Below are positions 1-64,000 of a DNA stretch of 64,000 bases, one piece after another. A program made the position numbers and the translations under genes. The notes under the pieces are model-generated. The model worked only from the letters and a program-made list of their open reading frames with translations. It did no database searches and had not been told where the DNA came from. The stretch is taken from NCBI GenBank assembly GCA_051382295.1, contig JBBCAW010000002.1:1-64000 (forward strand). Direction: 5' to 3'. This stretch comes from Bdellovibrionota bacterium FG-1. Lineage in GTDB: Bacteria > Bdellovibrionota > UBA1018. Position 1 is the first letter of the stretch. Every line of letters starts with the position of its first letter.

Positions 1-2
1 AT

Positions 3-407
3 TTTGGCTATCCGCGAGTGTTACCGGGTCACTTGATTTTTACCTCCGCGGAAGCGCAAGCGCATGTCGCCTTGGTTGATGCCGATCCCCAGTTGGTGGA
101 GTGGGTGAGTCGCTGTGGAACCTCTGGAAAGGTGCGGATCGGGACGGTTTTATCGGGCAATGAATTTGTGGGCACAGTTGAACGCAAGCGCGCTTTGGCG
201 GCCTTGCACGAGCAGGCTTTGCTAGTCGATATGGAGGCGGCGGGCGTGGCCCAGGTGGCGAGTCGTTTGAAGCTTCCTTTTGTGGTTGCTAAGACGGTGG
301 CGGATTGCTTGAATCCGGATGGCTCGATCGAAAATGATTTTCGGACTTGTCTGGAAGCCGCCTCGGTTCACGCGGCTAAGTGCTTGCGGGCGATGCTGGC
401 CCAATAA
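3..407 (+). CDS. mtnN: 5'-methylthioadenosine/SAH nucleosidase (PNP/UDP family), 5'-truncated by window edge
   Basis: Motifs GTVLSGNEFV and VDMEAAGVAQVA...PFVVAKTVAD; frame is open to the window start. Confidence 0.75.
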   Translation, partial: FGYPRVLPGHLIFTSAEAQAHVALVDADPQLVEWVSRCGTSGKVRIGTVLSGNEFVGTVERKRALAALHEQALLVDMEAAGVAQVASRLKLPFVVAKTVADCLNPDGSIENDFRTCLEAASVHAAKCLRAMLAQ

Positions 408-410
408 ACT

Positions 411-1421
411 CTAAATATCGTGGCAACGGATCTGGGGCGGTTGGCCGGGGATTTCAAGAACCCAGCAGCTGTCAAGAGGGTTGTATCTTTCCTTGATGCT
501 GAACTTTGTTTTTCCCAAATCAAAACCTATTTCTTCGTTTCCCTTGTGGAGTGCTATGCCATATTCGTTCAGGTGGATCTGAGTAATTTCCGGTTTGATT
601 TGATCCAGTTTTAGTTGAATCGCTTGAATACGTTCTTTTAATGCGGCAACTTCGGTACGTTTTCCAGCCTTTTTCTTCGCAGCGAGGTAGTCTCCCAGGG
701 TGGTCCGAGAAGGAGCGTCATCTTCGACCGTTGCCCCGAAGGCGGTCAAAGAGTAGTCCTCAGGCTCGAAGACGACTCCTTCCTCTTTAAAAAAATGGGC
801 GGCATATTCCTTAAATCCTATATGTCTTTGAATGAGGGCCGCGACTTGTGCTGGTTCTTCGCCCCCATGATAGAACAGCTTGATCCATTTTCCTTTTAAC
901 GTGGGGTGTTTAAATACGATTCGGTTGCCCGCGCCGGCTTGCTTCCAATCACCTAACGAATTTTTGACCATCAAGGGTTCTAGTGTTTGCCCGGGCTGGA
1001 GGATCCCTTGACCTTGAAGAACTCCTTCGAGTCGGCTTTGCATGGTTTCGCCTGGTTTAAGCCCTTCAAAGTGGTTTCCCGGAAGTTGAATCTTGGATCC
1101 GTCTTTCAAAATGTGCTCGCTGGCTCGGACCTGATAGATCTTACGTCCGTCGGAGGCAAAGGTCTTTACGGCTGGCGGCAGTATTTCTGGAGGCGATGGA
1201 TTTAGAGACCGTATGGGGAGGCCGGGTTTGCGTACGGTGGCGGCATCTCGATTGATCGGTATCGGTAGGTTGCTGGCGATTGAATCGAGGCAATGCCCTG
1301 GCTTTGAAGCCGGCCCTGGGTCGGTGGCGTGAGCAATTCCGGTCGTACTCCAGATCAGTAGGAGGAAAACGAAAAGCCTGAAAGGACTGCCGCGAAAAGG
1401 GCTGCTGATCTTGTGGGTCAC
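411..1421 (-). CDS. Secreted hypothetical protein, possible atypical protein-kinase-like fold
   Basis: Signal peptide ending GIAHA; GAGNRIVFKHP...KWIKL and TLGDYL resemble kinase-like N-lobe and hinge motifs. Confidence 0.6.
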   Translation of the reverse strand: MTHKISSPFRGSPFRLFVFLLLIWSTTGIAHATDPGPASKPGHCLDSIASNLPIPINRDAATVRKPGLPIRSLNPSPPEILPPAVKTFASDGRKIYQVRASEHILKDGSKIQLPGNHFEGLKPGETMQSRLEGVLQGQGILQPGQTLEPLMVKNSLGDWKQAGAGNRIVFKHPTLKGKWIKLFYHGGEEPAQVAALIQRHIGFKEYAAHFFKEEGVVFEPEDYSLTAFGATVEDDAPSRTTLGDYLAAKKKAGKRTEVAALKERIQAIQLKLDQIKPEITQIHLNEYGIALHKGNEEIGFDLGKTKFSIKERYNPLDSCWVLEIPGQPPQIRCHDI

Positions 1422-1431
1422 CTAATTTTAC

Positions 1432-1459
1432 TTATCGTCTATGGAACCGCCGCGCTTGA
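1432..1459 (-). promoter_or_regulatory. Sigma28 (FliA)-like promoter
   Basis: Minus strand TCAAG-N15-GACGATAA ending 10 nt upstream of the GTG at 1421. Confidence 0.65.
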
Positions 1460-1491
1460 GGCAAAAGGCGGATTCGTCAGCCTTTTGACTT

Positions 1492-2172
1492 TTGCTCATC
1501 AAGTTCAGATGCCCGACACAGGAATTTAAGTCCGAAATTCAGCCCGCTTGTTTCAAAACCGACATCAACGCACCAGCTATAGACGACCTAGCCCCTATTT
1601 TTTTAGGGAAAACTATATCCATTGAGTGGTCAAATTCGGACCGAATCTTGAATAGCCTCTTTAAAATGGCGATAGATTTAGAGACAAAGCTGGATATAGA
1701 GAGAGAAATAGGAAAATTCCTCGCGGGAATTAAGTTAACAGCAAAGGACTTGCAAACCGATGAAGCATCTCTTGAGTTTAATCATCTCAAGTCGCTTAAT
1801 TTTCAGGACGTTCATGACATTAATACGAGGATACTTACTGGATTCGAGTTTGATTCAAACGGGGTGTCTTCTCAGTCGGACGGGAGAAATATCGAAAAAT
1901 TTCTAAGACGAATGGGGACTCTTGGCTATCCGGATGGAATAACTATGGCGGAAAACATAAAAACGGTTGCCAGATTTTATGCTCGTTTTCTTCTTAAAAG
2001 AGACGCCGTCATTGATTCCGCATTGAGGGAAGTGATTAAATTCGATCCAATAGTACGAAGGAGTAAAGAAAAGGTTAGATCGGAGTCTAAGAAATTTAAA
2101 CTCATGTTAGTCACTTACCCTGAACTTATGAATGGCAAATTCAAAACTGAAGACGTATTGTGGCGTGAATAA
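1492..2172 (+). CDS. Hypothetical protein, AT-rich (true start possibly ATG 1666)
   Basis: 226-codon ORF in an AT-rich segment; no recognisable motif. Confidence 0.55.
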   Translation: MLIKFRCPTQEFKSEIQPACFKTDINAPAIDDLAPIFLGKTISIEWSNSDRILNSLFKMAIDLETKLDIEREIGKFLAGIKLTAKDLQTDEASLEFNHLKSLNFQDVHDINTRILTGFEFDSNGVSSQSDGRNIEKFLRRMGTLGYPDGITMAENIKTVARFYARFLLKRDAVIDSALREVIKFDPIVRRSKEKVRSESKKFKLMLVTYPELMNGKFKTEDVLWRE

Positions 2173-2197
2173 ATAGAGAAGCTTTATCTCAAAAACC

Positions 2198-2842
2198 CTA
2201 ATTGAATTTCCTGGCAAGGATCAAAACCGTTTCGGCCTTAGATTCTATGTCTTGCTTGTCGATCTTTGGGTCGAATTCATGATTTTCAGAATCACAGAAA
2301 GTTCCAAGTATTTTACTCATGTTACATCTTAGTGCCGATGACATGCGGGGATCACAATCGAAATAAGAAGCTGTGATTCTTCGAAGAACGTTTTGGACCA
2401 TTTCGTCATCTGGCTCTGAGATGTCCTCTGATGACAATACTTGCGAAATGGCACTTTCTATTTTTGATCCGATTTTGTCGGCTGCAAAATCCAACAAAAC
2501 ACCAGTCTTTCTTAGACAAAAAATAAATCTCGATGCAGCCATTTGGATCTGAATCCTGGTAGGGTAGCGTCGTTTTGATTCCGCTGTCAGGATACATTGA
2601 ATTTCATCACTCCAGGGAATACCAAATACTTTGGAGAAAAGGACTGGGTCACTTAAAGATGATCTCTTTTCGAAATAGTCGTCCAATTGAGCAGAGGCAG
2701 TAAGCAGAAACTCTTCTTTATTGGAGGCAAAATCGGAAAGCCATTGAACTATTTTAGCAAGACATTGAGAATCAGGGACTCCAAGATTGCGGTCCATCAA
2801 AAGGGCCTGTTTTAGTTCTTGGATTTCTAATTCACAATTCAT
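2198..2842 (-). CDS. Hypothetical protein, AT-rich
   Basis: ATG 2842 is preceded by a GAGG RBS and TTGCTT-N17-TATAAT; no recognisable motif. Confidence 0.65.
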   Translation of the reverse strand: MNCELEIQELKQALLMDRNLGVPDSQCLAKIVQWLSDFASNKEEFLLTASAQLDDYFEKRSSLSDPVLFSKVFGIPWSDEIQCILTAESKRRYPTRIQIQMAASRFIFCLRKTGVLLDFAADKIGSKIESAISQVLSSEDISEPDDEMVQNVLRRITASYFDCDPRMSSALRCNMSKILGTFCDSENHEFDPKIDKQDIESKAETVLILARKFN

Positions 2843-3035
2843 CCAAACCTCTGTATACCTGATTATATTACTGTGAATTAACCTAAGCAATTGAAATCTA
2901 TATGAAACTTGTACCGCAAAATTCAGGGTTTATAACTGTTTGGATTTTATGCCTTTTTATCCAACTCGGCGGGACCGATACGCTTTCGGCTTTCGACCAA
3001 GCCTGTCCCGTCCCAGGTATATTGGGGGACCCGTT

Positions 3036-4277
3036 TTAAAGAGGTTGGGCCTCGCCCCCGAGAGGGCGGGGCTCTGCGGGCTCGCCGCATTGCTCGCACG
3101 GCGGCGTCGTAGGGTCCGGTGGGATGTCAAAAGCCAAACCTGAGCCTAGCGTTGAACCATTCGCTACATGGTATTGGATGACCGAAGCCCTTCCATCCTC
3201 GGCGCGTTCAAGCCAGGCAATGTGAATGGTCTCTCCGTTGACCGCGATCTTGCTGTCAGGGGCTTTACTCAGGGCACCCCCCGCAAACGGGATTAAGGCA
3301 GAGGCCGGCATATTCGCTACGAGAGTCTGCGTGACAAATCCTGCGGCACCGCCCTCGGCCAACAGGGTGATGGAGCTTTCGCTGACCTGAAAGATGAGCG
3401 CTTTGCCTTTGCTCGAAAAAGTAAAATCACGGCGAACCCCTGCTTTCAGGGTGGGGCCATTGACGAGAGTTTTGCTGTCGGTAACCCAAAGTTTTCCCGA
3501 TGCGTTGGCGCCTAGGACACGAAAAATCGCTCCATCGGTCCAAACTGCGAGCGGCACTCCGGACATCCGGAGATCATACGGCGAACCCGAGAACAGGAGT
3601 TTGACCGCGCAGCCGTCAAAGAGGGTGATGCCGTCACAGGTGGCTGTCTTGGGAGCAAACGCGATCGCAAGCTTCCCTTTCGCGCTTGCACTGGCGATGC
3701 GAGCGATTGGACCGGTCTTATAGGTGGTTTGATCCACCAGGCTGCCATCTTCGGCTTCGGTTTGGACATGAATTTGGTCGGCCAGAGCACTCACAAAAAC
3801 AGTGGTCCCGTCGATCTGTTCAACGTGCGGGTCACCACTCACGTGGGTGATGGGTTTATCTTGGGCGGCATTCAGGAGGCTGTATTTGGTTCCAGATCTT
3901 CCGCCATCAGATTTTTCTGGCGAGCTACGAAAAAGGAATTGCTTGATGTCTTGCGATGCACCCGCTCCGAGTGGTGAATCATAACTGGCCGAACCGCTCA
4001 ACGAAAGGCCATCGTTTTCTGGCAAATCGTCGACCTTAAAAAGCGATGCTTTTCCGTCCCTCGGGATCGATATTCCACGCACGATCGTGTTGGTTATTTG
4101 TTGGCTCCACCAATTGGCCTGCCAGTAAAGAGTCGCTCCGGTTGAATGGGCCGCAAGCGAAATTTCTGAGATTTCTAGTCCGCTGGAGGTGTCTATTGTT
4201 TGAGGCGTCCCACCGCCGATGCAGCCGGACAGGAGTAAAATGGAAAGAGGGATACCGACAGGTGAGAATTTTAACAT
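3036..4277 (-). CDS. Putative lipoprotein
   Basis: Lipobox LLLSGC; beta-rich body; Pro-rich CxxC tail. Confidence 0.7.
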   Translation of the reverse strand: MLKFSPVGIPLSILLLSGCIGGGTPQTIDTSSGLEISEISLAAHSTGATLYWQANWWSQQITNTIVRGISIPRDGKASLFKVDDLPENDGLSLSGSASYDSPLGAGASQDIKQFLFRSSPEKSDGGRSGTKYSLLNAAQDKPITHVSGDPHVEQIDGTTVFVSALADQIHVQTEAEDGSLVDQTTYKTGPIARIASASAKGKLAIAFAPKTATCDGITLFDGCAVKLLFSGSPYDLRMSGVPLAVWTDGAIFRVLGANASGKLWVTDSKTLVNGPTLKAGVRRDFTFSSKGKALIFQVSESSITLLAEGGAAGFVTQTLVANMPASALIPFAGGALSKAPDSKIAVNGETIHIAWLERAEDGRASVIQYHVANGSTLGSGLAFDIPPDPTTPPCEQCGEPAEPRPLGGEAQPL

Positions 4278-4328
4278 GGTGCGTCGATATCAGTGGCGGT
4301 GCACCGTGTCAAGCGAGGATGCTGTTTT

Positions 4329-4904
4329 TTATCGGACCGTTTTCAGAAGTGCCCGTTTTTGTTCCTGAAACTCATCCTCGGTCAGAGCCGCTTTGTCCCG
4401 AAGTGCTTGAAGGCGTTCCAGCTGCGAAAGAACCGAAGGCGTTTCAGTGGGCTCAGTTGGCGCGGGGCTCGATTGAAACAGCTCCCGAATCTGCGCCATC
4501 CAGGCGTCCGCAATCGGGCGCTCGCTTCTGCCATACACGACCAAAGTATCTGCGAGCAGGTCGTGCAGAGTCTGTTTCTTGGGGTTGAAAAGGGCGAAGA
4601 AAAAACCAATAAACAGCAACATCGACGAAACAAATTTGAGAACGTTACGAATCGTGGCGGCCCGAAGCGAAATTCGCCGCCCCATGGGATCGGTTACTTG
4701 AATGCCGACCAAATGTTTGCCGAGAGTCGCGCGGAGTTCAGAGGATTCTAGTATCGGCGCATAGAAAAACAGAACGACCAGGCTGCCGATGACGGGGATG
4801 ATGTGGCCCGCGAGCGCACAGGGGATGAATAAAATCATCAAGTCGAGGAGGAGGGCTAAAAATCTTCTTCCTAAAGGGGCGTATGAAGTCATATCAAGCG
4901 GCAT
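4329..4904 (-). CDS. RDD family membrane protein with C-terminal SHOCT domain
   Basis: YAPLGRRFLALLLD, ATLGK..VGIQV, QTLHDLLADT; LERLQALRDKAALTEDEFQEQKRALL (SHOCT); alternative start at 4892. Confidence 0.85.
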   Translation of the reverse strand: MPLDMTSYAPLGRRFLALLLDLMILFIPCALAGHIIPVIGSLVVLFFYAPILESSELRATLGKHLVGIQVTDPMGRRISLRAATIRNVLKFVSSMLLFIGFFFALFNPKKQTLHDLLADTLVVYGRSERPIADAWMAQIRELFQSSPAPTEPTETPSVLSQLERLQALRDKAALTEDEFQEQKRALLKTVR

Positions 4905-5232
4905 AAAGTTCTTTTCCTTCATGAAGGACCAACTCAGGAAGTGTGCCAATGATCGTCTTATTTTCCTCAAATTCTATTGTAGTAATAATCACAATATCCA
5001 CTGGGGCGGGAATCCCTTGCAGCGTAGAGCGATGGGCTTTCTGCGCAAGTTGATAGCCAGGAACCTTAATCTGCGCCATCACCACGAGGAGATCATAATC
5101 GCTTCCTTCTCCGGCATCGCCACGAGCTCGCGAACCAAAAAGAAAGACGCGAGTAGGGTTAAATTCCTTCACTAATCTTTGTACGATTTCAGCGAGGATT
5201 GGATCTTTATCGAGAAGGGTGGTGTTTGTCAT
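4894..5232 (-). CDS. Minimal nucleotidyltransferase (MNT-type antitoxin), orphan
   Basis: FLFGSRARGDAGEGSDYDLLVV, PVDIV and EGKELYAA motifs. Confidence 0.85.
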   Translation of the reverse strand: MTNTTLLDKDPILAEIVQRLVKEFNPTRVFLFGSRARGDAGEGSDYDLLVVMAQIKVPGYQLAQKAHRSTLQGIPAPVDIVIITTIEFEENKTIIGTLPELVLHEGKELYAA

Positions 5233-5559
5233 TCTTGATCGAGTGTAGCGTTTTTCACGATGGGAAGCTAGTTCGCAAAAAGTTAAAACGCCGCGCCAAC
5301 CGTCATCCCAACGATATTGCTCGTTTCGCCATCGCCGCCGCAGCGGCGGTGCTATTTTTACTGAATTTTCATTTGACACGATTTTTGTCGTAGATTTTGG
5401 GATAGGTAGCCTTGGTTTTTAAAACCCCATAAAACGGCCGCAAATTGGCCAAAAATCAATCAAGTGACATTGTCTTTAAATGAAAGCCCTCCCGACTTGG
5501 TGAAAATCGAATCCAGCGGCACAAAATGCCTCGAAAAATGCCGTGTTATACGGAGTTTT

Positions 5560-6507
5560 ATGAAAATGATTCATTCAGAACTCAAAAACATTTCCTCCGA
5601 TGAACTCCTCCGTCGAACCAAGAATATCGTCGCCGAAGAACGCAGGCTCACGGTTTTGCTCATTTCGCACCTCGAAGAAATCCAGACGCGCAGACTTTAT
5701 GCCGCGCAAGGCTTTAGCTCGATGTGGGAATTTTGCACTCGCTTCTTGGGCCTAAGCGAAGGAGCCTCGCAACGCCGACTTGCGGCGATGAGGCTCGCGC
5801 ACGACGCGCCGGAGGCGAAGGCCGCGCTCGAATCAGGTGCGCTTTCGCTCAGTAATGCCGCAAAAATCCATTCGTTTAGGCAAAATCAAAAAAAACAGGG
5901 TAAAAGCCCCATGCCGGCGCAAGAACTCATCCGACAAGTTGAATCCATGTCCCAACGGGAGTGTGAAGCTAAACTTCATGAAATTTCGCCCGAGGCGTTG
6001 CCGCCGGAGCGGGAACGAATTGTTTCAGCTCAGCGAGACCATGAACTCAAAATGGTGATCTCTGATGAAGTCTATCAAAAGCTCCAGCAAATCAAAGGCC
6101 TGCTTGCCCATGCCAAACCCAATGCCACTATGAGCGAACTACTCGAATACTTGGTGAACGAAACCTTGCCGCGCCTTGAAAAAAAGAAGGGCATCGCGAC
6201 AGAAACCACCGCCGCTGCGAAAGTGCCGGCCGTCGCTGCGCCAGCGAAAGCGCTTCCTGCGGGGCAACGAGTCTACCTTTCGGTTTCGGTTCGGCGCGAA
6301 GTCTTTTTGCGTGCGCAGGGACGGTGCGAGTATATCTACCAAGGTCGGCGATGCACTTCCCGTTTTGCACTTGAACTGGATCATATTCGCCCTCTTGCCT
6401 TGGGCGGGGCCAATGAGAGAGAGAATTTTAGGCTATTGTGCAAATGTCATAATCTGCAGCAAGCCCAAGCCAAGCTCGGGGATTATTGGCGTGGCGATCA
6501 AAAATAG
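5560..6507 (+). CDS. HNH endonuclease (Bdellovibrio-type, helical N-terminal domain)
   Basis: C-terminal CEY...C.SRFALELDHIRPLALGG...NFRLLCKCHN; N-terminal RRLYAAQGFSSMWEFC..LGLSEG. Confidence 0.85.
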   Translation: MKMIHSELKNISSDELLRRTKNIVAEERRLTVLLISHLEEIQTRRLYAAQGFSSMWEFCTRFLGLSEGASQRRLAAMRLAHDAPEAKAALESGALSLSNAAKIHSFRQNQKKQGKSPMPAQELIRQVESMSQRECEAKLHEISPEALPPERERIVSAQRDHELKMVISDEVYQKLQQIKGLLAHAKPNATMSELLEYLVNETLPRLEKKKGIATETTAAAKVPAVAAPAKALPAGQRVYLSVSVRREVFLRAQGRCEYIYQGRRCTSRFALELDHIRPLALGGANERENFRLLCKCHNLQQAQAKLGDYWRGDQK

Positions 6508-6581
6508 CTCATTGAGCCGGCGCACTTTTGTGAGGTTCTTCTTTCGAACCTTTCGAACCTTCTTCGACCTTCAACTCCTGA

Positions 6582-7082
6582 GTGGGCGGCGTGGCGTTAG
6601 GCGTCTCCATCCCGGCCTACTACCTTTCCGATGATATTTTTGCCAAAGCGGTTTACACGGTGGGCGAAACGCTTGGAATTGCCGCCGTGGGATATGGGTC
6701 CTATTTGGTATTGATTGAGGACGATTTTAGTCGTTTTCAACGCATCATTAAGGGCGTCCCCGAGCTTTCACTTGCTCAGCTGGATCACCTTGCGGAGCAG
6801 TTTCTTGAGGAAAACGCGCAAAGAGCCCGGCAAGTGAGGACTATTCGCGTCATTACCCATTCTTTAGCCGCAGGCCTGAGTCTCCTGGATGGAACGACCT
6901 CTTCCGATCAAAATCTCAAGATTGCTCATCTTTTTTTGGGCGGGATCAATACTCTCGCCGCGCTGAGTTTTGGTTTTTCCAAATCCGAAGAAGAAAACTT
7001 TGCCAGTTCGCTCGGAGGTAAGAAAAAGGCGAGTGTGGAGTTGCTCGTAGGGCCAATGGTAGGGATGCGTGTCAGATTCTGA
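6582..7082 (+). CDS. Hypothetical membrane protein, probably lacking its N-terminus
   Basis: GTG directly follows an in-frame TGA, with no RBS; four hydrophobic segments. Confidence 0.5.
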   Translation: MGGVALGVSIPAYYLSDDIFAKAVYTVGETLGIAAVGYGSYLVLIEDDFSRFQRIIKGVPELSLAQLDHLAEQFLEENAQRARQVRTIRVITHSLAAGLSLLDGTTSSDQNLKIAHLFLGGINTLAALSFGFSKSEEENFASSLGGKKKASVELLVGPMVGMRVRF

Positions 7083-7132
7083 CGGGATTTGAGATCTTGT
7101 CAATACCCGGCCGAAGGTGCAGAATCCAGGGT

Positions 7133-8383
7133 ATGGAAAAATTCACAAAAGAAGAGCTGGCCCGCCTTCATCCTGAAACCCTCGCATTAAGTCTTGGTTT
7201 TGATCCCTGTCTCAGCGAAGGCTCGGTGAAACCGCCTGCTTTTTTAACCTCCACCTTTGCATTTAAAAAAGCGTCCGATGGTAAGCAGTTTTTTGCGTGG
7301 CTTCATGGTCATGGGACGCCGCCTGACAAAGAGCATATGGGGTTGGTGTACTCCCGCATCAATAATCCCAATTTGGAAATTTTCGAGGATCGTTTGGCGA
7401 TGTGGGAGGGGATGAATCGCGCCGTTAGTTTTTCGAGTGGCATGGCGGCCATCAGCACGACGTTGCTGGCGCTTTTGGAGCCTGGCGATGAAGTCATTGC
7501 TCTTCAACCATTATATGGCGGCACCGAAGGTTTTTTAGCGGATTTTCTCCCTCGTTTTGGAATCACTTCTAAGAATATTTCCGCTGGGCCTGGTGCGGTC
7601 GCGGCAGTCGAAAAGGTGATTACGCCTAAGACGCGCCTCATTTTTATTGAGTCACCGGCCAATCCCAACCTCCGGCTTACCGATATTGAGGGCATGAAAA
7701 AGCTCGCGGTTCAGTACGGCAAGGGGCGAATTCTCGTTGCCGTGGATAATACCGTCGCGGGTCCTGTCTTTTCCCGCCCCGGAAAATTTGGCGCGGATAT
7801 TGTGATCTATTCAGCGACTAAATATATCGGAGGGCACTCTGACCTCGTTGCCGGGGCCGTTCTGATGAATGATCCCGAGATTCTTACAAAAATTCTCGGC
7901 CATCGCGCGGCCTTGGGTGGAATGCCCAACGCTTATACCGCTTGGTTGTTGACGCGATCTTTAGAGACCTTGAAAATCCGAATGGAGGCGATGCAGGAAA
8001 ATGCATTGCGCGTCGCCCGTTTTCTTGAAACCCATCCGAAGGTCAAAAAAGTCTATTTTCTCGGTCTCCTCAAAGAGGGAGATGCTGAATACGCATTATT
8101 TAAAAAACAATATACGGGCACGGGTTCGCTCATGTCTTTTGATATTCGTGGCGGAGAGGCCGAGGCTTTCCGATTCTTGGATCGTCTGCGTTTAGTCAAA
8201 CTGGCGGTCTCTTTGGGGTCCACGGAGTCGTTAGCGGAACATCCCGATACGATGACGCATTCAGCGGTTTCGCCCGAACTCAAAAAAGTCGGGGAAATTA
8301 CCGGCAGTCTGGTTCGCCTTTCGATCGGGATTGAAAACTCCGATGACCTCATTTGGGATATCGGACAGGCGTTAGACGGCTAG
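7133..8383 (+). CDS. Cys/Met metabolism PLP enzyme (cystathionine gamma-synthase / methionine gamma-lyase family)
   Basis: YSRINNPN, FSSGMAAI, ESPANP, VDNT, YSATKYIGGHSD, AVSLG, RLSIGIE. Confidence 0.93.
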   Translation: MEKFTKEELARLHPETLALSLGFDPCLSEGSVKPPAFLTSTFAFKKASDGKQFFAWLHGHGTPPDKEHMGLVYSRINNPNLEIFEDRLAMWEGMNRAVSFSSGMAAISTTLLALLEPGDEVIALQPLYGGTEGFLADFLPRFGITSKNISAGPGAVAAVEKVITPKTRLIFIESPANPNLRLTDIEGMKKLAVQYGKGRILVAVDNTVAGPVFSRPGKFGADIVIYSATKYIGGHSDLVAGAVLMNDPEILTKILGHRAALGGMPNAYTAWLLTRSLETLKIRMEAMQENALRVARFLETHPKVKKVYFLGLLKEGDAEYALFKKQYTGTGSLMSFDIRGGEAEAFRFLDRLRLVKLAVSLGSTESLAEHPDTMTHSAVSPELKKVGEITGSLVRLSIGIENSDDLIWDIGQALDG

Positions 8384-8401
8384 AGGTGCTCCGCACCTTT
8401 T
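8384..8401 (+). terminator. Rho-independent terminator
   Basis: AGGTGC-TCC-GCACCT followed by T residues, immediately after the stop codon. Confidence 0.55.
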
Positions 8402-8447
8402 GGTAGAGGCTTGCGTCATTATGTTGACGAAACCCCTTTGGATCCAA

Positions 8448-8480
8448 TTCACTTACGCGATTTTTTCACTTACGCGATTT
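8448..8480. repeat. Tandem 17-bp-period repeat TTCACTTACGCGATTT x2 in a promoter region
   Basis: Exact 16-mer at 8448-8463 and 8465-8480. Confidence 0.85.
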
Positions 8481-8517
8481 CGTCCAGATTTTAGCGTTTT
8501 TAACCGAACAGTTAATC

Positions 8518-11500
8518 ATGCGTTTGCGGTTGTTTCCGCCATTCAAAAGAGGGATTTTTTTGTGTTCCCTGGGATTTTTCCTTGGCGCTCAGTCCGCCCA
8601 GAGTAAGGAGCTCTTTTCCGATCTAGTGCTATTTTATCAGGCACGCCCTCCGATCGATCTGAAGTACGTGAACTGCTCCGAGACGGACGAAGCCTGCGAT
8701 CAACTCAAGCATAAGCTTACAGTGACTTTCGATTTGCTCTATAAACCGGAGGGGGTGGATCCGACCTTTTACGGGGCGTTTGAGGCGCCCCCATCCGTTT
8801 GTCAGGACATGAAGGAGAGTGCGCCCCTCCAGACGGCGCATTGGTCGTGCGTGTTTTTTGGGATTCGCGAGGCCATGAAGTATGAGTTACGCAATTTACT
8901 GCTAGCCGCGTGTACGGATGGGATGAAGGCCGAGCAGATTGCAGAACTATGGAAAAAGTCGGCAACCTCCTGTGATCCAAAAAAGCCAGGGGAGTTCTTT
9001 GCGTGTCTTTCCAAGCAAACCGGCCTTTCTTTAGTTCATCCTGTGCAGAGAAGCTTTGAAGAGCTTGGGCGACTGGCTCAAGAGATGCGGCTTTTACATC
9101 AAAGCTGTGAGCAGAGTATCCTAAAGCCCGATCATTGCCGTCGCGATGAGCTTTTGAAATGGAATTCGGTCATCACCGACTTGGATTGGCTCCAAAACAA
9201 CGTGGATCGGGTGCTCACGCTGCAGCCCGGGTTTGAGCCGATCCGGGTGCCGGACTACTTTTTTGTGGTGAACTCGTGCGGGAAGAAACAGGAGCGCCAC
9301 AAAAAGTATGTCCAACCTCCCCAGCCGAGTGCATGCTCCAAGCCACCGATGTCTCCGATGTCCCAACCGGGGCAAGAGGGCATGATGAGCGCGTTTCAGG
9401 TCGCCGCTCTGAGCGAAGAAACTGAGGACCGAGATGAGAAATCTTCCGGGATTCGCAAGGCGATGGATCAGGCCTTCAAAAAGTTATTAGCAGGAGCCTC
9501 ACGAGGGGGTGCCAAGCTTTCAGCTCGGCAGCGGCACTGGCTGGAGCAACGCCGTCACGATGAAAAATTCCTAGCAAAAAATGAACAGGTGCTTTCGAAA
9601 CAAGCCGAGCAAAAGGCTGCTGATAAAAATGGAATTCTGGAAACGATCGAAAAGGACTGGACGCAGGCCCTAAGGGAAGCACTGAAGAAGGTAGATCTTA
9701 CTGACGGGAAGGCGATAGCGCTAGGTGAAAAAGCCGAGGCGCCCAAACCACTCCCTGGTGAAGAAATCCCTTCAGGCGAATCCGGTGATGTGGTTGAAGT
9801 CCAGCGGATCATCGATCCTCAAGCGACCGCGGATCGAAAGGCTGAGGAAGAATGGCAAAAGAAGGAAAAGGAAAAGCTCTTGGCGCAAGCTCAAGCGGTC
9901 TTGGCCGATCCAGCGGATCCTTTGCACAAGAAGCACCGCACGCCGAGCTTGCACGCTCATCCTTCGGCGCTACTCAGGACTCCCATCACCGGGCCTCAGC
10001 TTCGCTTTGCCACTTGGGTGTTTGAGGATCATTTTGAGAAACTCACCGAGACGCTCCAAAAGACAAAAGAGGGTGTGACGTTAGAAAGCGATTTAGCGCG
10101 GCTGGAATTAGTGCAAAAGCTCACTCGCTTAGAACGGGATTTGAGTCGCGCAGACGCGGTGAGTGCGCGAGAGCTCGAGTATTTTTTACGAAATGAATTG
10201 GCCACTGTTTTAAAGCAATATCAGGTGACTCCGTCTGAGTCCTTGCAAAAGCTTTTGACCTATGGATTTCCGAAGCCGTCCCAGTTTCATGGGGATGAGA
10301 TCCGCTGGCCCGATGGGGTAACGGTGATGCCCAAGAAAAAACCAAAGGCGGTGGTTCAAAGGCAACCCAAACTTTCTCTGGCTCATCAAGCTGCTTCGTC
10401 GGCCATCCCCGAGTCTAAGGAATTGGCAAACGTCCTGGCTGACGCTGAAAAAAATCTCAAACCTGATCAAGTGAAAGAATTTCTCAAGGATAAAGAGCAA
10501 GTTGAAAAGAGGTACCAAGAGCTCGTAGAACAAAGAAAAGGGAAGGGAAAATCAGTTGGAATTTCGGATCTCTTTAAACTCCTGAATACCGATCTCGTTG
10601 GATTGTTGAAAAAATACGATGTTTCGCCGTTCCAAGCGATCTCGCTCGCGATCAAGTACGGAATTCCTTCTTTGCCGTCTGCCGATGAACTCGCAGCAGC
10701 GTCGGGTGAGACTTCGCTGACGTCCGGTTTAAAACCAGGACCTATTGCTTCTGGTATTCCTGGGACGGCGCAAGCGAACGGCCTCCCGGATGCAGACAAG
10801 GACGGCGGTGACAAAACGACGATTTATAGAGGCAGAGTTGGCTCGGTTGCGATTGCACCCAAGATGAATTTTGCGATTATGACAGATCCATTCTTTAGAT
10901 GGAGTTCAAAAAAGACTCATTCATGGCAAAGTGACATACGGGGGAATTTTCCGGTCATCCTAGGCTTGGATCCTGAGTCACTAGTAGCTTTTGAAAAGGC
11001 CTCCGAAAAAGGACAGGTGGCGCTGGACTCGGTGATGAAACAAATCATCATCGACGGCTATCGAAATCATCCTTTAGAGCACAATAGGATTGAGTCGGAT
11101 CGCGCTCTCGAAGCTCTGCGGGATCCCTCCCGTATTGGATCTGGAGCTGCAGACACGGTTCGAAATCTCGAGAATGCACGTGAAGCCGTTTTTATAGATT
11201 GCAAAAATTACTGTTCGAGATTTCCAGCGTCCCAGCTTTTATGTTGTCAGGATTTAAAAGATAAACCTAATCGAAGCGGTTCGCCCGCTGATTTAAAGTT
11301 GAGGGATTTTCCGGATCTCGAGGCCCGATGGGATCAGATGATGGTTGCGATTTCTCAATTTAAACAAAAAGTACATACCCATCCAGAGGCCTTTGTGCAA
11401 GCTCTAGGTGGCGTTTCAGTGGGAGAAATGAAAGATTTAGATGATTTAGCCGATGAAATGCGAAATTCTAATCTAGCACCAGAGGTTGGCCCGGATCTGT

Positions 11501-12435
11501 CGATAGACCAAGATTGGAAGGCTGTTCTTTCCCTTTTCTCGGATCCCAAACAAGTGGGGATGAATAGCCCTCCCTCAGGGGTCTTGCCTCGAAAAGGAGG
11601 AGTGTTTTTGGCTCAGCAAAAACCGAGGGCGTTGGGAGATGATGTTGATTCAAGGGAGGCGCAGAAATTACAGGTTCCCAGAAAAGAAGTGAACGAGGTC
11701 GAGCAAATTTCACACACGACGGATGAGGTTTTTGGAGAACCAGTTGCTCGCGAGCAGTCCAGGCAATCGCTCGTGAAAGGGCGGTCTGAGCTTGTCCCTC
11801 ATCAAAAGGGTGGGGTTCCTCGTGCGGCGGAGTTCGGACAAAATGAGCCGACTCAAAATCCCAATCCAGGTCGGCCCGGTAAAAAGCAGGCCCCTCAGGA
11901 AAGTGCGCCGGTTGAGGCAAAAATTCAAATGGCGCCGGCCAACTTTGTCATGGGCCTGATTTTGGGTGCCAAAAAAGGGGTGCTTGTTGAAAAAAATTGG
12001 AGTGTGGGGTTGGTGCAAAAGTTAGCGGGGGACCCCACCCCTGATTTGGAAGCGATGGATCAAGCGCTCTTTTCTAATCTGACTCATCTTGGCGCAGGTG
12101 GATCACTTCCATTTCGAGACGTTTCTTTACCTCCAGGAAAGGGGTTTTGTTTTTCCACTGGATTAGAGCCTTCACGGCACTCTTGGGGCTGTTTTCGACA
12201 GTTTGGGATCGCTCTTTCTATCCTTTATGCCCTTCAGAGGTACTTGGGGAGCGACTTAAGTGCGGGGAATTATACAGCAGCAGTGGTGCAGAATAGGTTG
12301 GAATGGCATGTTTCTCCGCTTGGCGGGACACTTTCCATCACTAGCGCCGTGATTACCCAACTCTACAACAACCTCTATGACGAACTCGTCAAGCAAGGGG
12401 TGCAACCCTCGGGGAACAAGGTGGTCATTAAGTAG
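8518..12435 (+). CDS. Large (1305 aa) secreted hypothetical protein
   Basis: Signal peptide; Cys-rich N-terminus; coiled-coil-like regions; 38-aa internal repeat. Confidence 0.8.
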   Translation: MRLRLFPPFKRGIFLCSLGFFLGAQSAQSKELFSDLVLFYQARPPIDLKYVNCSETDEACDQLKHKLTVTFDLLYKPEGVDPTFYGAFEAPPSVCQDMKESAPLQTAHWSCVFFGIREAMKYELRNLLLAACTDGMKAEQIAELWKKSATSCDPKKPGEFFACLSKQTGLSLVHPVQRSFEELGRLAQEMRLLHQSCEQSILKPDHCRRDELLKWNSVITDLDWLQNNVDRVLTLQPGFEPIRVPDYFFVVNSCGKKQERHKKYVQPPQPSACSKPPMSPMSQPGQEGMMSAFQVAALSEETEDRDEKSSGIRKAMDQAFKKLLAGASRGGAKLSARQRHWLEQRRHDEKFLAKNEQVLSKQAEQKAADKNGILETIEKDWTQALREALKKVDLTDGKAIALGEKAEAPKPLPGEEIPSGESGDVVEVQRIIDPQATADRKAEEEWQKKEKEKLLAQAQAVLADPADPLHKKHRTPSLHAHPSALLRTPITGPQLRFATWVFEDHFEKLTETLQKTKEGVTLESDLARLELVQKLTRLERDLSRADAVSARELEYFLRNELATVLKQYQVTPSESLQKLLTYGFPKPSQFHGDEIRWPDGVTVMPKKKPKAVVQRQPKLSLAHQAASSAIPESKELANVLADAEKNLKPDQVKEFLKDKEQVEKRYQELVEQRKGKGKSVGISDLFKLLNTDLVGLLKKYDVSPFQAISLAIKYGIPSLPSADELAAASGETSLTSGLKPGPIASGIPGTAQANGLPDADKDGGDKTTIYRGRVGSVAIAPKMNFAIMTDPFFRWSSKKTHSWQSDIRGNFPVILGLDPESLVAFEKASEKGQVALDSVMKQIIIDGYRNHPLEHNRIESDRALEALRDPSRIGSGAADTVRNLENAREAVFIDCKNYCSRFPASQLLCCQDLKDKPNRSGSPADLKLRDFPDLEARWDQMMVAISQFKQKVHTHPEAFVQALGGVSVGEMKDLDDLADEMRNSNLAPEVGPDLSIDQDWKAVLSLFSDPKQVGMNSPPSGVLPRKGGVFLAQQKPRALGDDVDSREAQKLQVPRKEVNEVEQISHTTDEVFGEPVAREQSRQSLVKGRSELVPHQKGGVPRAAEFGQNEPTQNPNPGRPGKKQAPQESAPVEAKIQMAPANFVMGLILGAKKGVLVEKNWSVGLVQKLAGDPTPDLEAMDQALFSNLTHLGAGGSLPFRDVSLPPGKGFCFSTGLEPSRHSWGCFRQFGIALSILYALQRYLGSDLSAGNYTAAVVQNRLEWHVSPLGGTLSITSAVITQLYNNLYDELVKQGVQPSGNKVVIK

Positions 12436-12544
12436 CTGATTTTGTTCTAGTTTTCAGTTTATTCCTAAAGATTTACCCACAGGAGAAAAAGTCGGACTAA
12501 TTTTTAACCTAGGGGTAAAAATTTAGGATATACTTTATTCTGTT

Positions 12545-13687
12545 ATGAATAGGTATCTTCAGTCGCAGATTCAAAAAGATCTTCAAAAAAAGATGGTGTT
12601 CATTGGAGGCCCTCGGCAGGCCGGAAAAACCACGCTTGCCAAATCCATCGCGCAGGCAATGGGCGGGGAACTCGGTTATTTGAATTGGGATGATAGCGAG
12701 GATCGCGAGAAAATTCTGAAGCGTGAGTTACCTCAGAGTCCCATTTGGATCTTTGATGAAATTCATAAGTATCGACTTTGGCGCAATTATCTTAAAGGTC
12801 TTTTTGATAAGCAGCGAGATTCAAAAAAAATCCTCGTTACGGGGAGCGCTCGTCTGGATTACTATCGCTACGCCGGGGATTCCCTGCAGGGAAGATATCA
12901 TTTTTTGCGGCTTCACCCCCTATCCTTAGATGAATTGAACTCAACGACGAGTGGCGATCTCAACGAGCTTTTTAGGCTGGGAGGATTTCCAGAGCCGTTT
13001 CTTAGCGGGGAGCGGTTTGAAGCGGATCGTTGGTCGAGGGAGTATCGAACTCGCTTGATTCGTGAGGATATCACTTCAGTTGAAAATCTCCACGACCTTG
13101 GAAACCTTGAGCTCTTGTTGCTCCGGCTACCGGAGTTAGCGGGTAACCCACTTTCGATTAATGCGCTACGCGAAGATCTTCAAATCAGTTTCAAAAGTGT
13201 GAGTCGGTGGCTGGATATTTTGGAGCGCTTCTATGCCATTTTTCGACTTTCGCCTTTTGGGCATTCCCGTCTGAATGCCGTAAAAAAAGAGAGAAAGCAC
13301 TATCATTTTGATTGGAATTTGGTGAAGGATGAAGGTGTGCGGTTCGAAAATTTGGTGGCCTCCCATCTTTTGAAATGGTGTAATTACTTCGAGGATACCC
13401 AGGGTCGAGATTTGGCGCTGTGTTTTTATCGTGATCTTGAGCAGCGAGAAGTGGATTTTGTCGTCACTGAAGATCGCAAGCCGATCTGCTTTGTTGAGAC
13501 AAAATTATCCGATGTTCCCGTGAGCAAGAGCCTGAGCTATTTAAAGCGCAAGTTTCCCAAGGTCCCTGCCTTTCAGATCTATCTCAAAGGGACCAAGGAT
13601 TTTGAGGATGCAGATGGAATCCGGTTGGGGCCGGCTCACAAACTTTTATTGGAGATTCGTAAGACGGGCTTCGAGCTTAGCGAGTGA
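12545..13687 (+). CDS. AAA+ ATPase, AAA_14/DUF4143 family with C-terminal PD-(D/E)XK-like motif
   Basis: Walker A GPRQAGKT, Walker B IFDEIH, TGS, GGFPE, FENLV, EVDFV...VETK. Confidence 0.92.
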   Translation: MNRYLQSQIQKDLQKKMVFIGGPRQAGKTTLAKSIAQAMGGELGYLNWDDSEDREKILKRELPQSPIWIFDEIHKYRLWRNYLKGLFDKQRDSKKILVTGSARLDYYRYAGDSLQGRYHFLRLHPLSLDELNSTTSGDLNELFRLGGFPEPFLSGERFEADRWSREYRTRLIREDITSVENLHDLGNLELLLLRLPELAGNPLSINALREDLQISFKSVSRWLDILERFYAIFRLSPFGHSRLNAVKKERKHYHFDWNLVKDEGVRFENLVASHLLKWCNYFEDTQGRDLALCFYRDLEQREVDFVVTEDRKPICFVETKLSDVPVSKSLSYLKRKFPKVPAFQIYLKGTKDFEDADGIRLGPAHKLLLEIRKTGFELSE

Positions 13688-13691
13688 ACCC

Positions 13692-13724
13692 GGTTTACTG
13701 CCGCGCAGAGGCAGTTCGTGGCAC
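13692..13724 (+). repeat. 33-bp dispersed REP-like repeat, copy 1
   Basis: 31/33 identical to the reverse complement of 51159-51191; internal ACTGCC/GGCAGT stem. Confidence 0.85.
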
Positions 13725-13807
13725 CAAGCAATCCACCCCCCAACTAACCCTGACGTCAGTCAACCAACTCAAATATTCGCAAATAAATTCGAACACTTAC
13801 CAAATAT

Positions 13808-13836
13808 TTGACAAAATTAGTCCACTAATATATAAC
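13808..13836 (+). promoter_or_regulatory. Sigma70 promoter, leaderless-type
   Basis: TTGACA-N17-TATAAC ending 7 nt before ATG 13844. Confidence 0.65.
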
Positions 13837-13843
13837 TTTCCTC

Positions 13844-14356
13844 ATGAAACTGGATACCCCCACATCATTGAATCCTTGGCTCCTCGCAACCCTCACTATG
13901 ATGAGCATTCCAACAGCTTGGGCAGCACCCACGGATCTTTCATTCGAATGCCATGAGATGATGCAGGTTGATTCCGCAATCGAGGTCACCCTCGATCTCA
14001 AGGGTATGCTCACTTCAGAGGACCCAGGCGTCTCTTCAAAACAGGCTTTGTTTCTCGCCTCCGTATCGGGGCAGGCCAAGATCCGAAAGTTCTCCTCGCT
14101 GGCCGTGACCCATGGAAACTTTGACGCCGAACTCGGTGAGTCCAAACGCGAGACTTTGCGACCCGGATTTGGCGATCCAGAACGCGTGGTCTTTAAAGCG
14201 AAATCGAATCAGCATGGTTTGCTGGCATGGGGCGAGATCCGAGTGAGTGAATTAGGCCTGGGACTTAAGTCAAATTTTGAAAGCTGGATCAAGCTTGAAA
14301 CGCAATCGGGCGAAATCGAGCTGAGACCCATCAGTTGCAATGTGAGTGGTCGGTAA
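13844..14356 (+). CDS. Secreted hypothetical protein
   Basis: Signal peptide ending TAWA; one Cys near each end of the mature chain. Confidence 0.75.
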   Translation: MKLDTPTSLNPWLLATLTMMSIPTAWAAPTDLSFECHEMMQVDSAIEVTLDLKGMLTSEDPGVSSKQALFLASVSGQAKIRKFSSLAVTHGNFDAELGESKRETLRPGFGDPERVVFKAKSNQHGLLAWGEIRVSELGLGLKSNFESWIKLETQSGEIELRPISCNVSGR

Positions 14357-14377
14357 GTCCGAGGCCCCTCACGCTCC

Positions 14378-14959
14378 CTAAGTCTCGCGGCGCATCGCGA
14401 GGAATCGAAACGTCTTATAACCCGCCGCCGCCGCCGTGTACATGATTCGGCGAATCGTGTCGTAGCGAACCCGTTTGTCGGCCTGAATGGCTAAAATTCC
14501 GTCAAAGGGTAGGGGTTTCCCTTCGAGGTCGCGGGCCTTGGATTTTTGCCTTAGGACTTCTGACTTTTCTTTTGCTTTGAGCAAGGCCTCATAGAGCGGA
14601 ATGATTCGCAAATAGCGTTCTTTGGCGTCCAGGTCTTTTTCGTCAAAAGTATAAGTGGCTTCTGAGCTGCCTAAATTCGCCGCAGTTTGCCTAAAGTCCA
14701 GCACCCGTGCCCCATCAAAAGTAATCGACTCGGGCGTGACAATCACTTGCAGACTATCCGCAGGGTTGTCTTGCGAGGCCGAAATCGGCATTTTCAGGCC
14801 CGGTACCGTGGCAAAGTTATTCTGGCTGGTGGCGTAGGTCTTGAGCAAAAAAACCACGATAATGACCAAGACGTCCATCATGCTCGTGAGTTGGAGCTCA
14901 AAAGCGCTATTCACTTTTTTGCGTTTTCGGCGAGCACGGATGGAGCGATAAAAGGGCAT
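14378..14959 (-). CDS. ExbD/TolR family protein (AglS-like)
   Basis: LQLTSMMDVLVIIVVFLL; IQADKRVRYDTIRRIM. Confidence 0.9.
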   Translation of the reverse strand: MPFYRSIRARRKRKKVNSAFELQLTSMMDVLVIIVVFLLKTYATSQNNFATVPGLKMPISASQDNPADSLQVIVTPESITFDGARVLDFRQTAANLGSSEATYTFDEKDLDAKERYLRIIPLYEALLKAKEKSEVLRQKSKARDLEGKPLPFDGILAIQADKRVRYDTIRRIMYTAAAAGYKTFRFLAMRRET

Positions 14960-14962
14960 GGC

Positions 14963-15508
14963 TTAGCTCTCTCCCAAAAGATTGCCAAAAATCACGTCCG
15001 GAAACAAAGTTTTCGTTTGCTCTTCAATTCCGGTTTTCGGGTTTTTGGCAAAGACCGGACTGTCGGTCGGCTCAAACCCTCGCATATTGTCCATCACGGC
15101 GATCAGAGTGTCGTAGTTGAGCGAGGCTGAAGGTACGATGACAATATGAGTTTCGGTCGGGAAGCGTTTTTTGATCTGAACTAAAGTCTCGTGAATGTTC
15201 CTGAGGTCGGGCTGCCCTGGGCTCGCGTTCGGAATCTTGCTCGTTGGAATCTTTTCAAACGGGCTCCAAATCTCCGCTTCATTGTCTCGAAGGGTCAGGG
15301 TCAGTTGTAATGGCTTTTCAAGAAGCTTTTGTTCGAGCTCTTCGGAACTGGAGCGGGGAACCGGAGATTCAATCGTAACGAGATTCAAAAAGGACATCGT
15401 AAACAGCAAAAAGGCAATGAGCGTCACTAGGGTGTCCAGGACCGGCACCAGATTCAGTGCGATCTGTTCACTATGGCCTTTTCTGCGGGAGGACGGCCGT
15501 TTGAGCAC
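14963..15508 (-). CDS. ExbD/TolR family protein (AglQ-like)
   Basis: LNLVPVLDTLVTLIAFLL; YDTLIAVMD. Confidence 0.9.
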   Translation of the reverse strand: MLKRPSSRRKGHSEQIALNLVPVLDTLVTLIAFLLFTMSFLNLVTIESPVPRSSSEELEQKLLEKPLQLTLTLRDNEAEIWSPFEKIPTSKIPNASPGQPDLRNIHETLVQIKKRFPTETHIVIVPSASLNYDTLIAVMDNMRGFEPTDSPVFAKNPKTGIEEQTKTLFPDVIFGNLLGES

Positions 15509-15523
15509 GAGTGAATGCTCCTT

Positions 15524-16189
15524 TTACTCTGCTTTTTGGCTAGAGTGGCGATATTTACGGGCTGAAAGCAAGTCCATGAGTTTGACGCCAAATTCGTCCA
15601 TTTCCTCGAGGATCTTGTTTGCTTTATTGCTCAGGATACTATGAACAATCATCGTGAAAATCGCCGTGATCAAGCCAAAGGCCGTGGCATTCATCGCTTC
15701 TGAAATCCCGGCGGAAAGAATCGCTTGGCGTTGGGCAGGATCCGCTTGAGCGATAGCCGCAAAAGCTCGAATCAACCCGTTAATGGTTCCGAGGAGTCCC
15801 AAAAGAGTGGAGATATTGGCAATCAAGGCCAGATATCCGAGTCGGCGTTCAAGTTTTGGAATCATCTCAAGGCTGGTGGCATCCAAGGCATTTTGAATTT
15901 GGTTGTCATCGCGGGAGGCTCGTTGAAGCCCCGCCTTAATGACCCGTGGAAGAGCGGCGCGGCCCGCGCCATTGCATACTCGAATCGCGCCATCGAGGTC
16001 GTTGGCCAAGATATACTTTTGAACCTCAAACATGAACGATGCGCCATCAATATTGAGTTGAAAGAGGCGAATCGATCGTTCGAGGGTCAGCGCTATCGAG
16101 ACCGTAAGCGCGACGGCAATGGGCATCATCCAAAAGCCGCCTGTTTGAAACATGGACACTACGCCTTGTAAAAATCCTGGTGATTCCAT
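15524..16189 (-). CDS. MotA/TolQ/ExbB proton channel (AglR-like)
   Basis: ANISTLLGLLGTINGLI; GISEAMNATAFGL. Confidence 0.92.
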   Translation of the reverse strand: MESPGFLQGVVSMFQTGGFWMMPIAVALTVSIALTLERSIRLFQLNIDGASFMFEVQKYILANDLDGAIRVCNGAGRAALPRVIKAGLQRASRDDNQIQNALDATSLEMIPKLERRLGYLALIANISTLLGLLGTINGLIRAFAAIAQADPAQRQAILSAGISEAMNATAFGLITAIFTMIVHSILSNKANKILEEMDEFGVKLMDLLSARKYRHSSQKAE

Positions 16190-16258
16190 GAACCCGCCCT
16201 TTCCGTTTCGTGATCTTCTTCAATGATCACCGGAATCTGGCTGGGGGTCAAGGGGCTC

Positions 16259-16588
16259 TTAAAGGTGTTTCTGAATTGCGTCAATGATCACGTTTCTGGG
16301 ATGGTTGCCGACCAGTTGGTCAACTAATTGACCGTCTTTGATTAAGAGTACGGTGGGGATTCCACGAACGTGAAACCGGGTGGGGGTTTCAGGGTTTTCG
16401 TCGACATTCATTTTAAAAATTTTGATTCGGCCCGTGTATTCGGCCGCGATGGCGTCGAGAGTGGGCCCAAGTTGGCGGCAGGGGCCGCACCATTCAGCCC
16501 AAAAGTCGACCAGCGAAACACCGGGATTTTTCATGACATCCGAATCAAAATTGGCATCAGTTGCAGACAAGGTGTGATCTCCAGCCAT
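16259..16588 (-). CDS. trxA: Thioredoxin
   Basis: VDFWAEWCGPC; RGIPT. Confidence 0.95.
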   Translation of the reverse strand: MAGDHTLSATDANFDSDVMKNPGVSLVDFWAEWCGPCRQLGPTLDAIAAEYTGRIKIFKMNVDENPETPTRFHVRGIPTVLLIKDGQLVDQLVGNHPRNVIIDAIQKHL

Positions 16589-16709
16589 TTGGGGGCTCCT
16601 TTAAGTGGGGTAGGTTAAAAGGTCATCGTCGAATTGCACAAAGTCCTAAATGAATATAAACTCTAGGATAAAACGCAAGTCTTAAGGTAACTCAAGGTAA
16701 ACTAACGCT

Positions 16710-17237
16710 GTGAATCAATCCTCTCATTTAGTAGTCAAATCCGGAAATGGGGCGCTTAGTCGCGTGAGCGTTTTTCATCGAGTTTTGGCAAAAGTCGTCG
16801 ATTTAGTACTGGTTTTTGCCTTGGCGGCGATTCTTCCGTATCCCCTGGGGCCGGTGGCTGGCTTTCTTTATAGCTTGCTCGCGGATGGGTTGAAGCTTGG
16901 AAAAACCTCGGGACAAAGCGTCGGAAAAAAACTTTTTGGACTCAAAGTAGTTCAAATTGTCTCTGAAAATGTCAATGATGCCGGCAGCGGGAGCTTCGCT
17001 GAGCATGAATCCGTGATCAAAAGTCGGATTCCTGCGACGTTTAAGGCCTCCTGCTTGCGCAATGCGCCGATTGGAGTGGCCACTTTTTTTGGAATTATCC
17101 CGATTTGGGGTTGGATTATTTTAGGCATCATCGGAATTCCGCTCATGGTGATCGAAGTCTATTTGATGATGACCGTGGCCTCGGGGCATCGCTTAGGCGA
17201 CGTCATGGGTGATACTGAGGTTGTGGCGGTTTACTAA
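16710..17237 (+). CDS. RDD family membrane protein
   Basis: HRVLAKVVD, GQSVGKKLFGLKV, RLGDVMGDTEVV. Confidence 0.88.
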   Translation: MNQSSHLVVKSGNGALSRVSVFHRVLAKVVDLVLVFALAAILPYPLGPVAGFLYSLLADGLKLGKTSGQSVGKKLFGLKVVQIVSENVNDAGSGSFAEHESVIKSRIPATFKASCLRNAPIGVATFFGIIPIWGWIILGIIGIPLMVIEVYLMMTVASGHRLGDVMGDTEVVAVY

Positions 17238-17296
17238 CGTCGAATTTCTTATTTTATAGAAAATATTTTTTTAAAATGTCCGTGCTGATGCGCAGT

Positions 17297-17377
17297 GCTT
17301 TCAGCTTTCAGCGCTCAACTTTCGGGTGGCTGCTTTTTTCTTTTCTTTAAAAGCTGACCCCTGAGCGCTGAAAGCAC
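17297..17377. repeat. Heptamer-periodic inverted repeat (intergenic hairpin)
   Basis: GCTTTCAGCGCTCA (17304-17317) pairs perfectly with TGAGCGCTGAAAGC (17362-17375); 7-nt units on both arms. Confidence 0.75.
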
Positions 17378-17455
17378 ATCGTTAAAAGCTCGTTCACCTC
17401 AAACTATAAAACGTTTTGATTGCGGCTGACGTCGCGCTAAGTTAAATACCGCCCC

Positions 17456-20215
17456 ATGGTTGACAAAAAGCGCCTAGGCGACCCTGCTCATACCCTTTAT
17501 TTGATCGATATCAGTTCGTTTATCTTTCGTGCTTTTTTCGCGATTCGCGCCCTTTCGAATCGGGCGGGTGAGCCGACCAACGCGGTTTACGGGGTGGCGA
17601 CGATGTTGGCTCGTTTGGTGGAGGAAGCCGAGCCCCAGCATCTTGCCGTTGTTTATGACTCCAAGGAGCCCTCTTTTCGCAAAGAAATTTATCCAGAGTA
17701 CAAGGCCAACCGCAGCGCCACGCCGGAGGATTTAATCCCGCAATTCGCACGGATTGAACAGTTGATTCAAGGTTTTAAGATGCACTCCTTTTACCATTCC
17801 GGCATGGAGGCTGACGACTTGATTGCCACGCTCGCCAAACGTTGGTGTGCGCTCTCCCCTAAAAATCGCGTCGTTATTGTTTCGAGTGACAAAGACCTCA
17901 TGCAGCTCGTGGAGGACCGCGTGGTCGAATGGGATACGATGTCGGGCAAAGTGTATCATTCAGCCGAAGTGCAGGAAAAACTCGGGGTACCCCCCGAGTC
18001 TGTGCGTGATTACTTGGGTTTGGTGGGGGATAGTTCGGACAATATTCCGGGTGTTCCCGGAGTAGGGCCCAAGACCGCACAAGAGCTACTGAAGCAATTT
18101 GGTTCTATCGACGCGATCTTACAGGCGGCTGAAAAGGGAGAAATCCCGGGCAAAAAGGGCGAGACTCTCAAATCTCATGCCCACTCCGCACGGCTTTCGG
18201 CGCAGCTCGCGACCTTGCATGATGATCTGAATGTCAAAGTGGATTTGGGGGATTTTGATTATCGGTTTCAGCTCACGCCCGCATGTATTCAGCTGCTGAC
18301 TGATTTGGATTTTCATACACTCGTTAAAAAATGGGCCAGCCAAGTCACCCCCCATGTGACCGCAAATGTCACCCTTCCGGTGGTTGAAGCTCCGTCTGCG
18401 GAAAATCGGTTTAGGTCCATTTGCACCGAAAAGGATTTTCAAAAACTCTTGGAGCAAATGGAGCAAGTCAAACAGTTCGGTTTTGATCTCGAAACCACTT
18501 CGTTGAATCCTCGGCAGGCAGAGCTTGTGGGGATCGCCATTTGTCCGTTCGTTGGCGAACCCGAGTACGGTTGTTATATCCCGGTCGGGCACCGCGCGAG
18601 TTTATCCGCGGGCGAACCTCATCAGTTGCAGCTCGACCCTGTTTTGAAACGGCTGAAGCCTTTCATTGAAGATCCTCGTTACAAGAAAATTGGGCAAAAT
18701 CTCAAATACGATTGGAGTGTTTTGTTCGAAATGGGCTTGAAGCCCTCCGGAATCGGGGCCGACACGATGGTGGCGGCTTATGTGATTGATCCCACGGGTC
18801 GTCATAATCTCGAGACTTTGGCGGCGCACTATTTGAGTTATCCCGTACAAACCTATGAAGAAGTCTGCGGAAAAGGCAAAGACCAGCTTTGTTTTGATGA
18901 ACTTTCGATTGAGGTGGCGACCCGATATTCAGCGGAGGATGCCTGGGTGGCGGTTAAACTTTGGCATGAGCTCGAGGCGAAGCTCAAGGCCGAGGGTTTG
19001 ATGGAAATATTTACGCGAGTGGATTTGCCTCTGGTGGAGGTGCTCGCAAAAATGGAACGCCACGGAGTTTGTATCGATGTGCCGTGGTTGAAAAAAATAT
19101 CCCACGAATTTGGCGTCGAGCTGAAACGAATTGAAGAACGAATCAGTGCTTTTACCGTGGGCCCGGTGAATTTGAATTCGCCTAAGCAACTCGCGCAACT
19201 TTTGTTTGAAGAACTCAAACTTCCGACGCAAACCAAAACTAAAACGGGGTATTCGACGGACGCCTCCGTTCTCGAGGCCTTGGCCCCGCTTCATGAAGTC
19301 CCTCGTTTACTTCTGGAATACCGCGAAATCTCCAAACTGAAGGGGACCTATGTGGATCCGCTGCCGGAACTCCGGGACCCTAAAGACGGCAAAATTCACG
19401 CAAGTTTTCATCAGACGGTGACGGCCACGGGCCGGTTGTCGAGTTCGGATCCCAATTTACAGAACATCCCCATCAAGTCTGAGCGGGGTCGAAAAATCCG
19501 GCGGGCTTTTATTCCGAGTGAAGGAAATTTATTGATTTCCGCAGATTATAGCCAAATTGAACTGCGAATTTTGGCTCATATGAGTGGCGATCGGGAGCTG
19601 AGTCGCTCCTTTTTGGCCGATGAGGATGTTCATCGCCGTACGGCAAGCGAGATCTTTGGAGTCCCAACGGACCAGGTCGATGATCGGAGTCGCGGCATTG
19701 CCAAGGCCATCAACTTTGGTCTGATGTATGGCAAGAGTGCTTTTGCCTTAGCACAGGAACTGGGAATTTCGCGTAAAGAAGCCGGTGAAATCATCGCCAA
19801 GTATTTTGAAAAATACAACGGCGTGAAACGCTATTTGGATCAATCGATTCAGGACGCGCGCGAAAAAGGCTATGCGATGACCTTGATGGGGCGTAAGCGG
19901 TTTTTGCCGGATCTTCAGTCTAAAAACCACGCCGTCCGGGGTTCTGCTGAACGAATGGCGATGAACACCCCGATTCAAGGGACCGCCTCGGATTTAATGA
20001 AGCTCGCGATGATTGAACTGGATCAACAACTCGTTAAGCGGGGATTTAAAGCGAAGCTCACGATTCAGGTGCACGACGAAGTCGTTTTGGATTGTCCTAG
20101 GAGTGAAGTCCCGGAAGTGAAGAAGTTGGTGTGCGATATCATGGAAAACGCGATGAAGCTTGACGTACCGCTTCGAGTGAATGCGGAGAGTGGTGAAAAT
20201 TGGATGGAGCTTTAG
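17456..20215 (+). CDS. polA: DNA polymerase I
   Basis: 5'-3' exonuclease (YKANR, EADD, GDSSDNIPGV), 3'-5' exonuclease DLET, polymerase motifs DYSQIELR, KAINFGLMYG, QVHDE. Confidence 0.99.
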   Translation: MVDKKRLGDPAHTLYLIDISSFIFRAFFAIRALSNRAGEPTNAVYGVATMLARLVEEAEPQHLAVVYDSKEPSFRKEIYPEYKANRSATPEDLIPQFARIEQLIQGFKMHSFYHSGMEADDLIATLAKRWCALSPKNRVVIVSSDKDLMQLVEDRVVEWDTMSGKVYHSAEVQEKLGVPPESVRDYLGLVGDSSDNIPGVPGVGPKTAQELLKQFGSIDAILQAAEKGEIPGKKGETLKSHAHSARLSAQLATLHDDLNVKVDLGDFDYRFQLTPACIQLLTDLDFHTLVKKWASQVTPHVTANVTLPVVEAPSAENRFRSICTEKDFQKLLEQMEQVKQFGFDLETTSLNPRQAELVGIAICPFVGEPEYGCYIPVGHRASLSAGEPHQLQLDPVLKRLKPFIEDPRYKKIGQNLKYDWSVLFEMGLKPSGIGADTMVAAYVIDPTGRHNLETLAAHYLSYPVQTYEEVCGKGKDQLCFDELSIEVATRYSAEDAWVAVKLWHELEAKLKAEGLMEIFTRVDLPLVEVLAKMERHGVCIDVPWLKKISHEFGVELKRIEERISAFTVGPVNLNSPKQLAQLLFEELKLPTQTKTKTGYSTDASVLEALAPLHEVPRLLLEYREISKLKGTYVDPLPELRDPKDGKIHASFHQTVTATGRLSSSDPNLQNIPIKSERGRKIRRAFIPSEGNLLISADYSQIELRILAHMSGDRELSRSFLADEDVHRRTASEIFGVPTDQVDDRSRGIAKAINFGLMYGKSAFALAQELGISRKEAGEIIAKYFEKYNGVKRYLDQSIQDAREKGYAMTLMGRKRFLPDLQSKNHAVRGSAERMAMNTPIQGTASDLMKLAMIELDQQLVKRGFKAKLTIQVHDEVVLDCPRSEVPEVKKLVCDIMENAMKLDVPLRVNAESGENWMEL

Positions 20216-21441
20216 ACCTTCTCCCAAAGCTCCAAAAACCGCTCCACCATTTTTGCTCGCGGCGTAGGAACAGGAAGTCTCATTTTTTCGAGCGAATCCC
20301 AAACTGCGGGTACTTGCCCAATATTCCATAGACCCTCGCGATCCAGCTCAGTGCCGAGCGCACAGGCGGGACGAAGGTGATGGATCGCACCATTGTAATC
20401 CGAACCCAGGACGACGGTGTCGGCTGGAAGCTCGGCGGTGAGTTCCGAATACTGTTGCCCGAGCGCCTGAATGCCGCCTTCGCAGGGCTGGGAAACCGGG
20501 GTCCCTTCGAGCATGTCTTCGCTCGGCACAAGGCCAATCATGCCACCGTTTTTCTTCATGGCCTGAATTTCCCAAGGCGCGATCCCTCGTTCCGCACCGA
20601 GGTATTTGCGCAACGTGGTGTGGGTATACAGGAGGGGCAAATGATGTTGTTCCTGCAACGCGATCATTGCATGAGTGGACTCGTCCGAAGCATGTGAAAG
20701 ATCGACCCAGACGTGACGGGTGATCAGCTCAGTCATGATGCGCTTGCCTTCGTCGGTCAGGCCGTTTCGGTTGAGGCGGACGCGCTTGTTAGGGTCTTCA
20801 TAGAGCGGGTGAAAAAGCTGGCTCAGCCAAGCCCAGGGCGACGAAAGGCCACGAATTCCTCGCAAAAAAGCCACGCCTCCATATTGGTCATCCGTGAGGT
20901 GTAACAACGTGACGATTCGGATTCCTTTTTGATCGATAAATTCTTGCAGGTCTTTTTCGGTTTCTAATATGCCGTCGGCGCCCTCGAGCGCGAGAATCAT
21001 CACGCGCTTTCCGGCTCCAAGCGCAGTACGGGCTTCGGCCGGGGTGCGAGCAATGATCCAATTGGGGTGACCGGCAACAAATTTTTCAGCCAACGCGATC
21101 TGCCTGCGAATGGAATTGCGACGCGAATTCGTCAAAAGGGGATGGGCGTAAAGGGTGGCGACCAGAATCCCGATTTCGGAACGATCCACCGTTTCTGGAT
21201 TCGTTTGCGAGCTCAAACGAGATTGCCAGTCCGTGGCGCGGAGGGGGCCCTCGAAATTCCCTCGAAATAACCATTCCATGCCTTCCTTCATGAATAAATG
21301 GGCATGAAGTTCGACCGTGAGTTGCTGGGGGTGGGGAGGGCTTGAAAAACTCGGGGGTGGCAATTGCGCGACACTCGCGCAGGAGGTGAGGGCGGCCATC
21401 ATGTTCAATCCGAAGAAGCACGAACCCAACGTTAAATTCAC
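20212..21441 (-). CDS. Membrane dipeptidase (M19 amidohydrolase) family lipoprotein
   Basis: ELHAH, LALEGAD, GLTDEG, VDLSHAS, GSDYNG; lipobox LTSC. Confidence 0.85.
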   Translation of the reverse strand: MNLTLGSCFFGLNMMAALTSCASVAQLPPPSFSSPPHPQQLTVELHAHLFMKEGMEWLFRGNFEGPLRATDWQSRLSSQTNPETVDRSEIGILVATLYAHPLLTNSRRNSIRRQIALAEKFVAGHPNWIIARTPAEARTALGAGKRVMILALEGADGILETEKDLQEFIDQKGIRIVTLLHLTDDQYGGVAFLRGIRGLSSPWAWLSQLFHPLYEDPNKRVRLNRNGLTDEGKRIMTELITRHVWVDLSHASDESTHAMIALQEQHHLPLLYTHTTLRKYLGAERGIAPWEIQAMKKNGGMIGLVPSEDMLEGTPVSQPCEGGIQALGQQYSELTAELPADTVVLGSDYNGAIHHLRPACALGTELDREGLWNIGQVPAVWDSLEKMRLPVPTPRAKMVERFLELWEKV

Positions 21442-21956
21442 AAGATCACCGCGCCAAAGGGGCGTCTGCCCATTTGTTTGAGCGTTTGAGTTCTAAATCG
21501 TAACCACGGTATTTGGGCCGCGCTTTGTGCCTGAAGTTGAAATTCGGTCGCGATCGGAAGGGCGCGGATCCAGGCGTTGGCCTGCTCGAGCGCCTCTTCG
21601 ATCAAGCAAAGGCAGGTATCGCTGTGGGGACCAGGGATTCGCGCATTGAGATCAAGCGTGCTTTCAATGAGTGATCGATAATGGGGATAGGCCCACAGAT
21701 GAAACTCCAGCATGGCAGGGAGCGTGAAGTCATGTACGGCCCCCTCGAGTTCAGCATAGGGGGACGAAAAACCGGTGTTTTTTGGGGCCTCGAACCAGAC
21801 AAGCTGAAAGCGGGGGGGCGGGAGTTTTTTCGCCAGCTCTTCGCCGCTTTCCTCGAGCATGTGCAAAAGGATTTCTTCACCAAAAAGCGCGGCCAAGCGC
21901 TGCAGGGTGTGAGCGTGGGCTTGGAGCATGAGAATAAGAAATTCGACGAGGCGCAC
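21438..21956 (-). CDS. Hypothetical protein
   Basis: ORF overlaps the next gene by 4 nt, consistent with an operon. Confidence 0.65.
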   Translation of the reverse strand: MRLVEFLILMLQAHAHTLQRLAALFGEEILLHMLEESGEELAKKLPPPRFQLVWFEAPKNTGFSSPYAELEGAVHDFTLPAMLEFHLWAYPHYRSLIESTLDLNARIPGPHSDTCLCLIEEALEQANAWIRALPIATEFQLQAQSAAQIPWLRFRTQTLKQMGRRPFGAVIL

Positions 21957-21966
21957 CCTTCGAAGT

Positions 21967-22674
21967 CTACCTCATTCTGCCCGAAAACAGGAATTTCCAA
22001 ATGGGGGGTGAGGGCGGTTCAGAAGGAGTGCCTGGCCATTGCTCGAGATTGAGCGCAATCTCGGTGGGCGTTTTAAAGTGCGGATGAATGACGGTGATCC
22101 ACCGGCCCTTCCAAAGCGAGTCCGTAGCCCCGCCCGAGGGGGACAGGGGGCTGCTTTCGGCAAAAAGCACCAGGCCAGAGGGCCAAAGCTGTTCGCCCAA
22201 TTTCTTGTCCCATTCCTCGGCTAGCGTGATTTCGACCCAGGTTTCAAGGGCCCAAAAGCTCCAACCTTGCGCGACGGCCTCGGCAGCAATGGCGTTTTCC
22301 CAGTGTCGATCAAAGCGCTCAAGTTTTGCGCGTTCAATGAAAGAAAAAAGCGCTTCGGGAAGCAGCCGGGTTCGTTTGCGCACGGGTTCTGTGCTGAAAA
22401 TTAAGTTCAGAAGAGTGTCTTCGAGTTTGAATGCACAGCGTAAATCGTAAAGGCGATTTTCCCATTTCCGAAGGGATTGGGTGGCGTCTTTGCGACCTAC
22501 CGCCAGGTAGCGGGATTTTTCTGCGTGAAGGAGGCGGCAAATTTCGCGAAGAATAGCCAGTCTTAAGAGGGTACCTTCAGGCAAGCCTTCAGCGTGACGC
22601 CATCGTTCGTTGTAGCGTTCAATGACATTCTGAAAATCTTTTTCGGGGTTGTCGGGGCCTAAAGACAGGGTCAC
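21967..22674 (-). CDS. Hypothetical protein
   Basis: ORF coupled to the upstream gene (GTGA overlap). Confidence 0.7.
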   Translation of the reverse strand: MTLSLGPDNPEKDFQNVIERYNERWRHAEGLPEGTLLRLAILREICRLLHAEKSRYLAVGRKDATQSLRKWENRLYDLRCAFKLEDTLLNLIFSTEPVRKRTRLLPEALFSFIERAKLERFDRHWENAIAAEAVAQGWSFWALETWVEITLAEEWDKKLGEQLWPSGLVLFAESSPLSPSGGATDSLWKGRWITVIHPHFKTPTEIALNLEQWPGTPSEPPSPPIWKFLFSGRMR

Positions 22675-23075
22675 AAAGGACCTCGGGAGCGAAAAATCCG
22701 GGTGCCTCCCGGTGTCGTGGGGGCAAGAGCAGGGGACGGCGGATGAACTCGCGGCTTTTTTTGCAGGTGGAGCAGCGCCTGCACCACCGTTGGATTATCC
22801 AAGGCGGGCTGGTATTCGGTGTTGTCCGAGCCGTAGGTGGTCTTGCCTGCGGGTTGAGCGGGTTGCGGAGGGATCGCGGGTTCCGCCGGAATAATAGGAA
22901 GACTGAGTCGCGTCGCTTTATCGAGCGAAGCCAGACAGCGAAAGCCATCCTGAGTGGCTTCACGCGCGAGCGCGCGAGGGTTTTCAAACCGCTGGGAAGG
23001 TGAAAGTAAGTGCTTAGCGAGTGCCGCGACTAACTTAAGCTCGGGATTGAGATTTTTGCCTAGCGGAGCGGCCAT
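22671..23075 (-). CDS. Hypothetical protein
   Basis: ORF overlaps both neighbours in a minus-strand run. Confidence 0.55.
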   Translation of the reverse strand: MAAPLGKNLNPELKLVAALAKHLLSPSQRFENPRALAREATQDGFRCLASLDKATRLSLPIIPAEPAIPPQPAQPAGKTTYGSDNTEYQPALDNPTVVQALLHLQKKPRVHPPSPALAPTTPGGTRIFRSRGPL

Positions 23076-23515
23076 ACTGAAAGCCCTTTCAAGGCAGAGA
23101 GATTGTTGCCAAGGTCCGATCGGGATGCCCCGACCCGCTCCAGTTTAAGAGTGGTGAGATTTTTTTTGAGCGCCCGCGCGGTTTCTTGGGGGATGCCCGG
23201 CGGGGTGTCATCGTGTTTGCCCATGCCTATGAGCAATAGATGATAGGTCACTCCTGCTCTTTGCAGGGGAAGGTAAGCGCACTCGCCCGGATTTCCGGTT
23301 AAAAATCCGCTTTTAAGGAGTCGCGAAATGGCTCCTTCAAAGCGCCAGTCGAGTAGACCGGCTAATCCTTGAAGCGGGCGCTCATCACTCGACAAAGTCG
23401 AAATGAGGGCGCCAATTTTTCCCTCGAACAGGGCTTGATCGGGATTGAGGGATTCAAGGCCATCGTCAGATTCAGAAGGAGCTGCGGCGGTGACTTTTTT
23501 GTTTTGAGCGACCAT
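23060..23515 (-). CDS. Peptidase M17 N-terminal-domain-like protein
   Basis: SDERPLQGLAGLLDWR..GAISRL...G..GE...LLIGMG. Confidence 0.7.
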   Translation of the reverse strand: MVAQNKKVTAAAPSESDDGLESLNPDQALFEGKIGALISTLSSDERPLQGLAGLLDWRFEGAISRLLKSGFLTGNPGECAYLPLQRAGVTYHLLLIGMGKHDDTPPGIPQETARALKKNLTTLKLERVGASRSDLGNNLSALKGLSVWPLR

Positions 23516-23606
23516 GGCTAGAGAAGATTTTACCGAAAACGAGGGTCGGAGGATAGTGAATTAAAATACCAGGGTTTTGTGGAAAGCGTGGGCTTTTTGA
23601 CGGTAT

Positions 23607-24047
23607 TCAGACCGCCGCTTTGAGGCCATTCTTAATCGCGTCTAAAATCCCATTGACGAATGAAGGACTATCCGCCGAGCCAAACTGTTTAGCCAGTTCA
23701 ATGGCTTCGTCGATCACCACCGAGGGAGGGGTGTCGGGAAAATTTTGCAGCTCGAAAGTCGCCATCCGCAACAAGTTGCGATCAATGCTGCTCATTCTGG
23801 AAATCTTCCAGTTAGCAGCATGTTTTTCTAGTAAAGCATCCAACGTAGGGAGTTCTCGCAAAGTACCGGCAACCAGTTCAGCCGTAAAGCCGCGAAGCTC
23901 GTCGGCGACCCGAAAATGATCAAAGTGTTTGTTGATCTCCTCAAGAATGGTCGTAGGGGTTAGAAGCGTTTTGACCGTTGAACCTGAGTCATAACGATAA
24001 AGAATTTGGAGGGCAGTTTCGCGAGCCTGGTGGCGAGAAGGTTTCAT
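23607..24047 (-). CDS. nusB: Transcription antitermination factor NusB
   Basis: RHQARETALQILY, DRNLLR, VVIDEAIELAKQFG, FVNGILD. Confidence 0.97.
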   Translation of the reverse strand: MKPSRHQARETALQILYRYDSGSTVKTLLTPTTILEEINKHFDHFRVADELRGFTAELVAGTLRELPTLDALLEKHAANWKISRMSSIDRNLLRMATFELQNFPDTPPSVVIDEAIELAKQFGSADSPSFVNGILDAIKNGLKAAV

Positions 24048-24538
24048 ACGTCCTTAAAAGAAAAAGTCAAACTATTGGGGTCGTCTTGATTGGCTTGCGG
24101 AATTTGGAGTTCGGCAACAAATTCTTCAACGTCGCGAAATTCGCGATAAACGGAGGCAAATCGGACATAAGCGACTTTATCGAGTTTAGATAGCTCAATC
24201 ATCACCATTTGACCGATCGTTTTACTGGGGATCTCCTTCAGTCCGTAGCTTTGAATTCGCCGTTCCATGCCGCGAACCAGTTCCTCGATCTTCTGCAAGG
24301 GAATCGACCGTTTTTCACAGGCCTTTTGGATTCCCTCGACGATTTTCGAGCGATCAAAGCTTTCTCGACGTCCATCTTTCTTGATCACGGCAGGCATGAC
24401 TTCTTCAACCCGCTCATAGGTTGTAAAGCGCCCCTCGCAGCGCTCGCAAGCGCGCCGTCGGCGGATCATGTCCCCGGGCTGGTTGAGCCGAGAGTCAATC
24501 ACCTTAGTTTCGAGTTCAGAGCAAAATGGACATTTCAC
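24044..24538 (-). CDS. nrdR: Transcriptional repressor NrdR
   Basis: MKCPFC, VIDSR, IRRRR.C..C, DKVAYVRFASVY. Confidence 0.98.
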   Translation of the reverse strand: MKCPFCSELETKVIDSRLNQPGDMIRRRRACERCEGRFTTYERVEEVMPAVIKKDGRRESFDRSKIVEGIQKACEKRSIPLQKIEELVRGMERRIQSYGLKEIPSKTIGQMVMIELSKLDKVAYVRFASVYREFRDVEEFVAELQIPQANQDDPNSLTFSFKDV

Positions 24539-24571
24539 TGCTAGGTCTACTACCCGATTTGACCTGGTGCT

Positions 24572-25876
24572 TCAAGGGTGAAAATAGACCGGAAAACTCC
24601 CACAGAGTTCCCGAACGGCCCCTCGAACCCTGGCGAGGGCCGGAGTGTCCCCCTTGGCCTTCAGAACTTCATGAATCCAGACAGCTATTTGCTTCATTTC
24701 AGAGGCGCCCATCCCGCGAGTGGTAATGGCCGGCACCCCGATCCGAATGCCGCTCGTCACAAAAGGACTGCGTTTTTCATTGGGAATCGTGTTCTTATTG
24801 ACCGTGATCCCAGCCAGGTCCAGCCAGGTTTCGGCATCTTTGCCCGAAATCGAACCATCGAGAGTTTGCGTAAGGTCGACCAACATGAGGTGGTTGTCAG
24901 TGCCATCGGTGACGAGCTTAAAACCCTGATGAATCAAGGAGTCAGCAAGAGCCTTGGCGTTCGCAATGACTTGCTTTTGGTAGCCGATGAAGCCTGGACT
25001 GAGCGCTTCACCAAAGGCCACGGCCTTGGCAGCGATCACGTGCATGAGGGGGCCGCCTTGAATTCCTGGAAAAATCTGTGAGTTGACGGCTTTGATTCGG
25101 TCGGCCGCTGTAGCCAACGTGCTACCGATCGCGGGGCCTTGGCCCGTGAGGATCAGTCCCCCGCGAGGGCCGCGCAGTGTTTTGTGGGTAGTCGAGGTGG
25201 TGTAGGTTGAATGGGGAATGGGGCTGGGATGAAGCCCTGCCGCCACCAGCCCTGCAATATGGGCCATATCGACCACAAAATAGGCGCCGTTTTCAGCCGC
25301 GATTTTCCCCATGGTCTCAAAGTCGATCGTACGTGGATAGGCGCTGGCGCCAGCCACCAGAACTTTGGGTTTTTCTTTTTTGACCAGATCTCGAATCAGG
25401 TCGTAATCGAGACGATGGGTTTCGGGATTGAGTCCGTAGGCTGCGACCCTGAACAGTCGGCCTGAAAAGTTGACGGGACTTCCGTGGGTGAGATGTCCAC
25501 CATGCGAAAGGCTCATGCCCACCATCGTATCTCCCGGTTGCATGAGCGCCAAATAGGCGGCCATATTGGCTTGCGAACCCGAATGGGGCTGGACATTCGC
25601 CGCTGGGGACCCAAAAAGCCGACAAACTCGGTCGATGGCCAGGGTTTCGACTTGGTCAACAAACTCGCATCCCCCATAGTAGCGTTTGCCTGGATAGCCT
25701 TCGGCATATTTGTTGGTGAGCTTCGAGCCTTGTGCCTCGAGCACCGCTTGGCTGACATAATTTTCAGAAGCGATCAGCTCTAAGCCCTCCTCTTCTCGAA
25801 CACTTTCTCGTTCAATAGCTGTAAAAATGGCTGGATCCGCGACACTTAAGTTGCGATTAAACTCTTGATGCGACAT
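24572..25876 (-). CDS. glyA: Serine hydroxymethyltransferase
   Basis: [33 protein letters not shown]. Confidence 0.99.
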
Positions 25877-25878
25877 CT

Positions 25879-26328
25879 TTAAACCTTTTCTAGTTGTGTG
25901 ATTTTATCGATGCGGGCTTGATGACGGGGGTCACCGCTAAAGGGCGTGTTGAGCCAAGTTTGAACAATTTCCGCCCCGTATTCGGGGGCTATGAAGCGCG
26001 AACCCAGACAAAGGACGTTGGCGTCGTTATGTTCGCGCGAAAGTCGGGCGCCGACTGGGTTTTCCACGACGGCGGCTCGGATTCCGGCAACCTTGTTGGC
26101 TGCGATGCTCATTCCGATTCCACTTCCACAAACCAAAACGCCTTGGGTGGCCGAGCCCGATACAATTTTTTCTGAAAGGGTTTTGGCAAAGTCGGGATAA
26201 TCCACTCGACCATTGCCCAGCGGTCCGAGATCTTCCCACTCCCAACCAGGCAGAGCTTGTTGAATGAAGCTTTTGAGAGCGACGCCGGCGTGATCTGAGG
26301 CAATCAACACGCGTTTGAGCGGGGTCAT
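25879..26328 (-). CDS. rpiB: Ribose-5-phosphate isomerase B
   Basis: [32 protein letters not shown]. Confidence 0.97.
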
Positions 26329-27662
26329 GTTTGAGAGTCTCCTGCGTTCAGTTTTCCGAATAAAAGGCTGGCGTTGGTGCCGCCAAAACCAAAGCTATTG
26401 GAAAGAGCAAAGTGGAGTTCTTTTTTGACTGTTTGATTGGCCGTGAAATCGAGGCCCAGTTCGATGCAGCCGGGGTCGAGGTTTTCGATGTTGATGGTCG
26501 GGGGAATTCGTCCGTCTCGAATCGCTAAAAGACAGAAAATCGCCTCAATGCCGCCGGCCGCGCCGAGCAAATGACCGGTCATGGATTTTGTCGAACTGAT
26601 GTGAAGATGTTTCGCGCTATTGGGAAAAACATTTTTAATGGCGCGAGCTTCTTCGATGTCGCCCGCTGGCGTCGAGGTTCCATGGGCGTTGATATAGCCC
26701 ACTTGCTCGGGCTGTATGTGGGCATCACGAAGGGCCATTTCCATGGACCTTCGGCCCCCTTCGCCTTCGGGGGCGGGGGTGGTCATATGGTACGCATCCC
26801 CGGAGAGACCGTAACCCACGATCTCCCCGTAGATTTTGGCACCTCTTTTTTTAGCATGTTCGAGTTCTTCTAAAACCAAGATCGCCGCGCCTTCACCCAT
26901 TACAAAGCCGTCACGATTTTCATCCCAAGGACGTGAGGCTTTTTCGGGGGCGTCATTGCGGGTCGAAAGAGCGCGCATGGCCGCAAATCCTGCGATTCCG
27001 AGTTTACAAATCACAGACTCCGCACCGCCCGCGAAGATAATATCAGCATCTCCTCGCTGAATTTGTCGAAAGCTTTCGCCTAAGCTATGAGCGCTGGAGC
27101 TGCACGCTGTGACATTGCAGAGATTGGGACCCTTCAAATTGAGTAAAATACTGAGCTGACCGGCAGCCATGTTGGGAATGACTTGGGGAATGAAAAAGGG
27201 GGTGACTCTTCGATAGCCTTTATTTAGAAATTCCGTGTGAACCGCTTCGATCTCAGGCAGACCGCCCATTCCTACGCCAATGTTCACACCCAAACGGGTG
27301 GGATCCAGGTGGGCACGGTGGAGGTCCAAGCCGGAGTCTTGATAGGCTTCAAGGCCGGCGGCCAAGGCAAAATGGACGTAGCGTCCCACTCGTCTCGCAT
27401 CTTTGGTGCTAGCAGCAACGGTCAGGGGGTCGCCTTGTTGCGAGGGTGTGGCGTGAGGAAAAAATGGACCCACGGGTCGGGTGACATCAAAGCCCCGGAC
27501 TTCACCTGCAATTTGAACCGGACAATCTTGGGTATCAAAAAGCGTAATTTTGCCGATGCCTGGTTTTCCTTCGAGGGCATTGGTCCAGGTTTCCGGAGCG
27601 GAAAGCCCTAAAGGCGAAACAGCACCCAGGCCAGTGACGACCACCCGACGCGATGAATCCAT
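26325..27662 (-). CDS. fabF: 3-oxoacyl-ACP synthase II
   Basis: RRVVVTGLG, TACSSS, NAHGTST, KSMTGHLLGAAG, NSFGFGG. Confidence 0.98.
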   Translation of the reverse strand: MDSSRRVVVTGLGAVSPLGLSAPETWTNALEGKPGIGKITLFDTQDCPVQIAGEVRGFDVTRPVGPFFPHATPSQQGDPLTVAASTKDARRVGRYVHFALAAGLEAYQDSGLDLHRAHLDPTRLGVNIGVGMGGLPEIEAVHTEFLNKGYRRVTPFFIPQVIPNMAAGQLSILLNLKGPNLCNVTACSSSAHSLGESFRQIQRGDADIIFAGGAESVICKLGIAGFAAMRALSTRNDAPEKASRPWDENRDGFVMGEGAAILVLEELEHAKKRGAKIYGEIVGYGLSGDAYHMTTPAPEGEGGRRSMEMALRDAHIQPEQVGYINAHGTSTPAGDIEEARAIKNVFPNSAKHLHISSTKSMTGHLLGAAGGIEAIFCLLAIRDGRIPPTINIENLDPGCIELGLDFTANQTVKKELHFALSNSFGFGGTNASLLFGKLNAGDSQT

Positions 27663-27675
27663 CCGCGTTTCTGCT

Positions 27676-27918
27676 TTAGTGATTTTGCTTGGAAGTGATG
27701 TATTTCACGACATCACCGACCGTCTTCATTTTTTCAGCGTCTTCGTCCGGAATATCGAGATCAAACTCTTCTTCCATCGTCATGACGAGTTCAACAATGT
27801 CGAGGCTGTCCGCACCCAGATCATCGATGAATGAGGCCGGTTGAGTGACCTTTTCAGGTTCTACAGCGAGTTGATCACAGATAATGTTACGGACTCTTTC
27901 TTCAACAGAAGCGGACAT
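27676..27918 (-). CDS. acpP: Acyl carrier protein
   Basis: [14 protein letters not shown]. Confidence 0.98.
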
Positions 27919-27954
27919 TCAATTCTCCTTGAAAATAAAAATCAAAAACCAAAA

Positions 27955-28722
27955 TCAAATATACATCCCACCGTTTACCCCGATCACCTGCCCAGTGATA
28001 TACCGGCTTGCCGGGGAGGCCAAAAAGGAGACGAGAGATGCAACATCTTCGGGAGCTCCTAATCTACCCAGTGGGACGCCGCGCAGAATCGCTTCTTTTT
28101 GAGCATCCGTCAAGACCCCAGTCATATCTGTTGAAATGTATCCGGGGGTGACCACATTGACGCGCACCTGCCGACTGCCCAGTTCACGAGCCACGCTCTT
28201 ACTAAATCCGATTAACCCGGACTTAGCCGCCGCGTAGGCGCTTTGCCCTGCGTTACCCATTTCAGCGATGACAGAAGAAATCTGAATGACGCTGCCTTCC
28301 CGGGCTCGCATCATTTGTTTGCAGGCCGCGCGGGTGCAGTAAATCGAACCTTTCAGGTCAATTGCCAAGATTTTATCCAGATCTTCATCCTTGAGCCGAA
28401 CTAGCAGTGAGTCGATCGTAATCCCCGCGTTATTGACTAAGACTTGGAGTGGACCGTAGGTTTTGCCAATCCATTCAATTTTTTCGTCGACAGCTTCTGA
28501 GTGCGACACGTCAAAACCGCAGAGTTCAGCCTGTCCGCCCTGCTTCCGTATGGAGTCAACCACTTCGCGGGCTTTGGTTTCGTTGGATGCATAATTGACT
28601 AAAACCCTATACCCATCTTGGGCCAGTTTATGCGCGATCACTGCCCCAATTCCTCGCGAAGCGCCGGTCACGAGCGCGGGACGAGGATGGGCGCCAAGTT
28701 CTGAGGTTGTTTGAGGGGTCAT
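27955..28722 (-). CDS. fabG: 3-oxoacyl-ACP reductase
   Basis: TGASRGIG, NNAGIT, YAAAK; fab operon context. Confidence 0.97.
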   Translation of the reverse strand: MTPQTTSELGAHPRPALVTGASRGIGAVIAHKLAQDGYRVLVNYASNETKAREVVDSIRKQGGQAELCGFDVSHSEAVDEKIEWIGKTYGPLQVLVNNAGITIDSLLVRLKDEDLDKILAIDLKGSIYCTRAACKQMMRAREGSVIQISSVIAEMGNAGQSAYAAAKSGLIGFSKSVARELGSRQVRVNVVTPGYISTDMTGVLTDAQKEAILRGVPLGRLGAPEDVASLVSFLASPASRYITGQVIGVNGGMYI

Positions 28723-29735
28723 TTAAGTGCCTCGAGTCCTTTGATTCCGCTAGAATCCCCGACATTGAGGAGGATACATTTTTTGTCTAGAGGCTGGGCG
28801 ATTCGCTTCATTAGGCCCGAGAGAACCTTTCCAGGGCCAAACTCAATGGCAGTCGTCGCCCCCGCCTCAAGCAAGGTCTTCATCGACTGATTCCACAAAA
28901 CAGAATGATCGATTTGTTCGACGAGCATTTCGAATACGATTCCGGCTTCGGTATTCAGCCGCCCGGTCCGATTAGGAATGTAGGGAAAACTCGGGGACTT
29001 AGGTCGGGCTGCCGCGAGACTATTGCCAAAAATCTCTTCCATTCGCTCGCGAGCGGGTCTCATCAGTCGGCAGTGAAAAGGTGCGCTCACCGAAAGGGGG
29101 ATGGCTTTGCCGCCGTCGAAGGAATCACCCGTTTTAACGAGTGCAATAGCTTCATTGACCGCGTCTAAAGAGCCGGCAATGACGGTTTGACCAGGGGAGT
29201 TGTAATTGGCGGGTTCAACAATGACTTCGACTGTGAGGTCAGGGTTTTCGCCGGAGCTTCGTTTGGTCTTGGCATTCTGGGTAGCGAGCTGACAAAGGCG
29301 CTCGATCGCGGCATCGTCAAGTCCCATGATGGCAGCCATGGTTCCTTGCCCTGCGGGTACGGCTTGTTGCATGGCTCGACCTCGTTCACGCACCCAAGAA
29401 ACAGCCGTGGCCAGCGGAAAAACGTTGGCTGCCACCAGCGCGGAGTATTCACCCAAGGAGTGGCCTGCGACGGCATCGGGGCGAAAACCCAGTTCTTTTT
29501 GCGCAACCCGAAACGCGGCGACAGAAGTGGTCAGGAGGCAGGGCTGGGTGTTTTCGGTGGCGGTGAGTTCGGCTTCAGGGCCCTCGAAGCACAATTTGCG
29601 AAGGTTGAGCTGAATGGCATCCGAGGCTTCTTCAAAAATTTCACGAACCACTTTGAAGTTAGCGTAAAGATCCTTGGCCATCCCGACTTGTTGCGACCCT
29701 TGGCCTGGAAAAAGTGCGACCCGCGAAATCGACAT
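28719..29735 (-). CDS. fabD: Malonyl-CoA:ACP transacylase
   Basis: FPGQGSQ, GHSLGEY, VSAPFH, EFGPGKVL. Confidence 0.98.
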   Translation of the reverse strand: MSISRVALFPGQGSQQVGMAKDLYANFKVVREIFEEASDAIQLNLRKLCFEGPEAELTATENTQPCLLTTSVAAFRVAQKELGFRPDAVAGHSLGEYSALVAANVFPLATAVSWVRERGRAMQQAVPAGQGTMAAIMGLDDAAIERLCQLATQNAKTKRSSGENPDLTVEVIVEPANYNSPGQTVIAGSLDAVNEAIALVKTGDSFDGGKAIPLSVSAPFHCRLMRPARERMEEIFGNSLAAARPKSPSFPYIPNRTGRLNTEAGIVFEMLVEQIDHSVLWNQSMKTLLEAGATTAIEFGPGKVLSGLMKRIAQPLDKKCILLNVGDSSGIKGLEALK

Positions 29736-29741
29736 AGTTTT

Positions 29742-30764
29742 TTACCACCTCAATAAGACTGATCCAAAAGTCAGACCGGCGCCAAACGCATCCAGCAATA
29801 CCAGTTGTCCTGGTTGAATCCTTCCATCGCGGACGGCTTCGTCCAGTGCGGTGGGTATGGTGGCCGCCGATGAGTTACCGTAGCGATCGAGGTTCACGAT
29901 CACCTTTTCCATCGGAAAATTCAAACGTTTGGCCACGGCCTCAATGATTCGAAGATTAGCTTGATGGGGGATCATCCAATCGAGTTGCGCTATGTTCAGT
30001 TGGTTGGTTTCAAGGGCTTTGGCCGCAAAATCAGACAAGGTTCGAACGGCGACCTTGAAAATTTCTTTTCCCTTCATTTGCATTTTATCGAGCTTGAGGG
30101 CCTGAACTTCTGGGGTGATCTCAAGATTGGAGCCCCCCGCCACCACATGAAAAAGATCCCAGAGGTTGCCATCACTTTCCATGTGACTTGAAAGAATACG
30201 TCGGGGATCTTGGGCGTGGGTCCGCTCGACCACGACGGCCCCGGCGCCATCTCCAAATAAAATGCACGACGTGCGATCATCCCAGTCGGTGAGGCTGCTC
30301 AGAATTTCGGATCCTACGACCAAGATAGTTCGAGCGCTTCCGGATTGAATAAATTGACTGGCCGTCGCTAAGGAGTAGACAAAGCCGGAGCAGGCGGCGT
30401 TGACGTCAAAGGTCCAGGCGCGTTTTGCGCCGAGTTTTTTTTGTAGCCAGCAACCTGTCGACGGAATGGGCGTGTCGGGGGTGCAGGTGGCGTAAATAAT
30501 CTGGTCGATGTCGAGTGGGGTTTTCCCCGCCATTTCAAGCGCTCTTTGAGCCGCGATCAGGGCGAGTGAGGAGTTTTGTTCCGCGGGATTGCCGCGTTCC
30601 GCAATCCTTCGTTCCTGAATCCCTGTGCGGTCTCGAATCCATTCGTCACTGGTATCGAGCTTTTTGGAAAGGTCATGATTCGTGAGACGGGTTTTTGGAA
30701 AATGACTTCCCGTGCCTGTAATTCTTGCGGCAAAAGAAGAGTGGGTGGTTGGATCCATCATCAT
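29742..30764 (-). CDS. fabH: 3-oxoacyl-ACP synthase III
   Basis: AACSGF, FGDGAGA, PHQANLRII, GNSSAA. Confidence 0.98.
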   Translation of the reverse strand: MMMDPTTHSSFAARITGTGSHFPKTRLTNHDLSKKLDTSDEWIRDRTGIQERRIAERGNPAEQNSSLALIAAQRALEMAGKTPLDIDQIIYATCTPDTPIPSTGCWLQKKLGAKRAWTFDVNAACSGFVYSLATASQFIQSGSARTILVVGSEILSSLTDWDDRTSCILFGDGAGAVVVERTHAQDPRRILSSHMESDGNLWDLFHVVAGGSNLEITPEVQALKLDKMQMKGKEIFKVAVRTLSDFAAKALETNQLNIAQLDWMIPHQANLRIIEAVAKRLNFPMEKVIVNLDRYGNSSAATIPTALDEAVRDGRIQPGQLVLLDAFGAGLTFGSVLLRW

Positions 30765-30772
30765 GAGTTCTG

Positions 30773-31900
30773 CTAGGGGTTCGGTTTATTGGGTGAATTC
30801 ATTTGGAGCGCCCCCTCCAGGCGTTCCACCAGTCCCTGATCGAGGGCCGAATGCGCTCTTAAAAGAGCATTCTTGATCGCTCTGGGATTGCTTCGACCAT
30901 GACAGATAAAGGCGTAACCTGCCACCCCTAAAAGGGGGGCGGCTCCATATTCGGCGTAGTCCAATTTTCGTTTGAGCTTTCTAAAAGCGTTCGCTGCCAG
31001 TAAAAAGCCCAGGGGCGTGAGAAAGCCACTTTTGACTTCTTGTTTGAGTAGGGTCACCACGGCGGATCCAAGTCCCTCAAGTGACTTAAGTACGACGTTT
31101 CCTACAAAGCCGTCTGTGACCACGACATCGACTTTTCCCTTAAAAATCTCTTTTCCTTCGGCGTAACCCACAAACTGTGCGAGCTGACTCGGGCCATCCT
31201 TGAAGCAGGCCAAGGATTCGATGCTTTCGAGGGCGGCGCGAGTGAGTTCATTGCCTTTGGTTCGTTCCTCACCGTTAGAAAGAATTCCTACTCGCGGTAC
31301 GCCGGGAGTGACTTTTTCAACCTGCGCAAAAAGCGCACCCATCACGGCAAAGTCTCGCAGATGATGGGGCTTGCAATCGACATTAGCCCCGACATCTAGA
31401 ATCACACAACCATTGGGGCTTAAAGTGGGAAGTTTAACGCAAATGGCTGGGCGTTCCACGCCCGGCAGGCGTCCCATATGTAAAAGTGCAGCGACCATTA
31501 AAGCGCCAGAGTGCCCGGCGCTTATAAACGCCGTTCGAACGGAACGGTCCTGCGTTTTGTAATCTTGAGCCGCTATTTGGCAGCCGAGATTGAGGGTGGC
31601 CGTGGGCTTGCTACGGATGGTGCGGATGGAGTCCTCCATCTCAATTTGGACATCCGAGTGAAGAAGCGAGACCTGATATTTTGATTTCTGAGGCGAATCC
31701 AGGGCTTCGAGTAAGGGGCGTAAATGCCTGTTTTTAGCTAGTAATGGGCGTATTTTCGTCTCGTCGCCCAGTAAAACGAGCGCAACGCCTTTTTTTTGAA
31801 GTTCCGGTAATGCCCTCAGTGCTCCCTCAAGCGGGGTCATAGGGGCGTGATCGCCCCCCATGACATCGAGGATCAGTCGTGTCGAAAAAGTGGAGCCCAA
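30773..31900 (-). CDS. plsX: Phosphate acyltransferase PlsX
   Basis: LDVMGGDHAP, LDVGAN, DGFVGNVVLK, HGRS. Confidence 0.97.
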   Translation of the reverse strand: MGSTFSTRLILDVMGGDHAPMTPLEGALRALPELQKKGVALVLLGDETKIRPLLAKNRHLRPLLEALDSPQKSKYQVSLLHSDVQIEMEDSIRTIRSKPTATLNLGCQIAAQDYKTQDRSVRTAFISAGHSGALMVAALLHMGRLPGVERPAICVKLPTLSPNGCVILDVGANVDCKPHHLRDFAVMGALFAQVEKVTPGVPRVGILSNGEERTKGNELTRAALESIESLACFKDGPSQLAQFVGYAEGKEIFKGKVDVVVTDGFVGNVVLKSLEGLGSAVVTLLKQEVKSGFLTPLGFLLAANAFRKLKRKLDYAEYGAAPLLGVAGYAFICHGRSNPRAIKNALLRAHSALDQGLVERLEGALQMNSPNKPNP

Positions 31901-31902
31901 AA

Positions 31903-32100
31903 TTAAGCTTGAGCTTGAGTCCGGGGCGAAGCCATCACTTGCTTACCGGCGTAAGAGCCGCAAGCGCAGACTCGATGGGGCCGAGTGGGTTCGTTGCAAC
32001 CTAGGCAGGCAGTCGTGGTGGTTTTACCGAGCTTATTGCCCGCTGCGAATCGACGCATATTGCGGCGGCTGCGTGAAATTTTCTTTTTAGGTGTTGCCAT
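31903..32100 (-). CDS. rpmF: 50S ribosomal protein L32 (Zn-ribbon Cys residues present)
   Basis: MATPKKKISRSRRNMRR...CLGC...PHRVCACGSY. Confidence 0.96.
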   Translation of the reverse strand: MATPKKKISRSRRNMRRFAAGNKLGKTTTTACLGCNEPTRPHRVCACGSYAGKQVMASPRTQAQA

Positions 32101-32130
32101 GATATCTCCTACAAAACGATAAAATCAGTA

Positions 32131-32802
32131 TTAAAGTTTTAGATCACGAAGGACCGAAAACGGCTGCGATTGGGCAATCTTCGCACAAGCGCAGCGCCCG
32201 GTGTTGAGATCGGCGCCGCACTGAGTGCACATTCCTTTACAATCCGTCTGACAGAGGGGTTGAAATGGCACTTGCAGCTGAAGATGCTCAGTTAAGACCT
32301 CGCTGAGGTCAATGTAATCGTCTGATAAATAAGTAATGTCAAGATCTTTGCCTTCAGAAATTGCACGATCTGAAGATGCATCATGGGCATGGCGGGCAAA
32401 ACCTTGGTTTTGGCCTGCTGGGCGGTTCGACTCTGTCAGATGGCCGACTCCTGCCATGACGGGATCTTTACAAAACAGGCCTGAGAAACCGGGGTGGCAT
32501 TCCAAGTTAAACGGAACAGCGCACCTGCTGCAAACGAGCTTAACGCTTGTGTCAATATGTCCTGAAATAACAATGACTTCATCTACTTTTCTGAGCGAAA
32601 AATGCACAGAGACAGGGCGTGGAGGGGATAGGGCTGGAAGGGCATGTGCTAGGTTTTCGCTTCGGAATTGCTGAAAGTCTCTGACGGCATCATCATCTTG
32701 AGCCTCGTCAACGCGCTCAACAGATTGAATCACCCAAGGCTCGTTTTCGGTAAAATCGAGCTCCGTTTCCAGGTCAGTAATTTCTTGCAAATAAATCTTC
32801 AT
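32131..32802 (-). CDS. yceD: DUF177/YceD family protein
   Basis: CSRC, PLCQTDCKGMCTQCGADLN; lies upstream of rpmF. Confidence 0.93.
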   Translation of the reverse strand: MKIYLQEITDLETELDFTENEPWVIQSVERVDEAQDDDAVRDFQQFRSENLAHALPALSPPRPVSVHFSLRKVDEVIVISGHIDTSVKLVCSRCAVPFNLECHPGFSGLFCKDPVMAGVGHLTESNRPAGQNQGFARHAHDASSDRAISEGKDLDITYLSDDYIDLSEVLTEHLQLQVPFQPLCQTDCKGMCTQCGADLNTGRCACAKIAQSQPFSVLRDLKL

Positions 32803-32846
32803 AGCTAAGGGTTCGAACACTAGCCTTCGATACAAGATGAGTCAAA

Positions 32847-33884
32847 TCAAAAAATAGTCCGGCTAAAAAGAGGCTGAAACGATACCTTTTGGCTCTGGGC
32901 TGGCTTCTTCGTGACATTCCATTTTACTGAAAAATGGTGTTCAAGCAGCGGGACTAGATGGTCAAGTCCTAAATATTTCAGAGGAATGGTGGTCAGGCTA
33001 GGAATTTCGGCTTGAACGAGTTGCCATCCAGAGCGCCCGGTATGGATCATTTGAGTTTCAATCCAATGAGCAAAGGCATCAGAAAGTAACAACCCCCCTC
33101 CGGCTATCAGACCATCCGAAGTTCGGCAGGCGCCATTTTTGAGCTGGATTTTGTGGTTTCCAAAAGGATGCCAACTTCCCGGGCGGGTACCGGTGGCATT
33201 GACGCAATCCGAAACATAGCAAATGCCTGAGTTTCCATGAATTGCTTGGGTCCATCGCAGGATAGGTGCCGCCACATGGACTTGGTCCAAAATCAGCTCA
33301 ACGGTGACATCTGGGCGACCTAATGCTGCACCGAGGGTTCCTGTGTCGCGGTGATGAAAAGACAATGCGTTCCAAGCATGGGTCACTCCACAAACCCCTG
33401 CATCAAAAGCCGTTTTAGCTTGATCGAACGTCGCTTGGGAGTGTCCTATGGATAGGATAATTTGACGCTTTTTAGTCCACTGGCGGACTGCTTTGAGAGC
33501 GGTGATTGAAAGCTGTTCGGGCGCGAGGGTGATGATTTTGAGTGTATGTTGGCTGTCTTCCCAAAGGGCATCCAGTTCCTTGATTTGAAGCGGGCGGATC
33601 GCCCGAAGGGAGTGTGCGCCTCTTGCATCTGGATTAATGTAGGGGCCTTCCAGATGAATGCCGAGCGGGAGCGCCCCCTGTTCGGGGCGGGCTGCAATAA
33701 TCCAGGCTCCCAGCCGCCGAACGGCCGGGCGTAGCTCAGAAAGGGGTGCTGAGAGAGTGGTTGCACAAAAGGCCGCAATGCCAGACTGGGCAAGGCGCAC
33801 CGAAAGGTTTCGTAAGTCAATCGCACCGGCCGTCATGAGGTCAGTTCCGAAGGCACCGTGAAAATGGATATCCACTGCCCCCAT
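32847..33884 (-). CDS. nagA: N-acetylglucosamine-6-phosphate deacetylase (start may be 33953)
   Basis: DIHFHG, GIHLEGPY, TLAPE, GHS, THAWN, HV, VSD. Confidence 0.88.
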   Translation of the reverse strand: MGAVDIHFHGAFGTDLMTAGAIDLRNLSVRLAQSGIAAFCATTLSAPLSELRPAVRRLGAWIIAARPEQGALPLGIHLEGPYINPDARGAHSLRAIRPLQIKELDALWEDSQHTLKIITLAPEQLSITALKAVRQWTKKRQIILSIGHSQATFDQAKTAFDAGVCGVTHAWNALSFHHRDTGTLGAALGRPDVTVELILDQVHVAAPILRWTQAIHGNSGICYVSDCVNATGTRPGSWHPFGNHKIQLKNGACRTSDGLIAGGGLLLSDAFAHWIETQMIHTGRSGWQLVQAEIPSLTTIPLKYLGLDHLVPLLEHHFSVKWNVTKKPAQSQKVSFQPLFSRTIF

Positions 33885-33982
33885 AGTTTTCAGGGGCTTG
33901 GATATGGTTTTAGTCTTGACGGCGCTTTTGCGGCGTGGCACGCAAACAGACATATCACGAATTAGAAAAAAGGCTCTACTCA

Positions 33983-34828
33983 ATGGCGGCAAATAAAGGT
34001 TCCTCTCATTCAAAACCAACCTCGAAGACTCAGGGGCAAAAAACCCGTGCCAAGGAGCCTCAAAAAGGTTCAAAGCTGGCGGCCTTGAAGTCAGCGATTT
34101 TTGGGGCGGCCAAGCACAAGGCTCAAGTGACTCGGCATGCACATGCACATGCGCCGGCCAAAGGGCATGTCAAGGTTGAAAAAAGGGATCATAAGCCTCT
34201 TGCTAGGGGCTTCCATAAAAGCAAGGGCGTCGCTGAACACGACACTAGCAAGAAGGGCCTGCACGAAAAGGCGGCACCTGCCCCTAAAGAATCATCCGCT
34301 AAGACCACTTCTAAGAGTGGTACGCATAAACCCTCTGCTGCATCGAAGTCGGCCTCTTCGGCGAATCATGACCCCCTTCACCGCAAGGCACCTGGCACGG
34401 GGCGTGGTAAAAAGGCAGTTCAGGTTAACGCTGCAACAAGTTATGGCATCAATCTAGGTTCAGGTCGGATCAGCTATGATTCTAATGGTGAAGCCGTTTG
34501 CCGAGAAGTCGCCTGCGAGGGTTTGGCGACCTCGAATGGTTATTGCCGATTACATTACATCAAAAATTGGAAAAAAATTAAGCGCAAAGAAGTCATCTTA
34601 AAAGAGGGTAAGTTGAACCAGTACATCGAAGAACTGGTGGTCAAATATCCTGAGAAATACATTGAAGCGATTCGCCAAGATCTCGCCAATGACAAGGATT
34701 TTGCCAAGGTGATCTACGATCTGGATCTCGATGAATCCGTCGATGATTTTGACGCCGAAGGTGAGTCGGTGGATGCTGTGATTGGCGATATCAAGCGCGA
34801 CTTCGATGATGAAGGCGACGGCTTTTAA
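33983..34828 (+). CDS. Hypothetical protein with Lys/His-rich N-terminus, C-x4-C-x9-C-x2-H motif and acidic tail
   Basis: Residue composition and CREVACEGLATSNGYCRLH. Confidence 0.8.
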   Translation: MAANKGSSHSKPTSKTQGQKTRAKEPQKGSKLAALKSAIFGAAKHKAQVTRHAHAHAPAKGHVKVEKRDHKPLARGFHKSKGVAEHDTSKKGLHEKAAPAPKESSAKTTSKSGTHKPSAASKSASSANHDPLHRKAPGTGRGKKAVQVNAATSYGINLGSGRISYDSNGEAVCREVACEGLATSNGYCRLHYIKNWKKIKRKEVILKEGKLNQYIEELVVKYPEKYIEAIRQDLANDKDFAKVIYDLDLDESVDDFDAEGESVDAVIGDIKRDFDDEGDGF

Positions 34829-34844
34829 GCTCCGCCTTTTTTAA

Positions 34845-35435
34845 TCAATGGCGTGTTTTATTGGAAGGCCCCGTGACAAAGAGCTTTTCGGTGGCTTCGT
34901 GGTCTTCGCTTTCCTCGGCAAGGGCGCTGGGATCGTTCTGACGAAGCCATTCATTCGCCAAATGCTCTAGGTGGGGGTTGGCTTTGTCCATTTTGATAAA
35001 AATGCGGTACCGCTCTTGTTTCACTTCAGTCCAGTGAAACGGAATATTATCCAGCGCGGACAATGAGTGGGAAGCGAGTTGCTCCAGTGTTTCTGGCTTT
35101 TCAGGATCTAAAAGCGGGTCAAAGACCAAGCCAATCGCGTCCACGCAAGCCGATAGCAGATCCTGCACGGTAGGTGTACTTGCTTTGGGATCAAAATCCG
35201 TGCTGGCGTAAAAAGTGGTGGCGGCTAACTGGTCTTCTTCTAATAATGAAATCGCGAGCACCACTTCGTCCACGAAAACCCCGCCACTGGCCTCAAAAAA
35301 GAGCTTCCCATTGACTTGACCTTGGAGGGCCTGAAGCCCAGCGTCAAAATTGGTAGTAAAAACCTCTGCCACCATCTTGAGATAGTCTGCGGGGAGGGGG
35401 CTAGAGCGACGAAGATCACCTTTTCTGCGTTCCAT
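34845..35435 (-). CDS. Hypothetical protein
   Basis: ORF from ATG MERRK; the longer track start overlaps the protease gene. Confidence 0.75.
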   Translation of the reverse strand: MERRKGDLRRSSPLPADYLKMVAEVFTTNFDAGLQALQGQVNGKLFFEASGGVFVDEVVLAISLLEEDQLAATTFYASTDFDPKASTPTVQDLLSACVDAIGLVFDPLLDPEKPETLEQLASHSLSALDNIPFHWTEVKQERYRIFIKMDKANPHLEHLANEWLRQNDPSALAEESEDHEATEKLFVTGPSNKTRH

Positions 35436-35478
35436 AGACGGTTTCCATATGAAATCACGCTTGAAAACGCAATTATAA

Positions 35479-36588
35479 TTACAGAATCCCAGCAGGGAGC
35501 TTTTCGATTCGTGGCAGCTCTTCGAGCTGAATCTTGATTTCGAGGGGCTTTTGCCTACGGTAAATCTTGATGACCACAAAATCTTTCGGTTTATGCTTGG
35601 CTAGGTTTTTTTCAACGTCAAAGGGTTCCTGAATAGCGATCCCATTGATCTGGGTAATGATATCGCCGCTCTGTAATCCTCGGTTTTCGCTGGGGCCTCC
35701 TTCGATGAGATGGGTGATCAACACACCTTGAGAAGTCGCGAGGTTATAATATTGGGCAATTTGCGGTGTCATTCTTTGGCCTAAAATCCCGAGCCAGGGC
35801 CTGGGCACGCGTCCGTAACGTTTGAGGGTCGGGATGAGAGTTTTTGCGACGTTGACCGGAATCGCGAAGCCGATTCCGCCGCTTTGGCCTGTTCGAGAGT
35901 AGATGACGGTATTAATTCCGATCACTTCGCCCTTGAGGTTAAAAAGCGGTCCGCCCGAATTGCCGGGATTAATGGAGGCATCGGTTTGTAAGAAATCGTC
36001 AAAAGGTCCTTGGCCGATAGTCCGATTTTTTGCGCTAATGATGCCCAGGGTGACGGTATGCTGAAGTCCAAAAGGGTTGCCCACCGCAAAAACGCTTTCA
36101 GCGATCCTTAAACGATCCGAATCTCCGAGGGGGACCGGACTTAAGTTTGCCGGGACTTTGTGCTCTTTGTCGCGAATTTGGAGGAGGGCTAGATCCATCT
36201 TTTGGTCTTTGCCGATGATTTTGGCTTTGAATTCACGTTTATCGTAAAAGGTCACCTGCACTTCGGTAGCGTGTTCGACGACGTGGTTATTTGTCAGGAT
36301 AAAGCCGTCTGGGTCGATAATAAAACCAGAGCCCAGCGAAGTTTGCTTTTCTTGGTGTTCTTGGGGAAGCCCCCAGAAACGCAAAAAATCCTCCATGCCA
36401 TAGACTTGGTAGTCAATGACCGTGGTTGAGCTGATATTGACCACGCCGGGCAGGACTTTTTCGACCAAATCGGGCAGGTCGGTGGGTGCCAGAGGGGCGC
36501 TCCAAGCTGTGGCATTCCAAACTGAAGCCATCGTGAGCGCTAAAAGGCCAAAATGGAAAGAAGAGCCGAAGGGAATTAAGCAGCGCAT
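35479..36588 (-). CDS. HtrA/DegP-family serine protease with one PDZ domain
   Basis: GSGFII, TNNHVV, DLALL, QTDASINPGNSGGPL. Confidence 0.95.
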   Translation of the reverse strand: MRCLIPFGSSFHFGLLALTMASVWNATAWSAPLAPTDLPDLVEKVLPGVVNISSTTVIDYQVYGMEDFLRFWGLPQEHQEKQTSLGSGFIIDPDGFILTNNHVVEHATEVQVTFYDKREFKAKIIGKDQKMDLALLQIRDKEHKVPANLSPVPLGDSDRLRIAESVFAVGNPFGLQHTVTLGIISAKNRTIGQGPFDDFLQTDASINPGNSGGPLFNLKGEVIGINTVIYSRTGQSGGIGFAIPVNVAKTLIPTLKRYGRVPRPWLGILGQRMTPQIAQYYNLATSQGVLITHLIEGGPSENRGLQSGDIITQINGIAIQEPFDVEKNLAKHKPKDFVVIKIYRRQKPLEIKIQLEELPRIEKLPAGIL

Positions 36589-36609
36589 TGCCTCTTAATA
36601 ACGGGGAGT

Positions 36610-37101
36610 TCAGGGGTTGTAAACGCTTGGGTTGATGCTTTCGCGAAATTGGGATTCCAGCACGATAGGCGCGACGGTAGAGGCCTCGGGTTTCTCTATT
36701 TTCCAGACGCCACCCACGCGCTTGAGTTCAAAAACAACCGACTGGTCTCTGTCTTGTAAGGGAACCCGGGTGCCATGGGCATCTCCCACTGCCAGCATCG
36801 TGTAATGCACGGTGATAGAGACATGGTTTTTGTCGTGTCCGATCCACTCGCTCGGACCTAGGTGATAATCCTTTGCAATAAAAAAGGAATCTAGGTTAGG
36901 GGCTTCTTTCCAGAAAGTGAAAGCCTTCCGTTCTGCATCCAGCAGGCCTGACCAAACAAAACCCGAGGCATCGCGAGCGCAATAATAGGCGACGACTTCG
37001 TCTGGGGTCTTGAAAGTGTTATTGACGCGGAGTTGCTCGGTTGATCCGGCCAGTGCATGAGTGGACAGCAACAAAAGTCCAAAAAAGAGAGTTCTTTTCA
37101 T
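36610..37101 (-). CDS. Secreted hypothetical protein (possible NTF2-like fold)
   Basis: Signal peptide; C-terminal VVFELKRVGGVWKI; 4-nt overlap with the upstream gene. Confidence 0.75.
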   Translation of the reverse strand: MKRTLFFGLLLLSTHALAGSTEQLRVNNTFKTPDEVVAYYCARDASGFVWSGLLDAERKAFTFWKEAPNLDSFFIAKDYHLGPSEWIGHDKNHVSITVHYTMLAVGDAHGTRVPLQDRDQSVVFELKRVGGVWKIEKPEASTVAPIVLESQFRESINPSVYNP

Positions 37102-38825
37102 TTGTGCGCCACTCCATGGTCTTTGTAAGCGCAGGCTCGGTTAGAGGTCGGTTTTAATCTCAGAAGATAAAGTCCGGGGCGAAGATAGCGTTCGCGGGCA
37201 TCTACCGGGTCGGCAGATAACGAAAAGCCTCGTTCTCGGATTCCGCCCGCGCTTTGAGCGGCTTCGATGACTTCGGCATGAAGCATTCGGGGATTGTAGC
37301 TCCGGATCAAAAAAATATGTCCAATAGGTTCAGTGAGCACCCGGTATACGAGAAGGTCTCCGGGGGCGAGGTCGTCGCCGGCGTAGACGTCTAGGGCGTA
37401 AAAACCTTGAGCGACCTCTTTAACCAGTTTCTCGCGTTCCGGGGTATAAATGGGCGGACGTTTAAAGTTCATGGTGCGGCGATAAGTCCACATCATTTTG
37501 TAGTCCAGCGTCGTAAACCGACCTTTGCGGAGATCTGCGGGCAAAATGGAACTCACAAAAGAGGAGCAGTCCATCGAGGTTGCACTTCCTCCGAGTACAT
37601 AACCATTATGTAATAAGACGGGGGAGTGGGTTTTGCCATTAGCGGCAATCACTTTTGGGCGCTCGACTAAGGAAAGTTGCGGGAGTAGGCGCGCGCGTTC
37701 TTGCGCGGGGAGCCCATTGAACATCACAAGACGGTTGGTTAAAGCGTCTGCGCTCGTGGCGGCTTGGCTGGGTGCGCGCCCTGGGCGGTCCCCAAAAATA
37801 TTAGCCAACGCGGCGGAACGGGCCAGGGGTCCCAGGACGGCGCTCGGCTCTTCGTTATTTTGAGGAGGCAGGATGCCTTGAAAGGGCGTTTGATCGCCCA
37901 GGGTGGGTTTATGGGTAGGTTGCTGATTGAGAGCGTCGAGTCCGAGTTGGGCTTTGTCGCGGGCATTGAGAAAAATATTTCTAAAGCGAGCGGCTTCGCT
38001 GGGGTCCAGTGAAGTGGATTGCGCATTTTGAAGGAGGTCAGCGGCGGAGCTCAAAGCCTTTTGCGCGCGACTCAAGTAAGGAGCCAAGGCCTGAGTGGGG
38101 AGTTCGCGATAGGGTTCCGCGACTGTCTGGTAATCCCGCCCGGCCTTCTGTTCGTTGGCTTGGTAAGCTGCGATGCCGGCTTCGACTAACTCGGTCCCGG
38201 CTGTATCATTGGCGATATCGGCCGCAGAGCTAAAGGTATCGATGAGATTACTATTGGCTTGCGCGGTGGTTCCTCCATTGACGGAAGGGGGAACATTAAA
38301 ATCAGCAGTTCCCGCTGCAACAGCTGGGGTTCTGGTAGCGGCGGCGGGCAGGTTAGTGGCGGCTACCGCAGCCGGGGCCCGCACGGGCGGCGGTTCTGGT
38401 GGGGCTGGCGGTTCCGGCGGAGTAAAAACAGGAACCGAAGGTAAGGCAAAATTGGTGCTGGTGCAATCCCCCGTGCCGTGGCCGCTCCCGAGGGCCGCCG
38501 CGAGTGGACGAAATGTTATGGTTGGGTTGAGTGAGGTGGATGAAGGGGCGGGTTCGACTGCTCTGGGATTCACTAAATAGGCATTTGAAGGGTGATCGAC
38601 TGGACGAACTTCTGCGGCATTCGAATCTTTTGGATTCATCCGCACCCAAGCCACAGTACCCGCTGGAATAGGGAGGCCACTCTCTACCGTGACGGCTTTG
38701 TCTCGGGGAAGGGCTAACGAATTCACCTTGCGAAGCTCAAACCCCTTTTCGGGAGGTTGTGGAAGATCACTCGCCCCGAGGAGGACGATTGCGACACTGA
38801 GCAAAGTGAACTTCGAGTGCCGCAT
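37098..38825 (-). CDS. Secreted protein with C-terminal NlpC/P60-like domain
   Basis: YVLGG...MDCSSFV, LAPGDLLVY, GHIF, IEAA; Pro/Ala linker. Confidence 0.7.
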   Translation of the reverse strand: MRHSKFTLLSVAIVLLGASDLPQPPEKGFELRKVNSLALPRDKAVTVESGLPIPAGTVAWVRMNPKDSNAAEVRPVDHPSNAYLVNPRAVEPAPSSTSLNPTITFRPLAAALGSGHGTGDCTSTNFALPSVPVFTPPEPPAPPEPPPVRAPAAVAATNLPAAATRTPAVAAGTADFNVPPSVNGGTTAQANSNLIDTFSSAADIANDTAGTELVEAGIAAYQANEQKAGRDYQTVAEPYRELPTQALAPYLSRAQKALSSAADLLQNAQSTSLDPSEAARFRNIFLNARDKAQLGLDALNQQPTHKPTLGDQTPFQGILPPQNNEEPSAVLGPLARSAALANIFGDRPGRAPSQAATSADALTNRLVMFNGLPAQERARLLPQLSLVERPKVIAANGKTHSPVLLHNGYVLGGSATSMDCSSFVSSILPADLRKGRFTTLDYKMMWTYRRTMNFKRPPIYTPEREKLVKEVAQGFYALDVYAGDDLAPGDLLVYRVLTEPIGHIFLIRSYNPRMLHAEVIEAAQSAGGIRERGFSLSADPVDARERYLRPGLYLLRLKPTSNRACAYKDHGVAHK

Positions 38826-39661
38826 TAGATTTCAAGCCCCCCGTGGGGTGCTTGACTGGTCGAAGCGGGCCCAGATCGGGGCGTGTTATTGGGGTCTTGG
38901 GCAGTCCCATCGTTGGGACATTTGTTTCCGTCAAAAATACCCTGGGGAATGATTCCATTCAAAAAATGATTCGCATCTCTGCCCTGGTGGGACTGGCACT
39001 GCGCGATTCTTTCGTAAAAACCCAGGCCATAACAACCGAGGTAGCGGATATGGTGTGCTTGGAGCATGGGGCAATAGCCACCGCCATCATCTCCTCGTTC
39101 GGCCCTACAGATATGGCGGGCGTCGTTTCGGCCGAGGGTGAATTCTTCTTGGCAGAGCACCTCTTGCGGGGAAATGGACTGGTGGGGGCCATCGCGATCG
39201 GTCATTTCGTATAATCTTTTGGCCAATACACCAATGGCCGTGCGGACTCCGCTGATACAGCACTGTTGCTCGGCGGAGTCGGATTTAAAATTCTGACAAA
39301 CCCGGCGCTCTGGGAGCTGTACCGATCTGCGATCAGGAGGAGGGTAATTGATGGGCGTGGTGAAATAAAATCGTTGCCCTGCGAGTCCTTGTTTGAAGCC
39401 TTGGTTGAAAGGAGACTGGTCTTTAGGGCCGCCACTGCACCCGGATTCTTTAGCGGGATTGGGGGGGGCGATTTGTGAAGCGAAAGGAAGTGCATAGAGG
39501 GGGGCGTCGTCTGAGAATTGCCCTTGCGACTCGGCCGCTGTGAGGTGGCTGAGTTCATCTTCGGTAGTGATGGCTGTATCAACGGCCGATGCGGGGCAAG
39601 AAGAGAATGCCCAGGTGAGTCCTAGGATGGCTAAGGTGAACAGATGATTGGAAGAGGCCAT
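38825..39661 (-). CDS. Secreted Cys-rich hypothetical protein
   Basis: Signal peptide after ATG 39661; about 10 Cys; stop overlaps the next start (TAATG). Confidence 0.75.
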   Translation of the reverse strand: MASSNHLFTLAILGLTWAFSSCPASAVDTAITTEDELSHLTAAESQGQFSDDAPLYALPFASQIAPPNPAKESGCSGGPKDQSPFNQGFKQGLAGQRFYFTTPINYPPPDRRSVQLPERRVCQNFKSDSAEQQCCISGVRTAIGVLAKRLYEMTDRDGPHQSISPQEVLCQEEFTLGRNDARHICRAERGDDGGGYCPMLQAHHIRYLGCYGLGFYERIAQCQSHQGRDANHFLNGIIPQGIFDGNKCPNDGTAQDPNNTPRSGPASTSQAPHGGLEI

Positions 39662-39738
39662 GATGGCAAAGATCCCCCTGTTATTTATGATACGGGGGAT
39701 TGTATTATTTGTCAAGTATTTGAAATCATTGAATAAGT

Positions 39739-40539
39739 TTAACCAGAAACGCAATACTTCTCGTGATCACAGTGCTTGATTACCGCGGTCTCAACGCAGG
39801 TGGGATCATCGGGGGAGCAAAGGGTGCACTGATCTCCGGCGTTCTTGCCGGCGCAGGGCTCGTCATTTCCAGGTAGGACGTAGTATTTAGTGACCAAAGT
39901 GTCGAGCACATTGTAGAGCGCGCGGGCCTCAGGCAGTTTGCCGTTATAACAGGTCCTCTCGCTTTGCGTATCGACATCATAGATGGTCAGAGTGGACCCA
40001 TCTGTAAAACGCATTTTAATGGCGACGCTCGACATCCCTGGGCGTGAGTCGGTGTGAAAGCAGGTCAGCCAAGATAAAAAATCTTGATTCGCGACGACAT
40101 CGGCTACGGCTGATAATTGAACGAGCTCGCTGGGCGTAATCCAACCATGGGCATGGGGTGGGGTATTATTTCCCTGGAAATAGTAGCCATCACTTCGGAC
40201 CCAAAAGCCGTCTCGTCCCTTGCAAAGAGGAAAAGGACATTCGGTCGTTTCAGATGCGATATTCCAAGTGATGATCAAAGAAGGCGTCGGAGTGGGACTC
40301 GGGCTAGCGCTCACGCTAGGACTTGGGCTTGGGGTTGGTGGGGTCTCCGACGGTGCTGGGGTGGCTGCAGTGCCTGGTTGCTGGGGTACTGTGGATGTTT
40401 GAGTGACGGTCGGAGCGGGTGGAGGAGGGGTTCCTGGTGAATCACTGCACGAGGCGTTCAGCAACGACCACCCCGCACTGATCATGAGCAAAAAAACAAT
40501 TGCCGGTCGCCTTGTTGATCCAACCCATAGCCTTTTCAT
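39739..40539 (-). CDS. Secreted/lipoprotein with Pro/Thr linker and Cys-rich C-terminal motif
   Basis: NASC; PTPTP linker; PCAGKNAGDQCTLC...CVETAVIKHC. Confidence 0.75.
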   Translation of the reverse strand: MKRLWVGSTRRPAIVFLLMISAGWSLLNASCSDSPGTPPPPAPTVTQTSTVPQQPGTAATPAPSETPPTPSPSPSVSASPSPTPTPSLIITWNIASETTECPFPLCKGRDGFWVRSDGYYFQGNNTPPHAHGWITPSELVQLSAVADVVANQDFLSWLTCFHTDSRPGMSSVAIKMRFTDGSTLTIYDVDTQSERTCYNGKLPEARALYNVLDTLVTKYYVLPGNDEPCAGKNAGDQCTLCSPDDPTCVETAVIKHCDHEKYCVSG

Positions 40540-40551
40540 GGCTATTTTAAG

Positions 40552-40567
40552 TGCAAACGCGGAACCA
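40552..40567 (-). promoter_or_regulatory. Sigma54-like promoter
   Basis: Minus strand TGGTTCCGCGTTTGCA (GG-N10-GC). Confidence 0.55.
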
Positions 40568-40628
40568 AGTTGAAGTGAGGAGGTATTGTCTGGTCATTCG
40601 TTGTATATACTGGTATTGTAATACATGT

Positions 40629-40946
40629 ATGAATGCAGACCTGATTTATTATCGGCGAGTTACGAAGCTGACTACTGATGGACGCGAAATCGACATTCGA
40701 ATGGATCTTTTTCAAATCCCAGCAACAGATGCTGACAAGTATCCGGGAAGCGTCAAGTTTAGCTGGATCGCTTTTGAACGAGAAAACCCTGAACGATACG
40801 TTCTTTTTGATTCACACCCTCCCAAGGGACCGCATTCGCATACTCCCAGCGGTGATGAAATTTTGCTGAGTTGGACAAACGTTGGAGAAATGGAAGATCG
40901 ATTTTTCAAGGCAATTGAGACCCACTTTGGTTCTCTAAAAGGATAG
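40629..40946 (+). CDS. Putative toxin (DUF6516/TumE-like)
   Basis: KYPGSVKFS, VLFDSHPPKGPHSH; paired with a downstream HTH gene. Confidence 0.65.
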   Translation: MNADLIYYRRVTKLTTDGREIDIRMDLFQIPATDADKYPGSVKFSWIAFERENPERYVLFDSHPPKGPHSHTPSGDEILLSWTNVGEMEDRFFKAIETHFGSLKG

Positions 40947-40953
40947 GAGAAGT

Positions 40954-41373
40954 ATGAAAACCTATACATTTCGAGTGAAGCCTCAAACCAGGCAAGCCGT
41001 ACTGAAAGAAATGGAAGCAGTCATCAAGACTGGGATTCCAAACATACAAAAGGACGAGATGTTGTGTGACAGTATGGAGGTGCTTCTCAAGGCCATCAGC
41101 AGCGCTCGAATGGATGCTTGGCAGGTCATTGTGCGCGACAAGCCCGAATCGATTTATGAGCTTTCGCAAATTCTCAAAAAAGACCAGTCCAACGTTTTGC
41201 GAGACGTTCGCGCTCTCGAATCCATGGGACTGATCGAGCTAAAACCACTTAAAGATGGAGAGAGGGAGAAGTTTAGGCCTCAGTCACTCTATGAAAGAGT
41301 CGTTGTCATTGTCGAGCCAGGTGTAGAAGAAACACCCATTCATCCCGAAGTGAAGACTGCGCGTGCTGGCTAA
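40954..41373 (+). CDS. Winged-HTH antitoxin-like regulator (HVO_A0114/TumA-like)
   Basis: KPESIYELSQILKKDQSNVLRDVRALESMGLIEL. Confidence 0.7.
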   Translation: MKTYTFRVKPQTRQAVLKEMEAVIKTGIPNIQKDEMLCDSMEVLLKAISSARMDAWQVIVRDKPESIYELSQILKKDQSNVLRDVRALESMGLIELKPLKDGEREKFRPQSLYERVVVIVEPGVEETPIHPEVKTARAG

Positions 41374-41545
41374 CCGGAGGGATTTGGTCGATAGCGATGT
41401 CAAATAATTACCATATCGCACTGCGTCACGCGATGTCTTTTCCTGTCCATCGCATCGGATAACGGCGAACCCGGAATTAATTCAGGGAAAACATCACAAA
41501 AATTAAGAAAATTAAGAAAAGTTTAAAGTCCCCGAAGAGAAGATT

Positions 41546-41662
41546 ATGAGGAAATCGCCCTCGTGGGTGAGCACGCTCATTGTCTATACGTGTGTCATGA
41601 CCGTAACACCGCAAACGGTGTGGGCAGGTACCTGTAGTGCAATATATATGGCAGTATGGTAA
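41546..41662 (+). pseudogene. Signal-peptide-only stub of a secreted protein gene
   Basis: MRKSPSWVSTLIVYTCVMTVTPQTVWAGTCS, then runs into the antitoxin promoter; weak sigma28-like TTAAG..CCGAAGA upstream. Confidence 0.45.
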
Positions 41663-41683
41663 GCTGGCACTTGTGAGGTTAAT

Positions 41684-41953
41684 ATGAGAAAAACGACGAT
41701 CTATCTTGAGGACGATGAACTTGAACAACTGAAGCAAAGGGCATTCTTAATGAATACGTCGGTGGCCGACTTGATTCGTAAGGTCATTAAGTCGTTGATT
41801 ACGCCAGCCTCATTTAAAGAGAAAAAGGCGCTCAAGGCACTCGCTGAAATTCGCAAAGAGTTTGCGGACGTAAACCCAAAGTCTTTGATGAACGACGTGA
41901 TTGAAGCGCAGCGGGACATTCGCAATGCGAAAAAAACTAAAAATCGTCGTTGA
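41684..41953 (+). CDS. CopG/RHH antitoxin
   Basis: MRKTTIYLEDD...SVADLIRKVI; GAGG RBS; overlaps the PIN gene. Confidence 0.8.
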   Translation: MRKTTIYLEDDELEQLKQRAFLMNTSVADLIRKVIKSLITPASFKEKKALKALAEIRKEFADVNPKSLMNDVIEAQRDIRNAKKTKNRR

Positions 41954-42170
41954 TACCAACGTCATCGTAAGTGGCTTGCTCGTGCCCGGCAGCAGCCCTG
42001 CAAAGATCATTGATGCGTGGATTGCGGGCCGGTCTTTTCAGCCCATGATATCAAGAGATTTGATGACTGAAGTTAACGAGGTTTTGCGCCGTCCCAAGAT
42101 CAAGGCCCGACTGACAAAGAAAAGGATGATCTTTTGCGCCTGGCACAGTCGCAATCTCGTTGTGACTTAA
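41925..42170 (+). pseudogene. Truncated PIN-domain toxin
   Basis: KIVVDTNVIVSGL...EVNEVLRRPK; only 81 aa, with the C-terminal acidic PIN residues missing. Confidence 0.75.
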
Positions 42171-42622
42171 GAAGCCTTTTCAAGCTCCTCGCGCACGATC
42201 TGGCGGACCTGATCGGCAGTCACGACGCCTGAGCCTTTTTCAGCTTCCATCAGGAGCTTGAGCTTGGAATTCATGAGCGTCTGATAAGGAATCCCAGTGC
42301 GCTGGCTTTCAGTGTAGAGCCAGTTGAAAATGTCCAGATCGATGCGGAAAGTCTTGGCGATCTTCGCATTCTTGAACTTGGCTCCGACGGGCTTGCCCTT
42401 CATAATCTTAGCTTTGTGCTCGGCCTTATTAAATCCATTACCATTTGCCAGCATCATATCGACAAAGGCGCTCGATGTGTCGGTGGGACTGAATACGCAG
42501 GGATACACTGTTTTGATTGAATCACTCTCGCTGCAGATTGGATAGCCTGCTGCATGAGCAGCGAACGAGGTCATGAGTGTCGATAGCAAAATAAAGCAGG
42601 GAATAAGCTTTGTCAGTTTCAT
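42167..42622 (-). pseudogene. Chimeric ORF: signal-peptide protein N-terminus fused to a BrnA/CopG-like antitoxin C-terminus
   Basis: MKLTKLIPCFILLSTLMTSFAAHAA followed by KTFRIDLDIFNWL..ESQRTGIPYQTLMNSKL; AAGGA RBS. Confidence 0.6.
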
Positions 42623-42684
42623 ATGAGTATCCTTGTGCGCCGGGATGAACCGGCGGGTTTGTAATTTTTTACTGAACGAGGGTG

Positions 42685-43021
42685 AGGGGATGTCAGAAAT
42701 GCCATGTCTTTCGACCAGGTCTCTGAAAATCAGAACGTTATAGTATTCCTGAAGAATCTGGATTCTGAGGTGTGGCGGCGAAAACAGGACTTCGGGAAAA
42801 CCTCCTATTTGCAAATAGTCTGTCAAAAGAGTGCGAAGCTGCGCCTTGGATGCGGGGGTATGGCCTGGGTGGAGATGGGTGATTTGGGTTGAAACATACT
42901 CTTCAAAACTGAAAGGAAATACTTCCAGGCTAATGGATCGGCCTCGAAGTTCGGTGGCGATTTCGGTGCTGAGGAGTTTTGCGCTGGAACCCGTGATAAA
43001 TACTTGGCGTTTAGGAGTTCG
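42685..43021 (-). pseudogene. Internal fragment of an AAA_14/DUF4143 ATPase
   Basis: VFITGSSAKLLSTEIATELRGRSISLEVFPFSFEEY...YLQIGGFPE...LQEYY...RDLVERH; Walker motifs and C-terminus absent. Confidence 0.8.
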
Positions 43022-43071
43022 ATGTGCGCAGGTCGAATGGTGAGTGTAAGTGATCGCAGTGGCTCTGTGAC

Positions 43072-43902
43072 TTAAAACGCGCCAGCGGTAATAAGGCTAC
43101 AAGTATCGAGGATTGATTTCAGCGTCAGATTTTTTTCATTCAGATGGCGCGTCAGGTAGTTGTCGATTTGTGTTACGCCGGCTCGTGCAGCGGTCCGTCG
43201 TTCCGCAGGGGTTCCGTGATGGCTCGGCTCTTCAGAATTGTTATCGCCAATTGAAAAAGCGGCGTCAAATACGCCATCCAACATTGAATTTCTCAAAATG
43301 AGCGGAAGTGATCGCCCATACGAGAGATTGAGCAAAGCTGCCCCCGTGCAATCGGCAGTCAGCTCGATGCGTTTTTTAGTTTCATCATCGCGAAAGAGAT
43401 TACTTTCCCAGTATTGCATCTGGTGGGCCATCTCATGAAGAAGGACAAAATTGATCATGAGCGATGAGTCGGTTTTTTTTGACATGGACTGAATGGACTG
43501 ATTGATCTGAATCCACGTATTAGGGTCAATCAGGATAAAGCCATTCGAGGAAGAGTGAATATTCGGGCTTTTTTGGCTGACCATCACGACGCAGGTGCGG
43601 TGGGTGCTTGCCCAAAGGTCGCCACGGGCGATAAAAGGATCAATGGCTCGCGCTAAAATCTTTCGATAATTTTCGGTGATTTGATCGACGGTCCAGTTTT
43701 CTAGGCCCTCGAATTTGGCTTTTCCTGGAATGACGGTATCTTCATCGGGCTCTAGATTTTTTTGGATCTCCTCCGGGGGGCAGTTTTCGGAACGATAGGC
43801 ATTGAGAATGCCGACCTCGGTGGGGTCCGCAGTCGCGCTAGCGGTGAGGGGATAAGCCATGCTGAGGAGGCCTACAAAACTCAGGAAGCGAAAAAGATTC
43901 AT
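43072..43902 (-). CDS. Secreted zinc metallopeptidase-like protein
   Basis: Signal peptide; VLLHEMAH, ELTADC, HHGTPAER. Confidence 0.75.
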   Translation of the reverse strand: MNLFRFLSFVGLLSMAYPLTASATADPTEVGILNAYRSENCPPEEIQKNLEPDEDTVIPGKAKFEGLENWTVDQITENYRKILARAIDPFIARGDLWASTHRTCVVMVSQKSPNIHSSSNGFILIDPNTWIQINQSIQSMSKKTDSSLMINFVLLHEMAHQMQYWESNLFRDDETKKRIELTADCTGAALLNLSYGRSLPLILRNSMLDGVFDAAFSIGDNNSEEPSHHGTPAERRTAARAGVTQIDNYLTRHLNEKNLTLKSILDTCSLITAGAF

Positions 43903-44019
43903 AATCCCTCTTTTTTCAGCCCGTTGGAAGGGCGTGGAGGGGTTCTATAAGGAATGTTTCAAAAAAGCAAGCAAAACAACGCTGAGCGTCATTTTAGTTT
44001 TAAGAGCTGAGGGATATGG

Positions 44020-44103
44020 TTAAAGGGAATGGGAGAGGCCCCGCTTCGTTCTGTCGTCCTCAGTGAAAGCGCGATAGGCATTGGAATCGACCGCGAGTCT
44101 CAT
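44020..44103 (-). pseudogene. VapC/PIN toxin stub (27 aa)
   Basis: MRLAVDSNAYRAF; ATGA overlap with the antitoxin stop; out-of-frame PIP remnant. Confidence 0.6.
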
Positions 44104-44294
44104 TTCCAGTCCCTTTTGTCGATTTTGCGTTGCGCGCGAAGTGCCCGGTTGGTTTCAGGGTCTGCGACCCAACTACCGATTAAAAAATCCAAATCGTGGT
44201 ATTTCGGAGGTGGAGCCCCGATACCTGCTTCTTTTTCAAGGGCGCGGTCAACCGCATTGGAGACGTTTCGAATGGTATATTGGCGTGCCTTCAT
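44100..44294 (-). CDS. FitA/VapB-like antitoxin, probably internally deleted
   Basis: QYTIRNV..AVDRAL and YHDLDFLIGSWVAD...QRKID..DWK. Confidence 0.65.
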   Translation of the reverse strand: MKARQYTIRNVSNAVDRALEKEAGIGAPPPKYHDLDFLIGSWVADPETNRALRAQRKIDKRDWK

Positions 44295-44299
44295 AGTGA

Positions 44300-44328
44300 T
44301 GCCTACATGATAGCAGAATATGTAGGCA
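44300..44328. promoter_or_regulatory. Palindromic operator candidate
   Basis: TGCCTACAT-N11-ATGTAGGCA just upstream of the antitoxin start. Confidence 0.6.
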
Positions 44329-44367
44329 GATGTTGAGCGAGTGTAGAATCCATTTGTTTTCGAAGCC

Positions 44368-44727
44368 TTATTGGGCGGTCGTCTCGTACATGCAGATTGA
44401 AAAGCAGCGAAGGCCGTAGTTAGTATTCTCGAATAAGGGTTCCCCTACTACTCTGCCAGAGAATGTGAGGCGGCATTCGTCTTCAGTAGCTTTGAGTGCC
44501 AAAGCATGCCGTTCCTTGCTTACTTGGTCGGAGGTCCAAATCCAGGTATTCGGTTGTGCGGCAACGATAATTTTGTACTTTAGTTCGCCTGTGCGTGTTG
44601 TTGGTAATCGTTCGCCCTGGTCTTGGGAAAATGTGTCCGCATCGAGTTGTTCCATTTTGCGAACTTTACCGTCTTCGTTGCCCGCATGCGCGAGACTCAT
44701 GACAAACAAACTCGCAAACGAAATCAT
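44368..44727 (-). CDS. Small secreted hypothetical protein
   Basis: Signal peptide ending LAHA; starts 2 nt after the upstream stop. Confidence 0.7.
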   Translation of the reverse strand: MISFASLFVMSLAHAGNEDGKVRKMEQLDADTFSQDQGERLPTTRTGELKYKIIVAAQPNTWIWTSDQVSKERHALALKATEDECRLTFSGRVVGEPLFENTNYGLRCFSICMYETTAQ

Positions 44728-44729
44728 TA

Positions 44730-45551
44730 TTACTTTTTCTCAGTTTCTTTTAAAGGTTGACTCACGGGGAAAATTTGAACCGTAAATTGATACACTCGTT
44801 TAGGTGAACCTCGCGCTTCAAGGTCCTGGGCGAGGGTTCGCCTGAATTTTCGAATTTCTTCGCGTGCATAAGGAATTTGGGCCGGATCGATTGCAAAGGT
44901 CATCGACGAAAAATCGCGATTCTCCTCGGGCTCGTTTTCAATCGATTCGATCGCCTTAAGCATCAATTGCTTTTGAAATTTTTTCGTCGCCGCCGTGGGG
45001 ACGTTGTTGCCGATCCGAATTGGGGCGGTGGCCTGTTTCCACCGGCCATCCACCTGGTCGACAATTTCCATGCGCTGCAGCCGTTCCATCGCGGCGGTGG
45101 CCTCGATGTGCGAGATGCCGAGGTGACGGGCGATCCAAGAGGCCTCAAATTGCGCCCCGGGAATTTCAAGAAGGCTTAAAATCGCGTAATGGTACCAGTC
45201 CGAAATGAGCGCAAAGGAGTCCAAGGACATTTGGTAGACACTGGTTTCATTCAGAGGAGAAGACGAAGGGGGAGGGGCGAGTGCCCGGCGGAGGGGCTTC
45301 GTGTTGGCCCAATCCAGTAGGGCAAGGCACTCATCGGAGCGAAGCGAAAGTCGATCCGCAATCCGGTGCGCGGCTTGTCGGGAGAGGGGGCGCTTGCCGC
45401 TCAGAACCAGCGAGAGAATCGTCGGGCTCAGCTCAAGAGCCTTCGCGAAGGCTCGCAGCGAATACCTGGGATTGGCTTTGCAGCGACGCTCGAGTTCGCG
45501 CTGTAAAAGCAATCGGGGATTGAGGGTAGCTCTGGTCTGCTCGGTTTTCAT
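44730..45551 (-). CDS. TIGR02147/DUF4423 family HTH protein
   Basis: NPRYSLRAFAKAL.LSP..LS.VL.GKR; ISDWYHYAIL; VYQFTVQIFP; TTGACA-N17-TATACA promoter at 45561-45589. Confidence 0.88.
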   Translation of the reverse strand: MKTEQTRATLNPRLLLQRELERRCKANPRYSLRAFAKALELSPTILSLVLSGKRPLSRQAAHRIADRLSLRSDECLALLDWANTKPLRRALAPPPSSSPLNETSVYQMSLDSFALISDWYHYAILSLLEIPGAQFEASWIARHLGISHIEATAAMERLQRMEIVDQVDGRWKQATAPIRIGNNVPTAATKKFQKQLMLKAIESIENEPEENRDFSSMTFAIDPAQIPYAREEIRKFRRTLAQDLEARGSPKRVYQFTVQIFPVSQPLKETEKK

Positions 45552-45670
45552 GACTAGGCGTGTATAGCGAAGGGTGCGCGGCGTGTCAATTCTTTTGAAA
45601 ACAAAGTGTTTGCATTGAATTTGAAAACACTCAGATAGAGGAGCTAAATCGAGTGAACATTTTGAATAAA

Positions 45671-45698
45671 TTAAGAAAAATCAAGCGATGGACGATAA
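45671..45698 (+). promoter_or_regulatory. Sigma28-like promoter
   Basis: TTAAG-N15-GACGATAA. Confidence 0.45.
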
Positions 45699-45810
45699 GG
45701 ATCCGTGGGGTTTCGTAACCGCATAGGGACAATTCGCTCGGCCGCTTTCGCAAGCGGGTGGAGTGACGGGGTGGTTGACAGCAGTATTCTGTTCGTGTCA
45801 CTATATACAC

Positions 45811-46041
45811 ATGAAACGTACAAATCTTGTGCTTGATGAGGAGCTTCTTAAGACTGCCACCCAAGTACTGGGGGCTAAGACTTATTCGGCGGCGGTTAAT
45901 CAGGCGCTTGCCGAGGCGATACGGACTGCAAAAATCCGGGGGCTTGCTGAATTTTTTGGCACGGGAGTATGGGAAGGCGAGTTATCAGAAATGCGAGAAG
46001 ATCACCCTGTTTCTCGTTCGCGGCCGCGGCGCAAATCATGA
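45811..46041 (+). CDS. vapB: VapB antitoxin
   Basis: MKRTNLVLDEELL...TYSAAVNQAL...WEGELSEMR. Confidence 0.88.
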   Translation: MKRTNLVLDEELLKTATQVLGAKTYSAAVNQALAEAIRTAKIRGLAEFFGTGVWEGELSEMREDHPVSRSRPRRKS

Positions 46042-46427
46042 TTTTGATCGATACGTCCATTTGGATTGATCTGCTTGGTAAATCGCAACGTCATCAAGTC
46101 TCTGCTGAGCGAATGCTCGAGTTTGCCACCTGTTTCCCTGTGATCCAAGAGGTTTTGCAGGGAATCAAAAATGACTTAGCTTTTCACCGAATTAAGGATG
46201 GGTTGATGGCACTTCCCCGCTTGGGTGATCCTTTGAATGCCGAACTTTTTATTGAGGCCTCTGAAATATTTAGATCGGGGAGACGCCGGGGGCTGACCAT
46301 TCGATCCTCAACTGATTGTTTAATTGCGGCAATAGCGATTCATCATCGTTTACCTGTTTGGCATGCGGATCGCGATTTTAGGGCCATTGCTACCTTTACT
46401 AATCTCAGGGAAATATCAAGCTTATGA
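46038..46427 (+). CDS. vapC: VapC PIN toxin (intact)
   Basis: ILIDTSIWID, QEVLQG, STDCLIAA, HADRDF; ATGA overlap with vapB. Confidence 0.92.
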   Translation: MILIDTSIWIDLLGKSQRHQVSAERMLEFATCFPVIQEVLQGIKNDLAFHRIKDGLMALPRLGDPLNAELFIEASEIFRSGRRRGLTIRSSTDCLIAAIAIHHRLPVWHADRDFRAIATFTNLREISSL

Positions 46428-46567
46428 TCAATGCTCATCGCGGCTTTTATCCGGTTGTCGTCTCGGATTGTGTCTCGTCCATGGACCGAGAGGCGCATGA
46501 ACGGTCGCTCAAAAATCTCGAAAAAATAGTGATCGTCAAAAGTAGGGGTGAAATATTGAATCCTTAG
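46424..46567 (+). pseudogene. C-terminal fragment of an isochorismatase/cysteine hydrolase family protein
   Basis: AHRGFYPVVVSDCVSSMDREAHERSLKNL (47 aa, below the ORF track cutoff). Confidence 0.6.
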
Positions 46568-46599
46568 AGGGAGGAGGATTGGGGTCGGTCGCTGAGATC

Positions 46600-47925
46600 T
46601 CAAAGATTTAATGTGAGCAAGAATTTCCAGGTGGGCAAAATATGGATGAGCCGTGAAGGGTTCCCGGGCAGAGGGATGGTTTTTTCTTCATTCCAAGTAA
46701 TGATCCATCCTTCCATGAGGGAGAGTTCGTCCATCGCTTGCTGAAGGGCTAGAATTTCCCGTTCGCGCGTTTGGGGATCGCTCATGTCATAGCAGACTTG
46801 GATGAGTCGAGGGGTGGCTGTTGGAAGGACAAAATCTACTTCAAGCCCTTTGGTCGTTTTGTAATATCGAATGTCCTCGTGAAAACGGCGAAGCTCCATA
46901 AAAATCCAATTTTCAAGAATTCGCCCTTCTTTTCCATTAAATCGCGTGGTCAAAAGCCGAAGAAACCCGAGGTCCACAACGTAGAGTTTTACCGGATTGA
47001 CGCGCTCTTTTTGAAGTGAATCTGTGTAAATGGGGACTCGGTAAAGGTAATAAGAATCCATGACCCAGTTCTGGTATTGGGAAAGGTGCGAAACGGAGAT
47101 CGGCAGTCCAAGTGCTTTGAGTTGTTTTTGGGTTTTGTTGATCGTCGAGAGTGTTGCGGCCTGGTGGGTCCAGGTTTTGAGCACCAGCTCGATGGTCTGG
47201 GGCTGTGTGAGGGCATATCTTTCGATGAGATCACGCGATAACAAAGTTCGATAGTATTCGGTTAAAATTTTGCGGGCGATCAGAACTGAGACGTGAGTGA
47301 CCTCGGGAAAGCCTCCGCGTTGAAAATAGTCTTGGCAGAGCGATTGAATTTTGCGGCGAAGAGTGGGGGTTTCGGGTAATTGCGGTGCGGTTCCAAAGGC
47401 CAACGCGTATTCCCGAAAGGAAAAAGGAAAGAGCTCGTAACTTAATGTGCGCCCTCGGAGTTCGGTGGCGATGTCGCGAGATAAGGCGTGGGAGGAGGAA
47501 CCGGTGAGCCAGATTTCGTAGTGTCGATTGCGGTTGAGACGCTCCACGAAGAAGGACCAGTGAGGCGCTAGCTGAATTTCGTCAAAAAACCAGTAGACTC
47601 GATCGTGTTTTCCGGTCAAGGGCCAGGCTCGTAGGTAAGTATCTTCGATCTGCGTTAAAAGGCGGTCTGGCATAGGATGCCATCGTTCGTCCGCAAGTCG
47701 AACGCTGACGATCCGGTGTTTGGGTATTCCCTTCTGAATGAGTTCTTTTTTAATTTGGTCCATTCGAAAGGACTTGCCGCACCTTCGAATTCCAGTGACG
47801 ACACCGACCTTGCCAGGAACCTGTTCGAGGACCAGTTCTCGCGAAATACCCGTTTCAAGGTGTTCAAGTTCATCTTGTTCTTCTTGAATGATTTCGAGGA
47901 TATTTTCAAAAAGATCGATTTCCAT
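46600..47925 (-). CDS. AAA+ ATPase, AAA_14/DUF4143 family
   Basis: GIRRCGKS, FFDEIQ, TGSS, LRGR, GGFPE, LENWI, EVDFV, IQVC. Confidence 0.92.
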   Translation of the reverse strand: MEIDLFENILEIIQEEQDELEHLETGISRELVLEQVPGKVGVVTGIRRCGKSFRMDQIKKELIQKGIPKHRIVSVRLADERWHPMPDRLLTQIEDTYLRAWPLTGKHDRVYWFFDEIQLAPHWSFFVERLNRNRHYEIWLTGSSSHALSRDIATELRGRTLSYELFPFSFREYALAFGTAPQLPETPTLRRKIQSLCQDYFQRGGFPEVTHVSVLIARKILTEYYRTLLSRDLIERYALTQPQTIELVLKTWTHQAATLSTINKTQKQLKALGLPISVSHLSQYQNWVMDSYYLYRVPIYTDSLQKERVNPVKLYVVDLGFLRLLTTRFNGKEGRILENWIFMELRRFHEDIRYYKTTKGLEVDFVLPTATPRLIQVCYDMSDPQTREREILALQQAMDELSLMEGWIITWNEEKTIPLPGNPSRLIHILPTWKFLLTLNL

Positions 47926-48086
47926 CTTGGTTTTAACTATACAGAAAGTGTTCGCTTATGGCAAATACTTTTGGCATAAAGTGTTCTGTGAATGTGAGTA
48001 CTTTGATATTTCATGAACAAAGCGCAGTGCATTATTCGCGATCTCCTCTTGCCTGTTTTATAGACCGAGGGGTATGGGTAGGGGAT

Positions 48087-49061
48087 ATGGCGATCGCAAA
48101 AACGTTGGATACGGTGCTTCTTTTGGCTCTCCCTGCTTCAGGCAAATCCGAGGTTCGTAAATACCTCGCAAATCTCACCTCTGATCAATGTGGAAACGAT
48201 TTTCACATGGGCCCGACGGCCCAGTTGGATGATTTTCCTTACGTGCATCTCATGCACTGCTTGGACGAGGCGTTGGTCGCTCGCGGAAAATCGCGGGTTT
48301 ATTTTCTCGCTCCCGATCGTCCTTTTCAGGACCCTCGCCACTGGGGAACCTTGATTGAGTTATTGAACGAAGACTATGCTGACCTGCATGCACAAAAGCA
48401 GTTTCATCCCAAATCGGCGGCCATTCATTATATGGATCGCTTTGATCGGGCCGCAAAAGTCGTAGGAGCAAGCCAAATAGGGGCCTTAGATGACGAGACC
48501 CGTTTTGCGGTTGCAGATCGCGTCGAAAAGGAAGCTCGGGCTCTTTTAGAGGAGCAAAATGAATCGTATGCGCAAGATTTGAAGGGCAAGACCGTCGTGA
48601 TCGAATTCGCCCGCGGTGGGGCCCACGGTTCTTCGTTGCCGCTCGCGGAACCTTTTGGTTACCGTTACTCTTTGGGACGTCTTTCGTCCGAGATCTTGAG
48701 CCGCTCGAGCATTTTGTATATTTGGGTTACGCCCGAAGAATCCCGGCGCAAGAATCAAGCCCGCACGAATCCCAACGACCCAGGATCCATCTTGCATCAT
48801 GGCGTGCCGATGGAAGTGATGATGAACGAATACGGAATCGACGATATGCAGTGGTTAGAAGAACATTCGAGCAAGCCCGGAACTGTGACGGTCACGCGGG
48901 ACGGTAAGATGTTCATGTTGCCGATTGCGCGCTTTGATAATCGCGTGGATAAAACCAGTTTCATTCGCGAAGACAAGGCTAAGTGGAACCCCGAGCATGT
49001 GAACGCGGTTCATGAAGGTCTTAAAGGCGCGCTGACTCGGCTTCAGGCTGAGCGGGGTTAA
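48087..49061 (+). CDS. Hypothetical P-loop (kinase-like) protein
   Basis: Walker-A-like LLLALPASGKS; VVIEFARG. Confidence 0.75.
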   Translation: MAIAKTLDTVLLLALPASGKSEVRKYLANLTSDQCGNDFHMGPTAQLDDFPYVHLMHCLDEALVARGKSRVYFLAPDRPFQDPRHWGTLIELLNEDYADLHAQKQFHPKSAAIHYMDRFDRAAKVVGASQIGALDDETRFAVADRVEKEARALLEEQNESYAQDLKGKTVVIEFARGGAHGSSLPLAEPFGYRYSLGRLSSEILSRSSILYIWVTPEESRRKNQARTNPNDPGSILHHGVPMEVMMNEYGIDDMQWLEEHSSKPGTVTVTRDGKMFMLPIARFDNRVDKTSFIREDKAKWNPEHVNAVHEGLKGALTRLQAERG

Positions 49062-49064
49062 TGG

Positions 49065-49469
49065 GTGACTTCGGACACGCGTTCAAAACAGCGGTTTAGT
49101 AATTTTTTGAAGGCCCTCGTTCTTTATCAGGAGGCCGCAGGTTCGGCGCTTTCGAAGCTTGAGCTAGAAGGCTTGACTCAGCGTTTTGAGTACACGTTTG
49201 AGTAGGCCTGGCAAACGCTTCAAGATCTTCTTACTGAACGAGGGTATGCCGAAATCCGAGGTCCGAGGCCGGTCATTGAACAGGCTTTTCAGGATGGGAT
49301 CATTTCGGATGGGCCGGTGTGGCTTCAAATGCTCAAATCTCGAAATGAGATGTCGCACTTGTACGATGAGGCTACCTTTGAGACAGTGTCGCAGGCGGTG
49401 ACAGGTCCCTATCTTTTGGCACTTCAAAATTTCAAAGCCGCTTTTACCAAGTTAAATTCATCGGGGTGA
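49065..49469 (+). pseudogene. HEPN toxin (HI0074-like) with a single in-frame amber stop
   Basis: QRFEYTFE-TAG(49203)-AW...RNEMSH.YDE; missed by the ORF track. Confidence 0.85.
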
Positions 49470-49479
49470 AGGGATCTTG

Positions 49480-49806
49480 ATGAAAACGCTCACTGCTATT
49501 CCCGGCATTTCGTCCCTTTATAGCAAGCAAATTTTGGGGCTTTTTTCTGCACTTCCTCAAGGCACCTCGGTGATTCTTTTTGGCTCCCGCGCAAAAGGAA
49601 ATTATAGGGAGGGCTCTGACGTTGATCTGGCTCTTCGTGGCGCCGAAGTCAGCTTTGAGGATCGCGATCGCCTTTTGCAGGAGTATGAAAATTTGAACCT
49701 TCCCTGGAAGTTGGATGTGGTGCTTTACGATCGACTGGAAAATCTCGAGCTCAAAGAGCACATCGATCGAGTGGGGTGCTTGCTGGCTTCGCGAGACAGC
49801 TCCTGA
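49480..49806 (+). CDS. MNT nucleotidyltransferase antitoxin
   Basis: ILFGSRAKGNYREGSDVDLAL, LPWKLDV. Confidence 0.9.
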   Translation: MKTLTAIPGISSLYSKQILGLFSALPQGTSVILFGSRAKGNYREGSDVDLALRGAEVSFEDRDRLLQEYENLNLPWKLDVVLYDRLENLELKEHIDRVGCLLASRDSS

Positions 49807-50632
49807 GTTGTTCCAGATCAGAGGGTGAGATCGGCGACTTGGGCTGGTTCGCCCCCGTGATCGGTGCGGCATTGCTTGACTGGCGGACGGTAGTTTCAAG
49901 CCACTCCTGATCCAGCGGATGATTCAGGAGTTCTCGCTGATTCGTTGCCACGGTCGTTTCATCTTTTGTGCCGACGCTGCAGCCACGTCCCACAAAAAAG
50001 CCGGCTAAGAGTAAGGTGACCCGCACCGCAGTGGATCGAGTGTAGTTGGTCATCATACAGGGCGTTTCTGGTCTCAGGCGATGCCGAAGATTCTTGAAAT
50101 GTTCGAGCATCCACATTTCTGGATTATAGGTCGGTGAATAGGGGTCATAGAAAATCGCGTGGGGTGCGGGCAAGTCGCGCTCTCGCCGGACCACCTCGTC
50201 GAATTCACCGAGATGAAGTTGCCAGCGAATTCGCGGTCCGGCATTGACGGCACAATCTGAAAGCAGCTGGATGATTTTTTGGCGATGGGGCTCGAGGTAA
50301 CCCAGTTCGCGGGCATGGTTTAGCGCGAAATCGAGAGGGGCGGTGGTTTTGTCAAAGCTATGAATTTCAATATCAGCAACCGCGTTTTGGAGGGCCTCGA
50401 TGGCCGTAAGAACGTTAGCAGCTGCTCCTAGCCCGACATCCCAGATCACAAACTTGCCGGGGGTTGAGCAGCGCTCGACGAGTCGCTGTTGCTCAACGTG
50501 CAATATTTTAGCTTCAAGGCGGGGGCCGGTCCCTGGGTGAAATATTTCGCGATTGGCTTTGGCCCGCAGGCTGATGACTCCCGATTTGAGAGTCACTAGT
50601 TCAAATTCGCTGTTTTGCGTGTCTTTTGTCAC
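49751..50632 (-). CDS. MnmC-like SAM-dependent methyltransferase
   Basis: EIFHP..GP..EA, WDVGLGAAAN, IFYDPYSP..NPEMW. Confidence 0.82.
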   Translation of the reverse strand: MTKDTQNSEFELVTLKSGVISLRAKANREIFHPGTGPRLEAKILHVEQQRLVERCSTPGKFVIWDVGLGAAANVLTAIEALQNAVADIEIHSFDKTTAPLDFALNHARELGYLEPHRQKIIQLLSDCAVNAGPRIRWQLHLGEFDEVVRRERDLPAPHAIFYDPYSPTYNPEMWMLEHFKNLRHRLRPETPCMMTNYTRSTAVRVTLLLAGFFVGRGCSVGTKDETTVATNQRELLNHPLDQEWLETTVRQSSNAAPITGANQPKSPISPSDLEQLRSCLAKPASTPLDRCAL

Positions 50633-50737
50633 TGAACTCCCTCATTCTTTCTTGGATAGCGTGCATGATGAATTGCATGATCCTCTCAAGAATGGCGAGC
50701 GATTAATTTATTTCAGGTGACGGGGCCGTTTACTGTT

Positions 50738-51019
50738 TTAGCGAGATTGCTCGATTACCCTGGCCTTGATGGTGGTAGGGCCCGTGCGTTCGGTTTCGAC
50801 TTTGGCGTAGGCCGTGCCAAAGGTGTTGGATCCTTCGATCAAAAACGTGTAGCAATCAAAGCATCGGCCTTGTTCGATTTGTTTGACTTCGGTGATTTGA
50901 GAAAGGTTCGTGGCGGCTTTGACCGCTGCTACAACCGCTGCAGGTGAAGCGGCCATGGCGGTAGCAGAAGTCATCGACAAAACAGTGGTTAGTAGAGCGA
51001 GGGTAAGAGTGGTTTTCAT
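50738..51019 (-). CDS. Small secreted protein
   Basis: Signal peptide; CFDC; AGGA RBS. Confidence 0.75.
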   Translation of the reverse strand: MKTTLTLALLTTVLSMTSATAMAASPAAVVAAVKAATNLSQITEVKQIEQGRCFDCYTFLIEGSNTFGTAYAKVETERTGPTTIKARVIEQSR

Positions 51020-51158
51020 AAAGTATCCTGAGTTAAAAATTAAAGAACAGTCGGCGTGCTTGTACTGAAAAATAACTCAATGCGCAACTTAGTTTAGAAG
51101 AAAGTGTTAACAGTTGTTTACAGCGGGTTAGCGCTGCGCTCGCGAGCGTCCCGGGTCA

Positions 51159-51191
51159 GTGCCTCGAACTGCCTCCGCGCGGCAGTAAACC
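51159..51191 (-). repeat. 33-bp dispersed REP-like repeat, copy 2
   Basis: 31/33 identical to 13692-13724. Confidence 0.85.
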
Positions 51192-51211
51192 CCGTTGGGT
51201 GGCACCCTATC

Positions 51212-51272
51212 AATAACAAACTCCCACTTTCTTGGCATCACAGCGTGATGGAGAAAGTGGGAGCCCGTTATT
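51212..51272 (-). terminator. Long RNA hairpin / terminator candidate
   Basis: AATAACGGGCTCCCACTTTCT pairs with AGAAAGTGGGAGTTTGTTATT; G-U pairs complete the stem only on the minus strand. Confidence 0.6.
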
Positions 51273-51296
51273 TGGATCGACTGAACTCAGCCGCTC

Positions 51297-53294
51297 TTAC
51301 GCAACATCCATGTGTGGACCATGGCCTGGCATTCCAGGGCGTGGGCCCATAGGAGGTTGTGGCCTAGGAGCCGGTGGGTTGTACACCGGAGGTTGCGGCC
51401 TCGGAGCGGGTGGGTTGTACACCGGAGGTTGTGGCCTCGGAGCGGGTGGGTTGTACACCGGAGGTTGTGGCCTCGGAGCGGGTGGGTTGTACACCGGAGG
51501 TTGTGGCCTTGGAGCGGGTGGGTTGTACACCGGAGGTTGCGGCCTAGGAGCTGGTGGGTTGTACACCGGAGGTTGCGGCCTCGGAGCGGGTGGGTTGTAC
51601 ACCGGAGGTTGTGGCCTCGGAGCGGGTGGGTTCACCACTGGAGGTTGCGGCCTAGGAGCCGGTGGGTTGTACACCGGAGGTTGTGGCCTTGGAGCCGGTG
51701 GGTTGATCACCGGAGGTTGCGGCCTTGGGCCTGGAACACCAGGTTGGTGAGGAGGCAGTACAACCGGTTGTCCAGGGGTTCCTGCGATAGGCCGATAGAC
51801 TGGGTTATTGGGGTTAGCAACAACGGGGCGCTGCGTGCGCGGTGGCAGAGGTTGATACGTGCCACGCTTCGGATCATAGATTTGCGGAGGAAGCGCTATA
51901 CCCCGACCATCATTTGTGGGAGGGGTGAAGTTTGGTCGTCCACCCGGAATGGTTCCTCCCGATGTGGGGCGAAAAACGGAGCCTACCGGAAAGGCACGAC
52001 CCGAGTTTCCGCCGACAGCATAAGGAAGTCTTGAGAAAGACTCCGGCGCTGGATAAACCCGGACTGGGAAGCGAAGTTCGTGTCCGCCACCGAAAGAACG
52101 AGAGCCCATCGAAGTTGTTGGGTACGCGCCGCAATGGCCATCGACCCAACCGCGGGAGCCGTGCATATCGCTGGCACCGCCGGGATACGCGCCGTATTGG
52201 TTGCGGCCGTAGCCGTTTCTCCAGGCGTTCGTTGCTCTTTCGGCTGCTTCACGTTGTTCGTAAATATTTCGTGCGCCGAAGGCGCCATACCGGACTACGG
52301 TAAAGCCAGGGTAGAAGCCCGCACCGCCATAGTAGCGGCCGGCTTGATAGCCCGCCCAATAACCATCGTTGAAGCCAGCGTCGTAGCCATGGGCATAGCC
52401 TGCGCGGTAGCCGTCGTAGTAGGGGTACCAGCCAATGTAACCACCTTCATCGTGAAACCAAGTGACGCAATGAGGACGATAGCGGAAGTCTTCGAATGCG
52501 CGCCAAATCCAGCCGTAAATCGAGTGATGGCGCCAGATGCCGTAGTGGTCAGTCATCCAACCCCAAGGATCGTTCGATACCCAGGTCCAACCATCGTCGG
52601 TCCAGGCCCAATAGCCGTTTTGGTAAGGCACCCAGTCGGGTTGATACGAGTAGGGTACAAAGTAGCGGATGCCGTTAACAAAAACCCAGCGTCCTTGTCC
52701 GGCTAACGCCGCGTTGGGATCCAGATATCCGCCCTGGTTTTGATATTGGTCGGGTTCGGTGACCACTTCAGTGGGGGGCTGATAATTGCCGCCGCTTTCC
52801 ACGTAAGAGGCATTTCGAAGGATGATGGTATCTGCTACGGCGTTTGAATCCGAATGGGACCTGACCGTGAGGGTGGTCGAAGCGCCTAGGGTATAAGGAA
52901 CATAAAAAGATACACCGTAGTTGTTGACTTCAAAATTCGAAGTGCTCAAACAACTTTGGTTTTGATTTTGAGAGGCATCACATTCGTCTACCCCGCCCTG
53001 TGGGGCAGCGTCATCGGCATACCAGGTAAAATCTTCGACAAAGCGATTTTGTGGGGTGTAAGTGCCGCTGTAGTTATCCGTAAAAAGGTCAGCTGAAAGC
53101 GTGACTACATCTCCCGGACGAACATCTATGACAGATTCGTGGTTGGAGTCATAGGTGCCGTTGACAGACGTGATTCGCACCATATCCGCAAAAGCAGCGG
53201 AAGTACTGAGTGCGGTTGAAAGGAATAAAGCGCTGAGCGGGAGCCATCCTCGCCAGCGTCGGTTTCGATTCGGTATACAGGGTAACATGTGCAT
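51297..53294 (-). CDS. Secreted DUF6600-like Trp/Gly-rich protein with Pro-rich repeat tail
   Basis: WVPYQNGYWAWTDDGWTWVSNDPWGWMTDHYGIW; signal peptide ending AFA. Confidence 0.8.
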   Translation of the reverse strand: MHMLPCIPNRNRRWRGWLPLSALFLSTALSTSAAFADMVRITSVNGTYDSNHESVIDVRPGDVVTLSADLFTDNYSGTYTPQNRFVEDFTWYADDAAPQGGVDECDASQNQNQSCLSTSNFEVNNYGVSFYVPYTLGASTTLTVRSHSDSNAVADTIILRNASYVESGGNYQPPTEVVTEPDQYQNQGGYLDPNAALAGQGRWVFVNGIRYFVPYSYQPDWVPYQNGYWAWTDDGWTWVSNDPWGWMTDHYGIWRHHSIYGWIWRAFEDFRYRPHCVTWFHDEGGYIGWYPYYDGYRAGYAHGYDAGFNDGYWAGYQAGRYYGGAGFYPGFTVVRYGAFGARNIYEQREAAERATNAWRNGYGRNQYGAYPGGASDMHGSRGWVDGHCGAYPTTSMGSRSFGGGHELRFPVRVYPAPESFSRLPYAVGGNSGRAFPVGSVFRPTSGGTIPGGRPNFTPPTNDGRGIALPPQIYDPKRGTYQPLPPRTQRPVVANPNNPVYRPIAGTPGQPVVLPPHQPGVPGPRPQPPVINPPAPRPQPPVYNPPAPRPQPPVVNPPAPRPQPPVYNPPAPRPQPPVYNPPAPRPQPPVYNPPAPRPQPPVYNPPAPRPQPPVYNPPAPRPQPPVYNPPAPRPQPPVYNPPAPRPQPPMGPRPGMPGHGPHMDVA
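51352..51726 (-). repeat. 36-bp coding tandem repeat, 10 full units plus a partial (PQPPVYNPPAPR)
   Basis: Direct reading of the sequence; variation mostly at synonymous positions. Confidence 0.95.
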
Positions 53295-53370
53295 CTCCCG
53301 GGTTTATCCCAAGACAAAGGTTAAGCCGTGAGTTGAACGAACATCTGTTTCTCACAGCAAGTCGCCGTTG

Positions 53371-53386
53371 TGCATGAAGCGAGCCA
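53371..53386 (-). promoter_or_regulatory. Sigma54-like promoter
   Basis: Minus strand TGGCTCGCTTCATGCA (GG-N10-GC). Confidence 0.55.
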
Positions 53387-53577
53387 CAAGAAAATTAAGA
53401 AATGATACATCGAGTCAACTCAGGGATTGATGACATAATCCTTTGAATTTAAATTAAAAAATGAATTTAGAAGCTGACGCTAAAAAAAGAAGACAAAATA
53501 AGTATGAAATAATTATTTGGATACCAAAGGTCCAAAGTGACCCCGGCAGGGGGTGCAAAAGGGATCTGTCCCCGTTT

Positions 53578-54462
53578 TTAGGGTATCGGCTGTGCCGCCA
53601 CTTCTTGCATCATCCCGATCGCAAGAGGGACATCCGATCCGTCTGGATCATAGGTGGGAGGCCAGGTTTCGCTTGCCTCCGGATGGACTCCGCTAATGAA
53701 GACCTCACCTTTACCATAGTGACCGCGCACCGCTGTGATCCAGCCGTTGGGGTAGGTTCCGACGACTTCGACAGTCTTGTCAGCGAGTACGATGTAAGGG
53801 CCATGTTCAAAGTGGATGTAATGGGTGGTGCCGAGCCAGTTGATGGCCACTTTTTCAGTCGGATGATTCCAGTTGTAAGCACTTCCTTTGATTAAACCTA
53901 AGTTATTTACCGCTGAAAAGGCGCCCCCACAAAATCCAACGTATCCGCCGCCTCGGTTGACAAAATCGCGGACCTGGTCCGCCATCCCATTCCGGTTCAT
54001 AAAGGCATCCGCATAAAGGTTCGGGCCGCCCGGTTGAATCCAGATACTTGCGCTATTGAGTACGGCTAGCTCGACCGGTTGGGTCACCTCGATCACTCTA
54101 AAACCTGCGGCCTGTGCGACCAGTTCGGCGCGGATCAACGTATCGTCCTCCCCCGTAAGTACCCCGGGGCCGCCATAAACCAAGGCAATCGGCGGTAAGG
54201 AAGGAGAAGCTGAAGGCGTCGGAATAGGTGTCGGCGACGCTGTTGCGGCCGGGGTCGGGGTGGCGCTGGGAGTCGAGGTCGGCGTTTGAGTCGGTGTCGG
54301 TGTCGGTGTCGGTGTAAACGTCGGAGGCGCCGGTAGGTTGGTACCATTCGAAGGGCCCGGCTCGATCGGAATATCGCCGAGCGGCCCAGCGGGAAGATTA
54401 CAACCACCTAAAACCGGAATTAAAACGAGGAGCCGAATCCAATTTCGTGCGAGTCTTTTCAT
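53578..54462 (-). CDS. Lipoprotein with PT linker and BPL_N / class I GATase-like domain
   Basis: Lipobox LGGC; QPGG, GGGYVGFCGGAF, SGVHPE. Confidence 0.8.
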   Translation of the reverse strand: MKRLARNWIRLLVLIPVLGGCNLPAGPLGDIPIEPGPSNGTNLPAPPTFTPTPTPTPTQTPTSTPSATPTPAATASPTPIPTPSASPSLPPIALVYGGPGVLTGEDDTLIRAELVAQAAGFRVIEVTQPVELAVLNSASIWIQPGGPNLYADAFMNRNGMADQVRDFVNRGGGYVGFCGGAFSAVNNLGLIKGSAYNWNHPTEKVAINWLGTTHYIHFEHGPYIVLADKTVEVVGTYPNGWITAVRGHYGKGEVFISGVHPEASETWPPTYDPDGSDVPLAIGMMQEVAAQPIP

Positions 54463-54515
54463 CCGTAGTAGCCTCCCAGCTGAATCGTGCGACTTATTAT
54501 CTAGTGATGATAGAT

Positions 54516-54531
54516 CGCAAAAAGCGAGCCA
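54516..54531 (-). promoter_or_regulatory. Sigma54-like promoter
   Basis: Minus strand TGGCTCGCTTTTTGCG (GG-N10-GC). Confidence 0.6.
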
Positions 54532-54664
54532 CTGATTTCATGGCAAAAGGAGGCTGAAATGCACTAATTTAGGTACACTTAAGGGAAGCAAGCGGCCAAA
54601 AATACCGATGCACTCGGCAAAAGATGCCGAAGGTGTGAGGTTTGTGGGTCAGAAAGGCGTGAGT

Positions 54665-55963
54665 TTACTCAAACGAAACTAAATGGTAGTTCTTCTTGCC
54701 CTTGCGCAAAACGAGGTGATTACCAGCTAAGAGATCATCGAGGCCGACCAAGGTGTTGGAGTCCGAGACGCGCTCGTTATTGACGTACACACCTCCCGCC
54801 GTCACATCCTTGCGCGCCTGACCTTTTGAGGGGCAAAGCTGGGTATCCACAAGTAAGTCAATGAGTGGCATCCCTGTATTTAACAGGTCTTTTGATTTTT
54901 TGGTCGAAGGCGCTCCCGCAAGGACGTCGAGTAAAGTCGCTTCGTCCAATTCCCAGATTCCCGTTCCAAAGAGGGCTTGAGTTGCTTTTTCCGCCCGCGC
55001 GAGTTCTTCGGCGCCATGAACAAGGCGAGTCACTTCTTGAGCGAGGGTGGTTTGCGCGAGGCGTTTTGCGGGTTCCGTTTTCAAGGAGTGCTCGATTTCC
55101 GCTAAACGCTCTAACGACAAAAAGGTAAAGAACTTGAGAAATTCCATCACATCCGCATCACTGGCCTGCACAAAAAACTGGTAAAAGCGATAGGGTGAGG
55201 TTTTCTTGGCGTCGAGCCAAACTGTGCCCGATTCCGTTTTTCCAAATTTGGTGCCATCGGCCTTCGAAACCAGCGGATGAGTCAAGCCGAAGGTTTCGGT
55301 GTCTTGCAGGGGTTCTTCACTCGCTGCCCGCATTCGCCGGATCAGCTCAATGCCGGCGGTGATGTTGCCCCATTGATCCGAACCGCCAATTTGAAGTTTG
55401 CAGCCTTGATTCTTCTGAAGAAAATAAAAATCATAGGCTTGCAAAAGCATGTAAGAAAACTCGGTGTAAGAAATTCCGTGTTCTCGGTCTTCCAGTCTGG
55501 CGCGCACCGATTCCTTGGCCATCATATGATTGACCGTAAAATGTTTGCCGATGTCTCTTAAAAATTCGATGAATGAAAAACCCTTGAACCATTCCCCATT
55601 ATTGACCACCACGGCGGCGTTGGGGCCTTTAAAATCCAAGAAGCGCTCGATGGTCGAGCGAATGCCGGCAAGATTGTGCGCGATTTGGGCGTCGTTCAAC
55701 AGATTGCGCTCTTGCGATTTACCACTGGGGTCACCAATCATCCCTGTCGCCCCACCCACGACGGCGATCGGGCGATGGCCCGCGAGCTGAAATCTTCGCA
55801 ACGTCAAGAGCGGCAGCAGGCTTCCGACGTGAAGAGAATCCGAGGTCGGGTCAAACCCACAATAGAGGGAGAGTGGCTTGCTTTCTAAAATGGAGCCGAG
55901 TTCGGGAGAGGTGACTTGTTTGACAATGCCTCGGGCTTCGAGGTCTTCAAAAAGAGTAGGCAT
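54665..55963 (-). CDS. tyrS: Tyrosine-tRNA ligase
   Basis: YCGFDPTSDSLHVG, QIGGSDQWGNI, KFGKT, S4 domain. Confidence 0.99.
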   Translation of the reverse strand: MPTLFEDLEARGIVKQVTSPELGSILESKPLSLYCGFDPTSDSLHVGSLLPLLTLRRFQLAGHRPIAVVGGATGMIGDPSGKSQERNLLNDAQIAHNLAGIRSTIERFLDFKGPNAAVVVNNGEWFKGFSFIEFLRDIGKHFTVNHMMAKESVRARLEDREHGISYTEFSYMLLQAYDFYFLQKNQGCKLQIGGSDQWGNITAGIELIRRMRAASEEPLQDTETFGLTHPLVSKADGTKFGKTESGTVWLDAKKTSPYRFYQFFVQASDADVMEFLKFFTFLSLERLAEIEHSLKTEPAKRLAQTTLAQEVTRLVHGAEELARAEKATQALFGTGIWELDEATLLDVLAGAPSTKKSKDLLNTGMPLIDLLVDTQLCPSKGQARKDVTAGGVYVNNERVSDSNTLVGLDDLLAGNHLVLRKGKKNYHLVSFE

Positions 55964-55964
55964 G

Positions 55965-57284
55965 CTATTTTCCCCTTTTGCGCATAATCAGGTGATAGGC
56001 TTCGCCATAATCTCCCTGGATAGATCCTTCGTTAACATGAATGTAATGAACAAAACAGGCCGAGATCACGAGCTGTCCCGTCCAAAGAGCACCTAAGAGC
56101 CATTTTGCCGCTTGAGTGTATCCGGCTAGACTCTGTTGACTATTCAATGCGAGTCGGGCCAGCCATACAAATTCGAGCGGAAAAGCGACCAAAATATAAT
56201 AGCGCCGAATATTTACCGTCGAAAGAGTCAGTAACAAACCGAAGCCCCAAATCGCGGAAATCAGGGCTAAATCTAGATTGCTTTTTGGCATGAGTTCCGC
56301 GCGAGAACGGTTCTTGATGCGGCGAAAAAGAGCGGGCAGTAAAAGCGCGGCTCCCGTCCCGAGGACCACAAGGTGAGCTACCGCATTGAGATACGTCGGT
56401 ACGCCACCGATCAAAGGGTATCGCACAAAATCCGAGATTTGCGCCCAGGTTGTTTGTCCCCGAAGCAGGCCGAGTGGATTGCCCAAGTGAAGCCCCAAAG
56501 GATTGGTGACCCAAAAAACCCAGAACTTGGCCTGAATCGCTTCGACCCAACCCCGGCCTACCGACTCCGGCGTGGGATGTTGAATGATCTGGGCCAGCCA
56601 AGGAATCAACGGCAACGCTCCCAGAATAGAACCTGCGAGCCATCCCGTCCACCGCACACGGGTCCGAGGTAACTCAGCGAGCGAAAAAATCAAAGTGCAA
56701 AGCACAAATCCCGCGGCATAAAAAAATCCGCTCATATGAATTTGCCCCAGCCAGGCCCCTACAAAACCCCAAATAAAAGCGCCCATCCAACGGTCTCGAA
56801 GCCACCAGCCGGCTAACATTAACATCGAAAATACCGGCAAAAAAGGCTCAGGCCAGAGTTTCCGCTGATAAAAAACGGCAAAAGGATTGACGAGCGCTAG
56901 CGCCATGGCCCATAGCCAAGGAGTACGGTCTTCGCGGGGCTTGAGAATTTTGAGAGCAAAGGGGAGTAAAAGGCAAATTCCGAGCAAAGCAAAAAGCTGT
57001 AAAGCGTGCGCGAGTTGCGTCGGCTGAGTGGCGCCGCTGAGACGCGCAAGCGCTTTAAAAACCCAGACACTCATTCCAGGGTTCGGAACGTAAACACCTG
57101 AAGGCATGCCCACCCAAGACCAGTCAGCGAGTTGGCTTTGCGTAAAGTCAAATTCCTCGTCTTCCTTATATTCCATGTCATCGGCATTGAGAACTCGGAG
57201 CAAGCACCCGGCAATCATCGAAAATATCAAAAACCATTTCCAATTTTTGGACAGATACGAGGTCGCGGGTTCTGGGAGTTTCAT
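55965..57284 (-). CDS. GT-C fold membrane glycosyltransferase (ArnT/PMT-like)
   Basis: First-loop YKEDE acidic motif; RKLW.P; QIHMS; many transmembrane segments. Confidence 0.7.
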   Translation of the reverse strand: MKLPEPATSYLSKNWKWFLIFSMIAGCLLRVLNADDMEYKEDEEFDFTQSQLADWSWVGMPSGVYVPNPGMSVWVFKALARLSGATQPTQLAHALQLFALLGICLLLPFALKILKPREDRTPWLWAMALALVNPFAVFYQRKLWPEPFLPVFSMLMLAGWWLRDRWMGAFIWGFVGAWLGQIHMSGFFYAAGFVLCTLIFSLAELPRTRVRWTGWLAGSILGALPLIPWLAQIIQHPTPESVGRGWVEAIQAKFWVFWVTNPLGLHLGNPLGLLRGQTTWAQISDFVRYPLIGGVPTYLNAVAHLVVLGTGAALLLPALFRRIKNRSRAELMPKSNLDLALISAIWGFGLLLTLSTVNIRRYYILVAFPLEFVWLARLALNSQQSLAGYTQAAKWLLGALWTGQLVISACFVHYIHVNEGSIQGDYGEAYHLIMRKRGK

Positions 57285-60124
57285 CGCACCTCCAACATTC
57301 GAAGCGCGCGAAATTCGGTGACTCGGCCACTGGTATAGGAATCCGGAATTTGAAATTCAGGCAGATCATCGGTGAGTGCGGGATGGACAATGACTTCGGC
57401 GGCGGGGTTTCTTCCCATCCGTGCGCGAAGAAATCCCGGGTCATGAAAATCCCGCATCTGAGGATAAAAACAGGGGAGGGGCAGCCAGTGATGGCGTTTG
57501 ATCACGGGCTTTGCCCAATACGAAAGCAGGATCAGCGCAGGTTTGGAAAACCAGAGACCGCGATCCAGCGGTAGGCGAACCTGTTGGACCCCGGCTTGTT
57601 GGATCTGGGAAGCCAGCGCCGCCAAAAGGCCGGGAATCAGATGAATATGGTGATGTCCATCGAGGTAGCGAGGGCAAACTCCGGCTTCGTTTAAAATTTG
57701 GAGTTGGTCGGCTAATTCCGCTTTCGCAGTTTTCAGGAACTCCTGGCGCCGAAGGCCAGGAAGGAGGGCTTGAATTAAAACTTTTCCAGGGGACCTTTTT
57801 GCATAGGTCAGATCAAAGTGAAGTCCGAGCTCAACCCCTGGGATGGTTTGAAGCTCCGCCAAGCCCTCTTTCAAAAACCGTGAATGGGCCATGAGTGAAA
57901 CTCGTCGGACGATTCCCAGGTGGGCCAGTTGTAAAATTCCTTGGTTCACGCCTGGTGTTAAGCCCCAATCATCGGCGGTGATGGCCTGCGAAAAAGGTTG
58001 GGGATGGTAATAGCCCTTACGGAAACGCAGGGCCAAAAGAGGAAGCCCGCGGAAGATATCCCAAATTTCGCCGCCAATTCGGCCAGGCGTTTTTTCTTGC
58101 GCCAAAAAAAGCTGCAATGGCAGATCCTCTTGTTTGAAACCAAAAGCACCTGCAATCAACCAGGCTTCTAATTCAAATAAAAATCCTGAAAATCGTTGCA
58201 ATGCAAAGACCTGGGTTGCGGCGCCCCGATCCATCATCCAAATTCCGGAATGGGTATCGGTGGTTTGAATCGGCAAAGTGAGACGAACCAAACGGTTAAA
58301 AGCTAATCCCATTCGATGTCGGCCATAGACCAGTGAAAGGTGTCGTACGGGAATTCTAAAACGAGTATCCCCCAAGCGCCGGTTGGCTCGCACGATGCGG
58401 ACTTTCTCTTTGCAAATGGTGTTTAAGGCTCGCTCATAAAAATCCAAGCCGCAGGGCTGTTCAATGTTCAGTGATGCAATGAATTCACCGTGGCTTGCCA
58501 AAAACCCATCTCGCAGAGCGGCCCCTCGCGCGGATACTTGAGGGGCCAAAAGGACTTGAAGGGTCTTGCCGGGGGCGCTCAGGCGGTTTTGAAGGAGAGT
58601 GAGTTTTTCCCACAATGGGTCTGATTCTGAAGATCCCCTCGTGCCAAAGGGAATAACCAAAATTTCGAAAGGGATGTTTTTTGAGCAAAAATACGCGTGG
58701 GTTTCTTCGAGTAGGCGCGTGACCCAAGAGCTTTCTAGGTTCGATTCGAGTTGCCGAGGAAGGGGCAAAAGCACGGACAGGGTGCCCGACTGTGCAGGGC
58801 GGGGCATCGCAGGCCAAGGGCTGAGTGAATGCACTGGGATCTGAGGTATTTTACGAAATTTGGGCGAAAGCCTTGCTCTGGAATGCATCCAGGCCTGTCT
58901 GAAAACGGCGGCCCCTAAAAAACACGTGGCAACCAGTGGGATGGAAGCCCTCTGAAGTGCAAAAAAGATCGTGGGCCCGACGACATCGAGGCCGGGAAGG
59001 GAAAGGGTGAGAAAGCCAAACAGCAGGGCGATGTTTTCAAAATGTCCGCGCTTAGGGCAGGCAAAAAGCAGGGCGACGGGAATGGCCATCGTGGTCAGTG
59101 AATATTTAAAGGTCTCCGGCATGAACCATAAATAGGGAAATACGCCCAGCGCGAAAAACAGGCCTTTTCCTAGGGGGTTTCGGGCACGTCTGAAAAACCA
59201 GAAGCTCAGAATGGCCAAACAGCCGAGGGCTACGCTACTGACATAGATCGGACTGACCGCATCTGAGTTGAGCCAACCCCATTTCACGGCACGGAGAAGG
59301 GCGCTTTTAATCGACTGACTGCCATAATGAGAGGCATCGTAGTAGACGGAGTCATTCAAGACGATTTCGAACCAACCGCGCCAAAGCATGATTAAGCGTT
59401 CAGTCGATCCGAGCCAAACTCCCAAAACTCCCGTTGCGACCACAAGCCAGGCCAGGGGCGCCAAAATAGCGCGCGCTCGTTGGACCGGGCGCGGATGATT
59501 GACAAATAACGTGTATAAAAATCCAGGACCGATTTTGAATACCGCAGGAATCAACAGTGCCGAGCCCGCCCAAGCAGCGCGTCCACGCATCCATCCGTAA
59601 AGTGCCCAACAGTAGCTCATGAACAAAAGACTGGAGCTTTGCCCAATGGTGAGGCAATCCAGGCAAAATCGCAGAATAAAGAAAAAAGCGGCCACCGAGA
59701 TCCAAAAGGTTTGGGTGGGGGTTTCACCCTTGCCGTGTCCTTTGCGAGTCAGACGCAGGGCCTGATGGATGCCCATAAAACCAAGGGCAAACCACAGAAG
59801 TTGTAAAAAATACCAGATCATCCGTGCATCAGGAAGTGAGAGTGCGGCAAAGGGCCTAAAGAGGATTAAAAGGGGCGGGGCATACCGAAAGGGCGAAGCG
59901 CCATCTCCGAGATTATAGATGAGTTCCCACAAGCCTTGTTTGGCTCGGGAAGCCGCGCGGTAATAGACTTCAAAGTCCGTGTAATCCGACTTGAGTTGAA
60001 CTTTATAGGCATAAAGCGGAACGATGATCAGTAGGGCGATGAGGGCAAGCCACCCTAACCCTCGGTTGAGGCGACGAATACTTTTTGCGGAGAGATTGCG
60101 GGGGACGGCCACGGTGCGATTCAT
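57281..60124 (-). CDS. Fusion of GT87-like membrane glycosyltransferase, degenerate GT2 and YdjC/ChbG deacetylase
   Basis: DFEVYYRA, FRYAPP, GQ, K; GT2-like middle domain; TADDWG, GLHFDLT, DGHHHIH, EVIVHP. Confidence 0.85.
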   Translation of the reverse strand: MNRTVAVPRNLSAKSIRRLNRGLGWLALIALLIIVPLYAYKVQLKSDYTDFEVYYRAASRAKQGLWELIYNLGDGASPFRYAPPLLILFRPFAALSLPDARMIWYFLQLLWFALGFMGIHQALRLTRKGHGKGETPTQTFWISVAAFFFILRFCLDCLTIGQSSSLLFMSYCWALYGWMRGRAAWAGSALLIPAVFKIGPGFLYTLFVNHPRPVQRARAILAPLAWLVVATGVLGVWLGSTERLIMLWRGWFEIVLNDSVYYDASHYGSQSIKSALLRAVKWGWLNSDAVSPIYVSSVALGCLAILSFWFFRRARNPLGKGLFFALGVFPYLWFMPETFKYSLTTMAIPVALLFACPKRGHFENIALLFGFLTLSLPGLDVVGPTIFFALQRASIPLVATCFLGAAVFRQAWMHSRARLSPKFRKIPQIPVHSLSPWPAMPRPAQSGTLSVLLPLPRQLESNLESSWVTRLLEETHAYFCSKNIPFEILVIPFGTRGSSESDPLWEKLTLLQNRLSAPGKTLQVLLAPQVSARGAALRDGFLASHGEFIASLNIEQPCGLDFYERALNTICKEKVRIVRANRRLGDTRFRIPVRHLSLVYGRHRMGLAFNRLVRLTLPIQTTDTHSGIWMMDRGAATQVFALQRFSGFLFELEAWLIAGAFGFKQEDLPLQLFLAQEKTPGRIGGEIWDIFRGLPLLALRFRKGYYHPQPFSQAITADDWGLTPGVNQGILQLAHLGIVRRVSLMAHSRFLKEGLAELQTIPGVELGLHFDLTYAKRSPGKVLIQALLPGLRRQEFLKTAKAELADQLQILNEAGVCPRYLDGHHHIHLIPGLLAALASQIQQAGVQQVRLPLDRGLWFSKPALILLSYWAKPVIKRHHWLPLPCFYPQMRDFHDPGFLRARMGRNPAAEVIVHPALTDDLPEFQIPDSYTSGRVTEFRALRMLEVR

Positions 60125-61689
60125 GTGAGGTGCGGTTTACGACAAATATACAGGATATCAGCAAACAAGAAATGGCTACATTTTCTGGATTGGACGCTAA
60201 ATCCTTTTTTTCGAAGGGAGCCTTCCCATTGGTTTTGGGAACGAAACTGAAGCTCCGTTTTCTTTTCAGAGCGGGTAAACCCCGTTGCCGTCGCTAATTT
60301 TTCGTAAGCGCGGTTGAACGTCGAGGTCGCTCCTTGCTCGGGGTTAACCTCCCGGACAATCAACGTCCCGCCGGGCTCAAGCAAATCAAAGGCCTGGGTA
60401 AAAAGGCGTTCCTGTTCTGCATAAGGAAAATAATGCATGACATCAATCATGGAAATGCCCGCAACACTTCCAGGTTTGACCCCGATTCCCGTTTGTCCGG
60501 GGTCACTGAGGGTTCCTTGCGAGTAGTTGAGATTTGTTACGGCTTGGCCGGCGTTTTGGGCAAGATGGATTCGGTCGGCGTCATGATCGAGTCCTAGGAC
60601 CGTTCTGTTGGGGGCATTGAGCGCTAAGGCCAGTGAAAATAAACCGTGACCGCAGCCCAAATCGAGAACGACTCCTTGAGACGGAAGGTGGGCGGCCATT
60701 TTCAAATAGGGCGTCAAACGCCAGCGGGCTTCTAAAAAAAATCGAGTGCCAAGCGGGGTTTTTGGATAACGGCTCAGAATTTGCGAAGGACGAAAAGAGA
60801 TCAAACCGGGCCCGTAAGCTTTTTTGAAGACATTACGGAAGGTGATTCGGGTCAGCCAAAAAGCGGCCAGAATGCTTTCGCGAATGACTCGAACGGTGCT
60901 TTTTTCAGAGTTGAGATGAAGAACCACGGGCAGTTCCATGTGGCGATAGCCCAAGCCGGCGGCGGCGAGAAAAAACTCCAGATCAAAAAAAAAGCCCGGA
61001 CAAACTTGGCGCTCAAAGCCCGCGCAAGCCAAGCGGCGGGACATGGCCTTGAGTCCGGCTTGCGTATCCGTGGTATGGATCGGAAAAAGCCATTGGACAA
61101 CGCGATTAAAGGCCAAGCCCAGGCGGTGTCGTTTGTAAGCTAAAGGAAGTAAGCCCACCGGAATATCAAAAATACTCGTTTTGAGCCTGCGATTACCGGT
61201 GACGAGGTCTGCGCCTTCCCGAAGTTCGCGGGCGGCGACATCAAAAAAATCCAGGTCATAAGGAAGGTCAGCGTCCGTAAAAAAAACCAGTCGACCGCGG
61301 GAGCTTTTAAAACCCGTTCGAAGGGCCGCGCCCTTTCCTTGCGGAAGACGATGAATACTCACCCGAACATGATCGAATTTTCGGGCAAGCTCTTGTGAAA
61401 CTTCAATGGATCGATCGGGTTGCGAACCTGGCTTTTGATAAACCGGAGGGTTGGGGATGAGGATAATCTCAAAGGAGTCGCCAAAAGTATGGGTCAAAAA
61501 CCGCGAGGCCACTGAAACGGTTTCAGCCAGGGAGTCGGCTGCGCCCCGGGCCGGAATCAGCAAAGAAACCTCAAGCGACGGCGTGGGATGCTCTAATTCA
61601 CCCAGTGCACCGAGCGCGCGCATTTCGGCCCAGAGGGGAGGCTGTTTTGCGTGAGTGGGCAACGGATTAGATTGAGCGAGTGGCGTCAT
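60121..61689 (-). CDS. Fusion of polyprenyl-phosphate sugar synthase-like GT2 and class I SAM methyltransferase
   Basis: GKGAALRTG, FTDADLPY, DTQAGLK, FFFDLE; VLDLGCGHG, IDVMHY, LEPGGTL. Confidence 0.88.
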   Translation of the reverse strand: MTPLAQSNPLPTHAKQPPLWAEMRALGALGELEHPTPSLEVSLLIPARGAADSLAETVSVASRFLTHTFGDSFEIILIPNPPVYQKPGSQPDRSIEVSQELARKFDHVRVSIHRLPQGKGAALRTGFKSSRGRLVFFTDADLPYDLDFFDVAARELREGADLVTGNRRLKTSIFDIPVGLLPLAYKRHRLGLAFNRVVQWLFPIHTTDTQAGLKAMSRRLACAGFERQVCPGFFFDLEFFLAAAGLGYRHMELPVVLHLNSEKSTVRVIRESILAAFWLTRITFRNVFKKAYGPGLISFRPSQILSRYPKTPLGTRFFLEARWRLTPYLKMAAHLPSQGVVLDLGCGHGLFSLALALNAPNRTVLGLDHDADRIHLAQNAGQAVTNLNYSQGTLSDPGQTGIGVKPGSVAGISMIDVMHYFPYAEQERLFTQAFDLLEPGGTLIVREVNPEQGATSTFNRAYEKLATATGFTRSEKKTELQFRSQNQWEGSLRKKGFSVQSRKCSHFLFADILYICRKPHLT

Positions 61690-62761
61690 CCACTTGAGCC
61701 TCAAATTGCGAAAGCATCTCAAAAATGAGTTCAGCGTCCGCTACGCTTTGAAGCGCAAGTCCGCAGGCGGGGGTATAAAGAGCTTGTTTCAGGACTTTTC
61801 GCACCAGATCCTGATCCGCGCCAAATGCACTTTTGAGGTCGCCGATGAGGGCCTGCACCAGAGCTCCGACATCCAGCGAACGAAGGATTCCGGGGCGTCC
61901 AGTAGGAATCACACCTAGGGCCAAACGGCCGTCACTTTCGATAAAACGACGCAAACCCGGACCACAGGCCAAAAGACTCCCGAGAGAAAGCGAAACATCG
62001 ATGGACAGATAATTTAAAGGGAGCGCAAGAACCGCGTTCCAATCCGTGTTGCTGCAACAATGAAGTCCAACTAAGACGCCCTCTTTGCGGAGTGCCTGAA
62101 TCATGACTTTAAGTTCTTGAAGTGCCATGACGTGGCGAGGATTGGAGGGTGAAAAACCGTAGAGTCCCGGTTCATCGAGAAAAAGAAGCGGCTGCGCCCC
62201 TTGTTCCTTAATTCGGGCTGACATGGCTAGGGCTCGAGCCATGACGAGTCGAAAAATTTGAGTCGAAAGTTCAGGGTTTTTTTCGCCAAAGGCTAAAGCA
62301 GAAATCGATTTCCCAGAGCTATCATGAAGTTGTAAAACCCATTGGGAAGTCATGGGTCCGGCAATTTGCATTTTAGCGATGGGGGTTTCACGTTCTGCAA
62401 GCTCCCAAATGAAAGGCTGCCAACAACTCGAAATCGAGGGCGTGGGTTCAAAAAGGGAGAGGGCCGACAAGGGAGTCGAGGACGCTCCACCCCGAAACGC
62501 GGATTCGAGTTTAGCGTTAAAATCCGAGGTGCGCGAGAACCAGATATCCGTGTTTAACGTGACTGAACCGTCTTTGCCTGCTTGCAAGCCTGGCAAGCCT
62601 TCCAGGGCTTGGGCGATCATGTATTCCCAGGGGTTGCGAATCGGAATTTGGGGCAGGTAGGGAATTCCAAATCGAAAGGAGTGTTCCAATGCCGCATCGA
62701 CATTGTGATGCGGAAGACTGCCAATGCCCGTGGTCCAAGGGCGTTTATCGATTGTCGTCAT
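61667..62761 (-). CDS. Single-barrel core methionine synthase-like protein (MetE C-terminal fold)
   Basis: TGIGSLPH, PQIP.R...EYM, K.QIAGP.T, LDEP, GLHCC, TPACGL. Confidence 0.8.
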   Translation of the reverse strand: MTTIDKRPWTTGIGSLPHHNVDAALEHSFRFGIPYLPQIPIRNPWEYMIAQALEGLPGLQAGKDGSVTLNTDIWFSRTSDFNAKLESAFRGGASSTPLSALSLFEPTPSISSCWQPFIWELAERETPIAKMQIAGPMTSQWVLQLHDSSGKSISALAFGEKNPELSTQIFRLVMARALAMSARIKEQGAQPLLFLDEPGLYGFSPSNPRHVMALQELKVMIQALRKEGVLVGLHCCSNTDWNAVLALPLNYLSIDVSLSLGSLLACGPGLRRFIESDGRLALGVIPTGRPGILRSLDVGALVQALIGDLKSAFGADQDLVRKVLKQALYTPACGLALQSVADAELIFEMLSQFEAQVDDATRSI

Positions 62762-64000
62762 CTAAGCCTCCGCGTTGTGAGCCCGTTGAACCCACTGAAA
62801 AGTAGGAGGCTTGGGGATGATGGAACACGAGCGCCGAAACGCTTGATTCAGGATCCATCATAAAGCCATCCGTCAGATTGACTCCAATTTCATCTGGGTT
62901 CAAGAGCTTCCAAAGTAAGGCCTGGTCGTCTAATCGGGGACAAGCAGGGTAGCCAAATGAATAACGCTTTCCTTGGTATTTGGCTTGAAATCGATCCATC
63001 ATCGTCATTTCGGGGGTATCCGGATAGCCCCACATTCTTCGAAGCTGGGAGTGCAGCCATTCCGCGTAAGCTTCGGCGGATTCCAGGGCGAGCGCCTGAA
63101 TAATATGGGATTTGAGATAATCTCCCCAGTTTTTCAGATTTTCGGAGAGTTCGCGAACCCCTTTACCGACGCTCACGACAAAAAACGCGACGTTATCCTG
63201 AAGGTCAGCGGGGTTTGGAATTTGGCCCGGCTGCGCGACTGGAAGAGTGTAATCTGAAAGGCAAAGCCCATCGACCTTTTGCTGGCGTGGAAACTCAAAA
63301 GTCACGGGCAGGCATTTTTCTTGGGAGTGCGGGAAAACCAAGAGCCGAGAGCCATCGGCCGCTGCTTTGAAAAAGCGGTAAACGGCCGACGGTCTCAGTA
63401 CGTCGGTGCCTTTATACTCGTCTTTGACCTCTTGAACAGCCTTCCAAATCGCTAGGGATTTTGGGTCCTGCTCCTCAAGTTCGGCCCGAATTTTTTGATC
63501 TGTGACGGCGGCTTCGAGTTTGCGCACCACGCCCCCTTTGATCCCTAGGTGGCGTCCATAAAGCATGAGGGGATTGATAAATTTCCAAACAGGCTCAATC
63601 GGGCTGTTTCGCAAAATATGTCGTTCGAAATCGGGGGGAGCGGGGATTTCACGTTCCGTCAGTAACGCTAAAGTACTGGGGCGGCGATCGGGCTCAGCCG
63701 TTACCGCCACTCGTGCGGTGGGTACTTTGGCCTTCGAGGCGGCTCGTCTGGTCGCGAGTTCTTCTTTGAATTTTGAAAAGCGCTCGGGATCCACGATGGT
63801 TTTTGCCAAATCTAAGCCCGACATGGCATCGGAGGCATAGGCCACTGTTCCGGAGTAGGCTCGGGCAATTTGATTATCCACAAAATTGCTCGAAAGTGCG
63901 GCCCCACCCACCATCATGGGGGTCTGAACTCCGGCGCGAGTAAAGTCTTCGGCCGTGGTGACCATTTGATGAGCCGATTTGACGAGCAGGCCTGAAAGAC
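62745..64000 (-). CDS. metH: Cobalamin-dependent methionine synthase, 3' part (B12-binding and activation domains)
   Basis: SGLLVKS..QM, MVGGAAL, YASDA, AEAYAEWLH, RYSFGYPACP, PESSVSA. Confidence 0.96.
   Translation of the reverse strand, partial: LSGLLVKSAHQMVTTAEDFTRAGVQTPMMVGGAALSSNFVDNQIARAYSGTVAYASDAMSGLDLAKTIVDPERFSKFKEELATRRAASKAKVPTARVAVTAEPDRRPSTLALLTEREIPAPPDFERHILRNSPIEPVWKFINPLMLYGRHLGIKGGVVRKLEAAVTDQKIRAELEEQDPKSLAIWKAVQEVKDEYKGTDVLRPSAVYRFFKAAADGSRLLVFPHSQEKCLPVTFEFPRQQKVDGLCLSDYTLPVAQPGQIPNPADLQDNVAFFVVSVGKGVRELSENLKNWGDYLKSHIIQALALESAEAYAEWLHSQLRRMWGYPDTPEMTMMDRFQAKYQGKRYSFGYPACPRLDDQALLWKLLNPDEIGVNLTDGFMMDPESSVSALVFHHPQASYFSVGSTGSQRGGLDDDNR

Follow-up and report, generated by a model that had tools for sequence, protein, structure and literature searches.

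Three of the six genes at positions 54,665-64,000 of the window, the 64,000-nucleotide stretch analysed here (uncultured Bdellovibrionota bacterium FG-1, GCA_051382295.1, JBBCAW010000002.1, positions 1-64,000), point to an envelope-glycosylation pathway that works through a lipid carrier. In this pathway a polyprenyl phosphate-linked N-acetylhexosamine would be made, deacetylated, methylated (probably on nitrogen), and passed by a GT87 enzyme and/or a second GT-C enzyme to an envelope acceptor. The probability of this reading is put at roughly 0.55. The gene order and the tight junctions described in an earlier note on this DNA are real, and its domain calls hold up in a Pfam/domain scan (Table 1). 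The four-activity module appears to have entered an operon, metH-mesB-like-tyrS-metF, that already existed when the ancestor of a single Bdellovibrionota family acquired it.

Table 1. Genes and domains of the locus, with positions in the window.
Feature	Position	Strand	Details
tyrS, tyrosine-tRNA ligase; host operon	54665..55963	-	TIGR00234 E 8.5e-121
Second GT-C, 439 aa, accessory	55965..57284	-	ArnT/ALG12/PMT-like fold, no Pfam family
YdjC/ChbG-type deacetylase domain of the 947-aa protein, residues ~714-944	57293..57985	-	PF04794 E 1.6e-31
Pseudo-GT2 domain of the 947-aa protein, residues ~445-706	58007..58792	-	DxD lost
GT87 (PimE-fold GT-C) domain of the 947-aa protein, residues ~20-415	58880..60067	-	PF09594 E 2e-13
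GT2 (polyprenyl-phosphate glycosyltransferase type) + class I SAM methyltransferase fusion	60121..61689	-	522 aa, ATG at 61689
MesB-like core methionine-synthase homologue, 364 aa; host operon, outside the glyco module	61667..62761	-	Zn set H234, C236, D255, C333
metH 3' part, cobalamin-dependent methionine synthase; host operon	62745..64000	-	TIGR02082, PF02965

The combination of a GT2, a YdjC deacetylase and a GT-C acting through a lipid carrier, proposed in the earlier note, is supported by the domain calls and by intact catalytic residues. The 522-aa protein contains a GT2 (PF00535, E 2.9e-11) and a methyltransferase (PF13489, E 1.2e-13) by Pfam. The top glycosyltransferase matches of this GT2 in the PDB are the polyprenyl-phosphate glycosyltransferases GtrB, DPMS and ArnC, and its DxD (D139/D141) is invariant in 28/28 orthologues. 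The YdjC domain of the 947-aa protein scores above the PF04794 cut-off, has ChbG (7vi8) as its top match both by sequence and by fold, and retains the whole metal site (D718, D719, H769, D822, H824, H826 and H914, invariant in 83/83). The GT87 domain scores 51.1 bits against PF09594 (gathering score 25) and matches PimE (9dm5) with a Foldseek target TM-score of 0.70; its catalytic Asp, D50 in the DFxVY loop (first outer loop), is invariant in 83/83. The 439-aa protein, predicted with an AF2 pLDDT of 83, also has GT-C enzymes as its fold matches, so that the two different GT-C enzymes claimed earlier, one of GT87/PimE fold and one of ArnT/ALG12/PMT-like fold, are borne out. Its residues D36, E38, E41, D42 and E43 are invariant in 16/16, and it is present at the locus in 19 of the 24 assessable relatives. 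PDB sequence searches with its alignment and with that of the MesB-like protein gave nothing useful.

The earlier note was right to call GT87, GT2 and YdjC domains in the 947-aa protein but overlooked that the GT2 among them is, judged by its sequence, a pseudoenzyme and catalytically dead. The DxD is intact in 0/83 orthologues, the commonest replacements being NxE (18), QxE (17), HxE (16) and RxE (12), and the GKG-lysine and the TQ-glutamine are missing as well. The C-terminal acceptor/membrane half is kept: when the 65 columns conserved in the active GT2 are compared, the N-half retains 8/22 and the C-half 29/43. The pseudo-GT2 sequences form one clade (SH-aLRT 99 in a quick tree) among the active GT2s of the family, and the domain arose by duplication from a GT2-MT-YdjC ancestor. 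Single chains of this GT2-methyltransferase-YdjC type (725-730 aa, DxD intact) are encoded in three genomes of another family, in one of them with GT87 directly upstream. The most likely role of the dead copy is to pair with the active GT2 or to retain the lipid product. In that case the synthase, the methylase, the deacetylase and GT87 would constitute one putative two-chain complex, which would have replaced the ancestral single chain.

That the methyltransferase is part of the glyco module is shown by its fusions with GT2, YdjC or GT87, which come in several permutations, and by its co-occurrence with the other components; this bears out the earlier proposal that it acts in the pathway. In the 26 relatives, GT2 and methyltransferase are fused in 17 and encoded by two adjacent genes in 6; the methyltransferase is absent from the locus in the remaining 3. 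Among 30 long methyltransferase relatives, picked by length from the 150 matches listed, Pfam finds GT2+MT+YdjC (4), MT+YdjC (5), GT2+MT (10) and GT87+MT (1). One additional 1105-aa protein (P0244) carries GT2-MT-YdjC and a hydrophobic C-terminal domain of ~370 aa that looks GT-C-like by eye; it was not counted as a GT-C fusion, since that domain has no Pfam family at E 0.1. Forty metagenome loci of at least 5 kb each, selected on the methyltransferase alone and including some near-duplicates, contain GT2 in 32, YdjC in 30 and both in 29. PMT_2-type GT-Cs lie beside the triad in 7 of the distant loci scanned and in one further genome (G110). Related modules occur in metagenome loci of Woesebacteria, Anaerolineae and Elusimicrobia. 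The module is phylum-spanning and not clade-specific, a spread that the earlier note missed. The Woesebacteria and Anaerolineae (Patescibacteria, Chloroflexi) are not known to make lipid A. The methyltransferase family, which is unannotated, comprises 1230 proteins at E <= 1e-30. No paper on a GT2-YdjC-methyltransferase module or on an inactive polyprenyl-phosphate GT2 was found in the literature searched, which included few subscription journals.

The pathway is envisaged as follows. The active GT2 would move N-acetylhexosamine onto polyprenyl phosphate at the cytoplasmic face, the likely donor being UDP-HexNAc because the partner enzyme is a YdjC protein. The YdjC domain, with its active site intact, would strip the acetyl group from this lipid-linked sugar, a substrate suggested by that of NaxD. 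The SAM methyltransferase would methylate the lipid-linked sugar, most simply at the amine that deacetylation exposes, in the way that NodS follows NodB. A flippase would turn the product across the membrane, and GT87, plus the second GT-C where present, would hand the sugar to an envelope acceptor; for this last step the folds of both enzymes are in hand. GtrA was rejected as the flippase, its distribution not tracking the module: it was not found in four module-bearing genomes that are 92-95% complete (G009, G228, G016 and G036), whereas some genomes that lack a strong match to the module do have it. In this genome an AUR1/PAP2-like gene precedes GtrA, an arrangement seen in only 3/20 other GtrA loci.

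The closest known counterparts are lipid A amino-sugar systems, with which the module shares a polyprenyl-phosphate-type GT2 with DxD and a YdjC domain with intact metal site; lpxC and lpxK score above cut-off in this genome, indicating that the host makes lipid A. The Francisella FlmF2/NaxD/FlmK system (NaxD is also found in Acinetobacter) likewise has a DPM-synthase-like GT2, a YdjC-family deacetylase and a GT-C working through a polyprenyl-phosphate carrier (PMC2233673, PMC11279074); there, FlmF/FlmK are the precedent for the polyprenyl-phosphate-carried sugar (PMC2233673) and NaxD acts on undecaprenyl-P-GalNAc (PMC11279074). The module described here differs in having a SAM methyltransferase of its own, a GT2 copy that is dead and a second GT-C that is unclassified, and in fusing several domains into one protein; it uses GT87, not solely an ArnT-type enzyme, and lipid A is only a candidate acceptor. 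In Bordetella, LgmA is a GT2 and LgmC a YdjC protein. All three of LgmA, LgmB and LgmC are required for glucosamine on the lipid A phosphates, as stated in PMC4993483 and PMC11401268; this three-enzyme set is alike by description in its GT2/YdjC/transferase make-up, but it consists of separate proteins with one transferase, and the descriptions cited include no methylation step.

The order of a GT2, a deacetylase and then a SAM methyltransferase on the freed amine also has a parallel in rhizobial NodC/NodB/NodS, although NodB is a CE4 enzyme and not YdjC. NodS methylates deacetylated chito-oligomers (PMC11681206); unlike the module here, the Nod system makes soluble chito-oligomers and has neither a GT-C nor a lipid carrier. 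A further proposal, which goes beyond the pathway itself and is offered tentatively, is that the dead GT2 docks deacetylase and GT87 onto the active GT2-methyltransferase in a two-chain membrane complex. The product of such a complex would be an N-methyl (or N,N-dimethyl/trimethyl) hexosamine linked to polyprenyl phosphate, which would then be attached to a surface molecule, and the same chemistry would extend to many phyla, some of them lacking lipid A. No description of such an N-methyl hexosamine donor on polyprenyl phosphate was found in the literature searched.

The strongest competing explanation keeps the carrier pathway but has the methyltransferase act elsewhere, by O-methylation of the sugar or on the lipid or another small molecule, so that deacetylation and methylation are parallel decorations. 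We regard it as unlikely. The alignment of the methyltransferase with its closest solved relatives is confined to the SAM-binding core, and both N- and O-methyltransferases are among them, the latter including UbiG, DnrK and RebM-type enzymes. In more distant members of the family the methyltransferase is joined to MMPL-acyltransferase proteins that have neither GT2 nor YdjC. The three relatives without the methyltransferase at the locus, and one in which it is degenerate (G002), also count against the pathway as drawn. Set against these points, fusions of the MT-YdjC and GT2-MT-YdjC types turn up repeatedly, and 30/40 loci have YdjC close to the methyltransferase, a pattern that fits a methyltransferase substrate produced by the deacetylase. 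The best characterised matches are phosphoethanolamine N-methyltransferases, a weak hint in the same direction, and NodS is among the weak core matches (E 1.7e-9).

Somewhat less probable still is that the deacetylated (and methylated) glycolipid is the acceptor or end product rather than the donor, as in GPI/PIM-like or HpnI/HpnK-like pathways, with the GT-Cs extending it with hexoses from other polyprenyl-P donors. In such a scheme the GT2 would glycosylate a membrane lipid, and YdjC and the methyltransferase would mature the product. The PimE fold of GT87 fits, since PimE extends a glycolipid, and the presence of two GT-Cs would allow two sugars to be added. The GT87 enzymes characterised so far take polyprenyl-P-mannose as donor, for alpha-1,2 mannosylation. 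GT87 orthologues persist in three genomes in which YdjC was not found (G024, G008 and G018), which argues that GT87 can use another donor and may not take the module sugar, a point against the pathway preferred here. In G024, GT87 and the second GT-C stay together, which implies that the acceptor of both is not the YdjC product. The closest solved relatives of the GT2 also speak for a polyprenyl-phosphate product. Hopanoid synthesis pairs a GT2, HpnI, with a YdjC deacetylase, HpnK; in favour of such a scheme, this genome has a triterpene cyclase (best match tetrahymanol synthase, below cut-off) and the YdjC domain gives a weak score against the HpnK model. That score is only 46.8 bits (cut-off 232.6), however, no hpn genes lie at the locus, and a cyclase is present in only 5/21 module-bearing relatives; a hopanoid or tetrahymanol was rejected as a general acceptor on this distribution.

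The earlier note also tied the module functionally to methionine synthesis. Such a tie, through methyl supply or recycling by MetH and the MesB-like enzyme, has very little left in its favour, being largely refuted by genomes that carry the module unlinked to the met genes or without metH. It would be favoured by linkage and by translational coupling along the gene row, which suggests a single transcript; the met genes and the module may be co-transcribed. A metH or mesB-like gene lies directly upstream of the module in 19/26 relatives, with metF downstream of the locus in 10 family genomes. These 19, however, are all kin of one family in which tyrS is linked equally, so that the synteny holds within the family and is absent wherever module or met genes sit outside it. 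The module is unlinked in the other 7/26, and in three of these (G005, G025 and G028) metH was not found, so that the module outlasts loss of the met genes. In three genomes of family f18 the module and the met pair are both present but lie apart, and metH is present in only 3 of the 40 metagenome loci, all of the family's type. Conversely, the mesB-like gene adjoins metH in 28/30 loci across the phylum. Outside the family it abuts metH in 17/18 loci, with no GT2 or methyltransferase within 1.5 kb in the 17 that have downstream sequence. In one genome of the order (G046) metH-mesB-tyrS-metF are contiguous, with tyrS placed immediately between the mesB-like gene and metF. A search of the window and 11 loci for regulatory RNAs gave only tRNAs and one Moco riboswitch, and no riboswitch for SAM or cobalamin; a scan for promoter-like sites (2 observed, 6.0 expected) and terminator-like sites (23 observed, 16.2 expected) was uninformative. 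The tie looks positional, the met genes being neighbours by descent that the module does not need.

The MesB-like protein poses a separate puzzle. Its S15, D196, H234, C236, D255 and C333 are invariant, and the H-x-C, D, C zinc set and the Ser/Asp homocysteine residues have near-identical spacing to those of MesB (positions in PMC7857596); Meth_synt_2 is detected in 5/16 orthologues. MesB is reported only with the Wood-Ljungdahl corrinoid protein, whereas here the gene abuts a complete metH, which runs on to position 66341 of the contig (full ORF 1198 aa). The Wood-Ljungdahl corrinoid Fe-S protein (AcsC/AcsD; CdhD, PF03599) was found in 0/5 genomes that are 90-98% complete. These bacteria, which lack the Wood-Ljungdahl pathway, thus combine an intact MesB-like enzyme with a complete MetH to which it is coupled.

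The analysis removes the supposed link of the module to methionine synthesis. Amino sugars delivered by polyprenyl phosphate set the charge of the envelope, and with it the way in which the cell interacts with phages, predators and cationic peptides. With a methyltransferase of its own, that route would gain a new building block, and a large family that lacks annotation would acquire a function. In the pseudo-GT2 there would be a clear case of a dead polyprenyl-phosphate glycosyltransferase retained as a scaffold. The natural single-chain GT2-MT-YdjC proteins make it possible to follow the first three steps in vitro on a single polypeptide. If the N-methyl hexosamine reading is true, the use of the same chemistry in many phyla, some of which have no lipid A, would imply an unrecognised, permanently cationic surface modification with acceptors other than LPS.

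The families, folds and catalytic residues of the module (the GT2-methyltransferase, the 947-aa GT87-pseudo-GT2-YdjC protein and the second, 439-aa GT-C) are established, as is one dead domain; GT2, YdjC, methyltransferase (MT) and GT-C are inherited together. Strong matches to the 947-aa protein are restricted to the window's family, 30 of whose 36 genomes have some match; in other genomes of the order weak matches occur in 3/24 (best E 2.7e-7). Twenty-six relatives carry the GT2/YdjC part with upstream DNA that can be read (G015 and G022, on short contigs, were dropped and GT87-only genomes are uncounted): 17 encode GT2 and MT as one protein, 6 as neighbouring genes, and 3 have no MT at the locus. 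Of the 24 relatives that could be assessed for it, 19 have the 439-aa GT-C at the same locus. Counting against a tidy pathway, GT87 orthologues are retained in G024, G008 and G018, where no YdjC was found, and this genome has two more GT87 genes. Two loci, L058 (G024) and L062 (G011:C20), read metH-mesB-like-GT87-(GT-C)-tyrS and lack GT2, MT and YdjC there, which reflects either genes lost secondarily or an insertion at an earlier stage.

The two GT2 domains are paralogues (35% identity). The DxD motif is present in 28/28 sequences of the MT-fused GT2 and in 0/83 GT2 domains of the 947-aa protein (from 103 matches, 20 partial or odd-length ones being left out), where the site reads NxE, QxE, HxE or RxE. 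Across the 65 columns with conservation of 90% or more in the active GT2, the pseudo-GT2 retained 8/22 in the nucleotide-binding half and 29/43 in the C-terminal half; the NRR motif, RH, D623, E653 and K678 are among the retained residues. We infer that catalysis has been lost and that selection persists for lipid binding or a subunit interface. The YdjC metal site and the first-loop Asp of GT87 are both invariant (83/83 orthologues). The GT87 domain is basic at its two ends (6 and 5 K/R, no D/E), which suggests that pseudo-GT2 and YdjC lie on the cytoplasmic side.

A quick midpoint-rooted ML tree was built from 66 GT2 domains. In it the pseudo-GT2 copies form a single clade (SH-aLRT 99) nested among the family's active GT2s (84-89), and the GT2-MT-YdjC single chains branch earlier. 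This topology fits one duplication, by which an ancestral GT2-MT-YdjC would have given GT2-MT plus pseudo-GT2-YdjC, with fusion to GT87 afterwards. An active GT2-YdjC adjoins GT87 in G001, and pseudo-GT2-YdjC is a free protein in G016.

Fusions and shared loci place the MT, METHYLTRANSFERASE, within the module. Across 251 genomes sampled from the phylum it was found in 16/27 family relatives and five genomes of other families. Three of these five have it as the central part of a GT2-MT-YdjC chain of 725-730 aa with intact DxD, in one case with a GT87 immediately upstream; the fourth has it within the run YdjC, GT2, MT, PMT_2. Pfam scanning (E <= 1e-6) of 30 longer MT relatives, chosen by length among the 150 listed, gave GT2+MT+YdjC (4), MT+YdjC (5), GT2+MT (10), GT87+MT (1) and MT+B12 radical SAM (1). 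A metagenome scan selected on MT alone kept 80/237 loci; the 40 of at least 5 kb carry GT2 in 32, YdjC in 30, both in 29 and metH in 3, counts that include several near-duplicates and are not independent. PMT_2 GT-Cs occur at 7 loci (58 neighbour ORFs scanned). Named members of the MT family come from Ca. Woesebacteria, Elusimicrobia, Anaerolineae, Omnitrophota, Vicinamibacteria, Hyphomicrobiales and Aureabacteria, and a Woesebacteria locus (L213) has MT, PMT_2 and GT2-YdjC together. The CPR and Chloroflexota groups among these are not known to make lipid A. Further afield, relatives of the MT are joined to MMPL-acyltransferases, and the module is absent.

Variants of the arrangement were also seen. 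P0244 (1105 aa) joins GT2-MT-YdjC in one chain to a hydrophobic C-terminal domain of no Pfam family, and may hold the entire pathway. P0267 has its MT joined to a B12 radical SAM domain, and in Elusimicrobia the triad has as neighbours a gene for a B12-dependent radical SAM protein and one for a PMT_2 transferase; both make additional tailoring of the same sugar likely.

The earlier note had tied the module to methionine synthesis. The linkage is conserved inside the family, metH or the mesB-like gene lying directly upstream of the module in 19/26 relatives, and co-transcription is likely because the genes overlap. A functional tie is unsupported: the mesB-like gene abuts metH in 28/30 loci phylum-wide (the remaining two at contig edges), the pair occurs without the module, and the module lacks met neighbours in 7 relatives. 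GT2 or MT lies within 1.5 kb at 0/17 non-family mesB-like loci with downstream sequence. In G046 (another family, same order) metH, mesB-like, tyrS and metF are contiguous, and metF is still downstream in 10 family genomes; thus the module appears to sit inside an older met-tyrS operon. metH was not found in module-bearing G005 (5 contigs, 92% complete), G028 (94%) and G025 (89%), and is elsewhere in the genome in G006 and G001. In G005, G006 and G028 the module is still flanked by genes that look, when their translations are read by eye, like the upstream neighbours of metH in G046/G036, which suggests that deletion removed the met genes from around it. In G149, G177 and G195 the met pair and the GT2-MT-YdjC triple fusion are at separate loci. 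Neither a SAM nor a cobalamin riboswitch turned up in the window or in the 11 loci scanned; one relative has a Moco/tungsten riboswitch upstream of metH, on the opposite strand. On this genomic evidence the met link looks positional.

The 364-aa mesB-like product has the MesB catalytic residues, with zinc and homocysteine residues intact. It falls outside the Wood-Ljungdahl criterion of MesB given in PMC7857596, and CdhD was found in 0/5 genomes checked. The enzyme may use methyl groups from the MetH cobalamin domain for another thiol. Its arrangement with metH, whose 3' end it overlaps, does not fit MesB as defined in the literature and makes a lead of its own. Elsewhere in the window, a 665-aa secreted-looking protein finishes with roughly twelve near-perfect PAPRPQPPVYNP-type repeats, while an antitoxin-like and PIN-domain-like gene pair and a nucleotidyltransferase-like ORF, their translations read by eye, look like ordinary toxin-antitoxin genes.

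Coordinates of features in the window and at other loci
Feature	Location	Strand
Small antitoxin-like + PIN-domain-like gene pair	window 45763-46427	+
Minimal nucleotidyltransferase-like ORF	window 49477-49806	+
665-aa secreted-looking protein	window 51297-53294	-
mesB-like gene	window 61667-62761	
metH (complete)	window 62745-64000, on to C2:66341	
Moco/tungsten riboswitch	L032:4426-4657	opposite
GtrA-type flippase and PAP2_3 gene	L068 (G000:C59:5526-8858)	
Elusimicrobia triad	L177:1950-7454	
Triterpene cyclase	L243:10440-12326 (G000:C122)	

The cited papers describe NaxD, of the YdjC family, as deacetylating undecaprenyl-P-GalNAc prior to lipid A transfer (PMC11279074), the DPM-like FlmF1/F2 as making donors and FlmK as the transferase (PMC2233673), lgmA-C as required for Bordetella lipid A glucosamine (PMC4993483, PMC11401268), and deacetylated chito-oligomers as the substrates of NodS methylation (PMC11681206). 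The module would work like FlmF2/NaxD/FlmK and LgmABC, whose GT2 and YdjC features it has; it is not filed with either, their defining lipid A product being only putative here. Tests for HpnK were negative. Polyprenyl-P-HexNAc would be converted on the lipid carrier to HexN and then N-methyl-HexN; after flipping of the lipid, GT87 and/or the second GT-C would pass the sugar on. Its acceptor may be lipid A or core, since this genome has lpxC and lpxK.

This genome also has a triterpene cyclase near adenosylhomocysteinase (best match tetrahymanol synthase, 474.6 bits, cut-off 500); such cyclases are found in 5/21 module-bearing relatives and patchily across the family (12/36). GtrA was rejected as the module flippase, as its presence does not track the module. 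At L068 a GtrA gene directly follows a PAP2_3 (AUR1/inositol-phosphoceramide-synthase-like) gene, a pairing that recurs in 3/20 other GtrA loci and suggests a separate glycolipid route.

Neither a GT2-YdjC-MT module nor an inactive polyprenyl-phosphate GT2 was found described in the literature, covered thinly for subscription journals. The dead-GT2 scaffold and the sugar methylation step are proposed as the two new parts of the pathway.
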